From positions 3,335 through 67,334 of the forward strand of contig JACPPR010000008.1 in assembly GCA_016190895.1 (NCBI GenBank): a DNA stretch of 64,000 nt, read 5' to 3'. Position 1 is the first letter of the stretch. Every line of letters starts with the position of its first letter. The stretch comes from Chloroflexota bacterium. GTDB taxonomy: Bacteria > Chloroflexota > Dehalococcoidia > Dehalococcoidales > UBA2162. The notes below the pieces were generated by a model. It was not told the DNA's origin. It ran no database searches and saw only the letters and a list, made by a program, of their open reading frames with translations. Position numbers and translations under genes: made by a program. This document shows positions 1 through 64,000 of this stretch, one piece after another.

Positions 1-185
1 TCTACTAGGTACTTGACGCCGGTAGTCATAATCTTCACCCCCGTAAACTGTTTGTATATTATAGGCACTTAAGGTAGCTAATAATCAAATGCTCCCTGCC
101 AGCATACGTATTCACCCCTACCCTCCGCCGATTAGCCAGTATGGGGGATTGCCAAGAATCAGTAGAAATACTTAGCGTAGAGGGC

Positions 186-215
186 TTGACTCTGAAGCGG
201 ACTTGGTGCTACACT
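186..215 (+). promoter_or_regulatory. Candidate sigma70-type promoter for the stand-alone 5S rRNA
   Basis: TTGACT (186-191), 18-nt spacer, TACACT (210-215), about 65 nt upstream of the 5S body. Confidence 0.35.
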
Positions 216-280
216 ACAACTATAAGCCTGAATCCAGTAAGGCAGAACTTCTAAACCTGCTAAAACGAATAGGTGAACGT

Positions 281-402
281 CCTCTGGTGGTTAGAGCGGG
301 GTGGACCCACCCGTTCCCTTCCCGAACACGGAAGTGAAACGCCCCAGCGCCGAGGATACTGAGGGAGCAATCCCTTGTGGAAAATAAGCCACTGCCAGGG
401 GA
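281..402 (+). rRNA. rrf: 5S ribosomal RNA
   Basis: Contains CCCGTTCCC..CCGAACACGGAAGT.AA.C....AGCGCCGA.GATACT, the universal 5S loop B/C and helix III-IV core. The ends CCTCTGGTGG / CCACTGCCAGGGG can pair as helix I. Length about 120 nt. Confidence 0.85.
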
Positions 403-421
403 CTTCACCAAGCAACTCATC

Positions 422-454
422 AGGCTGACCGCTTTCTCATCTATCAGCCTTTTG
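422..454 (+). terminator. Weak hairpin plus T-run after the 5S rRNA
   Basis: AGGCTGA (422-428) pairs with TCAGCCT (444-450), followed by TTTTG. The loop is long, so confidence is low. Confidence 0.3.
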
Positions 455-480
455 AACTTTATCATCAGTTCCCTTATAAT
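452..480 (+). promoter_or_regulatory. Candidate sigma70 promoter of clpC
   Basis: TTGAAC (452-457), 17-nt spacer, TATAAT (475-480). A strong RBS (AAGGAGG) precedes the ATG at 540. Confidence 0.45.
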
Positions 481-539
481 ATAACTATAGGCAACTAAAT
501 ACAGTCGGCTACCTGGGTAGCGATTATTAAGGAGGCAAA

Positions 540-3008
540 ATGCCCAGCCGATTTGAGAAATTTTCCGAACGGGCACGTCGTGTGCTCACCGCAGCTCAAG
601 AAGAGGCTCAAAATCTCAACCACAGTTACATTGGCACCGAGCATATCCTGCTCGGCCTAATCCGCGAGGAAGATGGCATGGCTGCTAAAGTGCTCACCAA
701 CCTCGGTATCAGTCTGCCAAAAGTGCGCTCTGCAGTAGAGTTTATTATCGGCCGTGGTGAGAAACCGGCCGTTGGAGAAATCGGTCTGACCCCCCGGGCA
801 AAGCGGGTTATCGAACTGGCCATAGATGAGGCGCGTCATCTCGGCCACAACTACATCGGCACAGAACACCTTTTGCTCGGTCTATTACATGAAGGTGAAG
901 GAGTCGCTGCCGGCGTTCTGGATAGCTTCGGCATTACTCTGGAGCAGGTCCGCACCGAAGTAACCAACCAGCTCAGCCAGGGCGCCGCTGCCGCTACACG
1001 GGCGCGGCCTGCCCGCACCGCCAGCCGGACTCCCGTGCTCGACCAGTTGAGCACCGACCTGACCGAGGCGGCCCGGGCTGGTAAGCTCGACCCGATTATC
1101 GGCCGGGAAAAAGAAATCGAGCGGGTAATTCAAATTCTCAGCCGCCGCACCAAGAACAATCCGGCTCTCATCGGGGAGCCGGGTGTAGGCAAGACGGCCA
1201 TTGTCGAGGGTTTAGCCCAGCGCATCGCTTCCGGCGATGTCCCTGAGACGCTGGAAAACAAGCGGCTGGTTACCCTGGATATTGCCGCTGTGGTCGCCGG
1301 GACGAAATACCGCGGCGAGTTCGAAGAACGACTGAAGAAAATTATCGCTGAAATTAAGACGGCCGCTAACTGCGTCCTCTTTATCGATGAGTTCCACACT
1401 ATTGTCGGGGCGGGCGCCGCTGAGGGGGCGGTCGATGCCGCCAGCATCCTCAAGCCTTCACTGGCTAGAGGGGAACTGCAGTGCATCGGCGCTACTACCC
1501 TGGACGACTACCGCAAGCATGTCGAGCGGGACCCGGCCCTGGTGCGGCGCTTCCAGCCCGTGCTGGTCGAGGAGCCTTCGGCAGACCAGACGCTGGAAAT
1601 TTTACGGGGTATCAAGCACCGCTACGAAGAGCATCATAAGCTGACTATCAGCGATGAAGCGTTAGTCGCAGCGGCCAACTTGGCGGCCAGATACATACCC
1701 GACCGTTTCCTGCCCGATAAGGCAATCGATGTTATCGATGAAGCCTCATCGAGGGTGAGGATTAGACACAGCTCAGTGCCGCCGGCTTTGAAAGAAGAGA
1801 AGCAGACCGAGGATAGCCTGCGTAAAGAGAAAGAGGCGGCCATCGCCAGCCAGAAGTACGACCATGCCGCCGAATTGCGCGAGCAGGAGCTTCAGAGTCT
1901 GGACAAGATAAGGAAGCTGAAAGAAGAGTGGCAGGCTGAGCAGGAGCAAGGCAAACCGGTGGTCACCGCCGAAGACATTGCCCAGGTAATCAGCATGTGG
2001 ACGGGCATTCCCATCGTTCAACTGAGCGGGGACGAAACCAACCGCTTACTTAACATGGAAGAGGCGATACGCAAGCGCATTGTCGGCCAGGATGAAGCCA
2101 TCGATACCATCTCGAAGGCGGTCAGACGGGCACGGGCCGGTCTGAAAGACCCGAGACACCCAATTGGCAACTTCATCTTCATCGGCCCGACCGGCGTCGG
2201 CAAGACCGAGCTAGTCAAAGCGCTGGCCGAGTTTATGTTCGGTAGTGAAGATACTCTCATCAGACTGGATATGTCCGAGTATCAGGAAAGACACACTGTC
2301 TCCCGATTGGTCGGCGCGCCGCCCGGATATGTCGGCTACGACGAGGGCGGTCAACTCACTGAGGCCGTGAGGCGTAAACCGTATAGCTGCATCCTCCTCG
2401 ATGAAATCGAGAAGGCACATCCGGATGTCTTTAACATCCTGCTGCAGATTTTCGATGATGGACACCTGACCGATGCCAAGGGTCGCAGGGTAGATTTCCG
2501 CAACTGCATTATCGTGATGACCAGCAACATCGGCGCCGAGCTTATCAAGAAGGGCAGCGCTATCGGCTTTGCCCAGCGCGCCAACGAGACTAAGGCTCAG
2601 CAGATGGACTACGAGAAGATGAAGGAGAGGCTGCTCGAAGAGCTGAAGAAGGTCTTCCGTCCCGAGTTCCTCAATCGCATCGATGGCGTGTTGGTCTTCC
2701 ACGGTCTGAACAAGGAGCACATCCGGAGGATAGTCGATCTGATGCTGGCTATGGTCAGCAAGGCGCTGGCGGAAAAGAACATGAAGATTGAAGTCACCGA
2801 GGCTGCCAAAGATTTCCTTGGCGAAAAAGGTTACGATGAGGTTTTTGGAGCCAGGCCGCTTCGTCGGGTGATTCAGGATATGGTCGAGGACAAGCTCTCG
2901 GATGCCTTGCTGCGCAGCCAGTTCCGCTCCGGGGACACGGTTATCGTCGACCTGGAAAACGGAGAGATTGTCCTGCATCCGGCAGCCGTGGCAGCTTTGT
3001 CTTCATAG
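540..3008 (+). CDS. clpC: ATP-dependent Clp protease ATP-binding subunit ClpC (class III Hsp100)
   Basis: 822 aa. Two N-terminal Clp_N repeats ([11 protein letters not shown] twice), two Walker A motifs ([16 protein letters not shown]) and a UVR-like linker. Confidence 0.95.
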
Positions 3009-3056
3009 TGAGAAACGCTTAGAGTCGCTTCCTGATTGGGATGCCAGGAAACTTGA

Positions 3057-3090
3057 AAGGGCGGGGGCTATAGCCCCCGCCCTTCTGTTA
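3057..3090 (+). terminator. Rho-independent terminator after clpC
   Basis: GGGCGGGGGCT-ATAG-CCCCCGCCC stem followed by TTCTGTT. Confidence 0.6.
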
Positions 3091-3175
3091 TGCTAGAATA
3101 TGAGACGGCAATAGATGAAAATGCCCCGATGAAATCGGGGAGTGAATCGGCACAACTGGTGAAAGGAGCTTAAAA

Positions 3176-3397
3176 TTGGCCAAGGAAGTTATTGAGGTAC
3201 CCATCACGGGTAAGATTCTCAGCGTAGAATGCAAAGTGGGCGAAACGGTTAAAGAGGGAGATGTCATCTGCTACATCGAATCGATGAAGATGGAGAACCC
3301 CATTCTGGCTCCGGTAGCCGGCAAGGTTACCGAGATACAGATTTCCGTCGGGCAGGTTGTCGAGGCCGGCAAACTGCTAGCGACCATCGAATATTAA
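3176..3397 (+). CDS. Stand-alone biotinyl/lipoyl carrier domain protein (BCCP-like)
   Basis: 73 aa with a TTG start behind a GAAAGGAG RBS. Biotinylation motif IESMKMEN and a hammerhead-type beta fold pattern (GDVICYIE...APVAGKV). Confidence 0.8.
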   Translation: MAKEVIEVPITGKILSVECKVGETVKEGDVICYIESMKMENPILAPVAGKVTEIQISVGQVVEAGKLLATIEY

Positions 3398-3425
3398 CCG
3401 CCACCAGACGGCGCAGAACATAAAA

Positions 3426-3455
3426 GAGTCCCGATACAATCGGGACTCTTTTTGT
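3426..3455 (+). terminator. Rho-independent terminator built from a CCCGAT-family hairpin
   Basis: GAGTCCCGAT-ACA-ATCGGGACTC followed by TTTTTG. Confidence 0.65.
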
Positions 3456-3475
3456 GGTCTTTCGTCGTTGCGAGA

Positions 3476-3564
3476 CCCCGATGTATCGGGGCGAAACCCC
3501 TCCCACCCAGATTGCCACGTGGCGGAGTTTACACTGAGCGAAGAGAACGTGCCCTCGCAATGAC
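3476..3564. repeat. Mosaic repeat: CCCCGAT-GT-ATCGGGG hairpin plus an AGATTGCCACG...CTCGCAATGAC module
   Basis: The same modules recur at 7034, 13651, 20041, 45857, 46154 and 57334. Confidence 0.8.
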
Positions 3565-3609
3565 AATGAAATTTTTGCACTTCCCCCAAAAATCGGGTAA
3601 AGTAAAGCC

Positions 3610-5034
3610 ATGCCAAAAGGGGACAAGCCCGTTCGACAAGCTCAGGGTAAAGCCAAGACTGTTTTCGTCTGTAAACAGTGCGGTCATGAAGAGCTGAGGT
3701 GGCTCGGGCGCTGCCCCGGCTGCCAGGAGTGGAACAGCTTCTTCGAGCAGTCCGTGTTGGCTCAGGTTACTACCCGTAAAACGGCTGCGCTGGGCAATCT
3801 GCCCCAGGAGCTTTCTCAGGTATCCACCGAGGCGGCCGACCGCTTTCCGCTGCCTTTGGGTGAGTTCAACCGGGTGCTGGGCGGAGGCATCGTCCCCGGC
3901 TCCCTCGTCCTCATCGGAGGCGACCCCGGCATCGGCAAGTCCACCCTGCTGCTTCAGGTCGCCGCCCTGGTAGCCGAAGCGCCGGGCCGGGTGGTCTATG
4001 TCTCCGGCGAGGAAACCTCGCGCCAGACCAAGCTCAGGGCGGAGCGCCTGGGCATCGCGGGCGTTAATCTTTACCTGCTGGCAGAAACCGACCTGGAGGC
4101 GGTCCTGAGCCAGGCGGAAGGGCTTTCTCCGAACCTGGTAATTATCGATTCCATCCAGGCTGTGCATCTGCCCGAAGTGGATGCCCCCCCGGGCAGCGTC
4201 ACCCAGGTGCGGGAGTGCACCCTGAGGCTGATGCAGTGGGCAAAATCGAGCGACGTGCCGGTTTTCATCATCGGACATGTCACCAAGGACGGTGCCATCG
4301 CCGGGCCGAAGACCCTGGAGCACATCGTCGACGCCGTGCTTTACCTGGAAGGTGAGTCTTTCAGCGCCTACCGGCTGCTGCGCTGCGTTAAAAACCGTTT
4401 CGGCTCTACTAATGAGATAGGCATTTTCGAGATGAAGGGGCAGGGGCTGGTGGAGGTGGAGAACCCTTCGATGGCATTTCTATCCCAGCGCCCGAGTGAA
4501 GCCATCGGCTCAGTCGTGGTACCGGTGCTGGAAGGCAGCCGCCCCCTCCTGGTCGAGGTTCAAGCCCTGACCAACCCCACCGCCTTCGGCTTGCCCCGCC
4601 GCACCGCCAACGGCGTGGATTTCAACCGCCTGCTGCTGATTACCGCTGTGCTCACCCGCCGCCTCGGCCTCAAGCTGGGCACGCAGGACATTATCGTGAA
4701 CGTTACCGGCGGGCTAAAGCTCGAGGAGCCGGCGGCCGATTTGGGAATCGCCCTGGCAATTGCTTCCAGCTTCCGCGACGCTCCTATCGACCCGGCCTTG
4801 GCGGTGGTGGGGGAGGTGGGGCTGAGCGGGGAGCTAAGGGCTGTCCCCCAGCTTGAAAGGCGTGTCAACGAGGCCGCCCGCCTCGGCTTCAAACGTTGCC
4901 TCGTTCCCAAAACCGGCAGCAGCATCATCGTCCCCGAAGGCATAAAGGTTATCGCCGCGGGAACTCTGCGTGAGGCGGTAGGGGTGGGGTTACTTCGAGA
5001 CAAGTCAAGGAGCGAAACAGAACAAGAGTCATAG
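3610..5034 (+). CDS. radA: DNA repair protein RadA/Sms
   Basis: 474 aa. N-terminal zinc ribbon (CKQCGHE...CPGCQEW), Walker A GDPGIGKST, KNRFG motif and a Lon-like C-terminal domain. Confidence 0.95.
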   Translation: MPKGDKPVRQAQGKAKTVFVCKQCGHEELRWLGRCPGCQEWNSFFEQSVLAQVTTRKTAALGNLPQELSQVSTEAADRFPLPLGEFNRVLGGGIVPGSLVLIGGDPGIGKSTLLLQVAALVAEAPGRVVYVSGEETSRQTKLRAERLGIAGVNLYLLAETDLEAVLSQAEGLSPNLVIIDSIQAVHLPEVDAPPGSVTQVRECTLRLMQWAKSSDVPVFIIGHVTKDGAIAGPKTLEHIVDAVLYLEGESFSAYRLLRCVKNRFGSTNEIGIFEMKGQGLVEVENPSMAFLSQRPSEAIGSVVVPVLEGSRPLLVEVQALTNPTAFGLPRRTANGVDFNRLLLITAVLTRRLGLKLGTQDIIVNVTGGLKLEEPAADLGIALAIASSFRDAPIDPALAVVGEVGLSGELRAVPQLERRVNEAARLGFKRCLVPKTGSSIIVPEGIKVIAAGTLREAVGVGLLRDKSRSETEQES

Positions 5035-5109
5035 GGAAAAGAGGATATGATGACACTAAGAGAGTTCATGAATAATGCGAGGTCATATACTTGACGCAAG
5101 TGTGATAAA

Positions 5110-5832
5110 ATGGGGGCCATGGGTTTCAAAAAAGAAATCAGATTCTTTTGTTCGTATATTGGCAATGTCTTTAGGACGGCATGGAAATCGTCTTTTAGTG
5201 TTTCTCAATACCTACTTAGTATTGTCTTTCTCATCGTTTACCTCATTTCAAAGGGCATCAGATTTTTCAAACCAAACCTGTCCGTGTCACCATTGGAATC
5301 AATTATGGAAATAAATTGGTGGCAAGCATCACTAATCGCATTGGGCGTAGTGGCATTAATGCGCCTGTCTCTTGCCCCTTATTGGATGTATAGGAAAGTA
5401 GAGAAAGATCGTAGTGAGGCTCGTGCTTCGTTGCTGACAAAACCTAAATCAGTATTCTTGGCCAATAAGGATACTCTGTTGAGGACTATTGCTGAGGCAA
5501 AATTGGCGGCTGTCGATGAGGCCGAGAATATTGAAAACATAAAACTTAAGAAAACAGGAAACGTGGTCTTTCCAGATGCAGATACGTGGGATAAACTAGG
5601 AAGAATCCAACAACGATTCGATTGGGCCTGTGAATCATTTGAAAGAGAGGCATTTGCGACTAACAGTGTCTTTGAGCCGATCTTAAAGCCACTATTAACG
5701 CATATACGATATGCTACTGAAGTAAGTCCTCCCACTGTCATTGACTACAAAACCAAACTGGAAGAAATGGTTGCGATTACCCGAAATAAGATTGAGGAAC
5801 TTACCCAACCAATTCCTGATAAGGAAGATTAG
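5110..5832 (+). CDS. Hypothetical membrane-anchored protein in an AT-richer segment
   Basis: 240-aa ORF, or 175 aa from the ATG at 5305. It has hydrophobic N-terminal segment(s) and a charged helical C-terminal part. I recognise no family. Confidence 0.5.
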   Translation: MGAMGFKKEIRFFCSYIGNVFRTAWKSSFSVSQYLLSIVFLIVYLISKGIRFFKPNLSVSPLESIMEINWWQASLIALGVVALMRLSLAPYWMYRKVEKDRSEARASLLTKPKSVFLANKDTLLRTIAEAKLAAVDEAENIENIKLKKTGNVVFPDADTWDKLGRIQQRFDWACESFEREAFATNSVFEPILKPLLTHIRYATEVSPPTVIDYKTKLEEMVAITRNKIEELTQPIPDKED

Positions 5833-5942
5833 CACCCACCACCAACGACCCCGGAGCGGTGGGTTTGCTTCGCTCCACCCGCCCTACGGCAACTGTCAGC
5901 CCACCCTTGCCGACTCTCTTACAAAAGGGGCAATCTCGCGAT

Positions 5943-6578
5943 TTACCTTACTGGCTGATACGCGGCCAGGGGCGTGAGAGAGTACGCCCTGTACTGGTAC
6001 GACCCAGTCAGCGTAACCTCGGTCGGATATCCGAACTTTCTGTCGTAGCCGATAACGCCCGTGAACAACTTGAAGGGCGACCGGTGCTTAATTCCCAACG
6101 CCTGGCGGGCTTTGGCAAAGAGCTCCGGCACGGTATCCACATCGTCCATCTGAATATCGGCCTGCGTGAATGAGTTCCGTTCTATCTGTTTCGAGGCGAC
6201 CGCCCCGTTTTCCACAACCACCTCAGCGGTCGAGCTATGCTGTTTCCCACCCACCCAGACGTAGCCTATCAGCATGAACTGGTAGCTGGAGACGCCCTTG
6301 CTCGCCCAGACGGCCTCGTTTTGCTTCAGCTCTTCCTGCGCCCGCGAGTACCACGCCTCACCGGTGACCCACTGGAAGACAAACAACAATAGCGCCAGTA
6401 TGCCGAACGCGACCAGCGCGTTCCGCCATCTTTGCGCTGGAGTCGGTTCCTTTGTTATGGGTGGGGCATCGATGCCAAGTTCTGCGTAACGCTTTTCGTC
6501 CATATCTTTTGACCATCGGGCCACTATGACCGGGCGGGTCTGAGACCCGCCCCTACTTTTTATCTCTCCCTCTCCCAC
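5943..6578 (-). CDS. Hypothetical membrane-anchored protein (possibly DUF6174-like)
   Basis: 211-aa ORF with an alternative start at 6503. One TM helix ([15 protein letters not shown]) and a C-terminal FGYPTEV motif. Overlaps the queF 3' end if the long start is used. Confidence 0.55.
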
Positions 6579-6964
6579 CCCACCACCGCCCGGGTCTTGA
6601 TGCCGCCGCGCTCCCGGTATTCCGCCTCTACCGTCATCGACACGGGCTGTAGTAAGTCCACGAGGTCTTTCAGGATGCGGTTGACGGCGTGCTCCTGCAA
6701 AATGCCGACGTTGCGGTAGGAGGTCAGGTAGTACTTCAGGGACTTTAGCTCAACGAGAGAATCTTCGGGGACATACTTGATTGTAAGCCGAGCGAAATCC
6801 GGCAAGCCCGTCCAGGGGCAGACGGCGGTGAACTCGTCCGTCTCGTAGACCACCTCGGTCGCCGAGCCGGGGTAGTCAAAAGGAATCGCCTCCAGCACCG
6901 CCACATCTATAGCGTCTTCTTTTTCGACGTCAAAGCGTTTTGAAGCGTATTTATCGGTTGTCAT
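6560..6964 (-). CDS. queF: NADPH-dependent 7-cyano-7-deazaguanine (preQ0) reductase QueF, type I
   Basis: 134 aa. Catalytic Cys context [13 protein letters not shown] and the QueF motif E(L)KSLKYYL. Confidence 0.9.
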
Positions 6965-6993
6965 TGTGCCCCTCCCATCAAAGACTTCTGCCC

Positions 6994-7086
6994 GTCATTC
7001 TGGCGAAGGCCAGAATCCAGGTGGTGAGATGTTCCCCACCCAGATTGCCACGCCTTCCGCCTGCGGGCGGAATGGCTCGCAATGAC
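6994..7086. repeat. Mosaic repeat: GTCATTCTGGCGAAGGCCAGAATCC hairpin plus the 53-nt CCCCACCCAGATTGC...CTCGCAATGAC module
   Basis: The 7034-7086 part is about 94% identical to 45857-45910. Confidence 0.8.
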
Positions 7087-7090
7087 AGTC

Positions 7091-7178
7091 TTGTGACTTG
7101 GCTTTAACTTTTGAGCTATGGCTTTGACTTTTGACATGAGTTTTGATGTTGTTTGGGATTTAGGGTTTAGAATTTAGT
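7091..7178. repeat. AT-rich degenerate TTTGA(C/G)-type short tandem array
   Basis: GACTTGGCTTTAACTTTTGAGCTATGGCTTTGACTTTTGACATGAGTTTTGATG. Related arrays lie at 7975-8005, 31994-32108 and 48928-48982. Overlaps the last codons of the hydrolase gene. Confidence 0.65.
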
Positions 7179-7951
7179 ATTTCCTTCTTCAAAATCTCAA
7201 AAAACTTGTCCCTGGCATACTCCTCCAGCCAGGGGTAGTGACCGCAGTTATTCAGGAGGATGAAGCGAAAGTCCTTCACCACGCGGAAGAGAGGCTCTTT
7301 GACACCCTCGGCGGGGTGCGCATCATAATCACCGTGAATGGCTACCACCGGGCACTTTATCCGCTTGCCAAGCTCCAGAAGCTCCCCGCTTGCTCTTAGC
7401 TTCTTGGCTCCCTCCCAGACGCTTTTATTAATATCATACTGGACTTCCAGCGCCTCGATGTCAAGGGATAGCGGCTCGTAGGAATCGGCCTTCGCCCACA
7501 ACTCAAACAGGCGGGCACGGGCGTAATCTTTATCCGTATCCGGCTCTTCCAGACTGTCTATTAGCTCGATTGCCTCGACTCTTTCATCTTCGTCGAGATG
7601 CATAAAGCGGGTCGCTTCAATCTCTGCCGCGTACTCCTCTTCGAAGACGCCGCTCCCCACCAGCACCAGCTTCTTGACCAGCGAAGGAAAGCGAGCGGTC
7701 ACGATGAAGCTGAGCATAGCTCCCCAGGAGTGGCCAATCAGGGTAAGTGGTAAGTCTCCATTCTCCTCTAGAACAGCTCTAAGCTCCTGGGCCTGCCCCT
7801 CACAGGTATCCGCCGTCTGAAGAGGCTCAAGAACACCCCAGGCGGAGGCAAGCTCCCGAGCGACCGGCGCCACGCTTCCCGGCGCCCCCGGCCCTCCGTG
7901 AACGACAGCCACACTAAAAGGCTTCTTGCCGTATTTCCTCAGATTATTCAT
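7160..7951 (-). CDS. Alpha/beta-fold hydrolase
   Basis: 263 aa. HGGPG oxyanion motif, nucleophile elbow GHSWGA, C-terminal His in NCGHYPW. Confidence 0.8.
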   Translation of the reverse strand: MNNLRKYGKKPFSVAVVHGGPGAPGSVAPVARELASAWGVLEPLQTADTCEGQAQELRAVLEENGDLPLTLIGHSWGAMLSFIVTARFPSLVKKLVLVGSGVFEEEYAAEIEATRFMHLDEDERVEAIELIDSLEEPDTDKDYARARLFELWAKADSYEPLSLDIEALEVQYDINKSVWEGAKKLRASGELLELGKRIKCPVVAIHGDYDAHPAEGVKEPLFRVVKDFRFILLNNCGHYPWLEEYARDKFFEILKKEILNSKP

Positions 7952-7974
7952 ATCGTTAATAAGATTCTAACATA

Positions 7975-8122
7975 AATGCCCAAAGTCAAAAACCAAGCGT
8001 CAATATAGACTACGGATTCAAATCCCCCTTAGTCCCCCTTTACGAAAGGGGGATACCTGCAGCGAAAGAAGCAAACGGCAAAGGCATCTCCCTTTGTAAA
8101 GGGAGATTGAGAGAGATTTTGA
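7975..8122. repeat. Composite repeat: AT-rich array plus paired TCCCCCTTT-N-AAAGGGGGA and TCTCCCTTT-N-AAAGGGAGA hairpins
   Basis: Reverse-complement arrangement of the composites at 15513-15650 and 34567-34697. Confidence 0.8.
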
Positions 8123-8194
8123 ACTGGAGCGGCGGTGCGGTGTTGATTAAGAACTGAATTCCGTGTAAACTCAATTGAATCTCATCAAGGGGAA

Positions 8195-8389
8195 GTGACT
8201 TTGAGACTTGTCATTCATATCATTACTGGCATCATTATCGCCACCATGATTGGTGGTATTCTGCTGGTGCTGACTCTGCCAAGGTCCGGCGATTTTCGGA
8301 TGGCGCTTATAGCCTGGGGGATCTTGCTGGCTATCAGCGGCGCCATTATAGGCGCCATCATCGGGGCGAAAAGGCGGACGAAGACCTAA
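8195..8389 (+). CDS. Small two-TM membrane protein, translationally adjacent to ispD
   Basis: 64 aa with a GTG start after AAGGGGA. Two hydrophobic helices and a basic tail. The stop lies 1 nt before the ispD ATG. Confidence 0.5.
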   Translation: MTLRLVIHIITGIIIATMIGGILLVLTLPRSGDFRMALIAWGILLAISGAIIGAIIGAKRRTKT

Positions 8390-8390
8390 G

Positions 8391-9077
8391 ATGTTTGAGG
8401 GAACCAGGGTAGGCGCCGTGATTGCTGCCGCCGGGTCGAGTCATCGGATGATTGGTTTGGATAAACTATTCGCTCCGTTGGGCGATAAACCGGTTCTAGC
8501 CCGCGTAATTGATACCTTTCAGAAATGCCCGGCCATCGACCAGATTGTGATTGTCCTCAGCCAGGTGAACCTGAAAGAGGGCGAGCAACTGGCAGCGGGG
8601 CAGCAGTGGGCAAAGGTGACCGACATCGTTCCTGGTGGCGAAAAACGCCAGGACTCGGTCGTCGCCGGTCTGAACCGGCTCGAGGAGTGCCGCTGGGCGG
8701 TCATTCACGACGGCGCGCGGCCGCTTGTCACCAACGACCTGATTGAGCAAGGTTTGGAAGAGGCTGAGGAGACAGGCGCCGCCATTGCAGCCGTGCCGGT
8801 TACCGATACCATTAAGATTGCCGGAGAAAACCACATCGTCCAGGGCACGCCGCCCCGGCAGAGCTTCTGGGCGGTGCAGACCCCACAGGTCTTCCGGTTT
8901 GATATCATTACGGAGGCTTACCGCCAGCTAAAATACGAGGTCACCGATGACTCCCGGGCGGTGGAGCAGCTAGGCAATAAGGTCAAGATTTATACGGGCT
9001 CTTACATCAACATCAAGATAACCAACCCTGACGACCTGGCCTTCGCCGCGGTGCTGTGGGAGAAATATGGAAAATAG
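8391..9077 (+). CDS. ispD: 2-C-methyl-D-erythritol 4-phosphate cytidylyltransferase
   Basis: 228 aa. AAGSSHRM P-loop-like motif and an IHDGARP motif. Confidence 0.9.
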   Translation: MFEGTRVGAVIAAAGSSHRMIGLDKLFAPLGDKPVLARVIDTFQKCPAIDQIVIVLSQVNLKEGEQLAAGQQWAKVTDIVPGGEKRQDSVVAGLNRLEECRWAVIHDGARPLVTNDLIEQGLEEAEETGAAIAAVPVTDTIKIAGENHIVQGTPPRQSFWAVQTPQVFRFDIITEAYRQLKYEVTDDSRAVEQLGNKVKIYTGSYINIKITNPDDLAFAAVLWEKYGK

Positions 9078-9078
9078 T

Positions 9079-9184
9079 TACCCCTCACCCTTAATCCCTC
9101 TCCCGCAAGGGGAGAGGGAAATGGGAGTTAGGGGCGCTTCGACCTCACCCTTTGACCCCCTCTCCGCTTGCGGAGAGGGGGAAC
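9079..9184. repeat. Two CCTCTCC-N-GGAGAGG hairpin modules with CCTCACCC flanks, inserted between ispD and ispF
   Basis: CCCTCTCCCGCAAGGGGAGAGGG and CCCCCTCTCCGCTTGCGGAGAGGGGG. The family recurs at 11606, 15700, 23901 and 50556. Confidence 0.8.
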
Positions 9185-9230
9185 AGTCATGCCCGGCGCA
9201 CAAGGCTCTGGCAGGCAGGGGGACAGGTTG

Positions 9231-9722
9231 ATGAACAACATCATTCGTGTCGGCACGGGTTATGACGCTCATCCGCTCGTGACTGGGCGGCGGCTGGTGC
9301 TGGGTGGGGTGGAAATACCCTTCGATAAGGGGCTTGACGGCTGGAGCGATGCCGATGTGCTCACCCACGCCATTATCGATGCCCTGCTCGGGGCGGCCGC
9401 CCTGGGAGATATCGGCAGCCATTTTCCGCCCGGCGACCCTGATTACAAAAATATTTCCAGCCTGATGCTGCTGAAAAGAGTAAAAGACAAACTTGCCGAA
9501 AAAGGCTGGCTGATAGATAATATTGACGCCACTGTGGTGGCGGCACAGCCCAAACTGAAGGACTTTATCGACCGGATGCGCCAACAGTTGAGCCGGACGC
9601 TGAATATCCCGGTGAGCCAGGTCAGCGTCAAGGCCAGCACTTCGAACGGGCTGGGGTTCGCCGGCCGAGGCGACGGCATCGCCGCTCAGGCCGTCGTTTT
9701 GATTAAAGGAGAAGATAAGTAA
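9231..9722 (+). CDS. ispF: 2-C-methyl-D-erythritol 2,4-cyclodiphosphate synthase
   Basis: The track ORF starts at 9168 inside the repeat. The ATG at 9231 gives [16 protein letters not shown], the canonical IspF N-terminus (164 aa), plus the GHSDADV-like [10 protein letters not shown] motif. Confidence 0.9.
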
Positions 9723-11128
9723 TGAAGGTTTTTAATACCCTTTCCGGGCAAAAAGAGGAGTTCATCGCTCAGGATGAAGAGACCAGCGGGAATGTCTGCG
9801 GCGTTGTGCCCTATCCCGAGGTCAAAATGTATGTCTGCGGGATTAATCCCTACGCTGATTCCCACATCGGGCACGCCCTGAGCTACATCACCTTCGATGT
9901 CGTCCGACGCTATCTGGAGTTCCGCGGCTATAAGGTGAAGCACGTCGAGAACGTCACCGATGTCGAAGATAATATTATTGCCACGGCCAACCGGCTCGGC
10001 ATCCCGCTCCGGGAGCTGACCGAGAAGTATACGGTCAGGTATTTCGAGGATATGGATGCCCTTAATATCCTCCGCCCCCATATTATCCCCAGGGCTACCG
10101 AGGAAATCCCCAAGATAATCGAGGTAACCAAGGTGCTGATAGATAAGGGATATGCCTACCCTTCGAGGGGCGATGTCTACTTTCGGGTGACTAAAGACCC
10201 GGACTATGGCAAGCTCTCCAAGCGTAACCTGGAATCTATGGTCGCCGGCATCCGCATCGAGCTAGGGGAGGGTAAGGAGCACCCGATGGACTTCGTCCTC
10301 TGGAAGGCAAGCAAGCCGGGCGAACCCTCCTGGGATAGCCCCTGGGGCCCCGGCAGGCCGGGCTGGCATATCGAGTGCACCGCTATGTCCCTGAAATACC
10401 TGGGTGAGACCATTGATATTCACGGCGGCGGGCAGGACCTGGTCTTTCCCCACCACGAAAACGAGATTGCCCAATCGGAGAGCTTTACCGGCAAGAAGCC
10501 TTTCGTGAGGTACTGGCTGCATAACGGGCTGCTGAGGCTCGGCGAAAACAAGATGAGCAAGTCCCTGGGCAACTTGATAACAATCAGAGAGGCGCTGGCC
10601 AAGCACAGCGCCGACGCCCTCCGCATCTTTGTCCTCAGTTCCTACTACCGAGTGCCGCTCACCTTCACCGAGGAAGCTCTGGAAGCTGCCGAAAAGGGGG
10701 CCGACCGGCTGCGCCAGGTGGCTCAACTAAAGCCCCATGGAGAAAAAACAACCGGGCAAATCGATATCCCAGGTTATCATAGCAAATTTGTCGCCGCTAT
10801 GGATGATGATTTCGGCACCGCTCAAGCCCTGGCAACCCTCTTTGATTTGGCCAGGGATATCAACCGTCTGAATGATGAAGGCTGCGATGTCACTCAGCCC
10901 AAGCTGACACTGACCGAGCTGACCGGCGTGTTGGGCTTGACGCTTAAGCCGCGGGAAGAGCCGCCCCTTGAATCAGCGCCTTTCATCGAGCTGCTGGTCT
11001 CCACCCGCCAGGAGCTCCGCAAAGCCAAGCAGTTCCAGCTGGCCGATGGGATTCGCAACAAGCTGACCGAATTGGGTATCGGTATCGAAGACACGCCTAG
11101 CGGCACGGTGTGGAAGGCGAAGAGGTAG
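9722..11128 (+). CDS. cysS: Cysteine--tRNA ligase
   Basis: 468 aa with HIGH (SHIGHA) and KMSKS motifs. The start overlaps the ispF stop (TAATG). There is a roughly 12-aa N-terminal insertion before the HIGH region. Confidence 0.93.
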
Positions 11129-11135
11129 CTCCGAA

Positions 11136-11552
11136 ATGGCAAGGGCTCCATTCATTGTCTTTGTTTATCCTTATGTTAAAGTAGGTGACAACGAATTTGA
11201 ATATGCGCTTCTCAAAAGCGCTGACAGGGGTTCCTGGGAAGGGGTGGCTGGTGGTGGGGAGGGAAATGAGACTCTTCAGGAAGCTGCCAGGAGAGAGACC
11301 TACGAAGAGACAGGGATACGTATTGAATCCCCGCTTATTCAGCTAGATACCGTGGCGCCGGTTCCTGTCACAAGGTCCAGAGAGAGTTATCTCTGGGGCG
11401 ACGATGTCTACGTTATTCCTCTGCACTATTTCGGCATTCTGGCGGATAATAGACAAATCCGTTTATCCGCGGAGCATGTTGAGTATATGTGGTTGAGGTA
11501 TCAGGATGCCCGTAACTTGCTGAAGTTCGATGACGACAAGATAGCCTTATGA
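11136..11552 (+). CDS. NUDIX hydrolase
   Basis: 138 aa. Nudix box GGGEGNETLQEAARRETYEETGI. Confidence 0.8.
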   Translation: MARAPFIVFVYPYVKVGDNEFEYALLKSADRGSWEGVAGGGEGNETLQEAARRETYEETGIRIESPLIQLDTVAPVPVTRSRESYLWGDDVYVIPLHYFGILADNRQIRLSAEHVEYMWLRYQDARNLLKFDDDKIAL

Positions 11553-11605
11553 GAGTTGGATAGAAAACTAAGAAGCTTAGGGCCGAGAGACTGAACTTTT
11601 CATTA

Positions 11606-11680
11606 CCTCACCCCCTTCCCCCCTCTCCGTCAACGGAGAGGGGGGAAGTAGTTTTATTTGAGAGGGCGTTCCCCTCTCAA
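11606..11680. repeat. CCTCTCC-N-GGAGAGG family hairpins
   Basis: CCCCCCTCTCCGTCAACGGAGAGGGGGG plus GAGAGGGCGTTCCCCTCTC. Confidence 0.75.
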
Positions 11681-11746
11681 ACTCTCCCGTTCCGCGTTGA
11701 CCGGGCGACTCGAAGAAAATCTCCTTAATGGGGGGGTGAGAGCTGT

Positions 11747-11775
11747 TTGAAAACTGAGTGATATTAGGCTACACT
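11747..11775 (+). promoter_or_regulatory. Candidate sigma70 promoter of msrP
   Basis: TTGAAA (11747-11752), 17-nt spacer, TACACT (11770-11775). Confidence 0.4.
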
Positions 11776-11804
11776 TGAATTAAGTCGGGCAGGGTGGGGG
11801 TAGA

Positions 11805-12716
11805 ATGAAGAAAATAAAAGCCATAAAAGCTTCTGAAATAACGCCTGAACATCTGTATTTGTCACGCCGCAAGTTCATCGCCGGCATCGGCGCCCTGGCG
11901 GCGGGCAGTCTTTTTCTGAATGCCTGCCCGGCGCCTGAGACGTCGGGTGGTGAGCAGCCTGCCGATACGCTGACCTCTTTCGACGCGGTGACCGGCTACA
12001 ATAACTTTTATGAATTCACCACCAGCAAGAACGGCATTGGCTTTCTGGCGCGCGATCTCAAGATATCGCCCTGGACGGTAGAGGTTGGCGGGCTGGTCAA
12101 TAAGCCGCAGACTTTTGCTATCGAAGACCTGTTGAAGAAGTTTCCACCTGAAGAGCGAATCTACCGGATGCGCTGTGTGGAAGCCTGGTCGATGGTAATT
12201 CCCTGGCTGGGCTTTCCGCTGTCGAAACTATTGCAGGAAGTCGAGCCGACAGCTGCCGCCAAGTTTGTCCGTTTCACGGCCCTCTACGACCCGGAGCAGA
12301 TGCCCGGCCAAGAGGATAGAACTTATGACTGGCCCTATATCGAGGGGCTGCGTCTCGATGAGGCGATGCATGACCTGACCCTGCTCTCCAACGGGCTTTA
12401 CGGCAAGGCGCTCCTGCCTCAGAACGGGGCGCCGCTCCGGCTGGTGGCGCCCTGGAAATACGGCTTCAAGAGTATCAAGTCTATCGTCCGAATCGACCTG
12501 GTCGAGGAGATGCCGGTTTCCCTCTGGATGGCGGCCTCGCCTCATGAATACGGATTTTACGCTAACGTTAATCCGGGTGTCGACCACCCCCGATGGTCGC
12601 AATCCAGTGAACGCCGCATCGGCGAAGAGAAACGCCGCCGGACGCTGCTGTTCAACGGCTACGCTGAAGAGGTAGCTCACCTCTATGCCGGTATGGATTT
12701 GAAAAAGAATTTCTAG
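11805..12716 (+). CDS. msrP: Protein-methionine-sulfoxide reductase catalytic subunit MsrP (YedY, molybdopterin)
   Basis: 303 aa. Tat signal [15 protein letters not shown] and a sulfite-oxidase-fold pattern ([14 protein letters not shown]). Confidence 0.88.
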
Positions 12717-12821
12717 TACCAAACGACCTCAGTTTCCTTTAAACAAATAGAGGGATTTTTCAGCTTTTTTCCTCTCTTCTTTTGGAAGCATGATGTATAT
12801 TGCGAAAGTGACCATCGGCGT

Positions 12822-12874
12822 GTCATTCTGGATGAGTCCCGATGCCTTCACGCCTTATCGGGACGAAGCATGAC
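12822..12874. repeat. Nested hairpin: GTCAT...[GTCCCGAT-loop-ATCGGGAC]...ATGAC
   Basis: GTCATTCTGGATGAGTCCCGATGCCTTCACGCCTTATCGGGACGAAGCATGAC, sitting between msrP and msrQ. Confidence 0.75.
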
Positions 12875-12933
12875 AACTCGGAAGCTGTTTGCGTAATTCC
12901 AAACCACATGTCCATCGAAGGAGAGGCATCAAA

Positions 12934-13569
12934 TTGACTGCAATTAGCACTATGGACAAGTTAAGAAAAAACTGGCTCCAGTTCCTGGTCCATTTTCTGG
13001 CGCTACTCCCGCTGGCAAAGCTGGTCTGGGATTTCCAGCGAGACCGGTTGACGGCCAATCCGATTCAGGAAATCACCCTCCGCACCGGCGATTACAGCCT
13101 GATTCTGCTGGTACTTTCCCTGGCTTGCACGCCGTTAGCTAATCTCAAATCTCAAAATGCAAAGCTCAGAACTCAGATATTGCGCCTGCGCCGGCCTCTA
13201 GGGCTTTACGGTTTTTTCTATGGCGTCTTGCACTTCCTGAATTTCATCGGGGTAGACTACCGCTTCGACTTTGCTTTGCTCCGCGAAGATGTTTTCGGTA
13301 AGGCGCACATCTGGGTGGGTCTGGCATCTCTCTTGGCGCTGGTCCCTCTGGCGGTTAGCTCGACGAGGGGCTGGGCGAGACGGCTGGGCAAGAACTGGGA
13401 ACGCCTGCACTGGCTGGTCTACCCCGCCGTCTTGCTGGCAGTGCTCCATTTCCTGCTGCTGGTCAAAGCGGACATCCGTGAGCCGCTGCTCTACGGGATA
13501 ATCGTGGTCTTGCTGTTCTTGCTACGGCTGAAATGGGTCAAAGACACGATTACAAGATGGCTGACCTAG
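12934..13569 (+). CDS. msrQ: Protein-methionine-sulfoxide reductase heme-binding subunit MsrQ (YedZ)
   Basis: Ferric-reductase-like TM protein with conserved His residues in TM helices. A TTG at 12934 lies 7 nt after GGAGAGG and gives 211 aa. Alternative starts are 12889 (track) and 12952 (ATG). Confidence 0.8.
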   Translation: MTAISTMDKLRKNWLQFLVHFLALLPLAKLVWDFQRDRLTANPIQEITLRTGDYSLILLVLSLACTPLANLKSQNAKLRTQILRLRRPLGLYGFFYGVLHFLNFIGVDYRFDFALLREDVFGKAHIWVGLASLLALVPLAVSSTRGWARRLGKNWERLHWLVYPAVLLAVLHFLLLVKADIREPLLYGIIVVLLFLLRLKWVKDTITRWLT

Positions 13570-13575
13570 TCTTAT

Positions 13576-13695
13576 GTCATCCTGAGCCCTTGGGTGAAGG
13601 CCATGGCAATCCTCCTCTTGTCATTGCGAAGCAATCTATATCAACCTTAGAGATTGCCACGTCGTCCCGATAGAATCGGGACTCCTCGCAATGAC
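13576..13695. repeat. Mosaic repeat filling the convergent msrQ/flavodoxin gap
   Basis: GTCATCCTGAGC module, then GTCATTGCGAAGCAATCT (empty hairpin), then AGATTGCCACG-[GTCCCGAT-AGA-ATCGGGAC]-CTCGCAATGAC. Confidence 0.8.
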
Positions 13696-13708
13696 AGTGG
13701 AAACGGCT

Positions 13709-14188
13709 TTACTTCCCCAGCTTTTCTCCGAACACCCGGCCGTAGTCCTGGCAGGCGCGCATCTTTTCAGTCGCCTCGACGGAAGGATTATGCCGGTCGT
13801 AGATGGCCAGTTCGTGCTCTTTCAGCTTTAAAACTCCCAGCTCGAACGGCTCCATATTGAAAACGTACTGCATCGTGTCCAGCACCATTCCCGGGGCGTT
13901 GCCATCGTGGGTATAAGAGCCGAAGGCGCCGGCCAGTTTGCTCTTGAGGTCGGCCTTCCGGCCTAAAAAGAGGAATGTCTTGACCGGCTCTGGGATATCC
14001 AGGAAGTAGGTCGGCGAACCGAAAATATAGCCGTCGTATCCTTCCAGGTCGGCGGCGTTTTTGATTTCGGAGATTTTCTTCAGTACTGCCTGGTTGCTGC
14101 TAAAGCGGACCCCCTCGGCAATGAACTCGGCCATCTTTTCCGTGTTGCCCGCCAGGCTAAAATAGGCGATGAGTACCTTTTTTGCCAT
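13709..14188 (-). CDS. Flavodoxin
   Basis: 159 aa. N-terminal FMN-binding pattern KVLIAYFSLAGNTEKMA. Confidence 0.85.
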   Translation of the reverse strand: MAKKVLIAYFSLAGNTEKMAEFIAEGVRFSSNQAVLKKISEIKNAADLEGYDGYIFGSPTYFLDIPEPVKTFLFLGRKADLKSKLAGAFGSYTHDGNAPGMVLDTMQYVFNMEPFELGVLKLKEHELAIYDRHNPSVEATEKMRACQDYGRVFGEKLGK

Positions 14189-14232
14189 GATTCAGGTCTC
14201 CTTTATTAGCGATTATCCAGATTATACACAAT

Positions 14233-14296
14233 TTCCTCCCCTCTTGCGGAAGGGGAATCGTGACTGGTAGGGGGCAAGGCATGCCTTGCCCCCTAC
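14233..14296. repeat. Two hairpin modules: TTCCTCCCCTCTTGCGGAAGGGGAA and GTAGGGGGCAAGGCATGCCTTGCCCCCTAC
   Basis: The second module recurs at 42437-42464, with a related one at 23848-23876. Confidence 0.75.
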
Positions 14297-14311
14297 TTCG
14301 TTTGCCCGCAG

Positions 14312-14893
14312 TTATTTCAGGTTGGCGGCGACGAAGTCCCAGTTCACTATTTTCCAATAGGCTTCGACATACTTCGCCCGGGCGTTTCTATAGTCGATGT
14401 AGTAGGCGTGTTCCCAGACATCGCAGGTGAGAAGGGGTTTCTTGCCGTCTCTGAGCGGGTTGCCGGCATTGCTGGTGCTTTCGATGGCCAGGCTGCCATC
14501 GGGGTTCTTCACCAGCCAAGCCCAGCCGGAACCGAACAGGGTGACCGCGGCATTGGTGAATTTTTCCTGGAAGTCTTTCAGCGCCCCGAAATTTTTGATG
14601 ATGGCGTCGGCGGTCGGTCCGGTCGGGTTGCCGCCGCCTTTTGGCGAAAGTCCGTTCCAGTAGAAGGTATGGTTCCACACCTGAGCGGCATTGTTGAAGA
14701 TACCGCCCGGCGGGGCTTTCTTGATGATGTCTTCGAGGGACATATCGGCATATTCGGTGCCTTGAATCAGCCGGTTGATGTTATCGACATAGGTCTTGTG
14801 ATGCTTGCCGTAGTGGTACTCGATTGTCTCCGCAGAAATATTGGGCGCCAGGGCGTCATTGGCAAAGGGCAGCGTGGGCAGTTGGTGTTCCAT
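14312..14893 (-). CDS. sodB: Fe/Mn superoxide dismutase
   Basis: 193 aa. N-terminal LPYAxDALEP-like [13 protein letters not shown], HHxKHH, and the C-terminal DVWEHAYY metal-ligand motif. Confidence 0.92.
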
Positions 14894-15125
14894 AGTGTCC
14901 TCCTTTTTTTATGGTCAGCCTGAATGGGTTTTCAAAATTCCGACAGCGGTTAAGAAAAATTTTAGTTGTCGTGAGGCATAGTTGTATGTGACTTTTGTTA
15001 CAGTCCGAGACCTTACCACCTTAAGCCCCCTCGCTGCTCCCGCTCATGTTTGGCGTAAGATTAGGTGTGATAAAATTGGGCAAGGGGCTAGTTCACAGAC
15101 TCGACTAACTTCTGAAGGAGGAGGT

Positions 15126-15509
15126 ATGCCAGATAAATCGGTAGCCGAGAAATTACTAATTAAGGACAACTACAAAGTATTGCTGGTCAATGAGCCGAAA
15201 GATTACAGAAGAACGCTCGGCAAGTTACCCGCCGGAGTGATTGTATCCAATGAGGCGAGCGGTTCATTCGACCTGGCGCAAGTCTTTGTCAGTTCCAGGA
15301 AAGAACTGGAAGCCAATCTGAAGAAGCTGAAACCGGTTCTAAAACCGGCAGGCCTGCTCTGGGTAACCTATCCGAAGGGGACGTCGAAGGTCAAAGTGGA
15401 TATCAACAGAGACAGTATCAGAGAATACGCCGAATCTAACGGCTTTAAGGCTGTGGCGATGATTGCTGTCGATGACACCTGGTCGGCGCTGAGATTGAAG
15501 GTGGTTTAG
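15126..15509 (+). CDS. DUF3052-like hypothetical protein
   Basis: The ATG at 15126 follows GAAGGAGGAGG (127 aa). The upstream part of the track ORF (14982) has no RBS support. The family assignment is from memory of the LxIKxGxxVLLLNxP pattern. Confidence 0.55.
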   Translation: MPDKSVAEKLLIKDNYKVLLVNEPKDYRRTLGKLPAGVIVSNEASGSFDLAQVFVSSRKELEANLKKLKPVLKPAGLLWVTYPKGTSKVKVDINRDSIREYAESNGFKAVAMIAVDDTWSALRLKVV

Positions 15510-15512
15510 GTG

Positions 15513-15723
15513 GATTAAATCCCTCTCAATCTCCCTTTACGAAAGGGAGATGCCTACGATTTCCCTCCCCTTCTAATGCGTGTCGGTTTTTAAAAATGCG
15601 CCTGAACCTCCCCCTTTGAAAAAGGGGGATTAGGGGGATTTGAAACCCTCTCAGATGTCACCCTCATCAGTTTCGGTTGGATTCAGGGCATGGCTTCGAC
15701 CCTCTCCCTTCAAGGGAGAGGGA
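15513..15723. repeat. Composite repeat: AAAGGGAGA/AAAGGGGGA paired hairpins plus a CCTCTCCCTTCAAGGGAGAGG hairpin
   Basis: Same architecture as 34567-34697 and the reverse of 8014-8122. Confidence 0.8.
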
Positions 15724-15756
15724 ATGCGCTATATCCACAGTTACGTCACCGTGCGC

Positions 15757-16635
15757 TTATCTCGGTTTCAGGTGCTTGCGCACCAGGTCGACCACCTGCG
15801 CCGGGTATCTGGCGACATCCACGCCCACCTCGGTGAGGGCGGCCGTCTTGCTGTGGGGCGTCCCCTTGCCATCGCCACGGATGATAGCACCGGCATGTCC
15901 CATTCGCTTCTCTTCGGGGGCATTTAGCCCGGCGATGTAAGCGACAACCGGCTTGGTTATCCAGCGGTCAATGAACTCGGCCGCCTTTTCTTCCTGGATG
16001 CCCCCCACTTCACCAACGATGACTATCAGGTCGGTTTCCGGGTCTTTCTCGAACAGTCTCAGGATTTCCGACATATTGGTGAATACTACCGGGTCGGCGC
16101 CGATGCCGACCACCGTGCTTTGGCCGAAACCGCCGGTAGCCAGGTTGATGCTGACTTCGTAAGAAAGAGTGCCGCTCCGGGAAATAATGCCGATGCGTCC
16201 GGGATTGAACATATTACCCGGCATGATGCCCATTTTGGCTTCGCCTACTGTGATAACGCCGGGGCTGGTGGGACCGATAATCGCAACCTCGCGGCCGGCA
16301 GCATATTCCCTGATTTCCATCACATCGTGCACGGGCATGTGCTCGGTGACGACGACGATGAGCTTGACGCCGGCGTCGACAGTCTGCAGGGCAGCTTCCT
16401 TGACGGCGGGCGGGGGCACGAAGAACACGGAGGCCTCGGCTCCCTGTCTGGCGACGGCTTCAGTGACAGTATCATATACGGGAATGCCTTCGACTACCTC
16501 GCCGCCTTTGCCGGGAGTTACCCCGGCGACGATATTGGTGCCGTAGTCCAGCATGAACCTGGTCTGAATGCGCCCCGTCTTGCCGGTGATGCCCTGCACC
16601 AGGACTCTGGTATCCTTGTTCAGTAAAATACTCAA
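15757..16635 (-). CDS. sucD: Succinate--CoA ligase (ADP-forming) subunit alpha
   Basis: 292 aa. CoA-binding GITGKTG and the phosphohistidine loop MGHAGAI. ATGA overlap with sucC. Confidence 0.88.
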   Translation of the reverse strand: MSILLNKDTRVLVQGITGKTGRIQTRFMLDYGTNIVAGVTPGKGGEVVEGIPVYDTVTEAVARQGAEASVFFVPPPAVKEAALQTVDAGVKLIVVVTEHMPVHDVMEIREYAAGREVAIIGPTSPGVITVGEAKMGIMPGNMFNPGRIGIISRSGTLSYEVSINLATGGFGQSTVVGIGADPVVFTNMSEILRLFEKDPETDLIVIVGEVGGIQEEKAAEFIDRWITKPVVAYIAGLNAPEEKRMGHAGAIIRGDGKGTPHSKTAALTEVGVDVARYPAQVVDLVRKHLKPR

Positions 16636-17780
16636 CTGGCTTCCTCCAGCAAACGGGCAAGCTCTTCGACGGCTTTTTCGGTGGAGACATCGGTAACGAC
16701 GTGTACACCGTGCTCCCTGAAAATCTGCCAGGTTTCTTCCTGGTGGTTACCCAGCGCTTTAGCGACCACGGGTATGTCTATCCCGTGCTCTTCCAGATAC
16801 TTGACGACCCCTTTAGCGCCCTCGTGGATGGGATTGATGCCGCCGTAAACGTTAATGAAGAGCGCCCTGATGCCCTTCTTTTGCAGCACCAGGTCGGTCA
16901 CCTTGTAAAGCAGGTCGGCGGTGATAGCGCCGCCCGTCTCCAGGAAGTTCGCCGCCCGCATTTTCTGGTTGATGATGTCCATAGAAGCCATACCCAGGCC
17001 GGCGCCGCTGGCGATGATGGCGATATCTCCGTCAAGTTCGAGATAACTGACGCCAATCTCCCGCCCTTTCCTCTCCAGCGGGTTGGGGATACGTTCATCC
17101 AAACTCTGGTTGAGGTTGAGGTCGGCGTGACGATAGAGGCTAGAATCATCTATCTCTACCTTGGCGTCCAGGGCCATATAGCTCCCCAGGACAGTTCTCA
17201 CCAGGGGATTGATTTCAGCCACGATGGCATCATTCTTGCGGAAAACCCTGTAGAGAGCGGTGAGCACGCCGGCTACTTCAATAGCGTCCTTGCCCTGCAA
17301 TCCCACCTGCTGACACATTTGTTTGGCTTCGTTGAGTTCCAGTCCCCTGGAAATCGAGACGCTTCTCGAAGCGACCGTCTCCGCCTGCTCCTGAGCGGTT
17401 TTGTTGATAGAGACGCCGCCCTCGGTGCTGAGGATAACTACAGGGGTGCCATTGTAGTCATCCAGGGTGACCCCCAGATAAAACTCCTTGGCTGTTTCTA
17501 TCTTCGGGGCAATCAGGAGGCGGCGCACCGGCAAGCCCCGTATCGATGAGCCGAGGATGCGCTGGCTGATTCGCTTGACGTCATCCAGAGAGTCGGCAAC
17601 TTCCACGCCCCCGGCCAGATAGCGGCCCCCGGTGAGCACCTGGGCTTTCACAACCACAGGCAACCCGATGGAGCGAGCCTGCTCGACTGCTTCCTCGGGG
17701 CTGGAGGCTAGTTTTGAATCCGGAACTGGTATCGATTCCTTGCGGAATAGCTCGATGCCTTCGTACTCGTATAGTTTCAT
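16632..17780 (-). CDS. sucC: Succinate--CoA ligase (ADP-forming) subunit beta
   Basis: 382 aa. ATP-grasp N-terminus MKLYEYEGIELF and a C-terminal ligase-CoA domain. Confidence 0.85.
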   Translation of the reverse strand: MKLYEYEGIELFRKESIPVPDSKLASSPEEAVEQARSIGLPVVVKAQVLTGGRYLAGGVEVADSLDDVKRISQRILGSSIRGLPVRRLLIAPKIETAKEFYLGVTLDDYNGTPVVILSTEGGVSINKTAQEQAETVASRSVSISRGLELNEAKQMCQQVGLQGKDAIEVAGVLTALYRVFRKNDAIVAEINPLVRTVLGSYMALDAKVEIDDSSLYRHADLNLNQSLDERIPNPLERKGREIGVSYLELDGDIAIIASGAGLGMASMDIINQKMRAANFLETGGAITADLLYKVTDLVLQKKGIRALFINVYGGINPIHEGAKGVVKYLEEHGIDIPVVAKALGNHQEETWQIFREHGVHVVTDVSTEKAVEELARLLEEAS

Positions 17781-17916
17781 AATTAATGCTATAGGTTACA
17801 ATATGAGCAGTGTTTGAGTCAAATTTTACAAATACTCCTCATAAATGATAGACTGTAGCATAAATTACGCTTTTCAGGCGTGATTTCATTCACATTAAGG
17901 AGGTTGGAGGGGGATT

Positions 17917-19359
17917 ATGGCGCTAAGAACACCTGCTCAATATTACAAATCGCTGGAAAAACTGCACCCGGTGGCGTACATCCTGGGGGAAAAAGTTGAA
18001 AACGTCTTCGAACACCCTCTCATCAAACACATGGTCGCGGCGGTGGCGAAAACCTATGAGCTTGAGAACGACCCCGAGGCTAGTAAACTGCTGGTGACAA
18101 AATCAGACCTGGTTAGCGGGGAAGTGAGCCGCTTTGTCAGTTTCTACAAGAGTCCAGACGACCTGCTTGCCAAGGTCAGGATGCTGAAACTGATGGCTCA
18201 GACTATCGGCGGCTGCTACATGCGGTGCACCGGTATGGACGCCATCAATTCCGTGGGTATAGAGGTTTATAATTGCGATAAGAAATATGGCACCAGCTAC
18301 TGGCCGAAGCTGCTGGAATTTATCAAAATGCTGCAGAAGGAAGACCTCGTTCTCTTCAGCGGCGTGACCGATGTCAAGGGGGATAGGGCGCTAAGGCCTT
18401 CGCAGCAGCCCGACCCGGATATGTACCTGCATATTGTCGACAGGAATAAAGACGGCATCGTGGTCAGAGGGGCTAAAATCCACCAGACCGGTTCTCTCTG
18501 CGCTCACTGGGGAATCGTGGTGCCGACCAGAGAGATGCGTGAAGCCGATAAAGACTACGCCGTTTCTTTTGCCTTCCCGACCGATGCCGAGGGCGTCGTC
18601 CATGTTTACGGACGGGGCACGCTGGAGGCGAGGGCGCTCCAGGATTGCGACCTGGGCAACGTCGAATTTGGCAAGTTTGCTCCGATGGTTATCTTCCAGG
18701 ACGTTTTCGTGCCCTGGGAAAGGGTCTTCCTCTGCGGCGAATATGAGTACGCCGGGGAGATGGTCAGAAATTTTGGTAATTACCACCGCCATTCGCACGG
18801 CGGCTGCAAATGCGGCGTCGGCGATATCTATATCGGGGCTGCTGCCATCGCCGCTGAATATAACGGGCTGAAGGATGTTTCTCACATTAACAACAAACTG
18901 GCCGAGATGCTCAAAGTAACCGAGGCGATTTACGGCTGCTCGGTAGCCGCTTCTGTGGAAGCCACGCCGACGCCCTCAGGCATCTGGAATGTCGACCCGG
19001 TATTATCGAATACCTCCAAGCTGTACGAAGGTAAGGAGCTTGCCGAGGTAATCCGGATGATGGTTGAGATTGCCGGCGGTATGGTCGCCGATGTGCCTTC
19101 GGATAAGGATTTCGCCAATCCGGAAATCGGACCGTTACTGACTAAATATCTGAAGGGCGCCGACAGCGTCTCTACGGAAGACAGGGTACGCATTTTCAGG
19201 CTTATCGAGAAGCTTGCTTTTGAAAGCCGGGACATTGTTTCTAATATCCACGGTGCCGGCTCGCCGGAAACACACCGGATGACGATACTGCGGAATGCCG
19301 ATATTGCGAGCAAGAAGAACCTGGCTAAGAAGCTGGCCGGTATCAAAGAGAGCAAGTAA
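17917..19359 (+). CDS. abfD: 4-hydroxybutyryl-CoA dehydratase / vinylacetyl-CoA isomerase family protein (AbfD-like)
   Basis: 480 aa. Residues C100, C104, H292 and C299 fall at the positions of the [4Fe-4S] ligands C99/C103/H292/C299 of the Clostridium aminobutyricum enzyme, as I remember them. Confidence 0.75.
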   Translation: MALRTPAQYYKSLEKLHPVAYILGEKVENVFEHPLIKHMVAAVAKTYELENDPEASKLLVTKSDLVSGEVSRFVSFYKSPDDLLAKVRMLKLMAQTIGGCYMRCTGMDAINSVGIEVYNCDKKYGTSYWPKLLEFIKMLQKEDLVLFSGVTDVKGDRALRPSQQPDPDMYLHIVDRNKDGIVVRGAKIHQTGSLCAHWGIVVPTREMREADKDYAVSFAFPTDAEGVVHVYGRGTLEARALQDCDLGNVEFGKFAPMVIFQDVFVPWERVFLCGEYEYAGEMVRNFGNYHRHSHGGCKCGVGDIYIGAAAIAAEYNGLKDVSHINNKLAEMLKVTEAIYGCSVAASVEATPTPSGIWNVDPVLSNTSKLYEGKELAEVIRMMVEIAGGMVADVPSDKDFANPEIGPLLTKYLKGADSVSTEDRVRIFRLIEKLAFESRDIVSNIHGAGSPETHRMTILRNADIASKKNLAKKLAGIKESK

Positions 19360-19453
19360 CTTGTGCGGGATAGGTTAAGCGCAAGGGGTGTAAAAACTTC
19401 TTTTTACAGGAAAAGCGTTCGACCCGTAACAAACGGGCAAAGGAGAAAAGGCT

Positions 19454-19699
19454 ATGATGATGACAATCAAGTGCCCCAAGTGCGGTGTGGAGGGGAAGAT
19501 GTCTCTCATCGAACGGAATTATAAAGGCCCCTACAAGTGCTGGAGCTGCCGGGAATTGTTCACCATCGATATAGAGAGTAACGTGGTGGTTTCCTGCCAG
19601 CCTCTAAGCCAGGAAGAATACGAAAAAGCGCACCCGCCGAAACCGACCATCGATATGAATGTCGGGAATGCCAGAAATCTTGGCGGCAGACGCTACTAG
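19454..19699 (+). CDS. Small zinc-ribbon protein
   Basis: 81 aa. CPKCG...CWSC pairs. Confidence 0.5.
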   Translation: MMMTIKCPKCGVEGKMSLIERNYKGPYKCWSCRELFTIDIESNVVVSCQPLSQEEYEKAHPPKPTIDMNVGNARNLGGRRY

Positions 19700-19748
19700 T
19701 CCCAAGTTACATGGTTGACTATACGTATTTCCGCTCCCCTTGCGGGAG

Positions 19749-19815
19749 AGTCCCGATTCATCCCGATTTTATCGGGATTCATACGGGATTCCGTATGAGT
19801 GAAACGAATCGGAAG
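19749..19815. repeat. Nested-hairpin module (copy a) carrying an extra CCCGAT hairpin
   Basis: AGTCCCGATTCA-[TCCCGATTTTATCGGGAT]-TCATACGGGATTCCGTATGAGTGAAACGAATCGGAAG. Copy b at 25222-25275 lacks the bracketed insert. Confidence 0.8.
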
Positions 19816-19870
19816 ACTAAGGTGAGGGGTAATATCAATTCACCCTCATCCTTTCGGCAAACTCAGGGCA

Positions 19871-19950
19871 GGCTCTTTACAAAAGGGAGATACCTGCTGC
19901 TTGTGCTTTATACCCTTTTCCAAGTATCCCCCTTTGAAGAAGAGCCTGTC
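19871..19950. repeat. Degenerate AAAGGGAGA/CCCCCTTTGAA composite with outer inverted ends CAGGCTCTT...AAGAGCCTG
   Basis: Sequence similarity to 8040-8110 and 34581-34650. Confidence 0.6.
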
Positions 19951-19990
19951 CGAGGGTGTTTGACAACTAGCACGATAACCTAAGAATGCC

Positions 19991-20098
19991 GTCATTGCGA
20001 GCATAGCGAAGCAATCCGTGAAGCTGAAGACGGATTGCTTCGGGCGGAGTTTGCACTGACCCTGAACGTAGTGAAGGGGAATGTGCCCTCGCAATGAC
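19991..20098. repeat. 108-nt MITE-like element with 11-nt perfect terminal inverted repeats GTCATTGCGAG / CTCGCAATGAC
   Basis: It has an internal 12-bp hairpin, GAAGCAATCCGT-N10-ACGGATTGCTTC. Its right half matches 3520-3564. Confidence 0.7.
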
Positions 20099-20138
20099 GA
20101 CCGTAGTTAAACGCCCTCTGTCTCGTTCTTGACACCGG

Positions 20139-20187
20139 AGGGATAAAGGGGATTTGAGTTAATTTTTCTGGTTTCGCGGAAGACTGA
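20139..20187. repeat. Partial copy of the right end of the 34567-34697 composite
   Basis: GGATAAAGGGGATTTGAGTTAATTTTTCTGGTTTCGCGGAAGAC versus GGACTAAGGGGGATTTTGAGTTAAATCTTCTAGTTTCGCGGAAGAC. Confidence 0.7.
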
Positions 20188-20201
20188 CATCGGTTAAATA
20201 T

Positions 20202-20230
20202 TTGCTTTTTCCTCCGCATTCTGTTATACT
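20202..20230 (+). promoter_or_regulatory. Candidate promoter of the riboswitch-controlled corrinoid operon
   Basis: TTGCTT (20202-20207), 17-nt spacer, TATACT (20225-20230). Confidence 0.4.
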
Positions 20231-20251
20231 TTAGCTAAATTGAATATGTGT

Positions 20252-20452
20252 TCAGGGGTGTCCCGGTGCAAATCGGGACCCAACTGGAGAGCAATCCGGT
20301 GAAAGTCCGGAACGGCCGCGCCGCTGTAATCCCGATGTAAGATCGGGGAAAAGTCAGAACGCCAGCCCCTGATTTCTCTACAGTCTCCGCAGGGAGAGGT
20401 AGGATTTTTTGTTGAATCTTAATCCCCCTCAAGCGTAGAGGGGGATTTTTTA
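20252..20452 (+). ncRNA. Cobalamin (B12) riboswitch with terminator expression platform
   Basis: P1 is TCAGGGG (20252-58) paired with CCCCTGA (20366-72). The core is AATCCGGTGAAAGTCCGGAACGGCCGCGCCGCTGTAA and the B12 box is GAAAAGTCAGAACGCCAGCC. The terminator is AATCCCCCTC-AAGCGT-AGAGGGGGATT followed by TTTTTATT (20421-20452). Confidence 0.88.
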
Positions 20453-20479
20453 TTACGAAAACAATCGGGAGGTGAGAAA

Positions 20480-21265
20480 ATGGAAAAAGTTCCGCAGCGA
20501 ATCGTGTCTCTTGCCCCAAGTAATACTGAAATACTTTTTGCCTTAGGTCTGGGCGACAAGGTGGTAGGTGTTACCAGCTACTGTAATTACCCGGAAGAGG
20601 CGAAAAAGAGGGAAATCATAGGTGGTTTTGCTAATCCAAATCTTGAGAAAGTGATTGCTTTAAGACCAGACCTCATTCTAGCCTTCGGTGATTTGCAGAA
20701 GCCGTTGGTTCGTGAATTTAAAGAAAGGGGGCAAACGGTCTTCTGGACTTACCCGCATACTGTTGATGAGATTCTGGAGTCTTTCGAGAGAATCGGAGAA
20801 CTCACCGGCAAGGAAGCCGCTGCCCGACAATTAAGAAAGGATGTAGAAAAAAGGATTGAGACAGTGCAGGGAAGAGTCAAAAATATTCCCGAGCAAGAAA
20901 GGCCTACAGTATTTAGGGTACATTCAGGCCGCCCCCTTGGAACTATAGGCGGCCATGCTTTCCAGACGGGAGTGTACCGGCTTGCCGGGGGAAGGAATAT
21001 CTTTGCCGACACCAAGAAAGACTATTTTGAAGTCGACCTCGAAACCTTACTTAAGCTCGAGCCTGACATAATCGTTGTTGCCGGAGGGAACGAGATAGAA
21101 GCCAAAGCGAGGATAAGAAGTCTGGAGGGATTGGAAAATCTACACGCAATAAAGACGGGCAGAATAGTTGTCATCCCCGCCGAGCTAATCTGCCAAGCTG
21201 GTCCCCGTTTGGGCTTAGGGATTGAAAGGTTGGCTAGAGAATTCCACCCTGAGCGATTCCAGTAG
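20480..21265 (+). CDS. BtuF-like corrinoid/siderophore-type substrate-binding protein lacking any signal peptide
   Basis: 261 aa. It starts directly with the mature-domain motif RIVSLAPSNTEILFALG. The upstream sequence is the riboswitch terminator, so no longer ORF is possible. Confidence 0.8.
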   Translation: MEKVPQRIVSLAPSNTEILFALGLGDKVVGVTSYCNYPEEAKKREIIGGFANPNLEKVIALRPDLILAFGDLQKPLVREFKERGQTVFWTYPHTVDEILESFERIGELTGKEAAARQLRKDVEKRIETVQGRVKNIPEQERPTVFRVHSGRPLGTIGGHAFQTGVYRLAGGRNIFADTKKDYFEVDLETLLKLEPDIIVVAGGNEIEAKARIRSLEGLENLHAIKTGRIVVIPAELICQAGPRLGLGIERLAREFHPERFQ

Positions 21266-21329
21266 GGTGGATGTGCGAGAAAGCAATTTATTAAAGCCAG
21301 GCTGGCATTAGATTTCAGGAGAGAGAGTT

Positions 21330-22709
21330 TTGAAGGCAATAGTTATCGCCGGGACTGTTAGCGGCGTCGGCAAGACCACGATAACCACCGGGCTGATGGG
21401 GGCTTTGACCCGTCAAAAACTCAAGGTGCAGCCGTTTAAGACCGGGCCCGATTACATCGACCCGACTTATCATACATGGGTAACCGGAGTCGCCTCCCGG
21501 AACCTGGATACCTGGATGCTGTCCCATCAGGCGGTCGTTGAGCTATTCACACGTGCCGTGCAGGGCAAAGATATCGCCGTTATCGAAGGGGTGATGGGAC
21601 TCTATGACGGACGCTCCTCAAAAAGCGATGAGGCCAGCACGGCCGAGTTAGCCAAGCTGCTCGGTGTGCCGGTGCTGCTGGTAGTGGATTGCGGGAAAGG
21701 GGCGCGGAGCGTGGCGGCAACGGTTGCCGGGTACAAAGCCTTCGACCCGTCTCTCCATCTGGGCGGGGTTATCCTCAATGGCATCGGCAGCCCGGGGCAT
21801 CTCGAATTTTGTCAGGAAGCGATAGAACATTATACCGGCGTTAAGGTGCTGGGTCATCTGCCCCGCCGGGATGACCTCACGCTTCCGGAAAGGCACCTAG
21901 GCTTGATTCCGACAGTGGAAAGCCAAGCGAGCCAGGAGTTCCTGGAGCGCCTGATAGCTCAATGCGAAGCTACCTTCGATATTCCTGAGATATTGCGCGT
22001 GTCGGAGCAGGCAGCGGTTCGGGAAGCCGGGCCGTCGCTGTTTCCTCGTGTCAAGAAGCCGCCGGTAGTGAGCATCGGGGTGGCAAGAGACAAAGCTTTC
22101 AGTTTTTACTACGAGGACAGCCTGGACTTGTTGGAGGCTTGGGGGGCCGAAATAGCGCCTTTCAGTCCCCTAGAGGATACCGGTTTGCCCGAGGGTGTCT
22201 CCGGCATCTATATCGGGGGCGGCTTCCCCGAGTTGTACGCTGAGCAGCTAGCTACCAACATACCTATGAAAAACGCCGTTATCGCCGCAGTTAAGCGAGG
22301 GATGCCTGTCTATGCGGAGTGCGGCGGCCTGATGTACCTGGGTGAAAGTATCAGCGACCTGAAGGGGAAAGAGCATTCGATGGTAGGCGCCATACCCGTT
22401 TCCACCCGAATCGATAAGCCACGGCTTAGTTTAGGCTACCGGACCGTTCAGGCTCTCGCCGATGGCCCGGTCTTGCGCCAAGGGGAGATTGCCCGCGGCC
22501 ACGAGTTTCACTGGTCGGTGCTGCAGGCCAGCGCCGGCTCGCCAAACGCGTACCGGATTACAGATAGAGGCGAAAGCATCGAGGGGTTCCAGCAAGGCAA
22601 TCTGCTGGCTTCCTATATTCACTTTCATTTGGGCGCTTTACCCTCGATGACAGGACGCTTGATAGACTGCTGTCTCAAGTTCAGGGAAATGAGAAATTCA
22701 TCGTTGTGA
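21330..22709 (+). CDS. cbiA: Cobyrinate a,c-diamide synthase
   Basis: 459 aa with a TTG start after CAGGAGAGAGAG. P-loop GTVSGVGKT, a GPDYIDP motif and a C-terminal GATase (ECGGLMYL). Confidence 0.88.
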   Translation: MKAIVIAGTVSGVGKTTITTGLMGALTRQKLKVQPFKTGPDYIDPTYHTWVTGVASRNLDTWMLSHQAVVELFTRAVQGKDIAVIEGVMGLYDGRSSKSDEASTAELAKLLGVPVLLVVDCGKGARSVAATVAGYKAFDPSLHLGGVILNGIGSPGHLEFCQEAIEHYTGVKVLGHLPRRDDLTLPERHLGLIPTVESQASQEFLERLIAQCEATFDIPEILRVSEQAAVREAGPSLFPRVKKPPVVSIGVARDKAFSFYYEDSLDLLEAWGAEIAPFSPLEDTGLPEGVSGIYIGGGFPELYAEQLATNIPMKNAVIAAVKRGMPVYAECGGLMYLGESISDLKGKEHSMVGAIPVSTRIDKPRLSLGYRTVQALADGPVLRQGEIARGHEFHWSVLQASAGSPNAYRITDRGESIEGFQQGNLLASYIHFHLGALPSMTGRLIDCCLKFREMRNSSL

Positions 22710-22770
22710 GAATGGTTTGGATGAAAGGATGAAAAGGATGAGAAAGGAATTAGTTGGAGGAAGGAAAAGG

Positions 22771-23826
22771 ATGAAGAATGGATTTGGGAAACTGATGGTC
22801 TTTGGTTTGAGTCTGGCTCTCGGATTAAGTCTACTGGCGGGCTGTGCGGCACCGGCCGGGACAGCGCCACAATCACCGGCGCCCGCTGCGCCAGCTACGG
22901 CGACTCCCGCGCCGGCCGTGCCAACTCCTGTGGCGTCGGCTCCGGTGACACCAACCCCAGCCGCACCACCGGCTGTAGCGCCGGCTCCGGTAGCGTCATT
23001 TCCGATGGAGATTACAGACCAACTGGGCAGGGTGGTCACAATAAAGAAAGCTCCGCAGAGAATTATTTCCATCGCACCGAGCGACACTGAGATAATCTTT
23101 GCTCTCGGGCTGGGCGATATGGTAGTCGGCGTCGACCAGTATTCCGATTATCCCGCCGAGGCTAAGACAAAAACTAATCTGGGAGGTTACACTAATCCGA
23201 GCATTGAGAAAATAGTGGCCCTTAACCCTGACCTGATACTGGTAACCCGCGTTCACGAGGCTAAGGTTATCCCCGTGCTGGAATCGATGCACTACCCCGT
23301 GTTGGGACTGGACCCCAAGACAGTCGATGAGGTGCTGACCGCTATTAACCTCGTCGGCAAGATTACCGGCAAGAACCGGGAGGCTGCCGACCTGACGGCC
23401 AGCCTGCAAAAGAGGATTGGCGCGGTGACGGACAAGACGAATAAGCTGAACGAATCCCAACGGCCAAAGACTTTTTACATCGTCTGGCCCGACCCGTTGA
23501 TGTCATCCGGTAATGGTACGTTCCAGGCTGACCTGATTCAAAAGGCCGGAGGCACTAACATTGCGCAAAATCTCGAAGGGTGGAAGACAATCAGCTTAGA
23601 GGCCGTCATCACGGCCAATCCCGAGGTGATGATTGCCGGCAGCATGGCTAATGCGAATACGAATTTGCAGTTCATCAAGACGGAGCCGAGGTTGGCCAAT
23701 ACGGATGCCCGCCGGCTTGGCAAAGTCTATGAGGTGGATGGTAATCTGATTAGCCGCCCCGGGCCGAGGCTGGTGGACGCCCTTGAGGAGTTTGCCAGGA
23801 CGCTCCACCCGGAGCTGTTTAAGTAG
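22771..23826 (+). CDS. btuF: BtuF-like corrinoid-binding lipoprotein with a long Pro/Ala/Thr linker
   Basis: The ATG at 22771 follows GGAGGAAGGAAAAGG. Lipobox LLAGC, a roughly 55-aa P/A-rich linker, then the RIISIAPSDTEIIFALG domain. The track start is 22717. Confidence 0.85.
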   Translation: MKNGFGKLMVFGLSLALGLSLLAGCAAPAGTAPQSPAPAAPATATPAPAVPTPVASAPVTPTPAAPPAVAPAPVASFPMEITDQLGRVVTIKKAPQRIISIAPSDTEIIFALGLGDMVVGVDQYSDYPAEAKTKTNLGGYTNPSIEKIVALNPDLILVTRVHEAKVIPVLESMHYPVLGLDPKTVDEVLTAINLVGKITGKNREAADLTASLQKRIGAVTDKTNKLNESQRPKTFYIVWPDPLMSSGNGTFQADLIQKAGGTNIAQNLEGWKTISLEAVITANPEVMIAGSMANANTNLQFIKTEPRLANTDARRLGKVYEVDGNLISRPGPRLVDALEEFARTLHPELFK

Positions 23827-23847
23827 GGGCGTCCACTGCGGTCGCCC

Positions 23848-23985
23848 AGGGGCAGGCACAGGGGCCTGCCCCTACGGCGTGCGTGGTTTAGAGTGAGTTT
23901 CACCCTCATCCTAACCTTCCCCCCTCAAGGGGGAAGGTTAGGATGATGTCCTCTCCCTTGAAGGGAGAGGACTAAGGTGAGGTGA
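23848..23985. repeat. Three hairpin modules between btuF and btuC
   Basis: GGGGCAGGC..GCCTGCCCC; CTAACCTTCCCCCCTCAAGGGGGAAGGTTAG; CCTCTCCCTTGAAGGGAGAGG; flanked by CACCCTCA / GGTGAGGTG. Confidence 0.8.
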
Positions 23986-24041
23986 CGCGACAAGTTAAGA
24001 TATTCGTCACTCACCATAAGGAAGGGTAGGGAGTAAGTTTA

Positions 24042-25139
24042 TTGGTAATGTCTTCTAATCAGGTTAAACCGCCTCGAATAGAACCGGCAGTGCCAGTCCG
24101 TTTACCGCACCGGCGCCGGCGTGCCTTCGGCATTCTGGGGCTATTGCTGGTATTGGGCGTAGTAGGCGCCTTTGCCACCGCTGTCGGCAGCGTGCAGATA
24201 CCGTTCCTGACCATCTTACAGGTGATGTTCTCAAAGCTACCTCTGGTCGGTATAACGCCAAACTGGCCGGAGACTACGGAGACGATAGTGCTGGCGATAC
24301 GCCTGCCCAGAGTAATTCTGGCTGGCCTGGTGGGGGCGGCGCTATCTCTGGCCGGGGCGACCTACCAGGGGCTGTTCCGTAATCCGCTGGCCGACCCCTA
24401 TCTTATCGGGGTGGCTCAGGGGGCTGCCCTGGGCGCTGTCACCGGCTTCTTGTTTCCCTTCGACTGGCCGGGAATCGGGGTCGGCATTATTCCTTTTCTG
24501 GCTTTTATCGGGGCAGTGCTTAGCGTAGCGATTGTCTACCTGCTGGCCCGGGTGGGTAAGACACTGCCGGTAACCACTCTCATCCTGGCTGGGGTAGCTC
24601 TGGGCGCCCTCTTCGGCTCGATAGTATCTTTCCTGGTTATCACCAGCGGCCAGGCGATGCAAGGCATTATCTTCTGGCTGATGGGCAGCTTCTCTCTGAG
24701 CAAGTGGTCGGAAGTACAGGTAATCTTGCCTTATGTAGCTGTAGGGGTGGTTGTGATTCTCCTTTATAGCCGACCCCTTAATGTGATGCAGCTCGATGAG
24801 GAGCAGGCTCAGCAGCTTGGCATCAATGTAGAGAGGGTTAAGTTAATTCTGCTGATAGCGGCTACCCTGATTACGGCGGCGGCGGTGTCTTTCGTAGGCA
24901 CTATCGGCTTCGTCGGCATCATTATTCCTCACGTAGTGCGGCTGATATGGGGCCCCGACAATCGTATCCTGCTGCCGATGTCTGTGCTGACCGGAGCCAT
25001 TTTTATGGTAAGTGCCGACCTGGTTGCTCGCACCCTGCTGTCACCTATGGAGTTGCCGGTGGGCATAGTTACCGCTGTTTGCGGAGCGCCCTTTTTCCTG
25101 TATCTTTTGAGGCGGAAGAAGCGGGCGGTGTTTTTCTAA
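24042..25139 (+). CDS. btuC: FecCD/BtuC-family ABC permease
   Basis: 365 aa, about 9-10 TM helices, typical FecCD C-terminal motif VGIVTAVCGAPFFLYLL. Start is TTG 24042 or ATG 24048. Confidence 0.88.
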   Translation: MVMSSNQVKPPRIEPAVPVRLPHRRRRAFGILGLLLVLGVVGAFATAVGSVQIPFLTILQVMFSKLPLVGITPNWPETTETIVLAIRLPRVILAGLVGAALSLAGATYQGLFRNPLADPYLIGVAQGAALGAVTGFLFPFDWPGIGVGIIPFLAFIGAVLSVAIVYLLARVGKTLPVTTLILAGVALGALFGSIVSFLVITSGQAMQGIIFWLMGSFSLSKWSEVQVILPYVAVGVVVILLYSRPLNVMQLDEEQAQQLGINVERVKLILLIAATLITAAAVSFVGTIGFVGIIIPHVVRLIWGPDNRILLPMSVLTGAIFMVSADLVARTLLSPMELPVGIVTAVCGAPFFLYLLRRKKRAVFF

Positions 25140-25156
25140 GGAGAGACAAGCGGACG

Positions 25157-25275
25157 TCTCCTTTTTCAAAGGGGGATACCTGGAAACAAGGGTCGGCGAC
25201 AAAGGCATCTCCCTTTCGTAAAGTCCCGATTCACTTCGTTCATACGGGATTCCGTATGAGTGTAACGAATCGGAA
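25157..25275. repeat. Degenerate AAAGGGGGA/AAAGGGAGA composite fused to nested-hairpin module copy b, between btuC and btuD
   Basis: 25222-25275 matches 19749-19815 minus the inserted CCCGAT hairpin. Confidence 0.8.
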
Positions 25276-25297
25276 GGATAATGAGAGGGATTTACTC

Positions 25298-26098
25298 GTG
25301 ATTAAGCTGGAAGCGGAGAAACTGAGTCTAGCCTATAACCACAGCGTGGTGGTGAAAGAGCTTACTTTTCAGGTGGCGCCGGGGGAGATGCTGGGGCTTA
25401 TCGGCCCCAACGGCTCGGGCAAGTCGACCGTCATTAAGGCATTCAGCCACGTCATTCTCCCGCGTTCGGGCAAGATACTCATCGATGGCAAAGACATCGC
25501 CAGGATTCCTCGCCCGGAGTTAGCCCGCCTGATTGGGGTCGTCCCCCAGATGCCGCTCCTGCCGAGCACTTTTACTGCCTTCGAGATAGTGCTGATGGGC
25601 AGGACCCCGCACCTGGGTCTTTTCCAGACGGAAGGGACACGAGATATGGAAATTAGCTGGCAGGCAATGGGGCGGACGAATACCCAATCTCTAGCCGAAC
25701 GTAAGGTGGGCGAGCTTTCCGGCGGTGAAATCCAGCGTCTGGTGATTGCCCGGGTCCTTACCCAGCAACCGAAAGCAATCTTGCTGGATGAGCCGACCTC
25801 CAATCTGGACATCAATCACCAGGTAGAAATCCTCGACCTGATTAAGAGCCTGTGCCGGGAGGATAATCAGACCGTGGTGATTACTCTGCATGACCTGAAC
25901 CTGGCGGCGCAGTATTGCGACCGCTTACTATTACTGAAAAACGGGCAATTACACGCCCAGGGCACGCCCGCCGAGGTCATCAACGCTAAAAATATCGAAG
26001 AGGTCTACGGCGCCGAGGGCTGCGTCTACGCCCACCCGGTGAACGGCCTGCCCACCGTTCTTCTCCAGGCGGGGAACCGGAGGAACGGGAAAAAGTAA
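25298..26098 (+). CDS. btuD: ABC transporter ATP-binding protein (BtuD/FepC type)
   Basis: Walker A GPNGSGKST, signature LSGGEIQR, Walker B ILLDEPTS. A GTG at 25298 gives VIKLEAEKLSLAY. The track ORF (24947) runs backwards through the repeat and the btuC 3' end. Confidence 0.85.
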   Translation: MIKLEAEKLSLAYNHSVVVKELTFQVAPGEMLGLIGPNGSGKSTVIKAFSHVILPRSGKILIDGKDIARIPRPELARLIGVVPQMPLLPSTFTAFEIVLMGRTPHLGLFQTEGTRDMEISWQAMGRTNTQSLAERKVGELSGGEIQRLVIARVLTQQPKAILLDEPTSNLDINHQVEILDLIKSLCREDNQTVVITLHDLNLAAQYCDRLLLLKNGQLHAQGTPAEVINAKNIEEVYGAEGCVYAHPVNGLPTVLLQAGNRRNGKK

Positions 26099-26112
26099 GG
26101 ACAGTTCGTGCA

Positions 26113-26141
26113 TTGAGGGCCTGGCCCGAAAAGAGTAGAAT
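26113..26141 (+). promoter_or_regulatory. Candidate promoter of the AT-richer island
   Basis: TTGAGG (26113-18), 17-nt spacer, TAGAAT (26136-41). Confidence 0.4.
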
Positions 26142-26206
26142 AGTGACGATAGAAGACGGCGCATCATTTGCAACCGACCGAGCGCACCGTCTGGAGGGGG
26201 AACCAG

Positions 26207-26395
26207 ATGCGACAACAAGATGAATTAGTGTTCTCGATAACTCTGGAAGACCTGCAACACGAAGCAATAGAAATGATGGGAAGAACCCTGACGGAGGAAG
26301 AAGTCGAAATTGCTAAAGACGGGTTGTATGAAGGGTTGCGATTTGATATTGATACTGTTTATAGAGCTATCTTCTTTGAAATGATAACGAGATAA
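26207..26395 (+). CDS. Small acidic hypothetical protein (62 aa)
   Basis: The ATG at 26207 lies 6 nt after GGAGGGGG. The protein is rich in D/E (EEEVEIAKDGLYEGLRFDIDT). The stop lies 5 nt before the next gene. I recognise no family. Confidence 0.5.
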   Translation: MRQQDELVFSITLEDLQHEAIEMMGRTLTEEEVEIAKDGLYEGLRFDIDTVYRAIFFEMITR

Positions 26396-26400
26396 AATCT

Positions 26401-27330
26401 ATGGCGAGACAGTTAAGCCCATCGGACCAATTAGCGTCTCTTTTCCTCGAGAAAGCAAAAGAGTTACAGGCGAGTGTTGAACCGATAAAGGTTCTGAGGT
26501 CAAGGACTTTCCACATCGGTGAAGCTAATGTCCTAGTCCGTGCTTCAACGGACGGCAACAAAAGGTACTTTTTCGGGATAAATTACATTACCGTAGAAGA
26601 AATGGCAAACCTTGATAATCCGTTTATTGCTTTCATTTGTGGCTCGATTGATAAAGTCGTGATTATCCCCGCAAGGATTCTTTTCAAACATCTTCCACAA
26701 ATCAGCCATGACAGAAATGGCGAATACAAAGTAAACATTGATAAAGAACTAAACATCGTTTTGGCTGGACGAAACAACCGTATTGATTGCGGTGGGTTCA
26801 TTAACAATTGGAACATACTTTTATCTCCGCCCAAAATAAATGAAGCAGCAAAGAATACCGTCGAGGAAAGCTTGCATTCGGTTATACAAGGCCGTCTTCT
26901 GGAAATTGGGAATATTCGTGGCTATCAGACTTACTGTCCTAATAAGTCGAAGTTATTCAACGAAATGAGGTTGGAAGAAATATCAACGCTTCAAACTTGT
27001 CCTCAACTACAGTTCTCAGACTACGACTTGCTTCGGCAAATAGACGTGCTTTGGTTCAAATACCGTGGAAGGAATTATGTCCCCGAATCTGCCTTCGAAG
27101 TTGAGTTGTCCACGGGTGTTTGGTCAGGCGTAGGTCGCATGGGAACGCTAGTCGATTATGAGAGCGTGAAGTTCTACGTAATTGCTAACGATCCACGAAA
27201 GTACAATCAGGTTATCAATTCAATTTCAGAGCACAAAGAGCGATATCGGTTTATCGCTAATGATTCAGTTGGGCAACTCTATTCAGCAGAAAAGAATTTG
27301 ATAGAATTACGAACTGATATCGGCTTGTAG
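26401..27330 (+). CDS. Hypothetical two-domain protein with a C-terminal half resembling a PD-(D/E)XK restriction-endonuclease-like fold
   Basis: 309 aa with AT-rich codon usage. The C-terminal half shows H-x2-IQ-x2-LLEIG...QIDVLWF...SAFEVELSTG, which fits an acidic-residue/E-x-E core pattern (inference). The N-terminal domain is unassigned. Confidence 0.55.
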   Translation: MARQLSPSDQLASLFLEKAKELQASVEPIKVLRSRTFHIGEANVLVRASTDGNKRYFFGINYITVEEMANLDNPFIAFICGSIDKVVIIPARILFKHLPQISHDRNGEYKVNIDKELNIVLAGRNNRIDCGGFINNWNILLSPPKINEAAKNTVEESLHSVIQGRLLEIGNIRGYQTYCPNKSKLFNEMRLEEISTLQTCPQLQFSDYDLLRQIDVLWFKYRGRNYVPESAFEVELSTGVWSGVGRMGTLVDYESVKFYVIANDPRKYNQVINSISEHKERYRFIANDSVGQLYSAEKNLIELRTDIGL

Positions 27331-27371
27331 AAGTTCATACCCTCAATCCTGAACCTTCTGCTAGGTGGACG

Positions 27372-27536
27372 ATGCGGGGCATGCTGGATTTAGATAATGA
27401 GTTGAAAGTGGGTGCCGAGTTTTGGAACTTTCTGGGTGGCGAAGGGGCATACCAAGATTTGTTGGATTGCTTCGAACGGGTCGGCATCGAACTGAGAGAT
27501 GAAATCGATGAATACTTTTCCCGCTTTAATATGTAA
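27372..27536 (+). pseudogene. Short remnant ORF (54 aa), possibly the C-terminal fragment of a restriction-endonuclease gene
   Basis: The frame opens only at 27318, just inside the end of the 309-aa gene. The peptide ...VGAEFWNFLGGEGAYQDLLDCFERVGIELRDEI resembles what I recall of TdeIII-family C-termini (memory only, unverified). No RBS. Confidence 0.3.
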
Positions 27537-27556
27537 TCATTGGAACCCTGTCCTCG

Positions 27557-28540
27557 TCACAGCAGGATTGAAGCGATAGTGAAATAGATTGACACGCTGA
27601 GGGCGTCTTGAATTATGGTGCCGAGCGGGCCGCTGGCATTGGCCGGGTCCAGATTCATCTTTCTGAAAATGAGAGGGATTATCAGTCCTGAGAATAGAGC
27701 CGAGAGGGTAGAGCTGGCTACCGCCAGACCCAATACGAAAGCTATATTCGCCCGGCGATAAAGGATGAAACCGGTGAAGGCGATGATTATTCCCAGCAGC
27801 AAGGCGATGACCAGGACAATGAACAGATGCCTCATGAAATAGCGGCTAAAATCCAGCTTTCTGAACAGAGCGAAGTCACGTATGACGAAGGCTTCCATCT
27901 GGGTGCCGACAGCATCGGCGATATAGACGACCAACGGGATAAAAGCAGCCAGAACAAGATTGTCCTTGAGCGTCTGTTCATATTCTCCGATAATCTGAGC
28001 AATTACCAACCCGCCCAACGTCCCCACTATCAGCCACGGCAGGCGGTGTCTGACGGAGCGGAGCAGGGAAATCTCGAAGATGTTATCAAAGGCGAAATGC
28101 CCGCGGGTCACACCCGCCAGGTGCAGGATGTCCTCCCGCAATTCTTTGTATAAGGTTTTATTGATGGAATCGTGGGGAATGACGCCCAATAGTTTCCCTT
28201 GTTCATCGAGAACGGGCACTGCCTTAATGCCGTGCCTTAACGCCAGATAGGCTATTTCCTCGGGATGGCTTTTCAGGCTGGCGGTCACTAACGGCGTCTT
28301 CTTATGAATCGAACTGACGTTTGCAGATGGCGGATGGCGATACATTTCTTTGATGGAAAAGACGCCCGCCAACCTGCCCTCGGCATCCGAGACGTAGATG
28401 TAGTCTATCGTCTCGAACTCAGCTATGTGGGAAAGCAGGTAGGATTGTGTTTCACCGAACGTGAAGTTGACTGGAACCAGGGGTACTTTAGCGGTCAAGC
28501 CGGGAAGCCTGCGATGGGTGATTCTAGCTGACGTGGGCAT
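27557..28540 (-). CDS. mgtE: MgtE-type divalent cation transporter (CBS pair plus MgtE TM domain, no MgtE_N domain)
   Basis: 327 aa. Two CBS motifs followed by 5 TM helices with the DALSVSIYF-type C-terminus. Confidence 0.8.
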   Translation of the reverse strand: MPTSARITHRRLPGLTAKVPLVPVNFTFGETQSYLLSHIAEFETIDYIYVSDAEGRLAGVFSIKEMYRHPPSANVSSIHKKTPLVTASLKSHPEEIAYLALRHGIKAVPVLDEQGKLLGVIPHDSINKTLYKELREDILHLAGVTRGHFAFDNIFEISLLRSVRHRLPWLIVGTLGGLVIAQIIGEYEQTLKDNLVLAAFIPLVVYIADAVGTQMEAFVIRDFALFRKLDFSRYFMRHLFIVLVIALLLGIIIAFTGFILYRRANIAFVLGLAVASSTLSALFSGLIIPLIFRKMNLDPANASGPLGTIIQDALSVSIYFTIASILL

Positions 28541-28590
28541 AGACCTATCTTACCCAGACAAGCGGGCTTAGTCAAACGGCGTCAGTGTGA

Positions 28591-28675
28591 GTGTTTAACA
28601 ACGATTTGGCATACATACATTTATTTATTCTGGATACCGACTTTCGTCGGTATGGCGTAACGCGCTAAACAATCT
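28591..28675. repeat. GTGTTTAACAACG-bracketed element carrying the CTGGATACCGACTTTCGTCGGTATGG hairpin (right end degenerate)
   Basis: The left end is shared with 39502 and 52594. The inner hairpin is shared with 49045 and 54431. Confidence 0.6.
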
Positions 28676-28677
28676 CG

Positions 28678-29958
28678 TCAACTGCCTAGCGCCCGCTCAA
28701 TGGCTTTAACGGTCTTCTCAACGTCCTGGTCGCTGTGGGCGAGGGAGACGAAGGCAGCCTCGAACTGGGAGGGCGGCCAGTATATTCCTTGGGACAAGAG
28801 TTGCTGAAAGAATTTGCCGAAGCGGGCGGTATCGGCTTTCGATGCCGAATCCCAATCAGTGGGTTTCTCTTCAGTGAAAAAGATGGTCAGCAGCGAGGCG
28901 ATGCGGGCGACGCTCAGTTTGAGTTTTAACTTTGCGGCTGCCTCAATAATGCCTTCTTCCAGATTGGCGGAAGTCTCTTCCAGATGCTCGTAGACGCCGG
29001 GCTGGCTGAGGGCTTTCAGGGTCTCGATGCCGGCGGTCATTGCCAGAGGATTGCCGGAGAGCGTGCCCGCCTGATAGACCGGGCCGCTGGGGGCAATCAT
29101 CTGCATAATCTCTCGCTTGCCGCCGTAAGCGCCGACCGGCAGGCCGCCGCCGATAATCTTGCCGAGGCAGGTCAGGTCGGGCGTGATGCCAAAGACAGTC
29201 TGGGCGCCGCCGTATGCCAGCCGGAAGCCGGTGATGACCTCATCGAAGATAATCAACGCGCCATTCTCGCTGGTCAGGCGGCGCAGTCTTTCCAGAAAAC
29301 CGGGGTGGGGCGGCACCACGCCCATATTGGCCGCCACCGGCTCGATGATGACGGCGGCTATTTCGCCAGGGTTACTCTTGAATAGCTGCGCCACGGCTTC
29401 GGAGTTGTTGTAGGGAGCTACCAGGGTATTCCGGGCATAGCTTTCCGGCACCCCGGGGGAATCTGGCAGGCTGAGGGTAGCCAGGCCGGAGCCAGCTTTC
29501 ACCAGCAGGCCATCAGCGTGGCCGTGGTAGCCGCCGGCGAATTTGATTATCTTATCCCTTTTGGTAAAGGCACGTGCCAGGCGGAGGGCAGTCATCGTAG
29601 CTTCAGTACCGGAATTGACGAAACGCAGCATCTCCATGGATGGCAGGGCGGCTGAAATCATTTTGGCCAGGGTGACCTCGAGGGCCGTCGGGGCGCCGAA
29701 GCTGGTGCCCTTCCCCGCCGCCTCGCGCAAGGCTTTGACCACCTGTGAAGGGGCGTGCCCCAGAATCAGTGGTCCCCAGGAGCAGACGTAATCGATAAAC
29801 TCGTTGCCATCGGCATCGTACAGGCGCGAGCCTTGCCCCCGGACAATAAATGGGGGACTGCCGCCGACAGCCTTATAGGCTCGCACCGGGCTGTCCACGC
29901 CGCCCGGCAGGTATTTTTGCGCTTCTTCAAAGAGTTTTTTTGAGGTTTCGAAGTTCAT
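28678..29958 (-). CDS. hemL: Glutamate-1-semialdehyde 2,1-aminomutase
   Basis: 426 aa. Class-III aminotransferase with the PLP lysine context [15 protein letters not shown]. Confidence 0.93.
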
Positions 29959-30083
29959 TTGTTTCTACCTTGCCCCATTGATCCCCCTCTCCGTGAGTGA
30001 CGAGAGAGGAAAGAAAAGCCGACTTTGGCCAATCGTGGGAACTAATTGGCGCGGTGGGAAAACTGAAGAAGCGGCAAACTGGG

Positions 30084-30515
30084 TTATCGTGAAGAACTGC
30101 CCACCCGAGAAGCTAGTTCAAGGACACTTTTCCAAACATCCTCAAGAATTTCTCGTAATACTGACTCCGTATCAACACCTTTTGAAAAAAGTTCACCCAT
30201 GACCCTTGACTTCGAATATTTGGACCTGAGACCACTATCGATAGTCTTCTTCTCCAATCGAGTGGCACTACGCGTGACATACACATCGGGAATTACCTTT
30301 AATAAAGTGCCTTGCTCGGTGTCAAACGCTGATATTTGGAGCCTCTTTACCAGCAATTCCCCTGAGGCAATCCCAGTTTCTTCACGTACGAGCCATACCG
30401 GTTCGTCATGGTACCACAAGTCATAATCAAGATGATGGTCCTTCGCAAACTTTTCTACTGCCCGTGACACTGTATCACCTATTCTGATTGGGACACGCAC
30501 CGGATAGTTAAGCAT
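30084..30515 (-). CDS. Hypothetical protein (143 aa), second gene of the inserted cassette and candidate immunity/antitoxin partner
   Basis: The RBS GGGAGAAAACA precedes the ATG, 39 nt after the upstream stop. I recognise no family. AT-richer than the flanks. Confidence 0.5.
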   Translation of the reverse strand: MLNYPVRVPIRIGDTVSRAVEKFAKDHHLDYDLWYHDEPVWLVREETGIASGELLVKRLQISAFDTEQGTLLKVIPDVYVTRSATRLEKKTIDSGLRSKYSKSRVMGELFSKGVDTESVLREILEDVWKSVLELASRVGSSSR

Positions 30516-30554
30516 TGTTTTCTCCCACTTTGATGGACTTACAGTCGCAAACTA

Positions 30555-30896
30555 CTAAGGCACTGCTAGCGACAACCACGATAATTCTTTAACCTCCACG
30601 GTTCCAGTGGTATACTGTTCAGTTCCCGAACCCGGTCTAATCTCGCTGCCATCTGCTCCTAAGATAGCCTCTACATGTCTATCTTCGGAGACACTCATGA
30701 CCCTTTCCTTAGGGATGATGCAAACAACTTCTACCGGCTTTCCTGTAATTGCTAGGCGTTTAGCTGCTTCAGTTCCCTTTTCGTACACTTGCTGTGTCAC
30801 ATACAACCTCCCGCCCTGTCCAGGTTTCAACTGCCCCGCAATTACGATTTCTTGTGCCAAATGCCTCGACGTATAATGAAAATAACAATCTGCCAT
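30555..30896 (-). CDS. Hypothetical protein (113 aa) with an HYT...LYVT pattern reminiscent of HYD1-type ADP-ribosyltransferase toxin domains
   Basis: The N-terminus FHYTSRHLAQEIVIAGQLKPGQGGRLYVTQ resembles the (L/F)YHYT...G.L.P......(Y)(L/V)T pattern I associate with Pfam Tox-ART-HYD1. Inference only. Confidence 0.45.
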   Translation of the reverse strand: MADCYFHYTSRHLAQEIVIAGQLKPGQGGRLYVTQQVYEKGTEAAKRLAITGKPVEVVCIIPKERVMSVSEDRHVEAILGADGSEIRPGSGTEQYTTGTVEVKELSWLSLAVP

Positions 30897-30916
30897 TTCT
30901 GCTCTTTCTTAAAGCT

Positions 30917-30945
30917 ATCTTAAAGTTTATTATCTAAGCTGTCAA
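30917..30945 (-). promoter_or_regulatory. Candidate promoter of the two-gene cassette
   Basis: On the minus strand: TTGACA (30945-30940), 17-nt spacer, TAAGAT (30922-30917). Confidence 0.4.
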
Positions 30946-30992
30946 ACTCGGTTTAATCCACTAGGCGACACCTTAGCTCTGCCCACTAAACC

Positions 30993-31973
30993 TCATTCCT
31001 CTTTTGACCACCGAGCCACGTCTTTAGCGTGGTAGGTGAGGATGATATCCGCGCCGGCGCGCTTGATGGCGGTGAGGATTTCAAGCACCACTCGCTTTTC
31101 GTCCAGCCAGCCCTGTTGCGCGGCGGCTTTGACCATAGCGTACTCGCCGCTGACGTTGTAGGCAGCCAGAGGATAATCGTACGTATTGCGCACCTGCCGG
31201 ATTACATCGAGGTAAGAGAGGGCAGGTTTGACCATAATGATATCCGCGCCTTCCTCGATGTCCTGCCCGGCCTCACGGATAGCTTCCCGCACGTTCGGTG
31301 GGTCCATCTGGTAGCCGCGGCGGTCGCCGAACTGCGGGGTGGATTCCGCAGCCTCGCGGAAAGGCCCGTAGAAAGCGGAGGCGTACTTGGCGGCATAGGA
31401 GAGGATGGGGATGTGCTGAAAGCCTTTTCCATCCAGCGCCTCACGGATTACCTTCACCCGCCCGTCCATCATATCCGAAGGAGCAGCGATATCGGCGCCA
31501 GCTTCCACATGAGAAAGCGCCATTCTTGCCAGTAGAGGTAACGTTTTATCATTGTCCACTTCTCCGTTGGTAATGATGCCGCAGTGGCCATGGCTGGTGT
31601 ATTCGCAGAGGCAGACATCGGTGATGACGATAAGAGAGGGTGCCGTTTTCTTCATAACCTTGATTGCCTGCTGGACAACGCCATTCTTCTGGAAAGCCGA
31701 TGAGCCGGTGTCATCCTTTTCTTTCGGGATGCCGAAGAGGAGCACGGCGGGGATTTTCAATCCGGCAATCTCTTTTATCTCGGCGGGGAGGCGGTCGGGC
31801 GAGAAGCGGAAGACGCCGGGCATCGAGCCAATCTCCTCTTTGATGCCTTTGCCCTCGACGACGAACATCGGGTAAATCAGGTCGCTGACATCGAGGCGGG
31901 TCTCGCGGACCAGCGCCCTCAAGGATTCGGTGCGCCGCATCCGGCGCAATCTCAACTGAGGAAAGGTTGCCAT
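30993..31973 (-). CDS. hemB: Porphobilinogen synthase (delta-aminolevulinate dehydratase)
   Basis: The start at 31973 ([14 protein letters not shown]) matches the canonical HemB N-terminus. The track start at 32021 lies inside the AT-rich repeat. Cys-rich zinc site [14 protein letters not shown] and active-site lysines are present. Confidence 0.92.
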
Positions 31974-31993
31974 ATCACGACCTCCTGTCGAAA

Positions 31994-32108
31994 AGTTCAA
32001 ATGCCAAAGCTCAAAACCCAAATCAATGCCAAAAATCCAAATGACTCCAACATCAGGATTAAGGCATTTGAACTTGATTTGAACTTTGGATTTTGTAATT
32101 TGGATTTT
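31994..32108. repeat. Long imperfect inverted repeat of AT-rich CAAA-type arrays spanning the hemD/hemB junction
   Basis: The left arm 31994-32046 (AGTTCAAATGCCAAAGCTCAAAACCCAAATCAATGCCAAAAATCCAAATG) mirrors the right arm 32064-32108 (GCATTTGAACTTGATTTGAACTTTGGATTTTGTAATTTGGATTTT). Confidence 0.7.
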
Positions 32109-33624
32109 CTAAGTAGTATTCTTCTATCGCCTCAACAAGCGCCGGAATAGTCTGTTCCTTCGCCATAATATCAACCTTCAGTCCGGCTTTAACTGCGGTC
32201 TCGGCGGTCTTCGGCCCGATGCAGGCAATTCTGGCTCCGTTCAAGGCTACTGGTTGTCCGCTAAATGCCGACACGAGATTGGACACCGTCGAAGAGCTGG
32301 TGAAGGTGATGACATCTATTTTGCCAGCCTTCAACAACTTTTTAGCCTCAGTCATAGCTTCGGTCGCCGGCACGGTTCTGTAGACGGCGATATTATCCAC
32401 CGAGGCTCCCAGCTTTTCTATCCCTTCCACCAGCTCTTTGTCGGCGATTTCAGCGCGGGGCAGCAAAAATCGCTTTCCTGACACACGCAGTTTTTTCAGT
32501 CCCGCGACGAGCCCTTCATTTGTGTGAATATCGGGGATGAAATCAGGCTCGATGCCTTTAGCCTTTAACGCCTGGGCAGTTGCCGGGCCGATGGCGCCGA
32601 CTTTCAGCCCGCCCAGAGCGCGGCTGTCCAATTTGAGCCTTTCCAGCCTCAGCCAAAAGGCATCTATGGCGTTGACGCTGGTGAAAACCAACCAGTCATA
32701 GTCTTTCAAGTTCCTGATTGCTCTATCCAGTTCTTTGGGTTCTTTAATAGGGCTGATATCGATGGCGGGCAGTTCGACCGGCTGAGCGCCGCGCTCGGCC
32801 AAAAGCTGGCTCAGAGCGCTGACCTGATGGCTGGCGCGGGTAACCAGAATGTGCTTGCCGAAGAGGGGGCGGTTATCGAACCAGGCAATCTTCTCTCTCA
32901 TCGCCACCACTTCCCCCACCACTGTAATTGCCGGTGAGGTCAGGCGAGCTTTTTTGGCTTTCTTCTCGATATCCTGCAGAGTACCCGTAACCGCTGCCTG
33001 CTCCGGGTACGTGCCGTGGCTGATGACAGCTACGGGTGTGGTGGGCGGGCAGCCGAATTCCACCAGTTTATCGGCTATTTCAGCTAGGTTCCCCAGTCCC
33101 ATCAGGAAAACTAACGTGTCCACGCCGGTGGCCAGTTTTTCCCAGTTAATGCTGGAGTTGGCTTTGGTCGGGTCTTCGTGACCGGTGACAACGGCAAAAG
33201 ATGACGCCAGCCCGCGGTGGGTGACCGGAATGCCGGCATAAGCGGGCACGGCAATTGCCGAGGTTATGCCCGGCACTACCTCGAAGGGGACGCCGTTCTG
33301 CACTAAAACCTCGGCTTCTTCACCGCCTCTGCCCAGGACGAAGGGGTCGCCCCCTTTCAGTCGCACCACCGTTTTGCCTTCTTTGGCTTTAGCGACCAGC
33401 AGCAGGTTTATCTCATTCTGGGGTAGGGTGTGGTCGGCGGCGGCCTTGCCGACATCGATTCTTTCTGCCTGCGGCGGCGCCAGATTAAGGAGGCTCTCGT
33501 TCGCCAGCCGGTCGTAAACGACGACCTCAGCCTGCTTGAGGCAGTTAGAGCCTTTCACTGAAATCAAATCGGGGTCGCCCGGCCCGGCGCCCACCAGATA
33601 TACCTTACCTGTCTTCATCTTCAT
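32059..33624 (-). CDS. cobA-hemD: Bifunctional uroporphyrinogen-III C-methyltransferase / uroporphyrinogen-III synthase
   Basis: 521 aa. N-terminal SUMT ([18 protein letters not shown]) and C-terminal HemD domain. The last roughly 15 codons ([16 protein letters not shown]) are encoded by the AT-rich repeat. Confidence 0.9.
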
Positions 33625-34537
33625 CTTCCCCGACTAATAGTTTGTCGGCTCCGGCAGCCAGCAGTCTCTTCGCCAGCCTCGTCCCAAGCTCATTCGCCTG
33701 GTTCACGCTGCCCGTTTCGGTGCCGCGCAACATCTTGTTGTCTTTCACATCGATGACCATTCCCTCGATTTTCAGGGTGTCGCCCGTTACAGTTGCCAGA
33801 GCGCCAATCGGCGCCTGGCAGCCGCCGGACAGGGTGCGCAGAAAAGCCCGCTCCGCGGTCATGCTGTACCAGGTGGGTGGGTGGTTGAGGGGAGCCACGA
33901 TTCTGGCGGTCTCTTTATCATCGGAGCGGGCTTCGATGGCAATCACTCCCTGCCCTACTGCGGGCAAAAAGTTCTCCAGGGGCAGGTATTCGGTTATCTT
34001 TTCCTCCCAGCCAAGCCGTTTCAGCCCGGCGGCGGCGAGAATAACGCCATCGAGTTCGCCGTTGATGACCTTATTGACCCGGGTATCGACATTGCCGCGA
34101 ATGCTAACCGTCTTCAGGTCGGGGCGGCGGGTCAATAGCTCGGCGGCGCGCCTCAAGCTGCCCGTACCGATTCTAGCGCCGACAGGCAGTTCCGCCAGTT
34201 TTTTTCCATTGGTAATCAGCACGTCTCCGGGGTAGGCTCGCTCCAAGACCGCGGCCAGTCCCAGACCGGCAGGGAGGTCGACGGGCATATCCTTGAGGCT
34301 GTGTACGGCCAGGTCGGTTCGCCTGTCGAGCAGGGCCTCCTCTAATTCCTTGACGAAGATGCCCACGCTTGCCACACGGTCGAGCGGGACATGATAATTG
34401 TGGTCGCCGGCAGTAGCTATGCGACTGATAGTTACATCAATACCGGGGTTCGCCTCTCTAATTCTGGCTACCACGGATTCGGTTTGAACCATAGCCAGCT
34501 TGCTACCGCGAGTACCGACAATAATTTGTTTGGTCAT
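33605..34537 (-). CDS. hemC: Hydroxymethylbilane synthase (porphobilinogen deaminase)
   Basis: 310 aa. IVGTRGSKLAMVQT N-terminus and the dipyrromethane cofactor Cys context LSGGCQAPIG. Confidence 0.93.
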   Translation of the reverse strand: MTKQIIVGTRGSKLAMVQTESVVARIREANPGIDVTISRIATAGDHNYHVPLDRVASVGIFVKELEEALLDRRTDLAVHSLKDMPVDLPAGLGLAAVLERAYPGDVLITNGKKLAELPVGARIGTGSLRRAAELLTRRPDLKTVSIRGNVDTRVNKVINGELDGVILAAAGLKRLGWEEKITEYLPLENFLPAVGQGVIAIEARSDDKETARIVAPLNHPPTWYSMTAERAFLRTLSGGCQAPIGALATVTGDTLKIEGMVIDVKDNKMLRGTETGSVNQANELGTRLAKRLLAAGADKLLVGEDEDEDR

Positions 34538-34566
34538 TTACTCTTCGTAAGTTTCCGCGGAATGCC

Positions 34567-34697
34567 TTAAATCCCTTAATCTCCCTTTACAAAAGGGAGA
34601 TGCCTGCTAGTTTGCCCTCTTGCCCGAGGTATCCCCCTTTGGCAAAGGGGGACTAAGGGGGATTTTGAGTTAAATCTTCTAGTTTCGCGGAAGACCC
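34567..34697. repeat. Composite AAAGGGAGA/AAAGGGGGA repeat between sirC and hemC
   Basis: AATCTCCCTTTACAAAAGGGAGATGCC...GTATCCCCCTTTGGCAAAGGGGGACTAAGGGGGATTTTGAG...TTTCGCGGAAGAC. Confidence 0.8.
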
Positions 34698-34704
34698 CTT
34701 CCTT

Positions 34705-35358
34705 TCACTCTTGTTCTGCTTTCAGGTTATTAAGTAAAGTAGTTTTAGCTGTTGTTTCATCGCCTTTCTTGATTAGTTCAAGAAGGCGGTCAAGGTCGAG
34801 GGCTGCCTGCCAGCCATCGCCATCGACGGTAATCTTTTGTTTTCTGACTTCGGCGCGGACTTCACCAATCAGACGGCCGAGCCGGGCGTACTCCTCGCCG
34901 AATTCTTTTTCCAGCACTGTGCGCAATTTTCGAGCCAGAGCCGGGCTTTGTCCCGAAGTCGAGATAGCAATGGTAATCTCGCCCCGCCGTATTATCGAGG
35001 GGGCGATGAAATCCGAGTTCCCGGCATCATCGACGACATTAACCAGAACCGATTTCGCCCGCGCCTCCGCAGCTACCTTCCCGTTAATTATACTACTATC
35101 GGTTGCCGCAATGGCAACGAAGACGCCTTTCAGGTCTCCCTTCCGGTATTCCCTGGGGACGAATTCTATTTCGCCCTTCTCGGCCAGGCTGGCTAGCTCC
35201 GGGCAAAGCTCGGGGCTGACGACCGTCACTTTAGCCCCGGATTCCAGCAGGGTGACCGCTTTGCGTAGCGCTACCGGCCCGCCGCCGATTACGACGCACT
35301 TCTTGTCTTTCAGATTAAGGAAAACCGGGTAATAGATTGCCGAGCTATTATTCTTCAT
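34705..35358 (-). CDS. sirC: Precorrin-2 dehydrogenase / sirohydrochlorin ferrochelatase (SirC/CysG-N type)
   Basis: 217 aa. Rossmann motif CVVIGGGPVALRK. ATGA overlap with the upstream 885-aa gene. Confidence 0.85.
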   Translation of the reverse strand: MKNNSSAIYYPVFLNLKDKKCVVIGGGPVALRKAVTLLESGAKVTVVSPELCPELASLAEKGEIEFVPREYRKGDLKGVFVAIAATDSSIINGKVAAEARAKSVLVNVVDDAGNSDFIAPSIIRRGEITIAISTSGQSPALARKLRTVLEKEFGEEYARLGRLIGEVRAEVRKQKITVDGDGWQAALDLDRLLELIKKGDETTAKTTLLNNLKAEQE

Positions 35359-38012
35359 AGGTCTCGTCTTCTTGAATCTTCAAGCGCCGGAGACTCCGGT
35401 TGAGATATAATGCTATCACTGGTTAATCTGAGGAAGGTGGTGTCTCGTCCGAATAAAGAAGAGAATATCCAGTCCGTCAAAATCCTGGCACGGTTGTAGG
35501 CGCCCGTAACCAGTAGGGAGTAAGCGGCAATCCAGACCAAACGGGCCGGAAATCCGTAGAACCGCAAGCCGCGGTAGCGGAAAACGGCATTGGTGTCGCC
35601 GAGAGAGACGATTTCTCCGGAGTTATCGTAAAAATAGGGTTTCTTATCCAGCCCCCGGATTTCAGCGAGCACGTTACGGGCGACTACCTTTGCCTGGCGG
35701 ACGGCGATGTGGGCGCGGGGCGGTATCGGCTTACCCGTCTGCGGGTCTTCAAAGTGAGCGCAATCGCCGAGGGCATAGACGCCGGGGAATCCGAGTACTT
35801 CCATGTATTCGTTGACGAAAACCCGTCCCTGCTTATCTCTTTCCGCATTCAGTTCGGCAATCCGCGGGTTGGCGACCACTCCGGTTACCCAGACAACGGT
35901 GCTGGTGGGTATGATTTCCCCGCCATCGATTTCCACACGGTCTTTCCAGACGCGGGTCACCCGGGACTTCAGCCTGACCTCGATACCCATCTGCTGGAGA
36001 TGCTTCATAATGTAGGCGCCGAGTTTGGTATGCAGCCCGGCGACAATCTTGACTTCTGCCTCGACCAGGATAATCCTGATATTGGCGGGGTCTATCTCCT
36101 TGTAAACCTTGACCAGGCTCTTATGAATCAGGTCCCTAATTTGAGTGATTAGCTGGATACCGACATAGCCGCCTCCCGAGACAACGAAGGTAAGCAGTCG
36201 TTTTTGCTGTGCCGGCTCTTTTTGAGCGTTGGCCTGCTCGAAGACGGCGATAACCCGGTTTCTCAGCAGCATGGCATCGTGCAGGGTCTTTAGAGTAAAG
36301 ACGTTTTCTTCGGCAGAGGCTAAATCCGAGGTATCGGTAACGCTGCCCAGCGCCAGGATGAGATAATCATAGTCAAAAGCGCCACCGGTAGTCATCACGC
36401 GGTGAGCATTAAGGTCTATCTTCTTTACCTCGGCCTGAACGAAGCGGAACCTGTCCCGCCACTGTAGTTTTCTGATGGGATAGGCGATGTGCCGGGTCTC
36501 GATACTGCCCATCGCCACTTCGTGCAGTAGGGGCGAAAAGAGAAAGAAATTTTCATTGCTGACCACGGTGGTTTCCACATTTTCGTTCTTATTCAGGCGG
36601 CGTACCAGATGCCTCAAGCAATAAGTACCGCCAAAGCCGCTGCCCAGTATCAGGATTCTCTTGCCGCCTACAAACAGTTTCCTGGGATAGGCAGATTGTT
36701 TGCGGAATAGGCCGAGCAGGCTCTCCCGGAACAGGGCAAAGGAGAGTCTGGCTACCGAGGGTGGGCTGAATACCATCCTGGCAATACTTCGGTAGGCATA
36801 AGCGCCGGTGAACATGCCCCAGGCAGCCCTGGTAAAAGGCTGGGCGCCGGCGGTATTGGATTGCTCATCGGCAATGAGGCGTCGCTGCGTCAGCAAAAAG
36901 CGGCGGGAATCTTTAGCCCGGTCGTTCATGGAGAAAAGCAGTTTTCCCCACTGATTATCCCCGCCCATGCGGCGGCAAAGTGGTTGGTAATAACGTCTGA
37001 AATCCCGCCCGCTAAGGCCGTGATAGGCTAGGTTGCGGGCCGCCTCACGGGCAGTTAGCAGTGAGGAGCCGATGCCGTCTTTATACAGTCTGGTTACGGC
37101 GGCGTCTCCGATAGCGACAAACCTGTCCGAGTAATAGTTACGGGCAGGATGAATCAGGGTGCGGGGGCGGCAGCCGCAGGAACGTTCGATGCGCTCGGGC
37201 AGCACGCTCCGCACCATCTCGTGGTTCAGGAAATCGGTAACCGATACAGGTCGCTTACCGGTGCTTAGCAGGGAGACATTGATAAAGGGGCCTTTGGGTA
37301 CCAGGGTGCCAAACACCAGCCCTGATTTTGGAATCAGAAAGACGTGAGCGGTATTGCCGAGCTTGCTTGCCACCGCGTCGACACCGGCGAAAAGCTCGTC
37401 CTGAGCCATGGTCTGGGTTCTGGTGGGCAGATAATCAAGCCCCTGAATTGAAATTGACCTGCCGTTTACTCCGGACGCCAGCACTATCAGGTCGTAATCC
37501 AGCTTCTCACCGCCTGCCTCCACTTGAGCAGCTGGTTTGATAGAGATGCGGGACACCCTCTGGTTTTGCACCCTGGCGCCTCGCTGTTGAGCCTGGGCTA
37601 AGAGCCAGCCATCGAAGCTGATATTGCGGTCATAATGCGAGATGCGAGGGCCGCCCCCCCGGTAAACGCTGAAAATCTTGACGCCTTTTTCCGGGTTGCT
37701 GAGGCTAATCGAGGTATAGGGGCTATGGACGGCGAAATGCTCTATCTTACTCTGGATGACGTATTCGGGGATGGTCAGATTAAGTTCCTTCAGGTTTTCC
37801 ACGAGCGGTATCGAGAGGATGCCGGCACAGCCCTTGCAGCCTTTCGTCCCCAGGCCGCTGAAATCCCGTTCCTGGTAAATGGTGACATCGAATTGGCGGC
37901 CGGTTTGCCCAGCGTAGTGCAGCAGGTAGAGGGCGAAAAAACTGCCCGCCGGACCGCCGCCGATGATGGCTACCCGTGAATTAGTCTGTGTATTAACGGA
38001 GTCTCTGGTCAC
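35355..38012 (-). CDS. Fusion flavoprotein: N-terminal FAD-dependent (geranylgeranyl-reductase-like) oxidoreductase plus C-terminal NDH-2-type NAD(P)H:quinone oxidoreductase
   Basis: 885 aa with two independent dinucleotide-binding starts (VAIIGGGPAGS at about aa 14; ILILGSGFGGT at about aa 453), a GCKGCAG motif in the N-terminal half, and NDH-2 motifs (second GGGYVG, ALGDCA) in the C-terminal half. Confidence 0.7.
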   Translation of the reverse strand: MTRDSVNTQTNSRVAIIGGGPAGSFFALYLLHYAGQTGRQFDVTIYQERDFSGLGTKGCKGCAGILSIPLVENLKELNLTIPEYVIQSKIEHFAVHSPYTSISLSNPEKGVKIFSVYRGGGPRISHYDRNISFDGWLLAQAQQRGARVQNQRVSRISIKPAAQVEAGGEKLDYDLIVLASGVNGRSISIQGLDYLPTRTQTMAQDELFAGVDAVASKLGNTAHVFLIPKSGLVFGTLVPKGPFINVSLLSTGKRPVSVTDFLNHEMVRSVLPERIERSCGCRPRTLIHPARNYYSDRFVAIGDAAVTRLYKDGIGSSLLTAREAARNLAYHGLSGRDFRRYYQPLCRRMGGDNQWGKLLFSMNDRAKDSRRFLLTQRRLIADEQSNTAGAQPFTRAAWGMFTGAYAYRSIARMVFSPPSVARLSFALFRESLLGLFRKQSAYPRKLFVGGKRILILGSGFGGTYCLRHLVRRLNKNENVETTVVSNENFFLFSPLLHEVAMGSIETRHIAYPIRKLQWRDRFRFVQAEVKKIDLNAHRVMTTGGAFDYDYLILALGSVTDTSDLASAEENVFTLKTLHDAMLLRNRVIAVFEQANAQKEPAQQKRLLTFVVSGGGYVGIQLITQIRDLIHKSLVKVYKEIDPANIRIILVEAEVKIVAGLHTKLGAYIMKHLQQMGIEVRLKSRVTRVWKDRVEIDGGEIIPTSTVVWVTGVVANPRIAELNAERDKQGRVFVNEYMEVLGFPGVYALGDCAHFEDPQTGKPIPPRAHIAVRQAKVVARNVLAEIRGLDKKPYFYDNSGEIVSLGDTNAVFRYRGLRFYGFPARLVWIAAYSLLVTGAYNRARILTDWIFSSLFGRDTTFLRLTSDSIISQPESPALEDSRRRDL

Positions 38013-38051
38013 AGCTATAATAGTAGCCTATCCGGAGCGGAATTGCTACCC

Positions 38052-38468
38052 TTAGAACAAGCCGAAATAGTGGGCGATTGCTATGGCGCCGGCAATGAGC
38101 AGGTATATGCCGAATATGTAGTTCAGAATGGTCGGGAACACCATTATGATGATACCGATAGCAAGCGTCACGATGCCGATAATCAGGTTCGAACTTGCGA
38201 AAATGAACCACAGTCCTAACAGCAAAACGTAGATTCCCACCAGGTAATTAAGAATCTTTGGAAATACCAAGACGATAATACCAAGAATGATGGAAATTAT
38301 GCCGGGGAGTAGGCCGCCGCCTATAACCGATATGATGCCAACGGCTAACATCTGGATGCCGATGATGTAGTTGATGATGCGGGGGAAAGCAAAAATAATC
38401 ATGCCGGCGACTACGGCGATGATGCCTATTATCAGGCTGTTGATGGCGGGTAGACTGAATTGTAACAT
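38052..38468 (-). CDS. DUF308/HdeD-like membrane protein with three internal repeats
   Basis: 138 aa. Repeats FPRIINYIIGIQML / FPKILNYLVGIYVL / FPTILNYIFGIYLL. Confidence 0.7.
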   Translation of the reverse strand: MLQFSLPAINSLIIGIIAVVAGMIIFAFPRIINYIIGIQMLAVGIISVIGGGLLPGIISIILGIIVLVFPKILNYLVGIYVLLLGLWFIFASSNLIIGIVTLAIGIIIMVFPTILNYIFGIYLLIAGAIAIAHYFGLF

Positions 38469-38473
38469 TTGGC

Positions 38474-38611
38474 TTACCTCTTCAGGAGTGTGATTATCCC
38501 GAAGGCTACGAGGTAAATCCCGATGACCAGGCTTAGAGATAGCAGGTCGAAGAGAATGAGGACCCCAGCAATTATGGCTAATACTCCCAATGCAGTGCCA
38601 CTTATCTTCAT
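38474..38611 (-). CDS. Mini membrane protein (45 aa) resembling a single DUF308 repeat
   Basis: Not in the ORF track (<60 aa). MKISGTALGVLAIIAGVLILFDLLSLSLVIGIYLVAFGIITLLKR. The stop lies 5 nt before the next gene's ATG. Confidence 0.4.
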   Translation of the reverse strand: MKISGTALGVLAIIAGVLILFDLLSLSLVIGIYLVAFGIITLLKR

Positions 38612-38682
38612 TAACGTCTCTCTTCCGATGTGCCGCTTCCCGATATTACCACGCAGTCTCCTCTCCGTGTCTATACGTAAAA

Positions 38683-39459
38683 CTACGTAATCCCCTTTTT
38701 GCCGTCTTTAATAACGTAGTTCCTCAGAGTGCCAATCGGCTCAATCTTAATTTCAACAACATCACCGGGGTGCATTGGGCCGATACCGCTGGGGGTGCCG
38801 GTGGCGATGATATCACCAGGTAATAGCGTCATAACGTGGGAGATGAAGCTAATCTGCTCAGGCACGGCAAAGATAAGGTCGCTGGTGCTGGAGTGCTGCT
38901 TGAGCTGCCCGTTGAGATAGGTCTCCACGATGACATTACCCGGGTCAAGCTCCGTCTCGATGCAGGGGCCGATGGGGGCGAAGGTATCGAAGCCCTTGGC
39001 GCGGGTCCACTGCACATCGTCCCTCTGGTGGTCGCGGGCGGAGACATCATTCAGGCAGGTGTAGCCCAGGACGTAGTTCAGAGCATCTTTAACGGAAACC
39101 TGCCAGGCACGCTTTTTGATGACTATGGCCAGCTCTCCTTCGTAATCGATTCTGGTTGAAGACGGCGGGTAAGCGATGTTGTCCTCAGGACCAATTACAG
39201 CCGTCGGCGGTTTCAGAAAAATGAGCGGCTCTTTGGGTAAGGCGGCTTTCACTTCCTCGGCATGCTTACGGTAGTTCAAGCCCATTGCCACGATTTTTGA
39301 GGGCGAGCAGGGAGCCAGCAGCCTTACCTGTCCTAGGCGGTAGCGGCCTTCCGCCGACTTGATGGCACGGAAAGGCGTGCCCTGGATGGGCTGGATGGAC
39401 TGACCTTTCAGTATCCCGTATTTGGTCTTACCTTCGGCAGCAAAACGTATTATTTTCAT
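38683..39459 (-). CDS. Fumarylacetoacetate hydrolase (FAH) family protein
   Basis: 258 aa. Metal-binding pattern IDYEGELAIVI...LNDVSARD and C-terminal PGDIIATGTPSGIG. Confidence 0.85.
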   Translation of the reverse strand: MKIIRFAAEGKTKYGILKGQSIQPIQGTPFRAIKSAEGRYRLGQVRLLAPCSPSKIVAMGLNYRKHAEEVKAALPKEPLIFLKPPTAVIGPEDNIAYPPSSTRIDYEGELAIVIKKRAWQVSVKDALNYVLGYTCLNDVSARDHQRDDVQWTRAKGFDTFAPIGPCIETELDPGNVIVETYLNGQLKQHSSTSDLIFAVPEQISFISHVMTLLPGDIIATGTPSGIGPMHPGDVVEIKIEPIGTLRNYVIKDGKKGIT

Positions 39460-39501
39460 AGCTGAAGTTTAGCCTTATCGGGCGGTGAATGCAAGTTGAG
39501 G

Positions 39502-39613
39502 GTGTTTAACAATGTTGTTGTCATTCCCCGCTCAGGCGGGGAATCCATAAAAACGGGAGATTGCGTCCTTCCGCGGAAGGACGGCTTGACCCGAACATGA
39601 CATTATTAAACAC
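39502..39613. repeat. 112-nt MITE-like element with 13-nt terminal inverted repeats GTGTTTAACAATG / CATTATTAAACAC
   Basis: 12 of 13 positions are complementary. The cargo is two hairpin modules (GTCATTCCCCGCTCAGGCGGGGAATCC and CGTCCTTCCGCGGAAGGACG). Confidence 0.7.
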
Positions 39614-39627
39614 TCTCCAAGTTTTAT

Positions 39628-39657
39628 TTGACAAACCTGCGCACAAACGATTATATT
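39628..39657 (+). promoter_or_regulatory. Candidate sigma70 promoter of trpB2
   Basis: TTGACA (39628-33), 18-nt spacer, TATATT (39652-57). Confidence 0.45.
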
Positions 39658-39702
39658 CTTAGCATTCACGACAATCTCTAGCCCAGAATAAGGAGGCGCA
39701 CG

Positions 39703-41070
39703 ATGGACAGATCGATATTCTTTCTCGACCAGGATAAGATGCCGACCCACTGGTACAATATCCAGGCTGACCTGCCGGAGCCGTTACCCCCGCCCCTCCA
39801 CCCCGGAACGAAGCAGCCGGTGGGGCCGGCCGACCTGGCTCCCCTCTTCCCGATGGAAATAATCAAACAGGAAGTGAGCCAGGAGCGCTATATCGAAATT
39901 CCGGATGAGGTGCAGGCAATCTACCGCACCTGGCGACCGACCGCGCTGCACCGAGCCTACCGGCTGGAGAAGGCCCTTGATACGCCGGCCAAGATTTTCT
40001 ATAAATTCGAGGGCACCAGCCCGCCCGGCAGCCACAAACCCAACACGGCTGTCGCCCAGGCTTACTACAACAAGAAAGAGGGCGTCAAGCGCCTGACTAC
40101 CGAGACCGGGGCCGGCCAGTGGGGCAGTTCCCTGGCTTTTGCCTGCAATCTCTTCGGGTTGGAACTTAAGGTCTACATGGTCAAGGTGAGCTACAACCAG
40201 AAACCATACCGTCGTATGATGATGGAGACATGGGGCGCCAAGTGTGTCCCCAGCCCCAGCCCGGATACTAAGGCGGGCCGCGATGTACTGGCTGAAGACC
40301 CCGATTGCCCGGGCAGCCTCGGCATCGCTATCAGCGAGGCTATCGAGGACGCTGCCACCAGTAAAGACACCCATTATTCACTGGGGAGCGTGCTGAATCA
40401 CGTCCTGCTCCACCAGACCATCATCGGCCAGGAGTCTATGCTGCAGATGGAGATGGCTGGCTATTACCCCGATATCATCATCGGCTGCGTCGGCGGCGGC
40501 TCCAACTTCGGCGGTATGTTCCTGCCCTTTATCAAAGACAAAATTTCCGGCAAGAAGAGAGACCTGCGTATCATCAACGTCGAGCCGACCAGTTGTCCCA
40601 CCCTGACCAAGGGGCTTTATGCCTACGACTTCGGTGATGCCGCCGGGATGACCCCCTTGCTCAAGATGTTCACCCTGGGACATGGCTTTATGCCGCCGCC
40701 CGTCCATGCCGGCGGCCTCCGTTATCACGGCATGGCGCCCATTATCTGTCACCTGCACAAGCTGGGGCTGGTGGAAGCCCAGGCAGTGCCACAGGTAGCT
40801 ACATTTGCTGCCGGGGTCCAGTTTGCCCGTACCGAGGGCTATATCAGCGCTCCCGAAACCAATCATGCCATCCGCGTTACCATCGATGAAGCTCTGAAGT
40901 GCAAAGAGACCGGACAGTCGAAGGTTATCTTGCTTGCCCACAGCGGGCACGGTCACTTCGATATGGCCGCCTATGAGTCTTACCTCACCGGCAAGCTGAC
41001 TGATTACGCCTATCCCGAGGAGAAGGTGAAGGAGGCTCTGGCTTCCTTACCCGAGGTAACTACCGCGTAA
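39703..41070 (+). CDS. trpB2: TrpB-like PLP enzyme (tryptophan synthase beta, TrpB2 type)
   Basis: 455 aa. N-terminal extension [13 protein letters not shown] typical of TrpB2, PLP lysine context [10 protein letters not shown], and the GGGSNFGG loop. Confidence 0.88.
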
Positions 41071-41092
41071 AGGTGGTTTTCTTGGTAGATAA

Positions 41093-41135
41093 AGTTAAGG
41101 GGCTGGATAGATTCCAGCCCCTTAACTATTTTTTA
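41093..41135 (+). terminator. Rho-independent terminator after trpB2
   Basis: AGTTAAGGGGCTGGA-TAGAT-TCCAGCCCCTTAACT followed by ATTTTTTAA. Confidence 0.75.
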
Positions 41136-41173
41136 ACATTCCTTCGATATGCTAAAATGGTAAAGGAAGTAGA

Positions 41174-42343
41174 ATGAAAAGGCTCGATATTAAAACTCTA
41201 GCTGTTTGCTTGGTACTGATTTCGTCCCTGCTCTTAGGCGCTGGCTGCGACTTGCTGCCTACTGTTACAACACCGCCACCAACGACACCCGCGCCCGCAG
41301 CCAATGTTACCGAGACCACTGCCGAGAAGCCGGTAACGCCTGCTCCCGGCCCGACAACGACCATTCCTACCAGTCCGTTACTGCCCATCGCTTCAACTCC
41401 GGCGCCGCCCTTACCCAGTATCGCCGATGTCGTCGCCAGGGTCAAACCATCGGTGGTGGCCATCAATACCGAGGTTACACTATTGGATTTCTTTAACCGG
41501 CCCCGGTCCGAGGAGGGGGCCGGCTCCGGCTTGATAATCAGAGAGGACGGTCTGATTATCACTAATAACCACGTCGTGCAAAATGCCCGGACTATCTCCG
41601 TAACCCTGGATGACGGCAGAACCTTTCCTGTAGACTTAGCGACGGTAAAGACCGACACTTTAACGGACCTGGCAATACTTAAAATCAATGCTAGTAGTCT
41701 GCCTGCCGCTCAAGTGGGCGACTCTTCCAGAATGAGAGTCGGCGATTGGGTGGTCGCCATCGGTAACGCCCTTGGCGAGGGGATACGGGCTACCCAGGGC
41801 ATCATCAGCCGCCAGAATGCTTCGCTCAATGTGGACTCGACAGAGATACTGTACGGTCTGATTGAAACTGACGCTGCCATCAATCCGGGCAATAGCGGCG
41901 GGCCGCTGGTAAATATGGCCGGCGAGGTGATTGGCATCACCAATGCCAAGCTGGCGGCTGTGGGTATAGAAGCTACCGGCTTTGCCATCAGCACCGAGAC
42001 AGCCGTGCCGGTCATCCAGCAACTGATTACTGCCGGCCGGGCCGTTCACCCCTGGCTGGGGGTAAGCCTCGTGCCCATCGACCAGGTTCTTATCCAGGAA
42101 TTCAATCTGGCGGCTGATAAGGGAGCGTTTGTTGCGCAAGTGGTGAGCGACAGTCCCGCCGGAGTCGCCGGCTTACAGCCAGAGGATGTCATCGTCAGTT
42201 TTGCCGGTAAGGAAGTAACAAGCGTTGCTGGCTTGATAACGGCGATTCGACAGTCTCAGGTAGGGCAGAAAGTAGAAATAGTCTACTGGCGAGGGAAAAC
42301 AAAGAATACCGCTACGACTACTCTTGTCGAACGGCCGCAATAG
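41174..42343 (+). CDS. htrA: HtrA/DegP-family serine protease with PDZ domain
   Basis: 389 aa. N-terminal anchor, P/T-rich linker, catalytic TNNHV...D...GNSGGPL triad and one PDZ domain. Confidence 0.9.
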   Translation: MKRLDIKTLAVCLVLISSLLLGAGCDLLPTVTTPPPTTPAPAANVTETTAEKPVTPAPGPTTTIPTSPLLPIASTPAPPLPSIADVVARVKPSVVAINTEVTLLDFFNRPRSEEGAGSGLIIREDGLIITNNHVVQNARTISVTLDDGRTFPVDLATVKTDTLTDLAILKINASSLPAAQVGDSSRMRVGDWVVAIGNALGEGIRATQGIISRQNASLNVDSTEILYGLIETDAAINPGNSGGPLVNMAGEVIGITNAKLAAVGIEATGFAISTETAVPVIQQLITAGRAVHPWLGVSLVPIDQVLIQEFNLAADKGAFVAQVVSDSPAGVAGLQPEDVIVSFAGKEVTSVAGLITAIRQSQVGQKVEIVYWRGKTKNTATTTLVERPQ

Positions 42344-42363
42344 GCGGTGAAATTGGTCTCAAA

Positions 42364-42510
42364 AATCCCCCTGTGTCCCCCTTTACGAAAGGGGGGTAGC
42401 AAGACGAATTTGCGCAAACACCGCTGTCTATTTGTAGTAGGGGCAAGGTATGCCTTGCCCCTACGTGAATCCGAAGGCGTGGGCGGGCGGGTTTGAAACT
42501 CGCCCCTACG
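42364..42510. repeat. Mosaic repeat in the convergent htrA/ileS gap
   Basis: GTCCCCCTTTACGAAAGGGGGG, then GTAGGGGCAAGGTATGCCTTGCCCCTAC (42437-42464), then GGCGGGCGGGTTTGAAACTCGCCCCTACGC. Confidence 0.75.
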
Positions 42511-42538
42511 CTACGTACTCTGCACCATGCACTCTGCT

Positions 42539-45500
42539 CTATGCGCTTTGCCGTTTCACCCCCAGCGTCACCTCATGGCCGCCGAGTTTGAAAGCTTCTT
42601 TGTAATCCACGTCGGCGGGCAAGCCTTCGGTCAGCTCGTGGGAGAGCGTTTCCAGGCTGATATATTCGGCAAGGGCAGTATTCTTCATTACCTGGCGGAC
42701 GTAGTCATCGCCCTCGTAATAGGTGATGATGTGGTCGGCAATCTCAAAATCCGCCGAGCGGCGCATCCCCTGGATGCGGTGGACAATCTCCCGCGCCATC
42801 CCTTCTGCTTCAAGCTCAGCCGTTAAGGTAGCGTCGATTGCTGTCGAGGGAGCTATTTTGTCATCTACGACACACCCAGTTTTTTCAGCCAGCTCAGCCA
42901 GCCTTTCCGGTGTCTCAAATCTTATCTCCTTAACATTCAGCTCATCCAACACCGCCTGTCTGATTGCCTCGCTTTCCAGCGCTCGCCTGAAACTTGTATC
43001 GAAGTAGCACACCTGCAAGGGCTGGCGGACTTTGATGCCGGCCTTGCTGCGGGCAGCCCTACCCAGGCTGGAAACCTTCATCGCGGTGCGGTTTGCCTCA
43101 GTCAGTTCCTGGTCGATTTTATCTCGAGCAGCTACAGGGAAATCGGTCAGGTGGACGCTCTCCGGAGCATCGGCTGAGACCGAGCGGACAAGGTTCTGAT
43201 AAAGCTCTTCAGCTAAGAACGGTGTGAAAGGCGCCATCAGCTTGGCGAGTGTCACCAGGCATTCGTAGAGCGTGTTGTAAGCGGAGAGCTTATCCGTATC
43301 GTTCTCGCTCTTCCAGAAGCGGCGGCGGCTGCGGCGCACATACCAGTTAGAGAGGTTATCCACGAATGTCTCGAGCTTACGCCCGGCGCCTGTCGGGTCA
43401 TAATTATCATTTCCGTTGGTAACGTCATCGATTAGCTGATTTAGTTCAGAGAGTATCCACCGGTCAAGCTCGGGGCGCACCGATGGGGCCGGCGCCGAGC
43501 CGGGAACAAAGTTATCGATGTTGGCATAGGTAACGAAGAAAGAGTATACATTCCAGAGAGTGAGCAGGAACTGCCGGGTGATATCCTGTACCATCCTGGT
43601 ATCAAAGCGCCGCACCATGCCGGGAGGGGCGGAAGTGAAACAATACCAGCGCAGGGCATCGGCGCCGTGTGTCTGGACGACCTTCATCGGGTCGACGACG
43701 TTCCCACGGCTCTTGCTCATTTTCTTACCCTCGGCATCGAGGACAAGCTCCAGGCAAATGCAGTTCTTGAAGCTGGGACGGTCGAAAAGCATGGTGGAGA
43801 CGGCGTGCAAGCTATAGAACCAACCCCGGGTCTGGTCAACGCCCTCACAGATAAAATCAGCCTGTTTTGCTTCCGTATCAAACAAGTTTTTATTTTCAAG
43901 AGGATAGTGTAGTTGTGCAAACGGCATTGAACCTGAATCGAACCAACAGTCTATGACCTCGGGCTGACGCCTCATTTTGCCGCCGCATTTGGAACAGGCA
44001 AAAGAGACTTCATCAACGAACGGACGATGCAGGTCCAGAGGCTCTCTGAGTCCGGTAAAACCCGGTTTTGCCTCGAGCTCTGCAACACTCCCGATACATT
44101 CAAAACTGCCGCACTTTTCACAGCACCAGATAGGCAGTGGAGAACCCCAGTAGCGTTCGCGTGCGAATGCCCAATCGACATTGTTTTCAAGCCAATTGCC
44201 GAAGCGGCCGTACTTGATGTGCTGCGGGTACCAGTTTATCTCGGCATTGCCGGAGATAAGCCTGTCTTTGACGGCTGTGGTGCGGATATACCAGGTCTGC
44301 TTGGCGTAGTAGAGCAGGGGCGCATCGCAGCGCCAGCAGAACGGGTAAGTATGCTTGATGGTCTCGCTACGGTAGAGGAGATTTCTATCTTTAAGGTTTT
44401 TGGTGATGAGCGGGTCGGCGGCTTTGACAAATTTTCCAGAGAATGAAAAATTACCGGTGATTTTGCCCTGGAGGTCGACATTATGGACAAGGTCAAGCTT
44501 GAAATCCTGACCGGCTTGAAAGTCTACTTCTCCATAGGCGGGCGCAACATGGACGATACCGGTGCCGTCTTCCATCGAGACGAAATCGGTCGTGATAACA
44601 TGATATTTCAGATTCTTATCAGGTTTCTGAGCGGCGAGTTCGGTGCGGTTTTCGAAACGGCGGCGTTCGATTCCGTAATCATGCGGGTTGAATAGAGGTT
44701 CGTATTCAACTCCCACCAGTTCTTTGCCCCGGATTCGCGCCAGAACCGCGCTTTCGCCAAGTCCGATGGCGTTCCTTCGGGCATCGGCAAGAACGATATA
44801 TTCGCCATCTACTTCGACTACGGCATACTCGGCTTCAGCCGCTACCGCCAGAGCGGTATTGCCAGGTAACGTCCAAGGAGTCGTCGTCCAGGCAAGCAGA
44901 TAGGCGGGCTTATCGAGTTTGAAGCTGCCAACTGATTTCCCGGCGATTATGAATTTGATATAGACCGAGGGGTCTTCAGTATCGTCCTGATAGCCGAGCG
45001 CGACCTCGTGAGAACTCAGAGACGTGCCGCAGCGAGGACAGTGCGGAGTGACTTTATAGCCCTGGTAGACCAGTCCCTTGTCCCACATTTGCTTGAGCGC
45101 CCACCAGACCGACTCCACATAGGTGTTGTCCATTGTTTTATAGGCATGTTCGAGGTCCACCCAGTAGGCGATGCGTTCCGTGAGGATGTTCCACTCTTTC
45201 AGATACTTAAAGACGCTTTCACGCGCACGCTGGTTGAACTGCTCGACGCCGTATTCCTCAATCTGGTCTTTACCGGAGAAACCCAGCGCTTTTTCCACCT
45301 CAAGCTCCACGGGCAGGCCATGCGTGTCCCAGCCAGCAACGCGGGGCACATAGAAGCCCTTCATCACTTTGTAGCGGACTATCACATCTTTGTAGGCTCG
45401 CGCCAGCACGTGATGAATGCCTGGATTTCCGTTAGCAAATGGCGGTCCTTCATAAAAGACAAACCTGGGTTTGCCTTCACGAGATGTGACACTCTTTTCA

Positions 45501-45583
45501 AAGATACCGTGCTCCTTCCACAGACCGAGTATCTTCTCTTCGAGCTTTGGAAAATCCACCTTGCTGCTTACAGGTTGAAACAT
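42539..45583 (-). CDS. ileS: Isoleucine--tRNA ligase (type 2)
   Basis: 1014 aa. HIGH-region PFANGNPGIHHVL, KMSKS, CP1 editing domain and C-terminal zinc-binding cysteines. Confidence 0.95.
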   Translation of the reverse strand: MFQPVSSKVDFPKLEEKILGLWKEHGIFEKSVTSREGKPRFVFYEGPPFANGNPGIHHVLARAYKDVIVRYKVMKGFYVPRVAGWDTHGLPVELEVEKALGFSGKDQIEEYGVEQFNQRARESVFKYLKEWNILTERIAYWVDLEHAYKTMDNTYVESVWWALKQMWDKGLVYQGYKVTPHCPRCGTSLSSHEVALGYQDDTEDPSVYIKFIIAGKSVGSFKLDKPAYLLAWTTTPWTLPGNTALAVAAEAEYAVVEVDGEYIVLADARRNAIGLGESAVLARIRGKELVGVEYEPLFNPHDYGIERRRFENRTELAAQKPDKNLKYHVITTDFVSMEDGTGIVHVAPAYGEVDFQAGQDFKLDLVHNVDLQGKITGNFSFSGKFVKAADPLITKNLKDRNLLYRSETIKHTYPFCWRCDAPLLYYAKQTWYIRTTAVKDRLISGNAEINWYPQHIKYGRFGNWLENNVDWAFARERYWGSPLPIWCCEKCGSFECIGSVAELEAKPGFTGLREPLDLHRPFVDEVSFACSKCGGKMRRQPEVIDCWFDSGSMPFAQLHYPLENKNLFDTEAKQADFICEGVDQTRGWFYSLHAVSTMLFDRPSFKNCICLELVLDAEGKKMSKSRGNVVDPMKVVQTHGADALRWYCFTSAPPGMVRRFDTRMVQDITRQFLLTLWNVYSFFVTYANIDNFVPGSAPAPSVRPELDRWILSELNQLIDDVTNGNDNYDPTGAGRKLETFVDNLSNWYVRRSRRRFWKSENDTDKLSAYNTLYECLVTLAKLMAPFTPFLAEELYQNLVRSVSADAPESVHLTDFPVAARDKIDQELTEANRTAMKVSSLGRAARSKAGIKVRQPLQVCYFDTSFRRALESEAIRQAVLDELNVKEIRFETPERLAELAEKTGCVVDDKIAPSTAIDATLTAELEAEGMAREIVHRIQGMRRSADFEIADHIITYYEGDDYVRQVMKNTALAEYISLETLSHELTEGLPADVDYKEAFKLGGHEVTLGVKRQSA

Positions 45584-45599
45584 ATTGAACCTCCATTCA

Positions 45600-45850
45600 T
45601 AGTGAGCGAAGCCGAACTATAAAAACAATAAGTCCCGTCCTACAGGGACGGGACTTAAAAAGTTCCCGCGGTACCACCCCGCTTTCCCGATTAAAATCGG
45701 GACTCTCGTCAGGGCACGATATTTATGCCCCCGTCTCCGGTAACGGTTGACGAAACCGACCAGGTCTACAGAGGTTGTCATGCTGTCCCGATTATATCGG
45801 GACGACTTGTCGGGACGAAGCATCTCAGGGAGGGGTGAGACAAATAATCT
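45600..45850 (-). ncRNA. T-box leader (tRNA-sensing riboswitch) of ileS
   Basis: The minus strand contains the conserved T-box sequence GGGGTGGTACCGCG (45680-45667). It is followed by the terminator AAGTCCCGTCC-CTGTA-GGACGGGACTT (45656-45630) and ATTGTTTTT. A candidate AUC specifier lies at 45720-45718 (tentative). Confidence 0.8.
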
Positions 45851-45856
45851 GGGATT

Positions 45857-45910
45857 CCCCACCCAGATTGCTTCGCCTTCCGCCTGCGGGCGGAATGGTC
45901 TCGCAATGAC
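45857..45910. repeat. 54-nt module CCCCACCCAGATTGCTTCGCCTTCCGCCTGCGGGCGGAATGGTCTCGCAATGAC
   Basis: Differs from 7034-7086 by 2 substitutions and 1 indel. Confidence 0.85.
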
Positions 45911-46097
45911 GACCTCTTTCGGCTGGCAGCTCAGGAGTGATTTTCAAGGGGGCTTCCACGTCTGCTCACACCAGACCCTTCGATTTCCCTCAGGGTAAAC
46001 CAGACTCGCTGGGTGTCCGCTTGCCCTCTACTCTTCTCCATCAACGCCTTTAATGAATAAAGGTTAACACAATATGGAAAATAAAGTCAAACATTTT

Positions 46098-46223
46098 GTC
46101 ATTGAGAGACCCCGATTCCATCGAGACGAAGCAATCTCGATGATGATTCATATAGATTGCCACGTCCGCCGCTGGCGGTCTCGCAATGACAAGAGGAGGA
46201 TTGCCACGCTTCGCCCGCAATAC
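46098..46223. repeat. Cluster of three ATTGC...GCAAT modules
   Basis: GTCATTGAGAG-[ACCCCGAT..ATCGAGAC]-GAAGCAATCT; AGATTGCCACG-[TCCGCCGCTGGCGG]-TCTCGCAATGAC; GGATTGCCACGCTTCGCCCGCAATAC. Confidence 0.75.
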
Positions 46224-46245
46224 TACAAAGAAGGTTTGGCTGCCT

Positions 46246-47532
46246 TTAGTTATTCCCTTCTGTCTTTGTCATAGCCGTTTCAGTAAAATGACCGTCTTCT
46301 TTCCCATTCAGCTCAACGATGTCTTCCGAGTGGACGGGCATAAACCATTTCTGGGCGATAAAGGTGGGTATCACGGCACTGGCGATGACCACGCCCACCA
46401 GCAGGGAATACTGCACCTGGTCGATAATTCCTGAAGTCAAACCGAAAACACTGGCAATGGTACCGAACGTGAGACCTGTGCTCATCAAGAGGGTTGTGTA
46501 CATAGCTCCCCGGGGAATGAATTTCTTGGAAAGGAAGAATACCCCTACGAACTTGCTGACCATCTTCAGGCCGAAAAGAATCAGGAAAAGGCCCAGCGCC
46601 GAGAGAATCAAGGGGAAAGAGACTCTCAAGCCGCCGACGATGAAGAAAGCAGGGGTGATTATGGCATAAGCGACAGTACGCAGCTTATTCCGGACCGATT
46701 TGGTCTCCGAGGTCTCTCTGAAGTGTGGTGACATCAGTAAGCCGAGTATGAATGCCGGCAGCACGGCGTGGCCGTCTCCCAGCCGGGCAAAATACATAAA
46801 CGCCAGCAGGAGGAGAAACAAATATTTAATCTCCGGCTCCACTACCTTACCCTTGAGACGCGGGTTATCGAAGACCAGGTGAGAGAATCTGGTGGCAAAA
46901 ACTATTACGACAATGGAAACCACGATGAAGACCAGGGTATAAAGCGTGGGTTTTACGAAAAGAATGCTCAATGTCAGTGCCGTGCCCATATCGGTAATGA
47001 AGGTAGAAGCCATAAGTAGCTTGCCAATCTGGGTGTTTGCCAGTCCGGTCTCTACAAGCACCGAATAGACGACAGCCAGCGAGGTGGTTGAAAGCGCCGT
47101 GCCTGCCAGCAGGGATGCTTGCAGGCTCCAGTGAGCAACAAAATAAGTGTATCCAGCTACGACCAGGAAGGGAGCCAGAAATGAAAAGAAGCCGATGAGA
47201 AAGCTCTCTTTGAACTTCTCTCTCATCAGTTTGGTATCGATCTCGGTGCCAGCCAGAAAGGTGAGAGTAATGCCGCCGAAGCCCGCCAGGTAGGTCATCC
47301 AGTCCTGTGCGTGCAGACCAAAGGAGCCCGCCGCGGCTCCCAGGACTATCTCGATAATGGCCACCGATAGCCCCAGCTTCAGCGAGACAAGGCTGGCCGC
47401 GAGGACGATGGCTCCCATAACCAGAGGAATGATACTATCGCTCATACTAACTATTGGCCTGTTACTTAGTTCTCCCGTCACGGCAGGATTCAGCGTTCGA
47501 CCGAGTTCACGCCGAAGGCTCGAGGGCAACAA
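46246..47532 (-). CDS. Cation:proton antiporter (CPA2/Kef-type Na+/H+ exchanger family)
   Basis: 428 aa, about 12 TM helices, Na_H_exchanger-type pattern, no KTN domain. Confidence 0.8.
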   Translation of the reverse strand: MLPSSLRRELGRTLNPAVTGELSNRPIVSMSDSIIPLVMGAIVLAASLVSLKLGLSVAIIEIVLGAAAGSFGLHAQDWMTYLAGFGGITLTFLAGTEIDTKLMREKFKESFLIGFFSFLAPFLVVAGYTYFVAHWSLQASLLAGTALSTTSLAVVYSVLVETGLANTQIGKLLMASTFITDMGTALTLSILFVKPTLYTLVFIVVSIVVIVFATRFSHLVFDNPRLKGKVVEPEIKYLFLLLLAFMYFARLGDGHAVLPAFILGLLMSPHFRETSETKSVRNKLRTVAYAIITPAFFIVGGLRVSFPLILSALGLFLILFGLKMVSKFVGVFFLSKKFIPRGAMYTTLLMSTGLTFGTIASVFGLTSGIIDQVQYSLLVGVVIASAVIPTFIAQKWFMPVHSEDIVELNGKEDGHFTETAMTKTEGNN

Positions 47533-47535
47533 AAA

Positions 47536-47587
47536 GCTTCTACCGACGGGATGCCAGTAGAAGCTATCAGTCCCGATTTCATCGGGG
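47536..47587. repeat. Two hairpins upstream of the antiporter gene, the second of the CCCGAT family
   Basis: AGCTTCTAC-N13-GTAGAAGCT, then TCCCGAT-TTC-ATCGGGG. Confidence 0.6.
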
Positions 47588-47697
47588 CGGTTCAGGAATT
47601 ATCGATTGTCCTGGGCGAGCTTCATCGCCAATAATTGCCTATTCTATCACCAGCAAGGTCGGTGGTCAATTTTTCCTGCTTCGGGTATATTTAAGAT

Positions 47698-48300
47698 ATG
47701 GAACTCGATAACGCAATGTATTTTCAGAGCCGTCAGGAATGGCGAGAATGGCTGGAACAGAACCAGGACAAGGCCAAAGAGGTATGGTTCATTCACTACA
47801 AAAAGGATAGCGGCAAGCCTTCGGTAAGTTATGATGATGCTGTCGAGGAGGCTTTGTGTTTCGGCTGGATCGACGGCTTGATGAAAAAAATCGACGAGGA
47901 AAGATTCGCCAACAGGTTCTCTCCCCGGAAAGCTAAGAGCCGCTGGTCGAAGACAAACAAAGAAAAGGCCGAGAAGCTGATTAATGAAAACAAGATGGCG
48001 CCGGCGGGGCTGGCGAAAATCGAAGAAGCCAGGCAAAGCGGCGCCTGGGATAATGCCTATGCTACCAGAGAGACGCTAGAGATTCCCACCGACCTGAAAG
48101 AGGCTCTATCGGGCAATAAGGAAGCCTGGAATAATTTTCAACGTTTCACTAATTATCAGCGAAACAGCTACATCCACCATGTAAACGATGCCAGAACTCC
48201 CGGAACAAGACAAAGGCGAATCGCCTGGGTAGTCGCCCGCCTCTCAAACCCTGGCGGGCAAGCCCGCATAGCGATGAGCAAGAAGCCAGGAATGATTTAG
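47698..48300 (+). CDS. YdeI/OmdA-family protein (DUF1801-related)
   Basis: 200 aa. FxSxxEWRxWLxxN...GVWL-type N-terminus, EALCFGWIDG, and the C-terminal RRIAWVV pattern. Confidence 0.75.
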   Translation: MELDNAMYFQSRQEWREWLEQNQDKAKEVWFIHYKKDSGKPSVSYDDAVEEALCFGWIDGLMKKIDEERFANRFSPRKAKSRWSKTNKEKAEKLINENKMAPAGLAKIEEARQSGAWDNAYATRETLEIPTDLKEALSGNKEAWNNFQRFTNYQRNSYIHHVNDARTPGTRQRRIAWVVARLSNPGGQARIAMSKKPGMI

Positions 48301-48334
48301 ACGTTAGTCTCGCTGCTGCTAGCTTCGAGGAATG

Positions 48335-48913
48335 TTAAGTCTCTTCCACCATTACCGCAACCCAAATCTCCAGAAACTGGTGCAGAATACGAGCGCTGGC
48401 GCCCCAGATCAGGTCGGTCTTGTAGCTGTAAGAATACGTAGTCACGGTCCGGCCACGCAGGGTCTCGGTCTCCTCGGTCATGCAGCTTTTATTGAGCAGC
48501 GCTGAAATGGGGATTTGGATTATTTGCGCAACCTCCCTCGGGTCGGGCGTAAAGCGATAGGGCCAGGAGATGGCCGCTACAAAGGGAGTAATAATATAGT
48601 TAGAACCGATGGTGGGGAAATCATCGAGTTCGCCGAGCACTTCGACATCTTTAGCCGCCAGCCCGATTTCTTCAGCGCTCTCCCTGAGAGCCGTATTCAG
48701 CAAAGTTTCGTCTTCCTCTTCATAAGCCCCACCGGGGAAAGATATCTCACCCTTGTGCAGCTTCACCCGGTGCGTCCGGGTGGTGAAGATAACATGGTAT
48801 TCCCCGTCTTTGATGAAGATGGGTATCAGGACTGCCGATGGTATCAGGCTGGTATCGAGGTTACGCAGTTTCCGATGCCGTGAGAGAGCCTGCTGCAGTT
48901 TTTCTATATTCAT
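48335..48913 (-). CDS. NUDIX hydrolase, CoA pyrophosphatase-like (NudL type)
   Basis: 192 aa. Nudix box ISFPGGAYEEEDETLLNTALRESAEEIGL and an upstream SAVLIP motif typical of the CoA-ase subgroup. Confidence 0.75.
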   Translation of the reverse strand: MNIEKLQQALSRHRKLRNLDTSLIPSAVLIPIFIKDGEYHVIFTTRTHRVKLHKGEISFPGGAYEEEDETLLNTALRESAEEIGLAAKDVEVLGELDDFPTIGSNYIITPFVAAISWPYRFTPDPREVAQIIQIPISALLNKSCMTEETETLRGRTVTTYSYSYKTDLIWGASARILHQFLEIWVAVMVEET

Positions 48914-48927
48914 CTTATCTTATCACC

Positions 48928-49076
48928 GAAATCCAAAGTTCAAAGTCCAAATGTCAAATGAAATTCAAATATCAAAATCCACACCCTGTCATTCCGTGCT
49001 TGACACGGAATCCAGGAATACCTGCCCTCCAGGCTGCTGGCATTCTGGATACCGACTTTCGTCGATATGGCGTAAC
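48928..49076. repeat. Composite: AT-rich CAAA array, then GTCATTCCGTGCTTGACACGGAATCC hairpin, then CTGGATACCGACTTTCGTCGATATGG hairpin
   Basis: Same hairpin pair order as 54391-54460. Sits between elp3 and the NUDIX gene. Confidence 0.8.
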
Positions 49077-49144
49077 CTACAAGACACTTTCTTCTCTTGG
49101 CTCTTGGGCTTGGTTTTACCTTCGCGCTTTGGCATTCGGACTTT

Positions 49145-50527
49145 CTACGTAAGTGCCTTGACCATATAGTCTGCCTGCAAGCGATAGCCGGCTTCGGAAC
49201 GGTAGTATTCGCGGGCGCCCACTCCGCTGAGCACCGACATCCGCTCTGCCTTAAATTCTTCGTTGGCAATCCGCTCGGCTTCGGTGAGCAACGCCTTGCC
49301 CAGCCCTTTGTGCTGGGCAGCTGTTTTGTTTTGCTGTCTCAAGGGCACTTCACTACCGTATATATGCAACTCCCTGATTAACGCCGTTTTGCCATTGGCC
49401 GGTTCGCCCAGCCCGGCAATTTCCCCGGATTGAATCCTCATCCGCAGCAAGCCGAAGAGCGTCTTATCGTCATCTTCAAAAGAAAGGAAGATTTCCGTGC
49501 CGTCAGAGGCCCGGTAATCCGTTCTTGCCAACCGGGGCGGGCCCGGTTTATAGCCGATTCTGACCCGGTGGCCATATTCCCGGCACCGGATACACTGGCA
49601 TTCGGCGCCGGCTGCCTTCATTCTCTCTTTCACCACATCCCGCAAGGAATCCTTCAAGCCACCGACGATGAAATCCGAGGGGATGTCACGCAGCACGCGT
49701 GAAATTCTGACATAGGGAGGCACTATTGCTTTAATATCGGCGACGAGCGCAGTCATTGTTTCGTCCGGATATGGCCGGTAGCGTCCTTCCTGAAACCACC
49801 TTTCCAGTTCGGTACCTTCGACCACCATAGTCGGGTATATTTTCAAGCCGTCCGGCCGGAAGCACTCGTCGCTAAAGAGCATACCGGATAGCGCCAGGTC
49901 TTTCTCAGGCGTCGAGCCGGGCAGCCCCGGCATCCAGTGGTAGTGCACCTTCAAGGCATGCTCCCTGAGCAGGCGGGTGGCTTGAACGACATCCTCTACG
50001 GTGTGTCCCCTTCTGACCAGCCGGTAGATTCCATCATCCAGCATTTGAACGCCAAGCTCCACCCGGGTGGCGCCGAATTCAAGCATTCTATCTATCTGCT
50101 CCTTTTTACACCAGTCGGGGCGGGTCTCGATGCAGAGACCGGTGCAGCGATGCTCGGCTTGCTCATTAAGCTGCTTCGCCTCAGCCAAATCGGCCGACTC
50201 TCGGCCGTTTAAGGCGTCGTAGCAGCCCTTGATAAATTGATACTGGTAGTCTACGGGGTAAGCCAGGAAAGTGCCCCCCATGACTATCAGTTCAATCTTG
50301 TCGGTGGGGTGCCCCATTTGGGAGAGCATCTTCAATCTCAATCTGACCTGCTGCGCCGCGTCGAATTCGCATTGTCTCGCCCGAATCACCGCCGGCGAGC
50401 GGGGGGTATAGCTGCGGGGGGTAGCCGAAAAACTGGGACAATAGACGCACTGCCCCGGGCAATCCAGCGGCCCGGTCATGACAGCTACCGGCGTCACCCC
50501 TGAGATTGTTCTTGTAATTTTTCTCAT
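49145..50527 (-). CDS. elp3: Elp3-type radical SAM / GNAT tRNA wobble-uridine modification enzyme
   Basis: 460 aa. Radical-SAM cysteines CPGQCVYC near the N-terminus and a C-terminal GNAT motif QHKGLGKALLTEAE. The length and architecture match the known bacterial Elp3 of Dehalococcoides. Confidence 0.88.
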   Translation of the reverse strand: MRKITRTISGVTPVAVMTGPLDCPGQCVYCPSFSATPRSYTPRSPAVIRARQCEFDAAQQVRLRLKMLSQMGHPTDKIELIVMGGTFLAYPVDYQYQFIKGCYDALNGRESADLAEAKQLNEQAEHRCTGLCIETRPDWCKKEQIDRMLEFGATRVELGVQMLDDGIYRLVRRGHTVEDVVQATRLLREHALKVHYHWMPGLPGSTPEKDLALSGMLFSDECFRPDGLKIYPTMVVEGTELERWFQEGRYRPYPDETMTALVADIKAIVPPYVRISRVLRDIPSDFIVGGLKDSLRDVVKERMKAAGAECQCIRCREYGHRVRIGYKPGPPRLARTDYRASDGTEIFLSFEDDDKTLFGLLRMRIQSGEIAGLGEPANGKTALIRELHIYGSEVPLRQQNKTAAQHKGLGKALLTEAERIANEEFKAERMSVLSGVGAREYYRSEAGYRLQADYMVKALT

Positions 50528-50555
50528 ACTGTGCTTTTCTGTTGTTAGGTTAACC

Positions 50556-50609
50556 TATCCCCCTGCCCCCTTCCCTTACCAAGGGGAGAGGGACAAAGGG
50601 TGAGGGGTT
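50556..50609. repeat. CCTCTCC/GGAGAGG family hairpin with GGGTGAGGGG flank in the elp3/methyltransferase divergent gap
   Basis: CCCCCTGCCCCCTTCCCTTACCAAGGGGAGAGGGACAAAGGGTGAGGGG. Confidence 0.7.
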
Positions 50610-50631
50610 TACCAACCTATTAATTAATAGA

Positions 50632-51336
50632 TTGGAGTTTAGAAGATTGCGACCTATGCCGACACTAAGAGAAGTATACGATAAGATTGCCCCCGCCCGC
50701 TACAATCTGCGCCACTGGAGCAGGTTCCGGCCTGAGCTTGAGGCGATGGCAGCGAAGTGGCAGCGGGGCCGGCTGCTTAACCTGGGTTGCGGTCACGGCG
50801 CCGATTTTCTGCCCTTCAAGGATGCCTTTGAACTTTACGGGGTAGATTTCTCTTCGACTATGCTCGAACTGTCCCGGAAATACGCCGGGAAATTTGATTT
50901 CACCGCCAATCTGGTGCAGGCCGATGTCAGCCGGCTGCCCTTCTCCAGCGAATCCTTCGATTGGGCAATCTCGATAGCGACCTATCATCATCTGGAAAGC
51001 CAGGAAGCCAGAGAAGGAGCTTTCACCGAGTTGAGGCGGGTTCTGAAGCCGGGTGGGGAGGCTCTTATCACTGTCTGGAACCGCTGGCAGCCCTGGTGGG
51101 GAGGGGGCAGGGGGATGAATACCTTCTGGTTCAGGGGCAAGGAAGGCGCCGTGCCCTGGCAAGCCGGCAATGAGACTCTTTACCGCTATTACTACTTCTT
51201 CTCGTACCCAGAGCTAGAGAAGCTGGCCCGGCAGACCGGCTTTCGGGTGCTCAAGTCTTTCCCGGAAAGGTCTTACCGCTTCCCGGTCAAGTTCTTTTCC
51301 AGGAATATCTGTTTGCTGGTGAAGAAAGCGTTCTAG
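50632..51336 (+). CDS. Class I SAM-dependent methyltransferase with Trm9-like sequence pattern
   Basis: 234 aa (TTG 50632) or 226 aa (ATG 50656). VYDKIAP..Y...W...; SAM motif LLNLGCGHG; FDWAISIATYHHL...R...ELRRVLKPGGEALITVW; VPW; YRYYYFFSYPELEKL. These parallel the yeast Trm9 blocks VYNEIAPHFS, D.GCGNG, FDFAISIAVVHH, GG.ALI..WA and RYYH.F.EGEL. Confidence 0.65.
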   Translation: MEFRRLRPMPTLREVYDKIAPARYNLRHWSRFRPELEAMAAKWQRGRLLNLGCGHGADFLPFKDAFELYGVDFSSTMLELSRKYAGKFDFTANLVQADVSRLPFSSESFDWAISIATYHHLESQEAREGAFTELRRVLKPGGEALITVWNRWQPWWGGGRGMNTFWFRGKEGAVPWQAGNETLYRYYYFFSYPELEKLARQTGFRVLKSFPERSYRFPVKFFSRNICLLVKKAF

Positions 51337-51390
51337 ATATGGTATGCTTATAGCGTAAGCTCGAAACAAAGTTTTAGGGAGGAGTGTTTA

Positions 51391-51873
51391 GTGGATAATA
51401 TCGTGGCGAATCTGCCTTTTATCTTATTAGCCATTGCTATGGTAGTTCTTCAGTATTTCTTGAGAAAACGGCGCGGGCCGGCGGGCACGCAGCAGGAAAT
51501 CGTCCAGAACCTGCTGGCCGAAGCCAGGCTCGACCTCAGGATGGCTGAAGTTTTTGATTTCAGCCCACGGGCGAAAAGGTTTATGACGACAACCTGGCAG
51601 CTTAATAAGAATAAGCTGGATTTTCTGGACAAATCGCTCCAGGACAGTGTATCAAATGCTTTTATGATGGCGGAGGATGTTAATCAGCAGATAGCTGCGG
51701 CTAAGAAGTATAAATCGACCAGTTATCTGGTCAGCGTAGATATAGACAAACTGAAAGGGCTGCTGTCTAAGAGCCAGGAAGGACTGGAGCAGTGGCTTCT
51801 CTTAAAAGTAGGGTCGAAAAACCCTGCGGTGAAAGCCCCCGGTTTGTTCGATGATTTGCTGGGTAAGCGCTAA
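51391..51873 (+). CDS. Hypothetical membrane-anchored protein
   Basis: 160 aa with a GTG start 8 nt after GGGAGGAG. One N-terminal TM helix and a helical soluble part. Confidence 0.5.
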   Translation: MDNIVANLPFILLAIAMVVLQYFLRKRRGPAGTQQEIVQNLLAEARLDLRMAEVFDFSPRAKRFMTTTWQLNKNKLDFLDKSLQDSVSNAFMMAEDVNQQIAAAKKYKSTSYLVSVDIDKLKGLLSKSQEGLEQWLLLKVGSKNPAVKAPGLFDDLLGKR

Positions 51874-51880
51874 AAGAAGC

Positions 51881-52582
51881 TTACTCCGGAAGAATCGTCT
51901 TAGCTGTGATTGCCCGGCGTTTCGAGTAGGCTTCCTTCAGTTGCTGGAAGCGAGCCTGGAATGATTCCGAGGTAATCTTATCCGTGGACATGATTAAGGC
52001 GTCCTCTCGGTTATCTGTGTAATAGCCTCGTCTCACGCCCACCTGGGTGAAACCGTATTTAGAATAGAGCATTTGGGCGCCAGTATTAGAGACGCGCACC
52101 TCCAGGGTTAGGATGCTCGCCTTTAATTTCATCGCCAGCTCTACCGCCGAAATAATTAGCATTTCTCCAATCCCCTGTCTGCGGTAGGCTTCCCGCACTG
52201 CGATACTGGTAATATGGGCCTCATCAGCCATAATCCAGCAGCCGATAAAGCCGATGATGTATTCGTCGTTCGAGGGCGGCACCTGGTCGGAGGAACGGTT
52301 GCGGTCGAAGAGCCGCTTTAATCCGGATATAAACCCTTTGGCAGGCGCGCTGTTTTCCGTGGTGGCAATTTTCTCTTCGTCACAGACTACGCAATAGTGC
52401 GCCGTCTGGTTCCGCAGTTCATTCAGGTAGTTAGGCGGCGGCCATTGCGTAGGGAAGGCTTCGCGGTCGATATCCGTAACCTGTTCGATGTCTTCCTTAC
52501 ACATCCGGCGCAAATAGTAAGCCACGTTCCAAGTCTCCTGTAATTCCTTTAAAATTATTGTAGCATATTCAAAAGTCAACAT
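51881..52582 (-). CDS. rimI: GNAT N-acetyltransferase, RimI-like (ribosomal-protein-alanine acetyltransferase)
   Basis: GNAT motif A RRQGIGEMLI. The RimI-like N-terminus appears from the alternative start at 52504 (MCKEDIEQVTDIDREAFP). There is an internal roughly 35-aa insertion. Confidence 0.7.
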   Translation of the reverse strand: MLTFEYATIILKELQETWNVAYYLRRMCKEDIEQVTDIDREAFPTQWPPPNYLNELRNQTAHYCVVCDEEKIATTENSAPAKGFISGLKRLFDRNRSSDQVPPSNDEYIIGFIGCWIMADEAHITSIAVREAYRRQGIGEMLIISAVELAMKLKASILTLEVRVSNTGAQMLYSKYGFTQVGVRRGYYTDNREDALIMSTDKITSESFQARFQQLKEAYSKRRAITAKTILPE

Positions 52583-52593
52583 AAAACACGAGG

Positions 52594-52650
52594 GCGTTTA
52601 ACAACGCTCGCAATGACGGCACTCCTGCTGTTGCCGCAGTTATTAAACAC
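52594..52650. repeat. Short element bracketed by GCGTTTAACAACG / GTTATTAAACAC, carrying a CTCGCAATGAC module
   Basis: The ends are related to those of 39502-39613. Confidence 0.6.
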
Positions 52651-52797
52651 CTTCAACACCATCTTTTGGGTAGGCTGTCGTTCGCCGCAAGCTATCTTTT
52701 AACCCCACTCATTCGTTATAATAATTGCACAGGGTAACCCCTGAACGCCGGGGCGGCCCCATTTAGAGCTTAAGCTCTGACTAGCAGGAGTTGTCGG

Positions 52798-53352
52798 GTG
52801 CAAGACGAAGAGGCACTTGTCCAGAAAGCCAAGCAACGCGACCAGAAGGCTTTCGCCCAACTATACGAAGGGTATTTCGACAAGATTTATCGTTATATTG
52901 TGATTAAGATAGGTAACCAGGCAGAGGCAGAAGATATGACTCAGCAGGTATTTCTTAATGCCCTCCAGTCTATCTCTTCTTATAAGTGGCAAGGGGTGCC
53001 ATTCTCCGCCTGGCTCTACCGTATCGCCCATAACCAGGTGGTGGACTACTTGAGGAAAAAGTCGAAGCGGCCGGCGGCCATCGAGGATGATACTGCTAAT
53101 ATCAGGGATAGCAAAAGGCATAGCGACCCTCAGGAAATGACGGAATTGAATCTCGATATCGAGCAGCTGGCGGCGGCCACTCAGAAACTTACCGAGGCTC
53201 AACGGGAGGTGATTTCCCTGCGGTTTAGCAGCGACTTATCGACTGCCGAGGTGGCTAAAATTATGGGCAGGAGCCAGGGTGCAATAAAAGCTTTGCAACA
53301 CAGCGCCATCCTGGCTTTACGCAAGGCGCTGGTGGTGGAAATTAATGAATAA
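52798..53352 (+). CDS. ECF-type RNA polymerase sigma factor (sigma-70 family, regions 2 and 4)
   Basis: 184 aa with a GTG start. Region 2 is FAQLYEGYFDKIYRYI...DMTQQVF. Region 4 is the HTH LSTAEVAKIMGRSQGAIKAL. Confidence 0.88.
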   Translation: MQDEEALVQKAKQRDQKAFAQLYEGYFDKIYRYIVIKIGNQAEAEDMTQQVFLNALQSISSYKWQGVPFSAWLYRIAHNQVVDYLRKKSKRPAAIEDDTANIRDSKRHSDPQEMTELNLDIEQLAAATQKLTEAQREVISLRFSSDLSTAEVAKIMGRSQGAIKALQHSAILALRKALVVEINE

Positions 53353-54340
53353 ACAAACGGAATTCGATGGCGTTCTTGATGAGTGCCTGGAGCGCCTCCT
53401 GGTCAAGAATGAGACTATAGAGCAGTGTCTCCAGAGCTTCCCACAATATTCGGCTGAGCTAAAGCCGCTGCTTGAGACGGCTCTGGCTGCCCGGCAGGCA
53501 TCGGCGGTCCAGCCTCGGCCCGAGTTCAGAGACCGGGCTAGATATGAGTTCAACTCGGCCCTTCAAGAGATGGGGCGCAAGAAAGGCCGGATCGCCTTTA
53601 ACTGGGGCTGGCAGCCGCGCTGGGTGACTGCTCTGGTTATTATCCTTATTGTCTCGCTGGTCGGAAGTGGTACCGTGGCCGCCGCTGCCGGCAGTATGCC
53701 CGATAGCCCTCTTTATTCGGTGAAACGGGCTACCGAGCGGGTTGAGCTAACGCTTACCTTCTCCGAGCTTAGTAAGGCGGAGCTTCAGACCAGACTGGCC
53801 GGTAAGAGGGTATCGGAAATTGCTTACCTGGCAGAAGCGGGCAAGCCGGAAAAAATAGCCGAGCTAGCCGAGAGTCTGAATAATCACCTATCCGAGATAG
53901 CCTTTCTCGTCTCTCCGCCCGTCACTGTGAGCAGTCTGGCGGTCCCAGCGCCGACGCAGGCGGAGCGGGCAACCGTTCCTGAGCCGGCCGCTGCTCCTGC
54001 GCCGCTACCAACGCCTGCACCGGTCGCTCCCGGAAAACCTGCCGAAGTTAAGGAAAAACAAGAAACCAAGGAAACCGCCGTTCCCCAAAAGGAAAGGGCG
54101 GGCGGCAACGTGACATCGCAAGAAGAGCGCAAGAAGGAAACTGCTGAAGACCGCTCGCGAGAGGACCGTCGTGCCAGGCTGAAGACCACTGTGGAGAGCC
54201 AGGCCAAGGACAATATCGCCCGCCTGAGAGCCTTGCTGGAGACAGCTCCTGAATCGGCCAAACCTGCCCTGAAGCGAGCGCTCGAAAGCTCTGAAGCTGA
54301 ATATAAGAAAGCTGTCGAGGCGCTAGACGAGGATGACTGA
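53345..54340 (+). CDS. Putative anti-sigma factor (single TM, DUF5667-like extracytoplasmic part, charged C-terminal tail)
   Basis: 331 aa. 8-nt overlap with the sigma gene. TM helix WVTALVIILIVSLVGSGTVAAAA and a K/E/R-rich tail. Confidence 0.6.
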   Translation: MNKQTEFDGVLDECLERLLVKNETIEQCLQSFPQYSAELKPLLETALAARQASAVQPRPEFRDRARYEFNSALQEMGRKKGRIAFNWGWQPRWVTALVIILIVSLVGSGTVAAAAGSMPDSPLYSVKRATERVELTLTFSELSKAELQTRLAGKRVSEIAYLAEAGKPEKIAELAESLNNHLSEIAFLVSPPVTVSSLAVPAPTQAERATVPEPAAAPAPLPTPAPVAPGKPAEVKEKQETKETAVPQKERAGGNVTSQEERKKETAEDRSREDRRARLKTTVESQAKDNIARLRALLETAPESAKPALKRALESSEAEYKKAVEALDEDD

Positions 54341-54390
54341 TGACTAAGGGAAAGCGCTAGTGTGGTGAATCGCAAATAACGTTAGCCCCG

Positions 54391-54460
54391 CATTCACCCA
54401 TTCCGGCGGAAGCCGGAATCCAGGCCGTATCTGGATACCGACTTTCGTCGGTATGGTTAC
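54391..54460. repeat. Hairpin pair: CATTCCGGCGGAAGCCGGAATCC plus CTGGATACCGACTTTCGTCGGTATGG
   Basis: Same pair as 48987-49076. Confidence 0.8.
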
Positions 54461-54581
54461 CGTGGAGAGCTAACGAAGTGTTAGATACATCACACACTAG
54501 AAAGTTCCGGAGTCTTAACCAGTTTTTAATAGTTTGCCTCTATAATCATAATTAAAAACTGAGAATCAGGAGGTGAAAACG

Positions 54582-55115
54582 ATGTGGAAAAATAAGAAGG
54601 TGCTCATTATTGCCCTGGTGGCTGCCGTCCTGGTGATAGCGAGTATCGGAGGGGTTGCCTTAGCCCGGGCCGGAGCCGTGAATAGCGGCCAGCCCAAAAC
54701 GCTGGCGGACGTAACCGGGAATACCACCCAGCCCAGGAGTTTGCTGGCCAGGGTGGCGGAAATCCTGGGTATCGACCAGCAGACTCTTGAAGCCGCTGTC
54801 AAACAGGCGAAGGCCGAGCAGCAGCTTGAGGTCTTGAAGAACCGCCTGCAGAAGCTCGTCGAGGCTGGCAAGATAACCCAGGCGCAGGCCGATGCCTACC
54901 TTAGCTGGGTGCAATCGAAGCCGGACTTGGGACCGTATCAGCAGCAACTTAAAGAGTGGGCACAGGCGAGGCCGTCCGTACCGCAGGAATTGAAGGACTG
55001 GCAGCAGACCCGACCCGACGTACCGCTGCAAGCTCCCGGTGCCCGTGGGCCCCGCGGTATGAGGCAGCCAGGCGGTATGCGAGGAATGATACCGCCGAGA
55101 TTGCCCGCACAATAA
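54582..55115 (+). CDS. Secreted/anchored Gln-rich helical protein (possibly DUF2680/YckD-like)
   Basis: The ATG at 54582 lies 8 nt after CAGGAGG (the track start GTG 54573 overlaps the RBS). N-terminal TM/signal, an ITQAQADAYLSW motif, and a C-terminal PGGMRGM tail. Confidence 0.55.
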   Translation: MWKNKKVLIIALVAAVLVIASIGGVALARAGAVNSGQPKTLADVTGNTTQPRSLLARVAEILGIDQQTLEAAVKQAKAEQQLEVLKNRLQKLVEAGKITQAQADAYLSWVQSKPDLGPYQQQLKEWAQARPSVPQELKDWQQTRPDVPLQAPGARGPRGMRQPGGMRGMIPPRLPAQ

Positions 55116-55159
55116 TCCGCAAAGCGTAAAGACCGTAAATCGGTTGAATTGAAAAGGAA

Positions 55160-55193
55160 GAGTAGGGGAGGCTAAACGCCTCCCCTACTCTTT
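55160..55193 (+). terminator. Rho-independent terminator
   Basis: GAGTAGGGGAGGC-TAAA-CGCCTCCCCTACTC followed by TTT. Confidence 0.6.
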
Positions 55194-55244
55194 AGCAAGT
55201 CCAAAATTAACAATTTCTTAATATTTGTGTTATAAATTAAATTG

Positions 55245-55940
55245 ATGGCAGGTAAAAGAGTCCTCGTTGTCGACGATGATGTCAAGACGGTAGAGCTGGT
55301 GAAGCTCTATCTCAACCGGGATGGCTACCGGGTGCTCACCGCGAATGACGGATTGGAGGCTCTCCGTCAGGCCAGGGAAGCCCATCCCGACCTGATTGTG
55401 CTCGACCTGATGCTGCCCGGCATGGACGGTCTTGATATCTGCCGCACCATCCGGGAAGAATCCGATGTACCTATTATTATGCTGACCGCCCGAGCTACTG
55501 ATGAGGATAAGCTTGCCGGCCTGGGTCTGGGGGCGGATGATTACGTAACCAAACCATTCAGTCCCAGGGAACTGGCAGCCAGGGTTCGCGCCGTGCTACG
55601 CCGCCTGCCCGGTGAGCGAGGTCCGGATGAAATCAAGCATGGCGGCATTACCGTAAACTTTCGCAGTCATGAGGCGTTTCTCGATGGGAACCCTATCAGC
55701 CTGACGCCGGTGGAATTCAAGCTGCTGGGCGTGATGGTGAAAGAGCCGGGCCGAGTCTTCAACCGCGAGCAGCTCATCGAAGAGGCTCTGGGATATGATT
55801 TTGAGGGGTTTAACCGCACTATCGATGTTCACATTCTTAACCTGCGCCGCAAACTTGAGCCGGACCCATCCCACCCCCGGTATATCAGGACAATCTACGG
55901 GGCCGGTTACAAGTTCTTAGAGGCAGGCCGTGATACATAG
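55245..55940 (+). CDS. OmpR-family response regulator
   Basis: 231 aa from the ATG at 55245. Receiver domain (VLVVDDD...[14 protein letters not shown]) plus a winged-helix trans_reg_C domain ([12 protein letters not shown]). Confidence 0.92.
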
Positions 55941-57276
55941 TTTGCGCTTTCGTCTGCTGGTGGCTTTCACTATTGCTATACTGTTAGCAATCGGCTCGAC
56001 ATTCTTCTTTCTCAGCACGGCAATCAGAGGCGAGATAAGACAGTTCGGAGAGCGAGCCGACCAGCTACGCGTTGCCAGAATGGAAACCGAGTTGGCTCGT
56101 TTCTACCTCCGCTTCCGGAGTTGGCAGGGGATTCAGCCTGCCGTCGAGCAATGGGGTAATCTCTACGGCCAGCGGATTGTGCTCACCGATAGCAGGGGAG
56201 TGGTTGTCGCTGATTCCAAAGGGGAGTCCGTTGGGGAGCAAAGTAGTCCTGACCCTTCAGGTAGGCCCTTATCTATTCCCGGCTTGAGAGGCGACATCGG
56301 TACCCTTTATGTTACTCCCAGGCCATCGGCGGAACTGGGAATTCAGTCTCTCGGGGTTCTCTTTGGCGCGATAGGCCGGTTTTTCTTCTGGGGCGCTTTG
56401 GTGGCGGGTGCCATTGCCTTGCTCATTACCCTGCTCTTGTCGCAGCGGATTTTATCTCCGGTTCGCGCGCTCACCTCCGCCGCTAGAAGGCTGGGTCAGG
56501 GCGATTTTTCCCAGCGAGCCATCATTAAGGATAAGGGTGAACTGGGTGAGCTAGGCCATGCCTTCGATGTCATGGCGGAAAACCTGCAACGCAATGAACA
56601 ACTGCGTAAGAATATGGTAGCCGATATCGCCCACGAACTGAGGACTCCGCTATCCAATATTAAGGGCTACCTCGAGGCAGTTAGCGATGGGGTAATCCAG
56701 CCGGATGCCGATACTGTCCGGAAACTTAATGAAGAAGCGGCGCTGCTTGCCCGGCTGGTGGAAGACCTGCAAGAGTTGAGCTTGGCTGAAGCCGGAACCC
56801 TGAAACTGGTCCGCCGAGTAGAGAATATTGCCGGAGTCATCAATCAGACGGTAGCGATGATGCAGCCCAAGGCGGCGGTCAAGGCTCTATCGCTGGTGAC
56901 CGAGCTACCTGATAAACTGCCGTCGGTGAACATCGATGCCCAGCGCATCAGCCAGGTGCTGAGAAATCTACTGGAGAATGCTATCGCCTACACTCCTGCG
57001 GAGGGCAAAATCACGGTGGCAGTTAGCCTGCCGGATGAGCGAGCAATAGAGGTAACCGTGGCTGATACAGGTCAGGGTATTCCTGCCGGGGAACTGCCTC
57101 TTATCTTCGAGCGTTTCTATCGGGTAGACAAATCCCGTACCAGGGCTACCGGCGGCAGCGGCCTGGGGCTGACCATCGCCAGGCGTCTTGTCGAAGCCCA
57201 TGGCGGCCAGATCAAAGCCGAAAGCGAACTGGGTAAAGGGAGCCGCTTTTCAATCACTCTTCCAGTTTTGGCGTAA
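55930..57276 (+). CDS. HAMP-domain sensor histidine kinase
   Basis: 448 aa. Two TM helices, HAMP, H-box [11 protein letters not shown]1/G2 boxes (LLENAI, DTGQGI, GGSGLGL). Confidence 0.92.
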
Positions 57277-57310
57277 TACGTTGTCACTGCAAGCCCCGAT
57301 AAATCAGGGT

Positions 57311-57376
57311 GTGGCAATCTCAAAGATTTATAGAGATTGCTTCGCCTCCCGATTCTATCGGGATGGCTCGCAATGA
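57311..57376. repeat. ATTGC...GCAAT nested module with an inner CCCGAT hairpin
   Basis: GTGGCAATCT...AGATTGCTTCG-CC-[TCCCGAT-TCT-ATCGGGA]-TGG-CTCGCAATGAC. Confidence 0.8.
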
Positions 57377-57491
57377 CGGTGGAATGAAAGAGGCCTCGAA
57401 ATCTTAATAATCGCTTAATATTCCTTGTCCATACTGGATGATGACTCGTATGAATAATACTGGCGGAATTAAAGGGAGGGTAGGGATTAGA

Positions 57492-59333
57492 ATGAAACTC
57501 TCAAGAACGGTAATGACAATTCTGGCGCTTGGCGCCACTAGCATTCTGGCACTAAGCTGTGCTCCGAAGCAAGCCTCCACGGCAACTGCACAAAACCAGG
57601 AGATAACCATCGAGCGCGGTGACCTGAGTGTAGATATTACCGCCGTTGGCAACCTGGCCCTGGCCGATAAGCAAGACCTGGCATTCGATATTCCCGGAAC
57701 GGTCGAAGAAGTCCTGGTCGATGATGGAGACAGCGTTGAGAAGGGGCAGGTACTTGCCAGGCTGGATACTTCAGAATGGGAGAAACAACTGACGACCCTG
57801 ACGCGCCAGGTAACTACCGCCGAGCGCCAGGTAACCTCCGCCCAAAAGCAGTTGCGGGATAAACAAACTGCCGTAACCACCACCCAGAACACGGTCACTT
57901 CCAAGGAGTTTTCCATGCGCCAGGCGCAGCTTGACCTCCAGTCAGCGCAGGATGCCGTGACACAAATAGCCGATGTTAAGAAGATACAGGACAAGATAGA
58001 TAATGCTGAGTATGCCATCAAGTCGGCCAAGAGTATGCTGGCAGGTCAGTTCGGGGGTGGGGCGTCCATTGATTACAATTATTGGAGTCAGTTGAAAGTC
58101 AATGCTGAGGCGGAACTGGTTCAGGCCAAGAAAGACATGCAGGGATTACTGGCCAGCGCCAGTCTGACGGTATCGAGTGACGTAGCGCTGGATGTAGCTA
58201 AAAAACAACTGGCAGTCGAGCAGAAGCAACTGGGAATCACGCAAGCCCAGCTAGATTTGGAAAATGCCAGGCTGGCTGTGGAGGATGCCCGGAATGCGAT
58301 AGCTCCAGCACAGCAAGATTTACAGAATGCCCAGGATGACCTCAAGACCGCCCGGGAGAATCTTGATGACGCCGAAAGTTTTGGGCCTGAGATAAAAGCT
58401 CCGTTCGATGGCTTTATCACCAAAGTGAGCGTAAAAGGCGGCGATGAGGTGAAGAAGGGAACCATCGCGGTGCAGGTCGCCGACCCGACCAAGTTTGAAG
58501 CCGATTTACTGGTCAACGAAACAGATATTTCTAAGATAAAGCTGGGAGCAATCGCCTCGGTAGACCTGCAAGCCGTAACGGGAGTAAGCCTGTCGGCAAC
58601 CGTTACTCATATCGCCCCGACAGCCACCATTCAGCAGGGCGTGGTCAATTATAAGGTGACTGTTGGAATCCAGTCGCTTCAGCCGATTGCTCAGGCACAG
58701 CGGCAAGTGAGCGCCGATTTTGGCGGGGGGAGTGCCAACCTGACTCAGGAGCAGATTAATCAATTGAGACAGCAAAGACAGCAGGCCCCGGGCGGACAGT
58801 TCGGCAGGCAGGGAGCGGCGTTCGGTGGTGCAAACCTGACGCAGGAACAGATTGCCCGGATTGCTCAGCAGAGACAGGCAGCGGGGGGCGCTGCACCTAC
58901 ACAGGAGCAGATTAACCAACTGATTCAACAGAGGCAGCTGGCGTTGGCGGGAGGGCAGACTCAGCCAGGCGCCGGACAGCCGGGCGGGCAATTTCAGAGG
59001 AGAGCAACGGCTGCATCGGATTTCAGGCTGGCTGAGGGAATGACTGTTACAGTGAACCTTCCCGTAGACAGCCGCACTAACGTGCTGCTGGCGCCCAACG
59101 CCGCCATCACTACGAAGGCAGGGCAAACTTCTGTCAAGGTGGTCAAAGCGGATGGCGCTACCGAGGACAGGGTGATAGAGACCGGAATCAGCGACTTCCA
59201 GTACACCGAGGTCATCAGCGGGCTAAGCGAAGGCGAAAAGGTGATGGTGACCCGGACGACTGCGACGCCCTCGACGAATACAAACCGGCAAACGAACCCG
59301 GTCCGGGGCGGGGGAGTGATATTCGGCAGATGA
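57492..59333 (+). CDS. macA: MacA/HlyD-family periplasmic adaptor lipoprotein with a Gln-rich repeat insertion
   Basis: The ATG at 57492 follows AAGGGAGGG. Lipobox LALSC, long coiled-coil hairpin, barrel-sandwich and beta-barrel motifs. A roughly 100-aa Q/G-rich insertion contains 3 x LTQEQI(N/A)xLxQQRQ. Confidence 0.8.
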   Translation: MKLSRTVMTILALGATSILALSCAPKQASTATAQNQEITIERGDLSVDITAVGNLALADKQDLAFDIPGTVEEVLVDDGDSVEKGQVLARLDTSEWEKQLTTLTRQVTTAERQVTSAQKQLRDKQTAVTTTQNTVTSKEFSMRQAQLDLQSAQDAVTQIADVKKIQDKIDNAEYAIKSAKSMLAGQFGGGASIDYNYWSQLKVNAEAELVQAKKDMQGLLASASLTVSSDVALDVAKKQLAVEQKQLGITQAQLDLENARLAVEDARNAIAPAQQDLQNAQDDLKTARENLDDAESFGPEIKAPFDGFITKVSVKGGDEVKKGTIAVQVADPTKFEADLLVNETDISKIKLGAIASVDLQAVTGVSLSATVTHIAPTATIQQGVVNYKVTVGIQSLQPIAQAQRQVSADFGGGSANLTQEQINQLRQQRQQAPGGQFGRQGAAFGGANLTQEQIARIAQQRQAAGGAAPTQEQINQLIQQRQLALAGGQTQPGAGQPGGQFQRRATAASDFRLAEGMTVTVNLPVDSRTNVLLAPNAAITTKAGQTSVKVVKADGATEDRVIETGISDFQYTEVISGLSEGEKVMVTRTTATPSTNTNRQTNPVRGGGVIFGR

Positions 59334-59998
59334 TTCGTCTAGAAAATATCTCTAAAGTCTACCCTATGGGCAAGAGAAAGCTGACTGTGCTCAATGGGGT
59401 AAGCGTGAATATCGAACGCGGCGAGATGGTCGCCATTATGGGTCCATCCGGCTCGGGCAAGTCGACTATGCTCAATCTCATTGGTTGTCTCGATAAGCCG
59501 ACCTCGGGCAGCTATTATCTGGAGGATAAAGAAGTCAGCCGTCTCAACAGTGGCGAATTAGCTCAGGTAAGAAGCCAGAAGATTGGTTTTGTCTTTCAAT
59601 CTTTCAATTTGCTGCCCCGTCTCTCAGCGCTGGCTAATGTCGAACTGGGTATGAGGTATGCCGGCGGTGTCGACCGCCGGCAGGCCAGAGAGGCTCTGGA
59701 AAAGGTGGGGCTCGCCGACCGGACCAGCCACCGCCCGAACGAACTTTCGGGCGGGGAGCAGCAGCGGGTTGCCATCGCCCGGGCGCTGGTCAAAAATCCC
59801 CCCTTGCTGCTTGCCGACGAGCCTACGGGCAACCTGGATAGCCATTCCGGCGAGGAGATAATTCATATTCTTACCTCTCTCCATGCCGAGCAGGGCATTA
59901 CCCTGGTTATGATAACTCATGAGCTTAAGATTGCCCGCTACTGCCAGCGCATCATCCACTTTAGCGACGGACAGGTAGTCAAGGAGGAGAAGGTATGA
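59330..59998 (+). CDS. macB: MacB/LolD-type ABC transporter ATP-binding protein
   Basis: 222 aa. Walker [40 protein letters not shown] overlaps on both sides. Confidence 0.92.
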
Positions 59999-61230
59999 AG
60001 CGGTGGTTTGAACCTGTGACAACCGCCTGGCTGGGTGTCGTTACTCATAAACTGCGCAGCTTTCTGACTATCCTGGGCATCGTTATCGGCGTGGCTGCCG
60101 TGATTACCCTGATGTCTATCGGCAGAGGCGCTCAGCAGCAGATTCTTTCAAATATTTCCAGTCTCGGCTCGAACCTGATTACCATTCGGCCCGGGGCTAC
60201 CAACTTCGGGGGGGTCAGGGGGGCCGTCGGCAGCGGCAGTACGCTCACTCTGGAAGACGCTGCGGCGATAAGCGAGCAGATTCAATACGTGGATACAGTG
60301 GCACCTACCTACTCGACATCGTTCCAGGTGGTTGTCGGAGCACAGAATACCCGTACTCAGGTTACCGGAGTAACTACCGGCTATCAGGATACCAACAATC
60401 TGAAAGTTGCCGATGGCGCTTTCATCTCCGATTACGATTATCAGCGCGGCGCTAAAGTGGCCGTAATAGGGTCGAATGTGAAGGATACCCTGTTTGCAGA
60501 TACCGACCCGCTCGGGCAACAGATACGGATGGGCAATTATGTCGTTCGCGTTATCGGCATCCTCGAAAGCAAGGGGTTGTCCTTGGTCGGCTCGGCCGAT
60601 GATGCCATTCTCATCCCGCTGACGGCGCTGCAGCAGATGTCAGCCCAGACACGCACCAGCCGCGGCGACCACGTGGTGTCATCAATATCGGTGGCAATAA
60701 GCGATGATAAGCAGGCGACTTATGTCAGTGATGAAATCACCACACTGCTTCGTTCCCGCCACCAGCTTGGACCGGGAGTCGATAACGACTTTAATATTCT
60801 TTCTCTGCAAGAGATTGCCAGCACCATCTCGCAAACAATAGGCACGATGACCCTCCTGCTCGGCGCTATCGCCGCCATCTCGCTGCTGGTGGGGGGTATC
60901 GGGGTGATGAATATCATGCTCGTTTCGGTACTGGAAAGGACGAGAGAGATAGGCATCCGCAAAGCGCTGGGAGCCAGAGAGAGGGATATCTGGGGGCAGT
61001 TCCTTATCGAGGCGGCGCTTCTTACCTTTGCAGGCGGCATCATCGGGGTCGGTCTGGGCTGGTTAATCGCTGCTTTTGTAAATCGCACCGGAGCGCTGAG
61101 CACAGTAGTTTCGCCTGATATAGTCATTCTGGCCGTTTCAGTATCGGTCGGCATCGGGCTTTTCTTCGGCTTCTATCCGGCCTGGAATGCCTCACGCCTC
61201 AATCCTATCGATGCCCTAAGGTCCGAATAA
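59995..61230 (+). CDS. MacB-type ABC permease (MacB_PCD plus FtsX domains)
   Basis: 411 aa. N-terminal TM, periplasmic core domain, C-terminal FtsX 3-TM bundle with REIGIRKALGA. Confidence 0.9.
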   Translation: MKRWFEPVTTAWLGVVTHKLRSFLTILGIVIGVAAVITLMSIGRGAQQQILSNISSLGSNLITIRPGATNFGGVRGAVGSGSTLTLEDAAAISEQIQYVDTVAPTYSTSFQVVVGAQNTRTQVTGVTTGYQDTNNLKVADGAFISDYDYQRGAKVAVIGSNVKDTLFADTDPLGQQIRMGNYVVRVIGILESKGLSLVGSADDAILIPLTALQQMSAQTRTSRGDHVVSSISVAISDDKQATYVSDEITTLLRSRHQLGPGVDNDFNILSLQEIASTISQTIGTMTLLLGAIAAISLLVGGIGVMNIMLVSVLERTREIGIRKALGARERDIWGQFLIEAALLTFAGGIIGVGLGWLIAAFVNRTGALSTVVSPDIVILAVSVSVGIGLFFGFYPAWNASRLNPIDALRSE

Positions 61231-61424
61231 CGGCTGTAATTGTTTCCTGTTGGCTCTTATGTAATACGTTTGTAACTATTTGCGCCTGAATTTTATGACT
61301 TTTTAATGCTTTACGGCTCACAATAATGAGGGCGTATTCTCAACCGAAACATACGCTTGGACTAACCGATTGGCAAGTCTTACGTTATACCATATTGGCA
61401 AGAAACTAAGAAAAGGAGTAAGCA

Positions 61425-62177
61425 ATGGGCAAGAGGTGGTTATTAGTCACAGGCTTAGTCTTGATAATAAGTATTGTCGGTCTGACCGGTTGCCAACCTG
61501 ATAGTACCGTTTCCGGGCAAGTTACCGGGTTCAACTTTAGCGGACAGCAGGAAGGAATCGTTGTCTCAGGGTCAGGCAAGGTGGCTGCAGCGCCCGATAT
61601 CGCTACCCTCCGGTTAGGCATCGAGGCTCAAGAAGCTACTGTTGCTGAAGCTCAAGCACAGGTGGCCGGAGCCATGGAGAGGGTTATGGCATCCCTGACC
61701 GGTAACGGAGTAGCCAAGAAAGATATTCAAACCCAGTTTTTCAATATTTCCAAGGTGACCCGCTTCGACGAAAAGGGCCAGCGTGAGGTGGTCATCGGCT
61801 ACCGGGTAACCAATATAGTGGCTGCCAAGCTCAGGGATATCAGTAAAGCCGGCGGCATCATCGATGCCGTGGCTGCGGCAGGAGGCGATTTAACCCGGAT
61901 AGACGCAATCAATTTCTCTGTAGAAGACCCAACTGAATTCCATAACCAGGCCAGAGAACTGGCGATGGAAGATGCCAAAGCTAAAGCAAAGCAGCTGGCT
62001 GACCTGGCCGGTGTGACCCTGGGCAAGGCAACCTTTATTTCAGAGACTTCCTTCACACCGCCAATCCCGTTTCCTGCAGGTGGCTTTGAAAGGGCCGCCC
62101 TGGCCGTTGCAACGCCAATTAGCCCCGGGGAGACCGAAATCGTCACCACGGTCCAGGTAACCTTCTCCATCAAATAA
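61425..62177 (+). CDS. SIMPL-domain (DUF541) lipoprotein
   Basis: 250 aa. Lipobox LTGC and the SIMPL pattern PDIATLRLGIEA...GYRVTN... Confidence 0.8.
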   Translation: MGKRWLLVTGLVLIISIVGLTGCQPDSTVSGQVTGFNFSGQQEGIVVSGSGKVAAAPDIATLRLGIEAQEATVAEAQAQVAGAMERVMASLTGNGVAKKDIQTQFFNISKVTRFDEKGQREVVIGYRVTNIVAAKLRDISKAGGIIDAVAAAGGDLTRIDAINFSVEDPTEFHNQARELAMEDAKAKAKQLADLAGVTLGKATFISETSFTPPIPFPAGGFERAALAVATPISPGETEIVTTVQVTFSIK

Positions 62178-62201
62178 CCGTTGATTTATTTTCCCACTCG
62201 T

Positions 62202-62235
62202 CCATCCGTCCTTCCACGAGTGGAAGGACGGATGG
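62202..62235 (+). terminator. Perfect 14-bp hairpin after the SIMPL gene (no T-run)
   Basis: CCATCCGTCCTTCC-ACGAGT-GGAAGGACGGATGG. The GGAAGGACGG core also occurs at 39565-39585. Confidence 0.4.
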
Positions 62236-62301
62236 CTGCGAAGGGTTGGACAATCTTTTCCCTTTCGGGCTGCCATTATGTTATGGAACGTGGACACCCT
62301 A

Positions 62302-62331
62302 TTGACAACTCCTCATGAATAGTGGTAGTAT
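62302..62331 (+). promoter_or_regulatory. Candidate sigma70 promoter of rpoB
   Basis: TTGACA (62302-07), 18-nt spacer, TAGTAT (62326-31). Confidence 0.4.
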
Positions 62332-62392
62332 TAATCTGCGTTAATATGCCTTCAAAGAATTTCTGCATTTTTTATTCCAAAATTCCCCACTA

Positions 62393-62423
62393 GCCACAGC
62401 ATTTTTGTGGCTCGTTTTGTTTG
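62393..62423 (+). promoter_or_regulatory. Hairpin plus U-run in the rpoB leader (possible attenuator)
   Basis: AGCCACA-GCATTT-TTGTGGCT followed by CGTTTTGTTTG, about 55 nt upstream of the rpoB ATG. Confidence 0.3.
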
Positions 62424-62477
62424 AATCGCTGTCAGAAAGTCCAGAGCAATAATCCATTTTAAGGAGTTGAGCAACAA

Positions 62478-64000
62478 ATGGTTATTTCATTGACAACGCC
62501 TGCCGGGAAATCACCTGCCCTCAGTGCCAGAAAGTCATATGCCAGATTGCCTGAAATCATATCTGTCCCTAATCTGATAAAAGTCCAGCTAGACTCATTC
62601 GCCTGGTTCCAGCAGGAAGGACTGAAGCAATTACTTGAAGAGATATCGCCCATCACTGACTTCACCGGCAACAGGCAGGAAATCAGCTTTGTCAGCTACG
62701 AATTCCGGGAACCGCGTTATTCGGAGCAGGAATGCAACCAGCGAGACCTGACCTACTCGGCTCCTCTTTACATTAAGGCGAGGCTGCTGATAAAAGCAAC
62801 CGGTGAAATCAAGGAGCAAGATATCTTCTTCGGTGATATTCCTTTGATGACTACTAACGCCACCTTCATCACCGGTGGTGCGGAGCGGGTAGTGGTAAGT
62901 CAGTTACTCCGTTCCCCAGGCGTTTATTTTATCGGTGAAGAAGAATCGGGCAGCGGCCAGGAACTTTGCCGTGCCAAGCTAGTCCCCGACCATGGCGCCT
63001 GGCTGGAGTTCGAGAGCAGCAGCCAGGACGTAATATCGGTAAAAATAAATGGGAAACGGAAAGTGCCGGCGACAACGCTGTTGCGCGCTATCGGCTACAG
63101 CACCGATGAGGCAGTACTTGAGCTTTTCTCCAAAGAAGATAATAATCAGGACCATCAGTACATCAGGTCTACCATGGAGCGTGAGCCTTCGGTCAGGGAT
63201 GAGTCCGAGGCTTTGCTCAGCATTTATCGGAAGTTGCGCCCGGGGAATCCGCCCAGCCTCGATAATGCCAAGAAGCTGGTTGAAAGCATGTTCTTCGACC
63301 CTCTGCATTATGACCTGGGGTATGTCGGGCGTTATAAACTAAATAAGCGGCTGGGGATCAGTGTTCCGGAAAACCGGAGGGCTCTCACCAGAGAAGATAT
63401 CGTAGAAATAATCCGCCGTATCATTATGGTCAACAATGGCACCGACAAGGCTGATGACATCGACCATCTGGGCAACCGGAGAGTGCGTACTGTCGGTGAG
63501 CTGATTCAAAACCAATTTCGCATCGGTCTGGTGCGCCTGGAGCGGGTAGCCAAGGAGCGCATGAGCACGATTCCGGCCGAAGCCGCCACTCCCAGCGCCC
63601 TCATCAATATCCGTCCTGTAGTGGCGTCTATCAGGGAGTTCTTCGGCAGCTCTCAGCTATCACAGTTTATGGACCAGACCAACCCTCTGGCCGAACTGAC
63701 TCACAAGCGCCGCCTTTCGGCAATGGGTCCTCGGGGACTATCCCGCGACCGCGCCGGATTTGAAGTGCGGGATGTCCACTTTTCTCATTACGGCCGAATC
63801 TGCCCTATCGAGACACCAGAAGGACCGAATATCGGCCTCATCGGCTCCCTGGCTACCTACAGCCGGATTAACCAGTATGGTTTCATCGAGACTCCCTACC
63901 GCAGGGTCATTTCCGAGCTAGATGATAACTTTGACAAGCTGGAGGATAGAGTCGCCAGAGAAGCAGTAACTGATAAAGGTAAAGTAATCATAAAAGCCGG
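62478..64000 (+). CDS. rpoB: DNA-directed RNA polymerase subunit beta (5' part, runs off the window)
   Basis: Not in the ORF track because no stop occurs in the window. AAGGAG RBS, then [44 protein letters not shown]. Later come the rifampicin-cluster-type motifs [15 protein letters not shown] and RRLSAMGP. Confidence 0.93.

Follow-up and report, generated by a model that had tools for sequence, protein, structure and literature searches.

The window, the whole 64-kb stretch of Chloroflexota DNA that was analysed, carries a divergent pair of genes, elp3 and a Trm9-type SAM methyltransferase, that probably forms a conserved unit for modifying the wobble uridine of tRNA in two steps. The formation of cm5U by archaeal and eukaryotic Elp3 is established. 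In the window, the radical-SAM domain of Elp3, together with its acetyl-CoA-binding GNAT domain, would place a carboxymethyl group on C5 of U34 to generate cm5U, and the neighboring methyltransferase, as a putative prokaryotic orthologue of Trm9/ALKBH8-MT, would take this cm5U34 as its substrate and produce mcm5U34 through SAM-dependent methyl-esterification of the carboxylate. A thiolase encoded elsewhere might then turn mcm5U34 into mcm5s2U. The pair represents a known pathway, here in a bacterium, and is not a new kind of system. The features of the locus are listed here by position in the window:

48335-48913, minus strand: CoA-pyrophosphatase-like NUDIX gene, 192 aa, following elp3 after a 231-nt gap
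49145-50527, minus strand: elp3, radical-SAM/GNAT tRNA U34 carboxymethylating enzyme, 460 aa, with a short N-terminus like that of D. mccartyi Elp3
50438-50461, minus strand: codons for the Elp3 radical-SAM cluster motif, C23-x3-C27-x2-C30 (translation CPGQCVYC)
50528-50655, no strand assigned: intergenic region between the two divergent genes, where both promoters presumably lie
50632-51336, plus strand: methyltransferase as read from an alternative TTG start at 50632, 234 aa
50656-51336, plus strand: Trm9-type class I SAM methyltransferase, 226 aa from ATG, a predicted tRNA (carboxymethyluridine34-5-O)-methyltransferase

The original prediction described a divergent pair with a gap of 104 nt. 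The two genes are indeed divergent neighbors, and the spacer measures exactly 104 nt (50528-50631) when the methyltransferase is read from the TTG codon, but a gap of 128 nt is likelier, because the ATG at 50656 is where the NCBI protein begins and where the alignment with homologues sets in. The methyltransferase blocks that had been quoted (VYDKIAP, LGCGHG, FDWAISIATYHH, ELRRVLKPGGEALITVW, VPW, and YRYYYFFSYPELEKL) can all be read in the translation. No tRNA genes are found within the 64-kb window.

On the basis of its sequence, the identification of the gene at 49145-50527 as elp3 is certain. The product matches TIGR01211 with 571 bits (cut-off 350) over residues 2-459, as a full-length member of the family, contains the Pfam domains Radical_SAM, Radical_SAM_C, and Acetyltransf_1, and aligns with the D. 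mccartyi enzyme (DmcElp3; PDB 5L7J) over residues 1-459 with 690 bits. The Fe-S cysteines C23, C27, and C30 are invariant among nine aligned Elp3 sequences, and so are the acetyl-CoA pocket residues K77, K193, E386, and Y441, named as such in DmcElp3 (PMC6367351). The window protein shares with DmcElp3 (PDB 5L7J, 5L7L, and 6IA6) a short N-terminus and a near-identical architecture. Elp3 is rare among bacteria (PMC6367351; PMC7663514). Structures of DmcElp3 and its tRNA-triggered hydrolysis of acetyl-CoA have been published and, the original 2016 paper apart, the DmcElp3 papers treat the enzyme alone, leaving a Trm9 partner gene undiscussed. The Elp3 of DPANN-like archaea likewise has a short N-terminus and adjoins the same methyltransferase.

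The methyltransferase has the fold and the active-site residues of Trm9, in agreement with the parallel that had been drawn from its sequence blocks. Its NCBI entry, MBI2849647.1 (P0001; 226 aa, 100% identical), is labeled only as a class I SAM-dependent methyltransferase of a Chloroflexota bacterium, and Pfam assigns it to Methyltransf_11/25. When a family profile built from 141 sequences is searched against the PDB, Yarrowia Trm9 (5CM2_Z) ranks first with 118 bits over profile positions 33-231 of 241, a modest margin over the 111 bits of generic class I methyltransferases, and is the sole solved relative to align over the whole length. Direct comparison of the family profile with Trm9 using hhalign yields a probability of 99.9% over 182 columns. 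In a search with the single sequence Trm9 ranks third, and it is the only match (residues 49-213) that reaches the C-terminal VPW/RYY region. An AF2 model computed from the 141-sequence alignment attains a pLDDT of 94.4 (36 from the single sequence), and Foldseek places Trm9 second for this model, with the lowest rmsd (2.6 Å) and the highest TMt (0.83) among the 50 matches listed. The protein thus modeled has the organization of Trm9/ALKBH8-MT, a class I fold with an extra beta-hairpin bearing VPW and RYY, and like Trm9 it has a genetic tie to Elp3, the maker of the Trm9 substrate. Its identity to Yarrowia Trm9 is only some 28% and, unlike Trm9, it is bacterial and carries a lineage-specific nine-residue loop (WWGGGRGMN) after W141.

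Agreement at the active site extends to residues with known mutant phenotypes. In ScTrm9, alanine substitutions at R29, D72, H116, W145, W168, R241, Y243, or N271 abolish or cripple activity (PMC4678810). All eight positions are identical in the window protein, and most are at least 90% conserved across the family. Window residues R19, D64, H111, H112, and W141 correspond to ScTrm9 R29, D72, H115, H116, and W145, and W168, R177, Y179, and N217 to W168, R241, Y243, and N271. The active-site residues R19, H111/H112, W141, W168, R177, Y179, and N217 are identical in Yl Trm9 as well, and the acidic SAM-binding residue D64, aligned with Yl D83 and Sc D72, is kept in 139 of the 141 sequences. Several family members are automatically annotated in IMG as "tRNA (uracil-5-)-methyltransferase TRM9." PDB 6F5Z was considered as a possible Trm9 of H. 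volcanii, but its Foldseek description and the literature (PMC6144793) identify it as HVO_0019, and therefore nothing is concluded from this structure about archaeal Trm9.

The association of elp3 with this methyltransferase recurs across the Dehalococcoidia and the archaea, as would be expected if, as originally suggested, the two genes formed a unit. Scanning of the genome collection with the methyltransferase returned only five loci, since the patterns were too specific, and the metagenome scan relied instead on the Elp3 alignment. In GTDB species genomes (Dehalococcoidales, Dehalococcoidaceae, and Chloroflexi), Elp3 is divergently adjacent to the methyltransferase in the four assessable cases out of four (L001, L003, L004, and L005). 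Among metagenomic loci found via Elp3 and classed as close (Elp3 at least 60% identical to that of the window), the methyltransferase is present in 35 of 38 assessable loci, mostly in divergent orientation and a median of about 90 nt apart from elp3; it lies within 3.6 kb of Elp3 in 10 of 20 distant, apparently archaeal loci. In the available sequence it was not found in three close loci (L019, L021, and L048) or in half of the distant ones. The distant tier was deemed archaeal from name fragments ('[Nan...' and '[arc...') and from the GatD/E and deoxyhypusine synthase genes seen in L010 and L014. Close-tier proteins are 60-77% (Elp3) and 49-67% (methyltransferase) identical to those of the window and retain every catalytic residue, and the two proteins have diverged from their window counterparts in close parallel (Spearman 0.91, n = 58).

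Family members examined individually are linked to Elp3 in five of eight cases. The same arrangement, amid otherwise unrelated neighborhoods, is seen for P0051 (L007/L008) and for a homologue with 45% identity (L006). Where the surroundings look archaeal (GatD/E, deoxyhypusine synthase), homologues of 32-39% identity lie 1-3 kb from Elp3. Persistence of the linkage through turnover of the flanking genes, from bacteria to archaea, is the pattern expected of consecutive steps in a pathway. The clustering of Elp3 with Trm9 had already been noted in Sulfolobus solfataricus (Grosjean et al., 2008; PMC2584109), and the archaeal clusters resemble the window in combining a stand-alone Elp3, without Elp1, 2, or 4-6, with a nearby Trm9-family methyltransferase, an arrangement that is also observed in the archaeal-type contigs L010, L014, L072, L073, and L080. 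The archaeal loci are mostly looser, with a median distance of about 1 kb, whereas the window harbors a tight divergent pair in a Chloroflexota bacterium. Because the Elp3-Trm9 pair recurs both in relatives and in archaea, bacteria probably make mcm5U.

A more specific scenario, which can be put forward only tentatively, is that a single transfer brought an Elp3-Trm9 cassette from DPANN-like archaea into the Dehalococcoidia, where it would make mcm5(s2)U34 and might replace MnmE/MnmG, with Trm9 acting alone or with the COG2835 homologue of Trm112. Under the two-step reading itself, too, the pair would have been acquired from archaea as a unit. The MnmE/MnmG(/MnmC) pathway for xm5U34 targets the same tRNA position and serves the same decoding purpose through unrelated chemistry and enzymes. 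Both eukaryotic and archaeal Trm9 require Trm112, the archaeal Trm9-Trm112 complex being represented by H. volcanii HVO_1032 (PMC6144793). The residues of the Trm112 interface are conservatively kept in the window methyltransferase (Sc N89, L91, and F105 correspond to N85, V87, and F101). The sole small zinc-ribbon ORF in the window (CPxC...CxxC, 19430-19696) does not match Trm112p (PF03966), a weak negative result, and a Trm112-like motif was found in none of 98 loci with a pattern that is itself a weak test, since it demands Cys/Asp ligands, which are missing from H. volcanii Trm112. As no Trm112 gene is seen nearby, the bacterial Trm9 may act alone or together with an unlinked bacterial Trm112 homologue.

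The substrate of the methyltransferase could also differ from the one proposed here. The enzyme might be a paralogue with the Trm9 fold acting on another carboxylate or nucleophile, such as cmo5U or a non-tRNA substrate, its adjacency to elp3 reflecting shared regulation or inheritance. Homologues fused to a WecG glycosyltransferase (P0210/L096) retain the full set of "Trm9" residues without any Elp3 within 6 kb, and because of these fusions the residues by themselves do not prove specificity for cm5U. Likewise, P0172 (L012) and P0264 (L097) show no Elp3 in the available sequence. The detectable relatives also include numerous small-molecule O- and N-methyltransferases and E. coli CmoM (PDB 8JOZ), which like Trm9 belongs to the class I methyltransferases and esterifies the carboxylate of a wobble uridine. 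CmoM is nevertheless only a distant relative of the window protein, reaching 58 bits over profile positions 12-159, which span the Rossmann core and fall short of full-length similarity, against the full-length 118 bits of Trm9. Moreover, the residues that position the carboxylate (Sc R29, H116, and R241) are all conserved in the window protein, and the linkage to Elp3 outlasts the complete replacement of flanking genes and spans bacteria and archaea. A paralogue of different specificity is hence an unlikely explanation for the pair.

A two-step unit yielding mcm5U also accounts for the data better than a pair that acts on the same U34 with an end product other than simple mcm5U, the ester being processed to an amide or another derivative, a route debated for ncm5U in yeast, or than a module with a nearly inactive Elp3 that persists as a decaying relic of archaeal transfer; we regard either outcome as quite improbable. 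DmcElp3, with its short N-terminus, binds tRNA with reduced affinity and is only very weakly active in vitro (PMC7663514), and yeast trm9 mutants accumulate ncm5U, a sign that the pathway includes steps still to be worked out (cited in PMC6367351). Elp3 also appears to be broken in two loci, interrupted in L005, where only residues 1-86 and 195-459 are matched, and divided between two ORFs in L059. These two metagenome copies may be assembly errors, however, and in many lineages the two genes are unbroken and evidently constrained, retaining all catalytic residues.

The remaining possibility, that the methyltransferase is a common quinone methyltransferase of the UbiE/MenG type, or another class I enzyme acting on small molecules, and lies next to elp3 by chance, is highly improbable and effectively refuted: a weak match to Pfam Ubie_methyltran (31 bits) and the label "ubiquinone/menaquinone biosynthesis C-methylase UbiE" given by IMG to some homologues are set against curated UbiE, MenG, BioC, and ArsM NCBIfam models that reach 20-44 bits for cut-offs of 103-420 and align with the SAM-binding core only (TIGR01934 and PRK00216, 43.8 bits against 158 and 42.3 against 216), while the conservation of 35 pairings out of 38 rules out chance adjacency. 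Within the window, the methyltransferase is the only ORF matching the family profile or Yarrowia Trm9, which again indicates that the pairing with elp3 is not fortuitous.

Interpreted as a two-step unit, the pair bears on a pathway that has so far been associated with other domains of life. Archaea and eukaryotes are the only groups for which cm5U and mcm5U are listed (PMC7694415), a review reports no direct evidence of xcm5U derivatives in bacteria carrying Elp3 (PMC7663514), and according to a 2017 review homologues of Trm112-dependent methyltransferases are not detectable in bacteria (PMC5372719). No description of a bacterial Trm9 turned up in our literature search. The conserved Elp3-Trm9 pair of the Dehalococcoidia hence provides strong genomic evidence for the full route from cm5U to mcm5U in a bacterial lineage. 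It also sharpens two questions: whether Trm9 can act without Trm112 or a bacterial Trm112 has gained a partner, and by which route the Elp3-Trm9 module has moved between archaea and bacteria. Should a partnership with Trm9 prove true, it would give the widespread bacterial Trm112 homologue (COG2835) its first defined role. With 226 aa, a confident structural model, and a soluble-looking sequence, the methyltransferase is a small candidate enzyme for direct testing.

The two genes may be co-expressed from the intergenic region that they share. This region contains a near-perfect palindrome of 24 nt (50612-50635) and an imperfect GC-rich inverted repeat (50554-50599). A scan for promoter and terminator consensus sequences between 48200 and 51950 yielded nothing above the shuffled expectation and no sigma-70 consensus match in the intergenic region. 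The palindrome was considered as a conserved operator and rejected, as it was not found in related loci. In these relatives the spacer ranges from overlapping starts to about 540 nt, and given this variation and the lack of palindrome conservation we infer no conserved regulatory element.

The gene that follows elp3 on the same strand is, as first described, a NUDIX gene resembling CoA pyrophosphatase, but its proposed place in the elp3 unit does not hold. A homologue is found in none of 95 related loci, and the gene, once considered a third member of the unit, is an incidental neighbor of elp3. Its best NCBIfam match is the CoA pyrophosphatase model PRK10707, at 105 bits and below the cut-off of 134, and its translation displays the NuCoA-like motif IFTTRTHRVKLHKGEISFPGG.

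Formation of cm5U34, a tRNA wobble uridine product, from SAM and acetyl-CoA by Elp3 is established family chemistry. A mechanism in which Elp3 would carry out this reaction and a Trm9-type enzyme would then convert cm5U34 to mcm5U34 by methyl-esterification, with both genes co-regulated from the region they share, is, taken as a whole, a likely reading of the divergent gene pair in the window. We infer the methyltransferase step from orthology-grade similarity to Trm9, conserved catalytic residues and conserved linkage to elp3. The pair and its immediate neighbours are as follows (the first three entries from the ORF map):

48335-48913, minus strand, NUDIX gene, 192 aa
49145-50527, minus strand, elp3, 460 aa
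50632-51336, plus strand, methyltransferase, 234 aa from a TTG start
51391-51873, plus strand, unannotated ORF, 160 aa, no family match
51881-52582, minus strand, RimI-type GNAT (TIGR01575, 119 bits) with about 100 extra N-terminal residues

The sequence blocks quoted for the methyltransferase in the original prediction are all present, and its 104-nt gap between the two genes is recovered when measured to the TTG start. A gap of 128 nt is more likely, because the alignments of homologues and the identical NCBI protein (MBI2849647.1, 226 aa, labelled 'class I SAM-dependent methyltransferase [Chloroflexota bacterium]') begin at ATG 50656, from which residues are numbered here.

The identity of Elp3 is well defined. 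The protein reaches 571 bits with TIGR01211 (cut-off 350), contains Radical_SAM, Radical_SAM_C and GNAT domains, and matches the crystallised Dehalococcoides mccartyi Elp3 (5L7J) with 690 bits over residues 1-459, sharing its short N-terminus. Dehalococcoides Elp3 has been described as 'a rare example of bacterial Elp3s', and its acetyl-CoA pocket includes K77, K193, E386 and Y441 (PMC6367351); these four residues and the cluster cysteines are invariant across nine diverse Elp3 sequences.

Pfam and NCBIfam identify the methyltransferase as a generic class I enzyme and nothing more specific; UbiE/MenG, BioC, ArsM and other specific NCBIfam models fall far under their cut-offs and cover the SAM-binding core alone. 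In a single-sequence search of solved structures, Yarrowia Trm9 (5CM2_Z) ranked third and was the only match aligned through the C-terminal VPW...RYY region. An exhaustive search (E<=1e-10) yielded 1378 cluster representatives, many covering nearly the whole query, and in a 141-sequence family alignment A12, L41, G44, C45, D64, S66, P95, F101, H111, E125, R128, W141, W168, R177, E186 and N217 are nearly invariant. With the profile of this alignment, the best PDB match is Trm9 (5CM2_Z) at 118 bits, spanning positions 33-231 of the 241 in the profile and residues 3-197 of the 205 in the chain, and hhalign aligned profile and Trm9 over 182 columns with 99.9% probability. The AlphaFold model built from the alignment has high confidence (pLDDT 94.4, pTM 0.91). 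Foldseek placed Trm9 second for this model, and among the 50 matches listed Trm9 has the lowest rmsd (2.6 A), the top target TM-score (0.83) and the top identity (23%). The sole low-confidence part of the model (pLDDT <50, residues 150-152) lies in a nine-residue insertion, WWGGGRGMN (51094-51120, residues 147-155), which follows the conserved W141 and is shared by just a few of the 141 aligned sequences. Automatic IMG annotation labels several homologues 'tRNA (uracil-5-)-methyltransferase TRM9' and others 'UbiE'.

In yeast Trm9, the substitutions D72A, H116A, W145A and W168A abolish activity, and R29A, R241A, Y243A and N271A lower it by at least 90% (PMC4678810). The methyltransferase is identical at all these positions (R19, D64, H111/H112, W141, W168, R177, Y179 and N217). 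Mutation of yeast N89, L91 or F105 disrupts the complex with Trm112; the corresponding residues here are N85, V87 and F101, and, as a check on the mapping, Yarrowia E100, V102 and F116 fall on E, V and F. The catalytic set is the mark of a Trm9-like subfamily and not proof of cm5U specificity, because the same residues are kept in Trm9-like domains fused to a WecG/TagA glycosyltransferase domain that lack a nearby Elp3. Two such proteins, P0210 and P0247, retain all of them; P0210 (locus L096, 6417-7895) has no Elp3 within 6 kb and shares its contig with type IV pilin-like genes. These fusions appear to form an as yet unexplained sister group among Trm9-like enzymes.

The linkage to elp3 was assessed from both genes. 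Starting from the methyltransferase, four loci in species genomes (Chloroflexi, Dehalococcoidaceae, 'Chloroflexia' and Dehalococcoidales) include upstream sequence, and in each of them the divergent neighbour is Elp3. A 45%-identical homologue (L006) and a further family member, P0051 (L007/L008), also have a divergent Elp3, amid otherwise unrelated flanking genes, while for homologues of 32-39% identity Elp3 lies 1-3 kb off, on contigs carrying archaeal markers (GatD/GatE, deoxyhypusine synthase, archaeal-type ProRS). Starting from Elp3, 80 metagenome loci were screened with HMMs of both families, a locus being assessable with at least 900 nt upstream of elp3. Where Elp3 is at least 60% identical to that of the window, the methyltransferase is found in 35 of 38 assessable loci, in 33 of them divergently and no more than 600 nt away, with a median gap of about 90 nt; in the three exceptions a different gene has been inserted on the upstream side of elp3, where the contig runs for about 1.5 kb before it ends. 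At 45-52% identity it is found in 10 of 20, at a median distance of about 1 kb. Any other methyltransferase in these loci scores at most 109 bits, whereas members of the family score 184-321 bits. How similar each of the two proteins is to its window copy is correlated across loci (identities, Spearman 0.91, n=58), which fits co-inheritance, although a correlation would be seen for any two genes passed on vertically. In L072, L073 and L080, an N-terminally short Elp3 (about 450 aa, Dehalococcoides type) divergently adjoins the same methyltransferase, and relatives of these Elp3 are named Nanoarchaeota or 'archaeon'; the closest named relatives of L073, in the distant tier, include MAGs of both designations, whose Elp3 likewise measures about 450 aa. 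This hints that the pair in bacteria and its counterparts in DPANN-type archaea have a recent origin in common. In two related loci Elp3 looks interrupted, with matches limited to residues 1-86 and 195-459 (L005, 4848-6005) or divided over two ORFs (L059, 581-1957); either pseudogenes or errors of assembly may account for this.

A 2008 paper recorded clustering of Elp3 and Trm9 in Sulfolobus (PMC2584109), and a 2018 study dealt with Trm9-Trm112 of archaea (PMC6144793). A 2017 review considered bacterial homologues of Trm112-partner methyltransferases not detectable (PMC5372719), a 2020 review noted a lack of direct evidence for cm5U derivatives (xcm5U) in Elp3-bearing bacteria (PMC7663514), and a survey of modified nucleosides lists cm5U and mcm5U only in archaea and eukaryotes (PMC7694415). 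Our literature search turned up no description of a bacterial Trm9, whether alone or paired with Elp3. What is new here is a bacterial member of the known Elp3-Trm9 kind, partly anticipated by automatic annotation; it is of moderate specialist interest, chiefly because the question becomes directly testable.

The elp3 and methyltransferase genes are probably co-regulated via the shared intergenic region, the length of which varies widely among related loci. A near-perfect 24-nt palindrome (CCAACCTATTAA-TTAATAGATTGG, 50612-50635, 11 of 12 pairs) lies 20 nt ahead of the ATG, overlapping the alternative TTG start, and is operator-like. An imperfect GC-rich inverted repeat (50554-50599; 19-nt arms, 74% complementary, 8-nt spacer) lies just upstream of the elp3 start and occurs once in the window. 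Neither element is conserved in related loci.

The NUDIX hydrolase (48335-48913, minus strand), which the original prediction had drawn into the elp3 unit, is only a local neighbour: a homologue occurs in 0 of 95 related loci, and its place after elp3 is peculiar to this genome. It is CoA-pyrophosphatase-like (PRK10707, 105 bits against a cut-off of 134), with what we take to be a CoA-type motif, IFTTRTHRVKLHKGEISFPGG. On the methyltransferase side, the RimI-type GNAT recurs in 13 loci and the ORF at 51391-51873 in seven, which we interpret as ordinary conservation of local gene order between relatives. The window contains a single small zinc-ribbon ORF (19430-19696, plus strand; CPKC...CWSC, 89 aa stop-to-stop), which was rejected as a Trm112 candidate, giving no Trm112p and only sub-threshold Pfam matches. 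A Trm112 motif scan of all related loci found none, a weak result because archaeal Trm112 can be without Cys ligands.

Base composition near the pair resembles the remainder of the window, and its neighbours are ordinary housekeeping genes (ClpC-like, RadA-like, IspD, IspF, CysRS, SOD, succinyl-CoA ligase, IleRS); the window holds no tRNA genes. At 20480-23826, a CobB/CobQ-type amidotransferase gene lies between two periplasmic-binding-protein genes (Peripla_BP_2), an arrangement resembling a cluster for corrinoid uptake or salvage, which fits expectation for Dehalococcoidia-like organisms.
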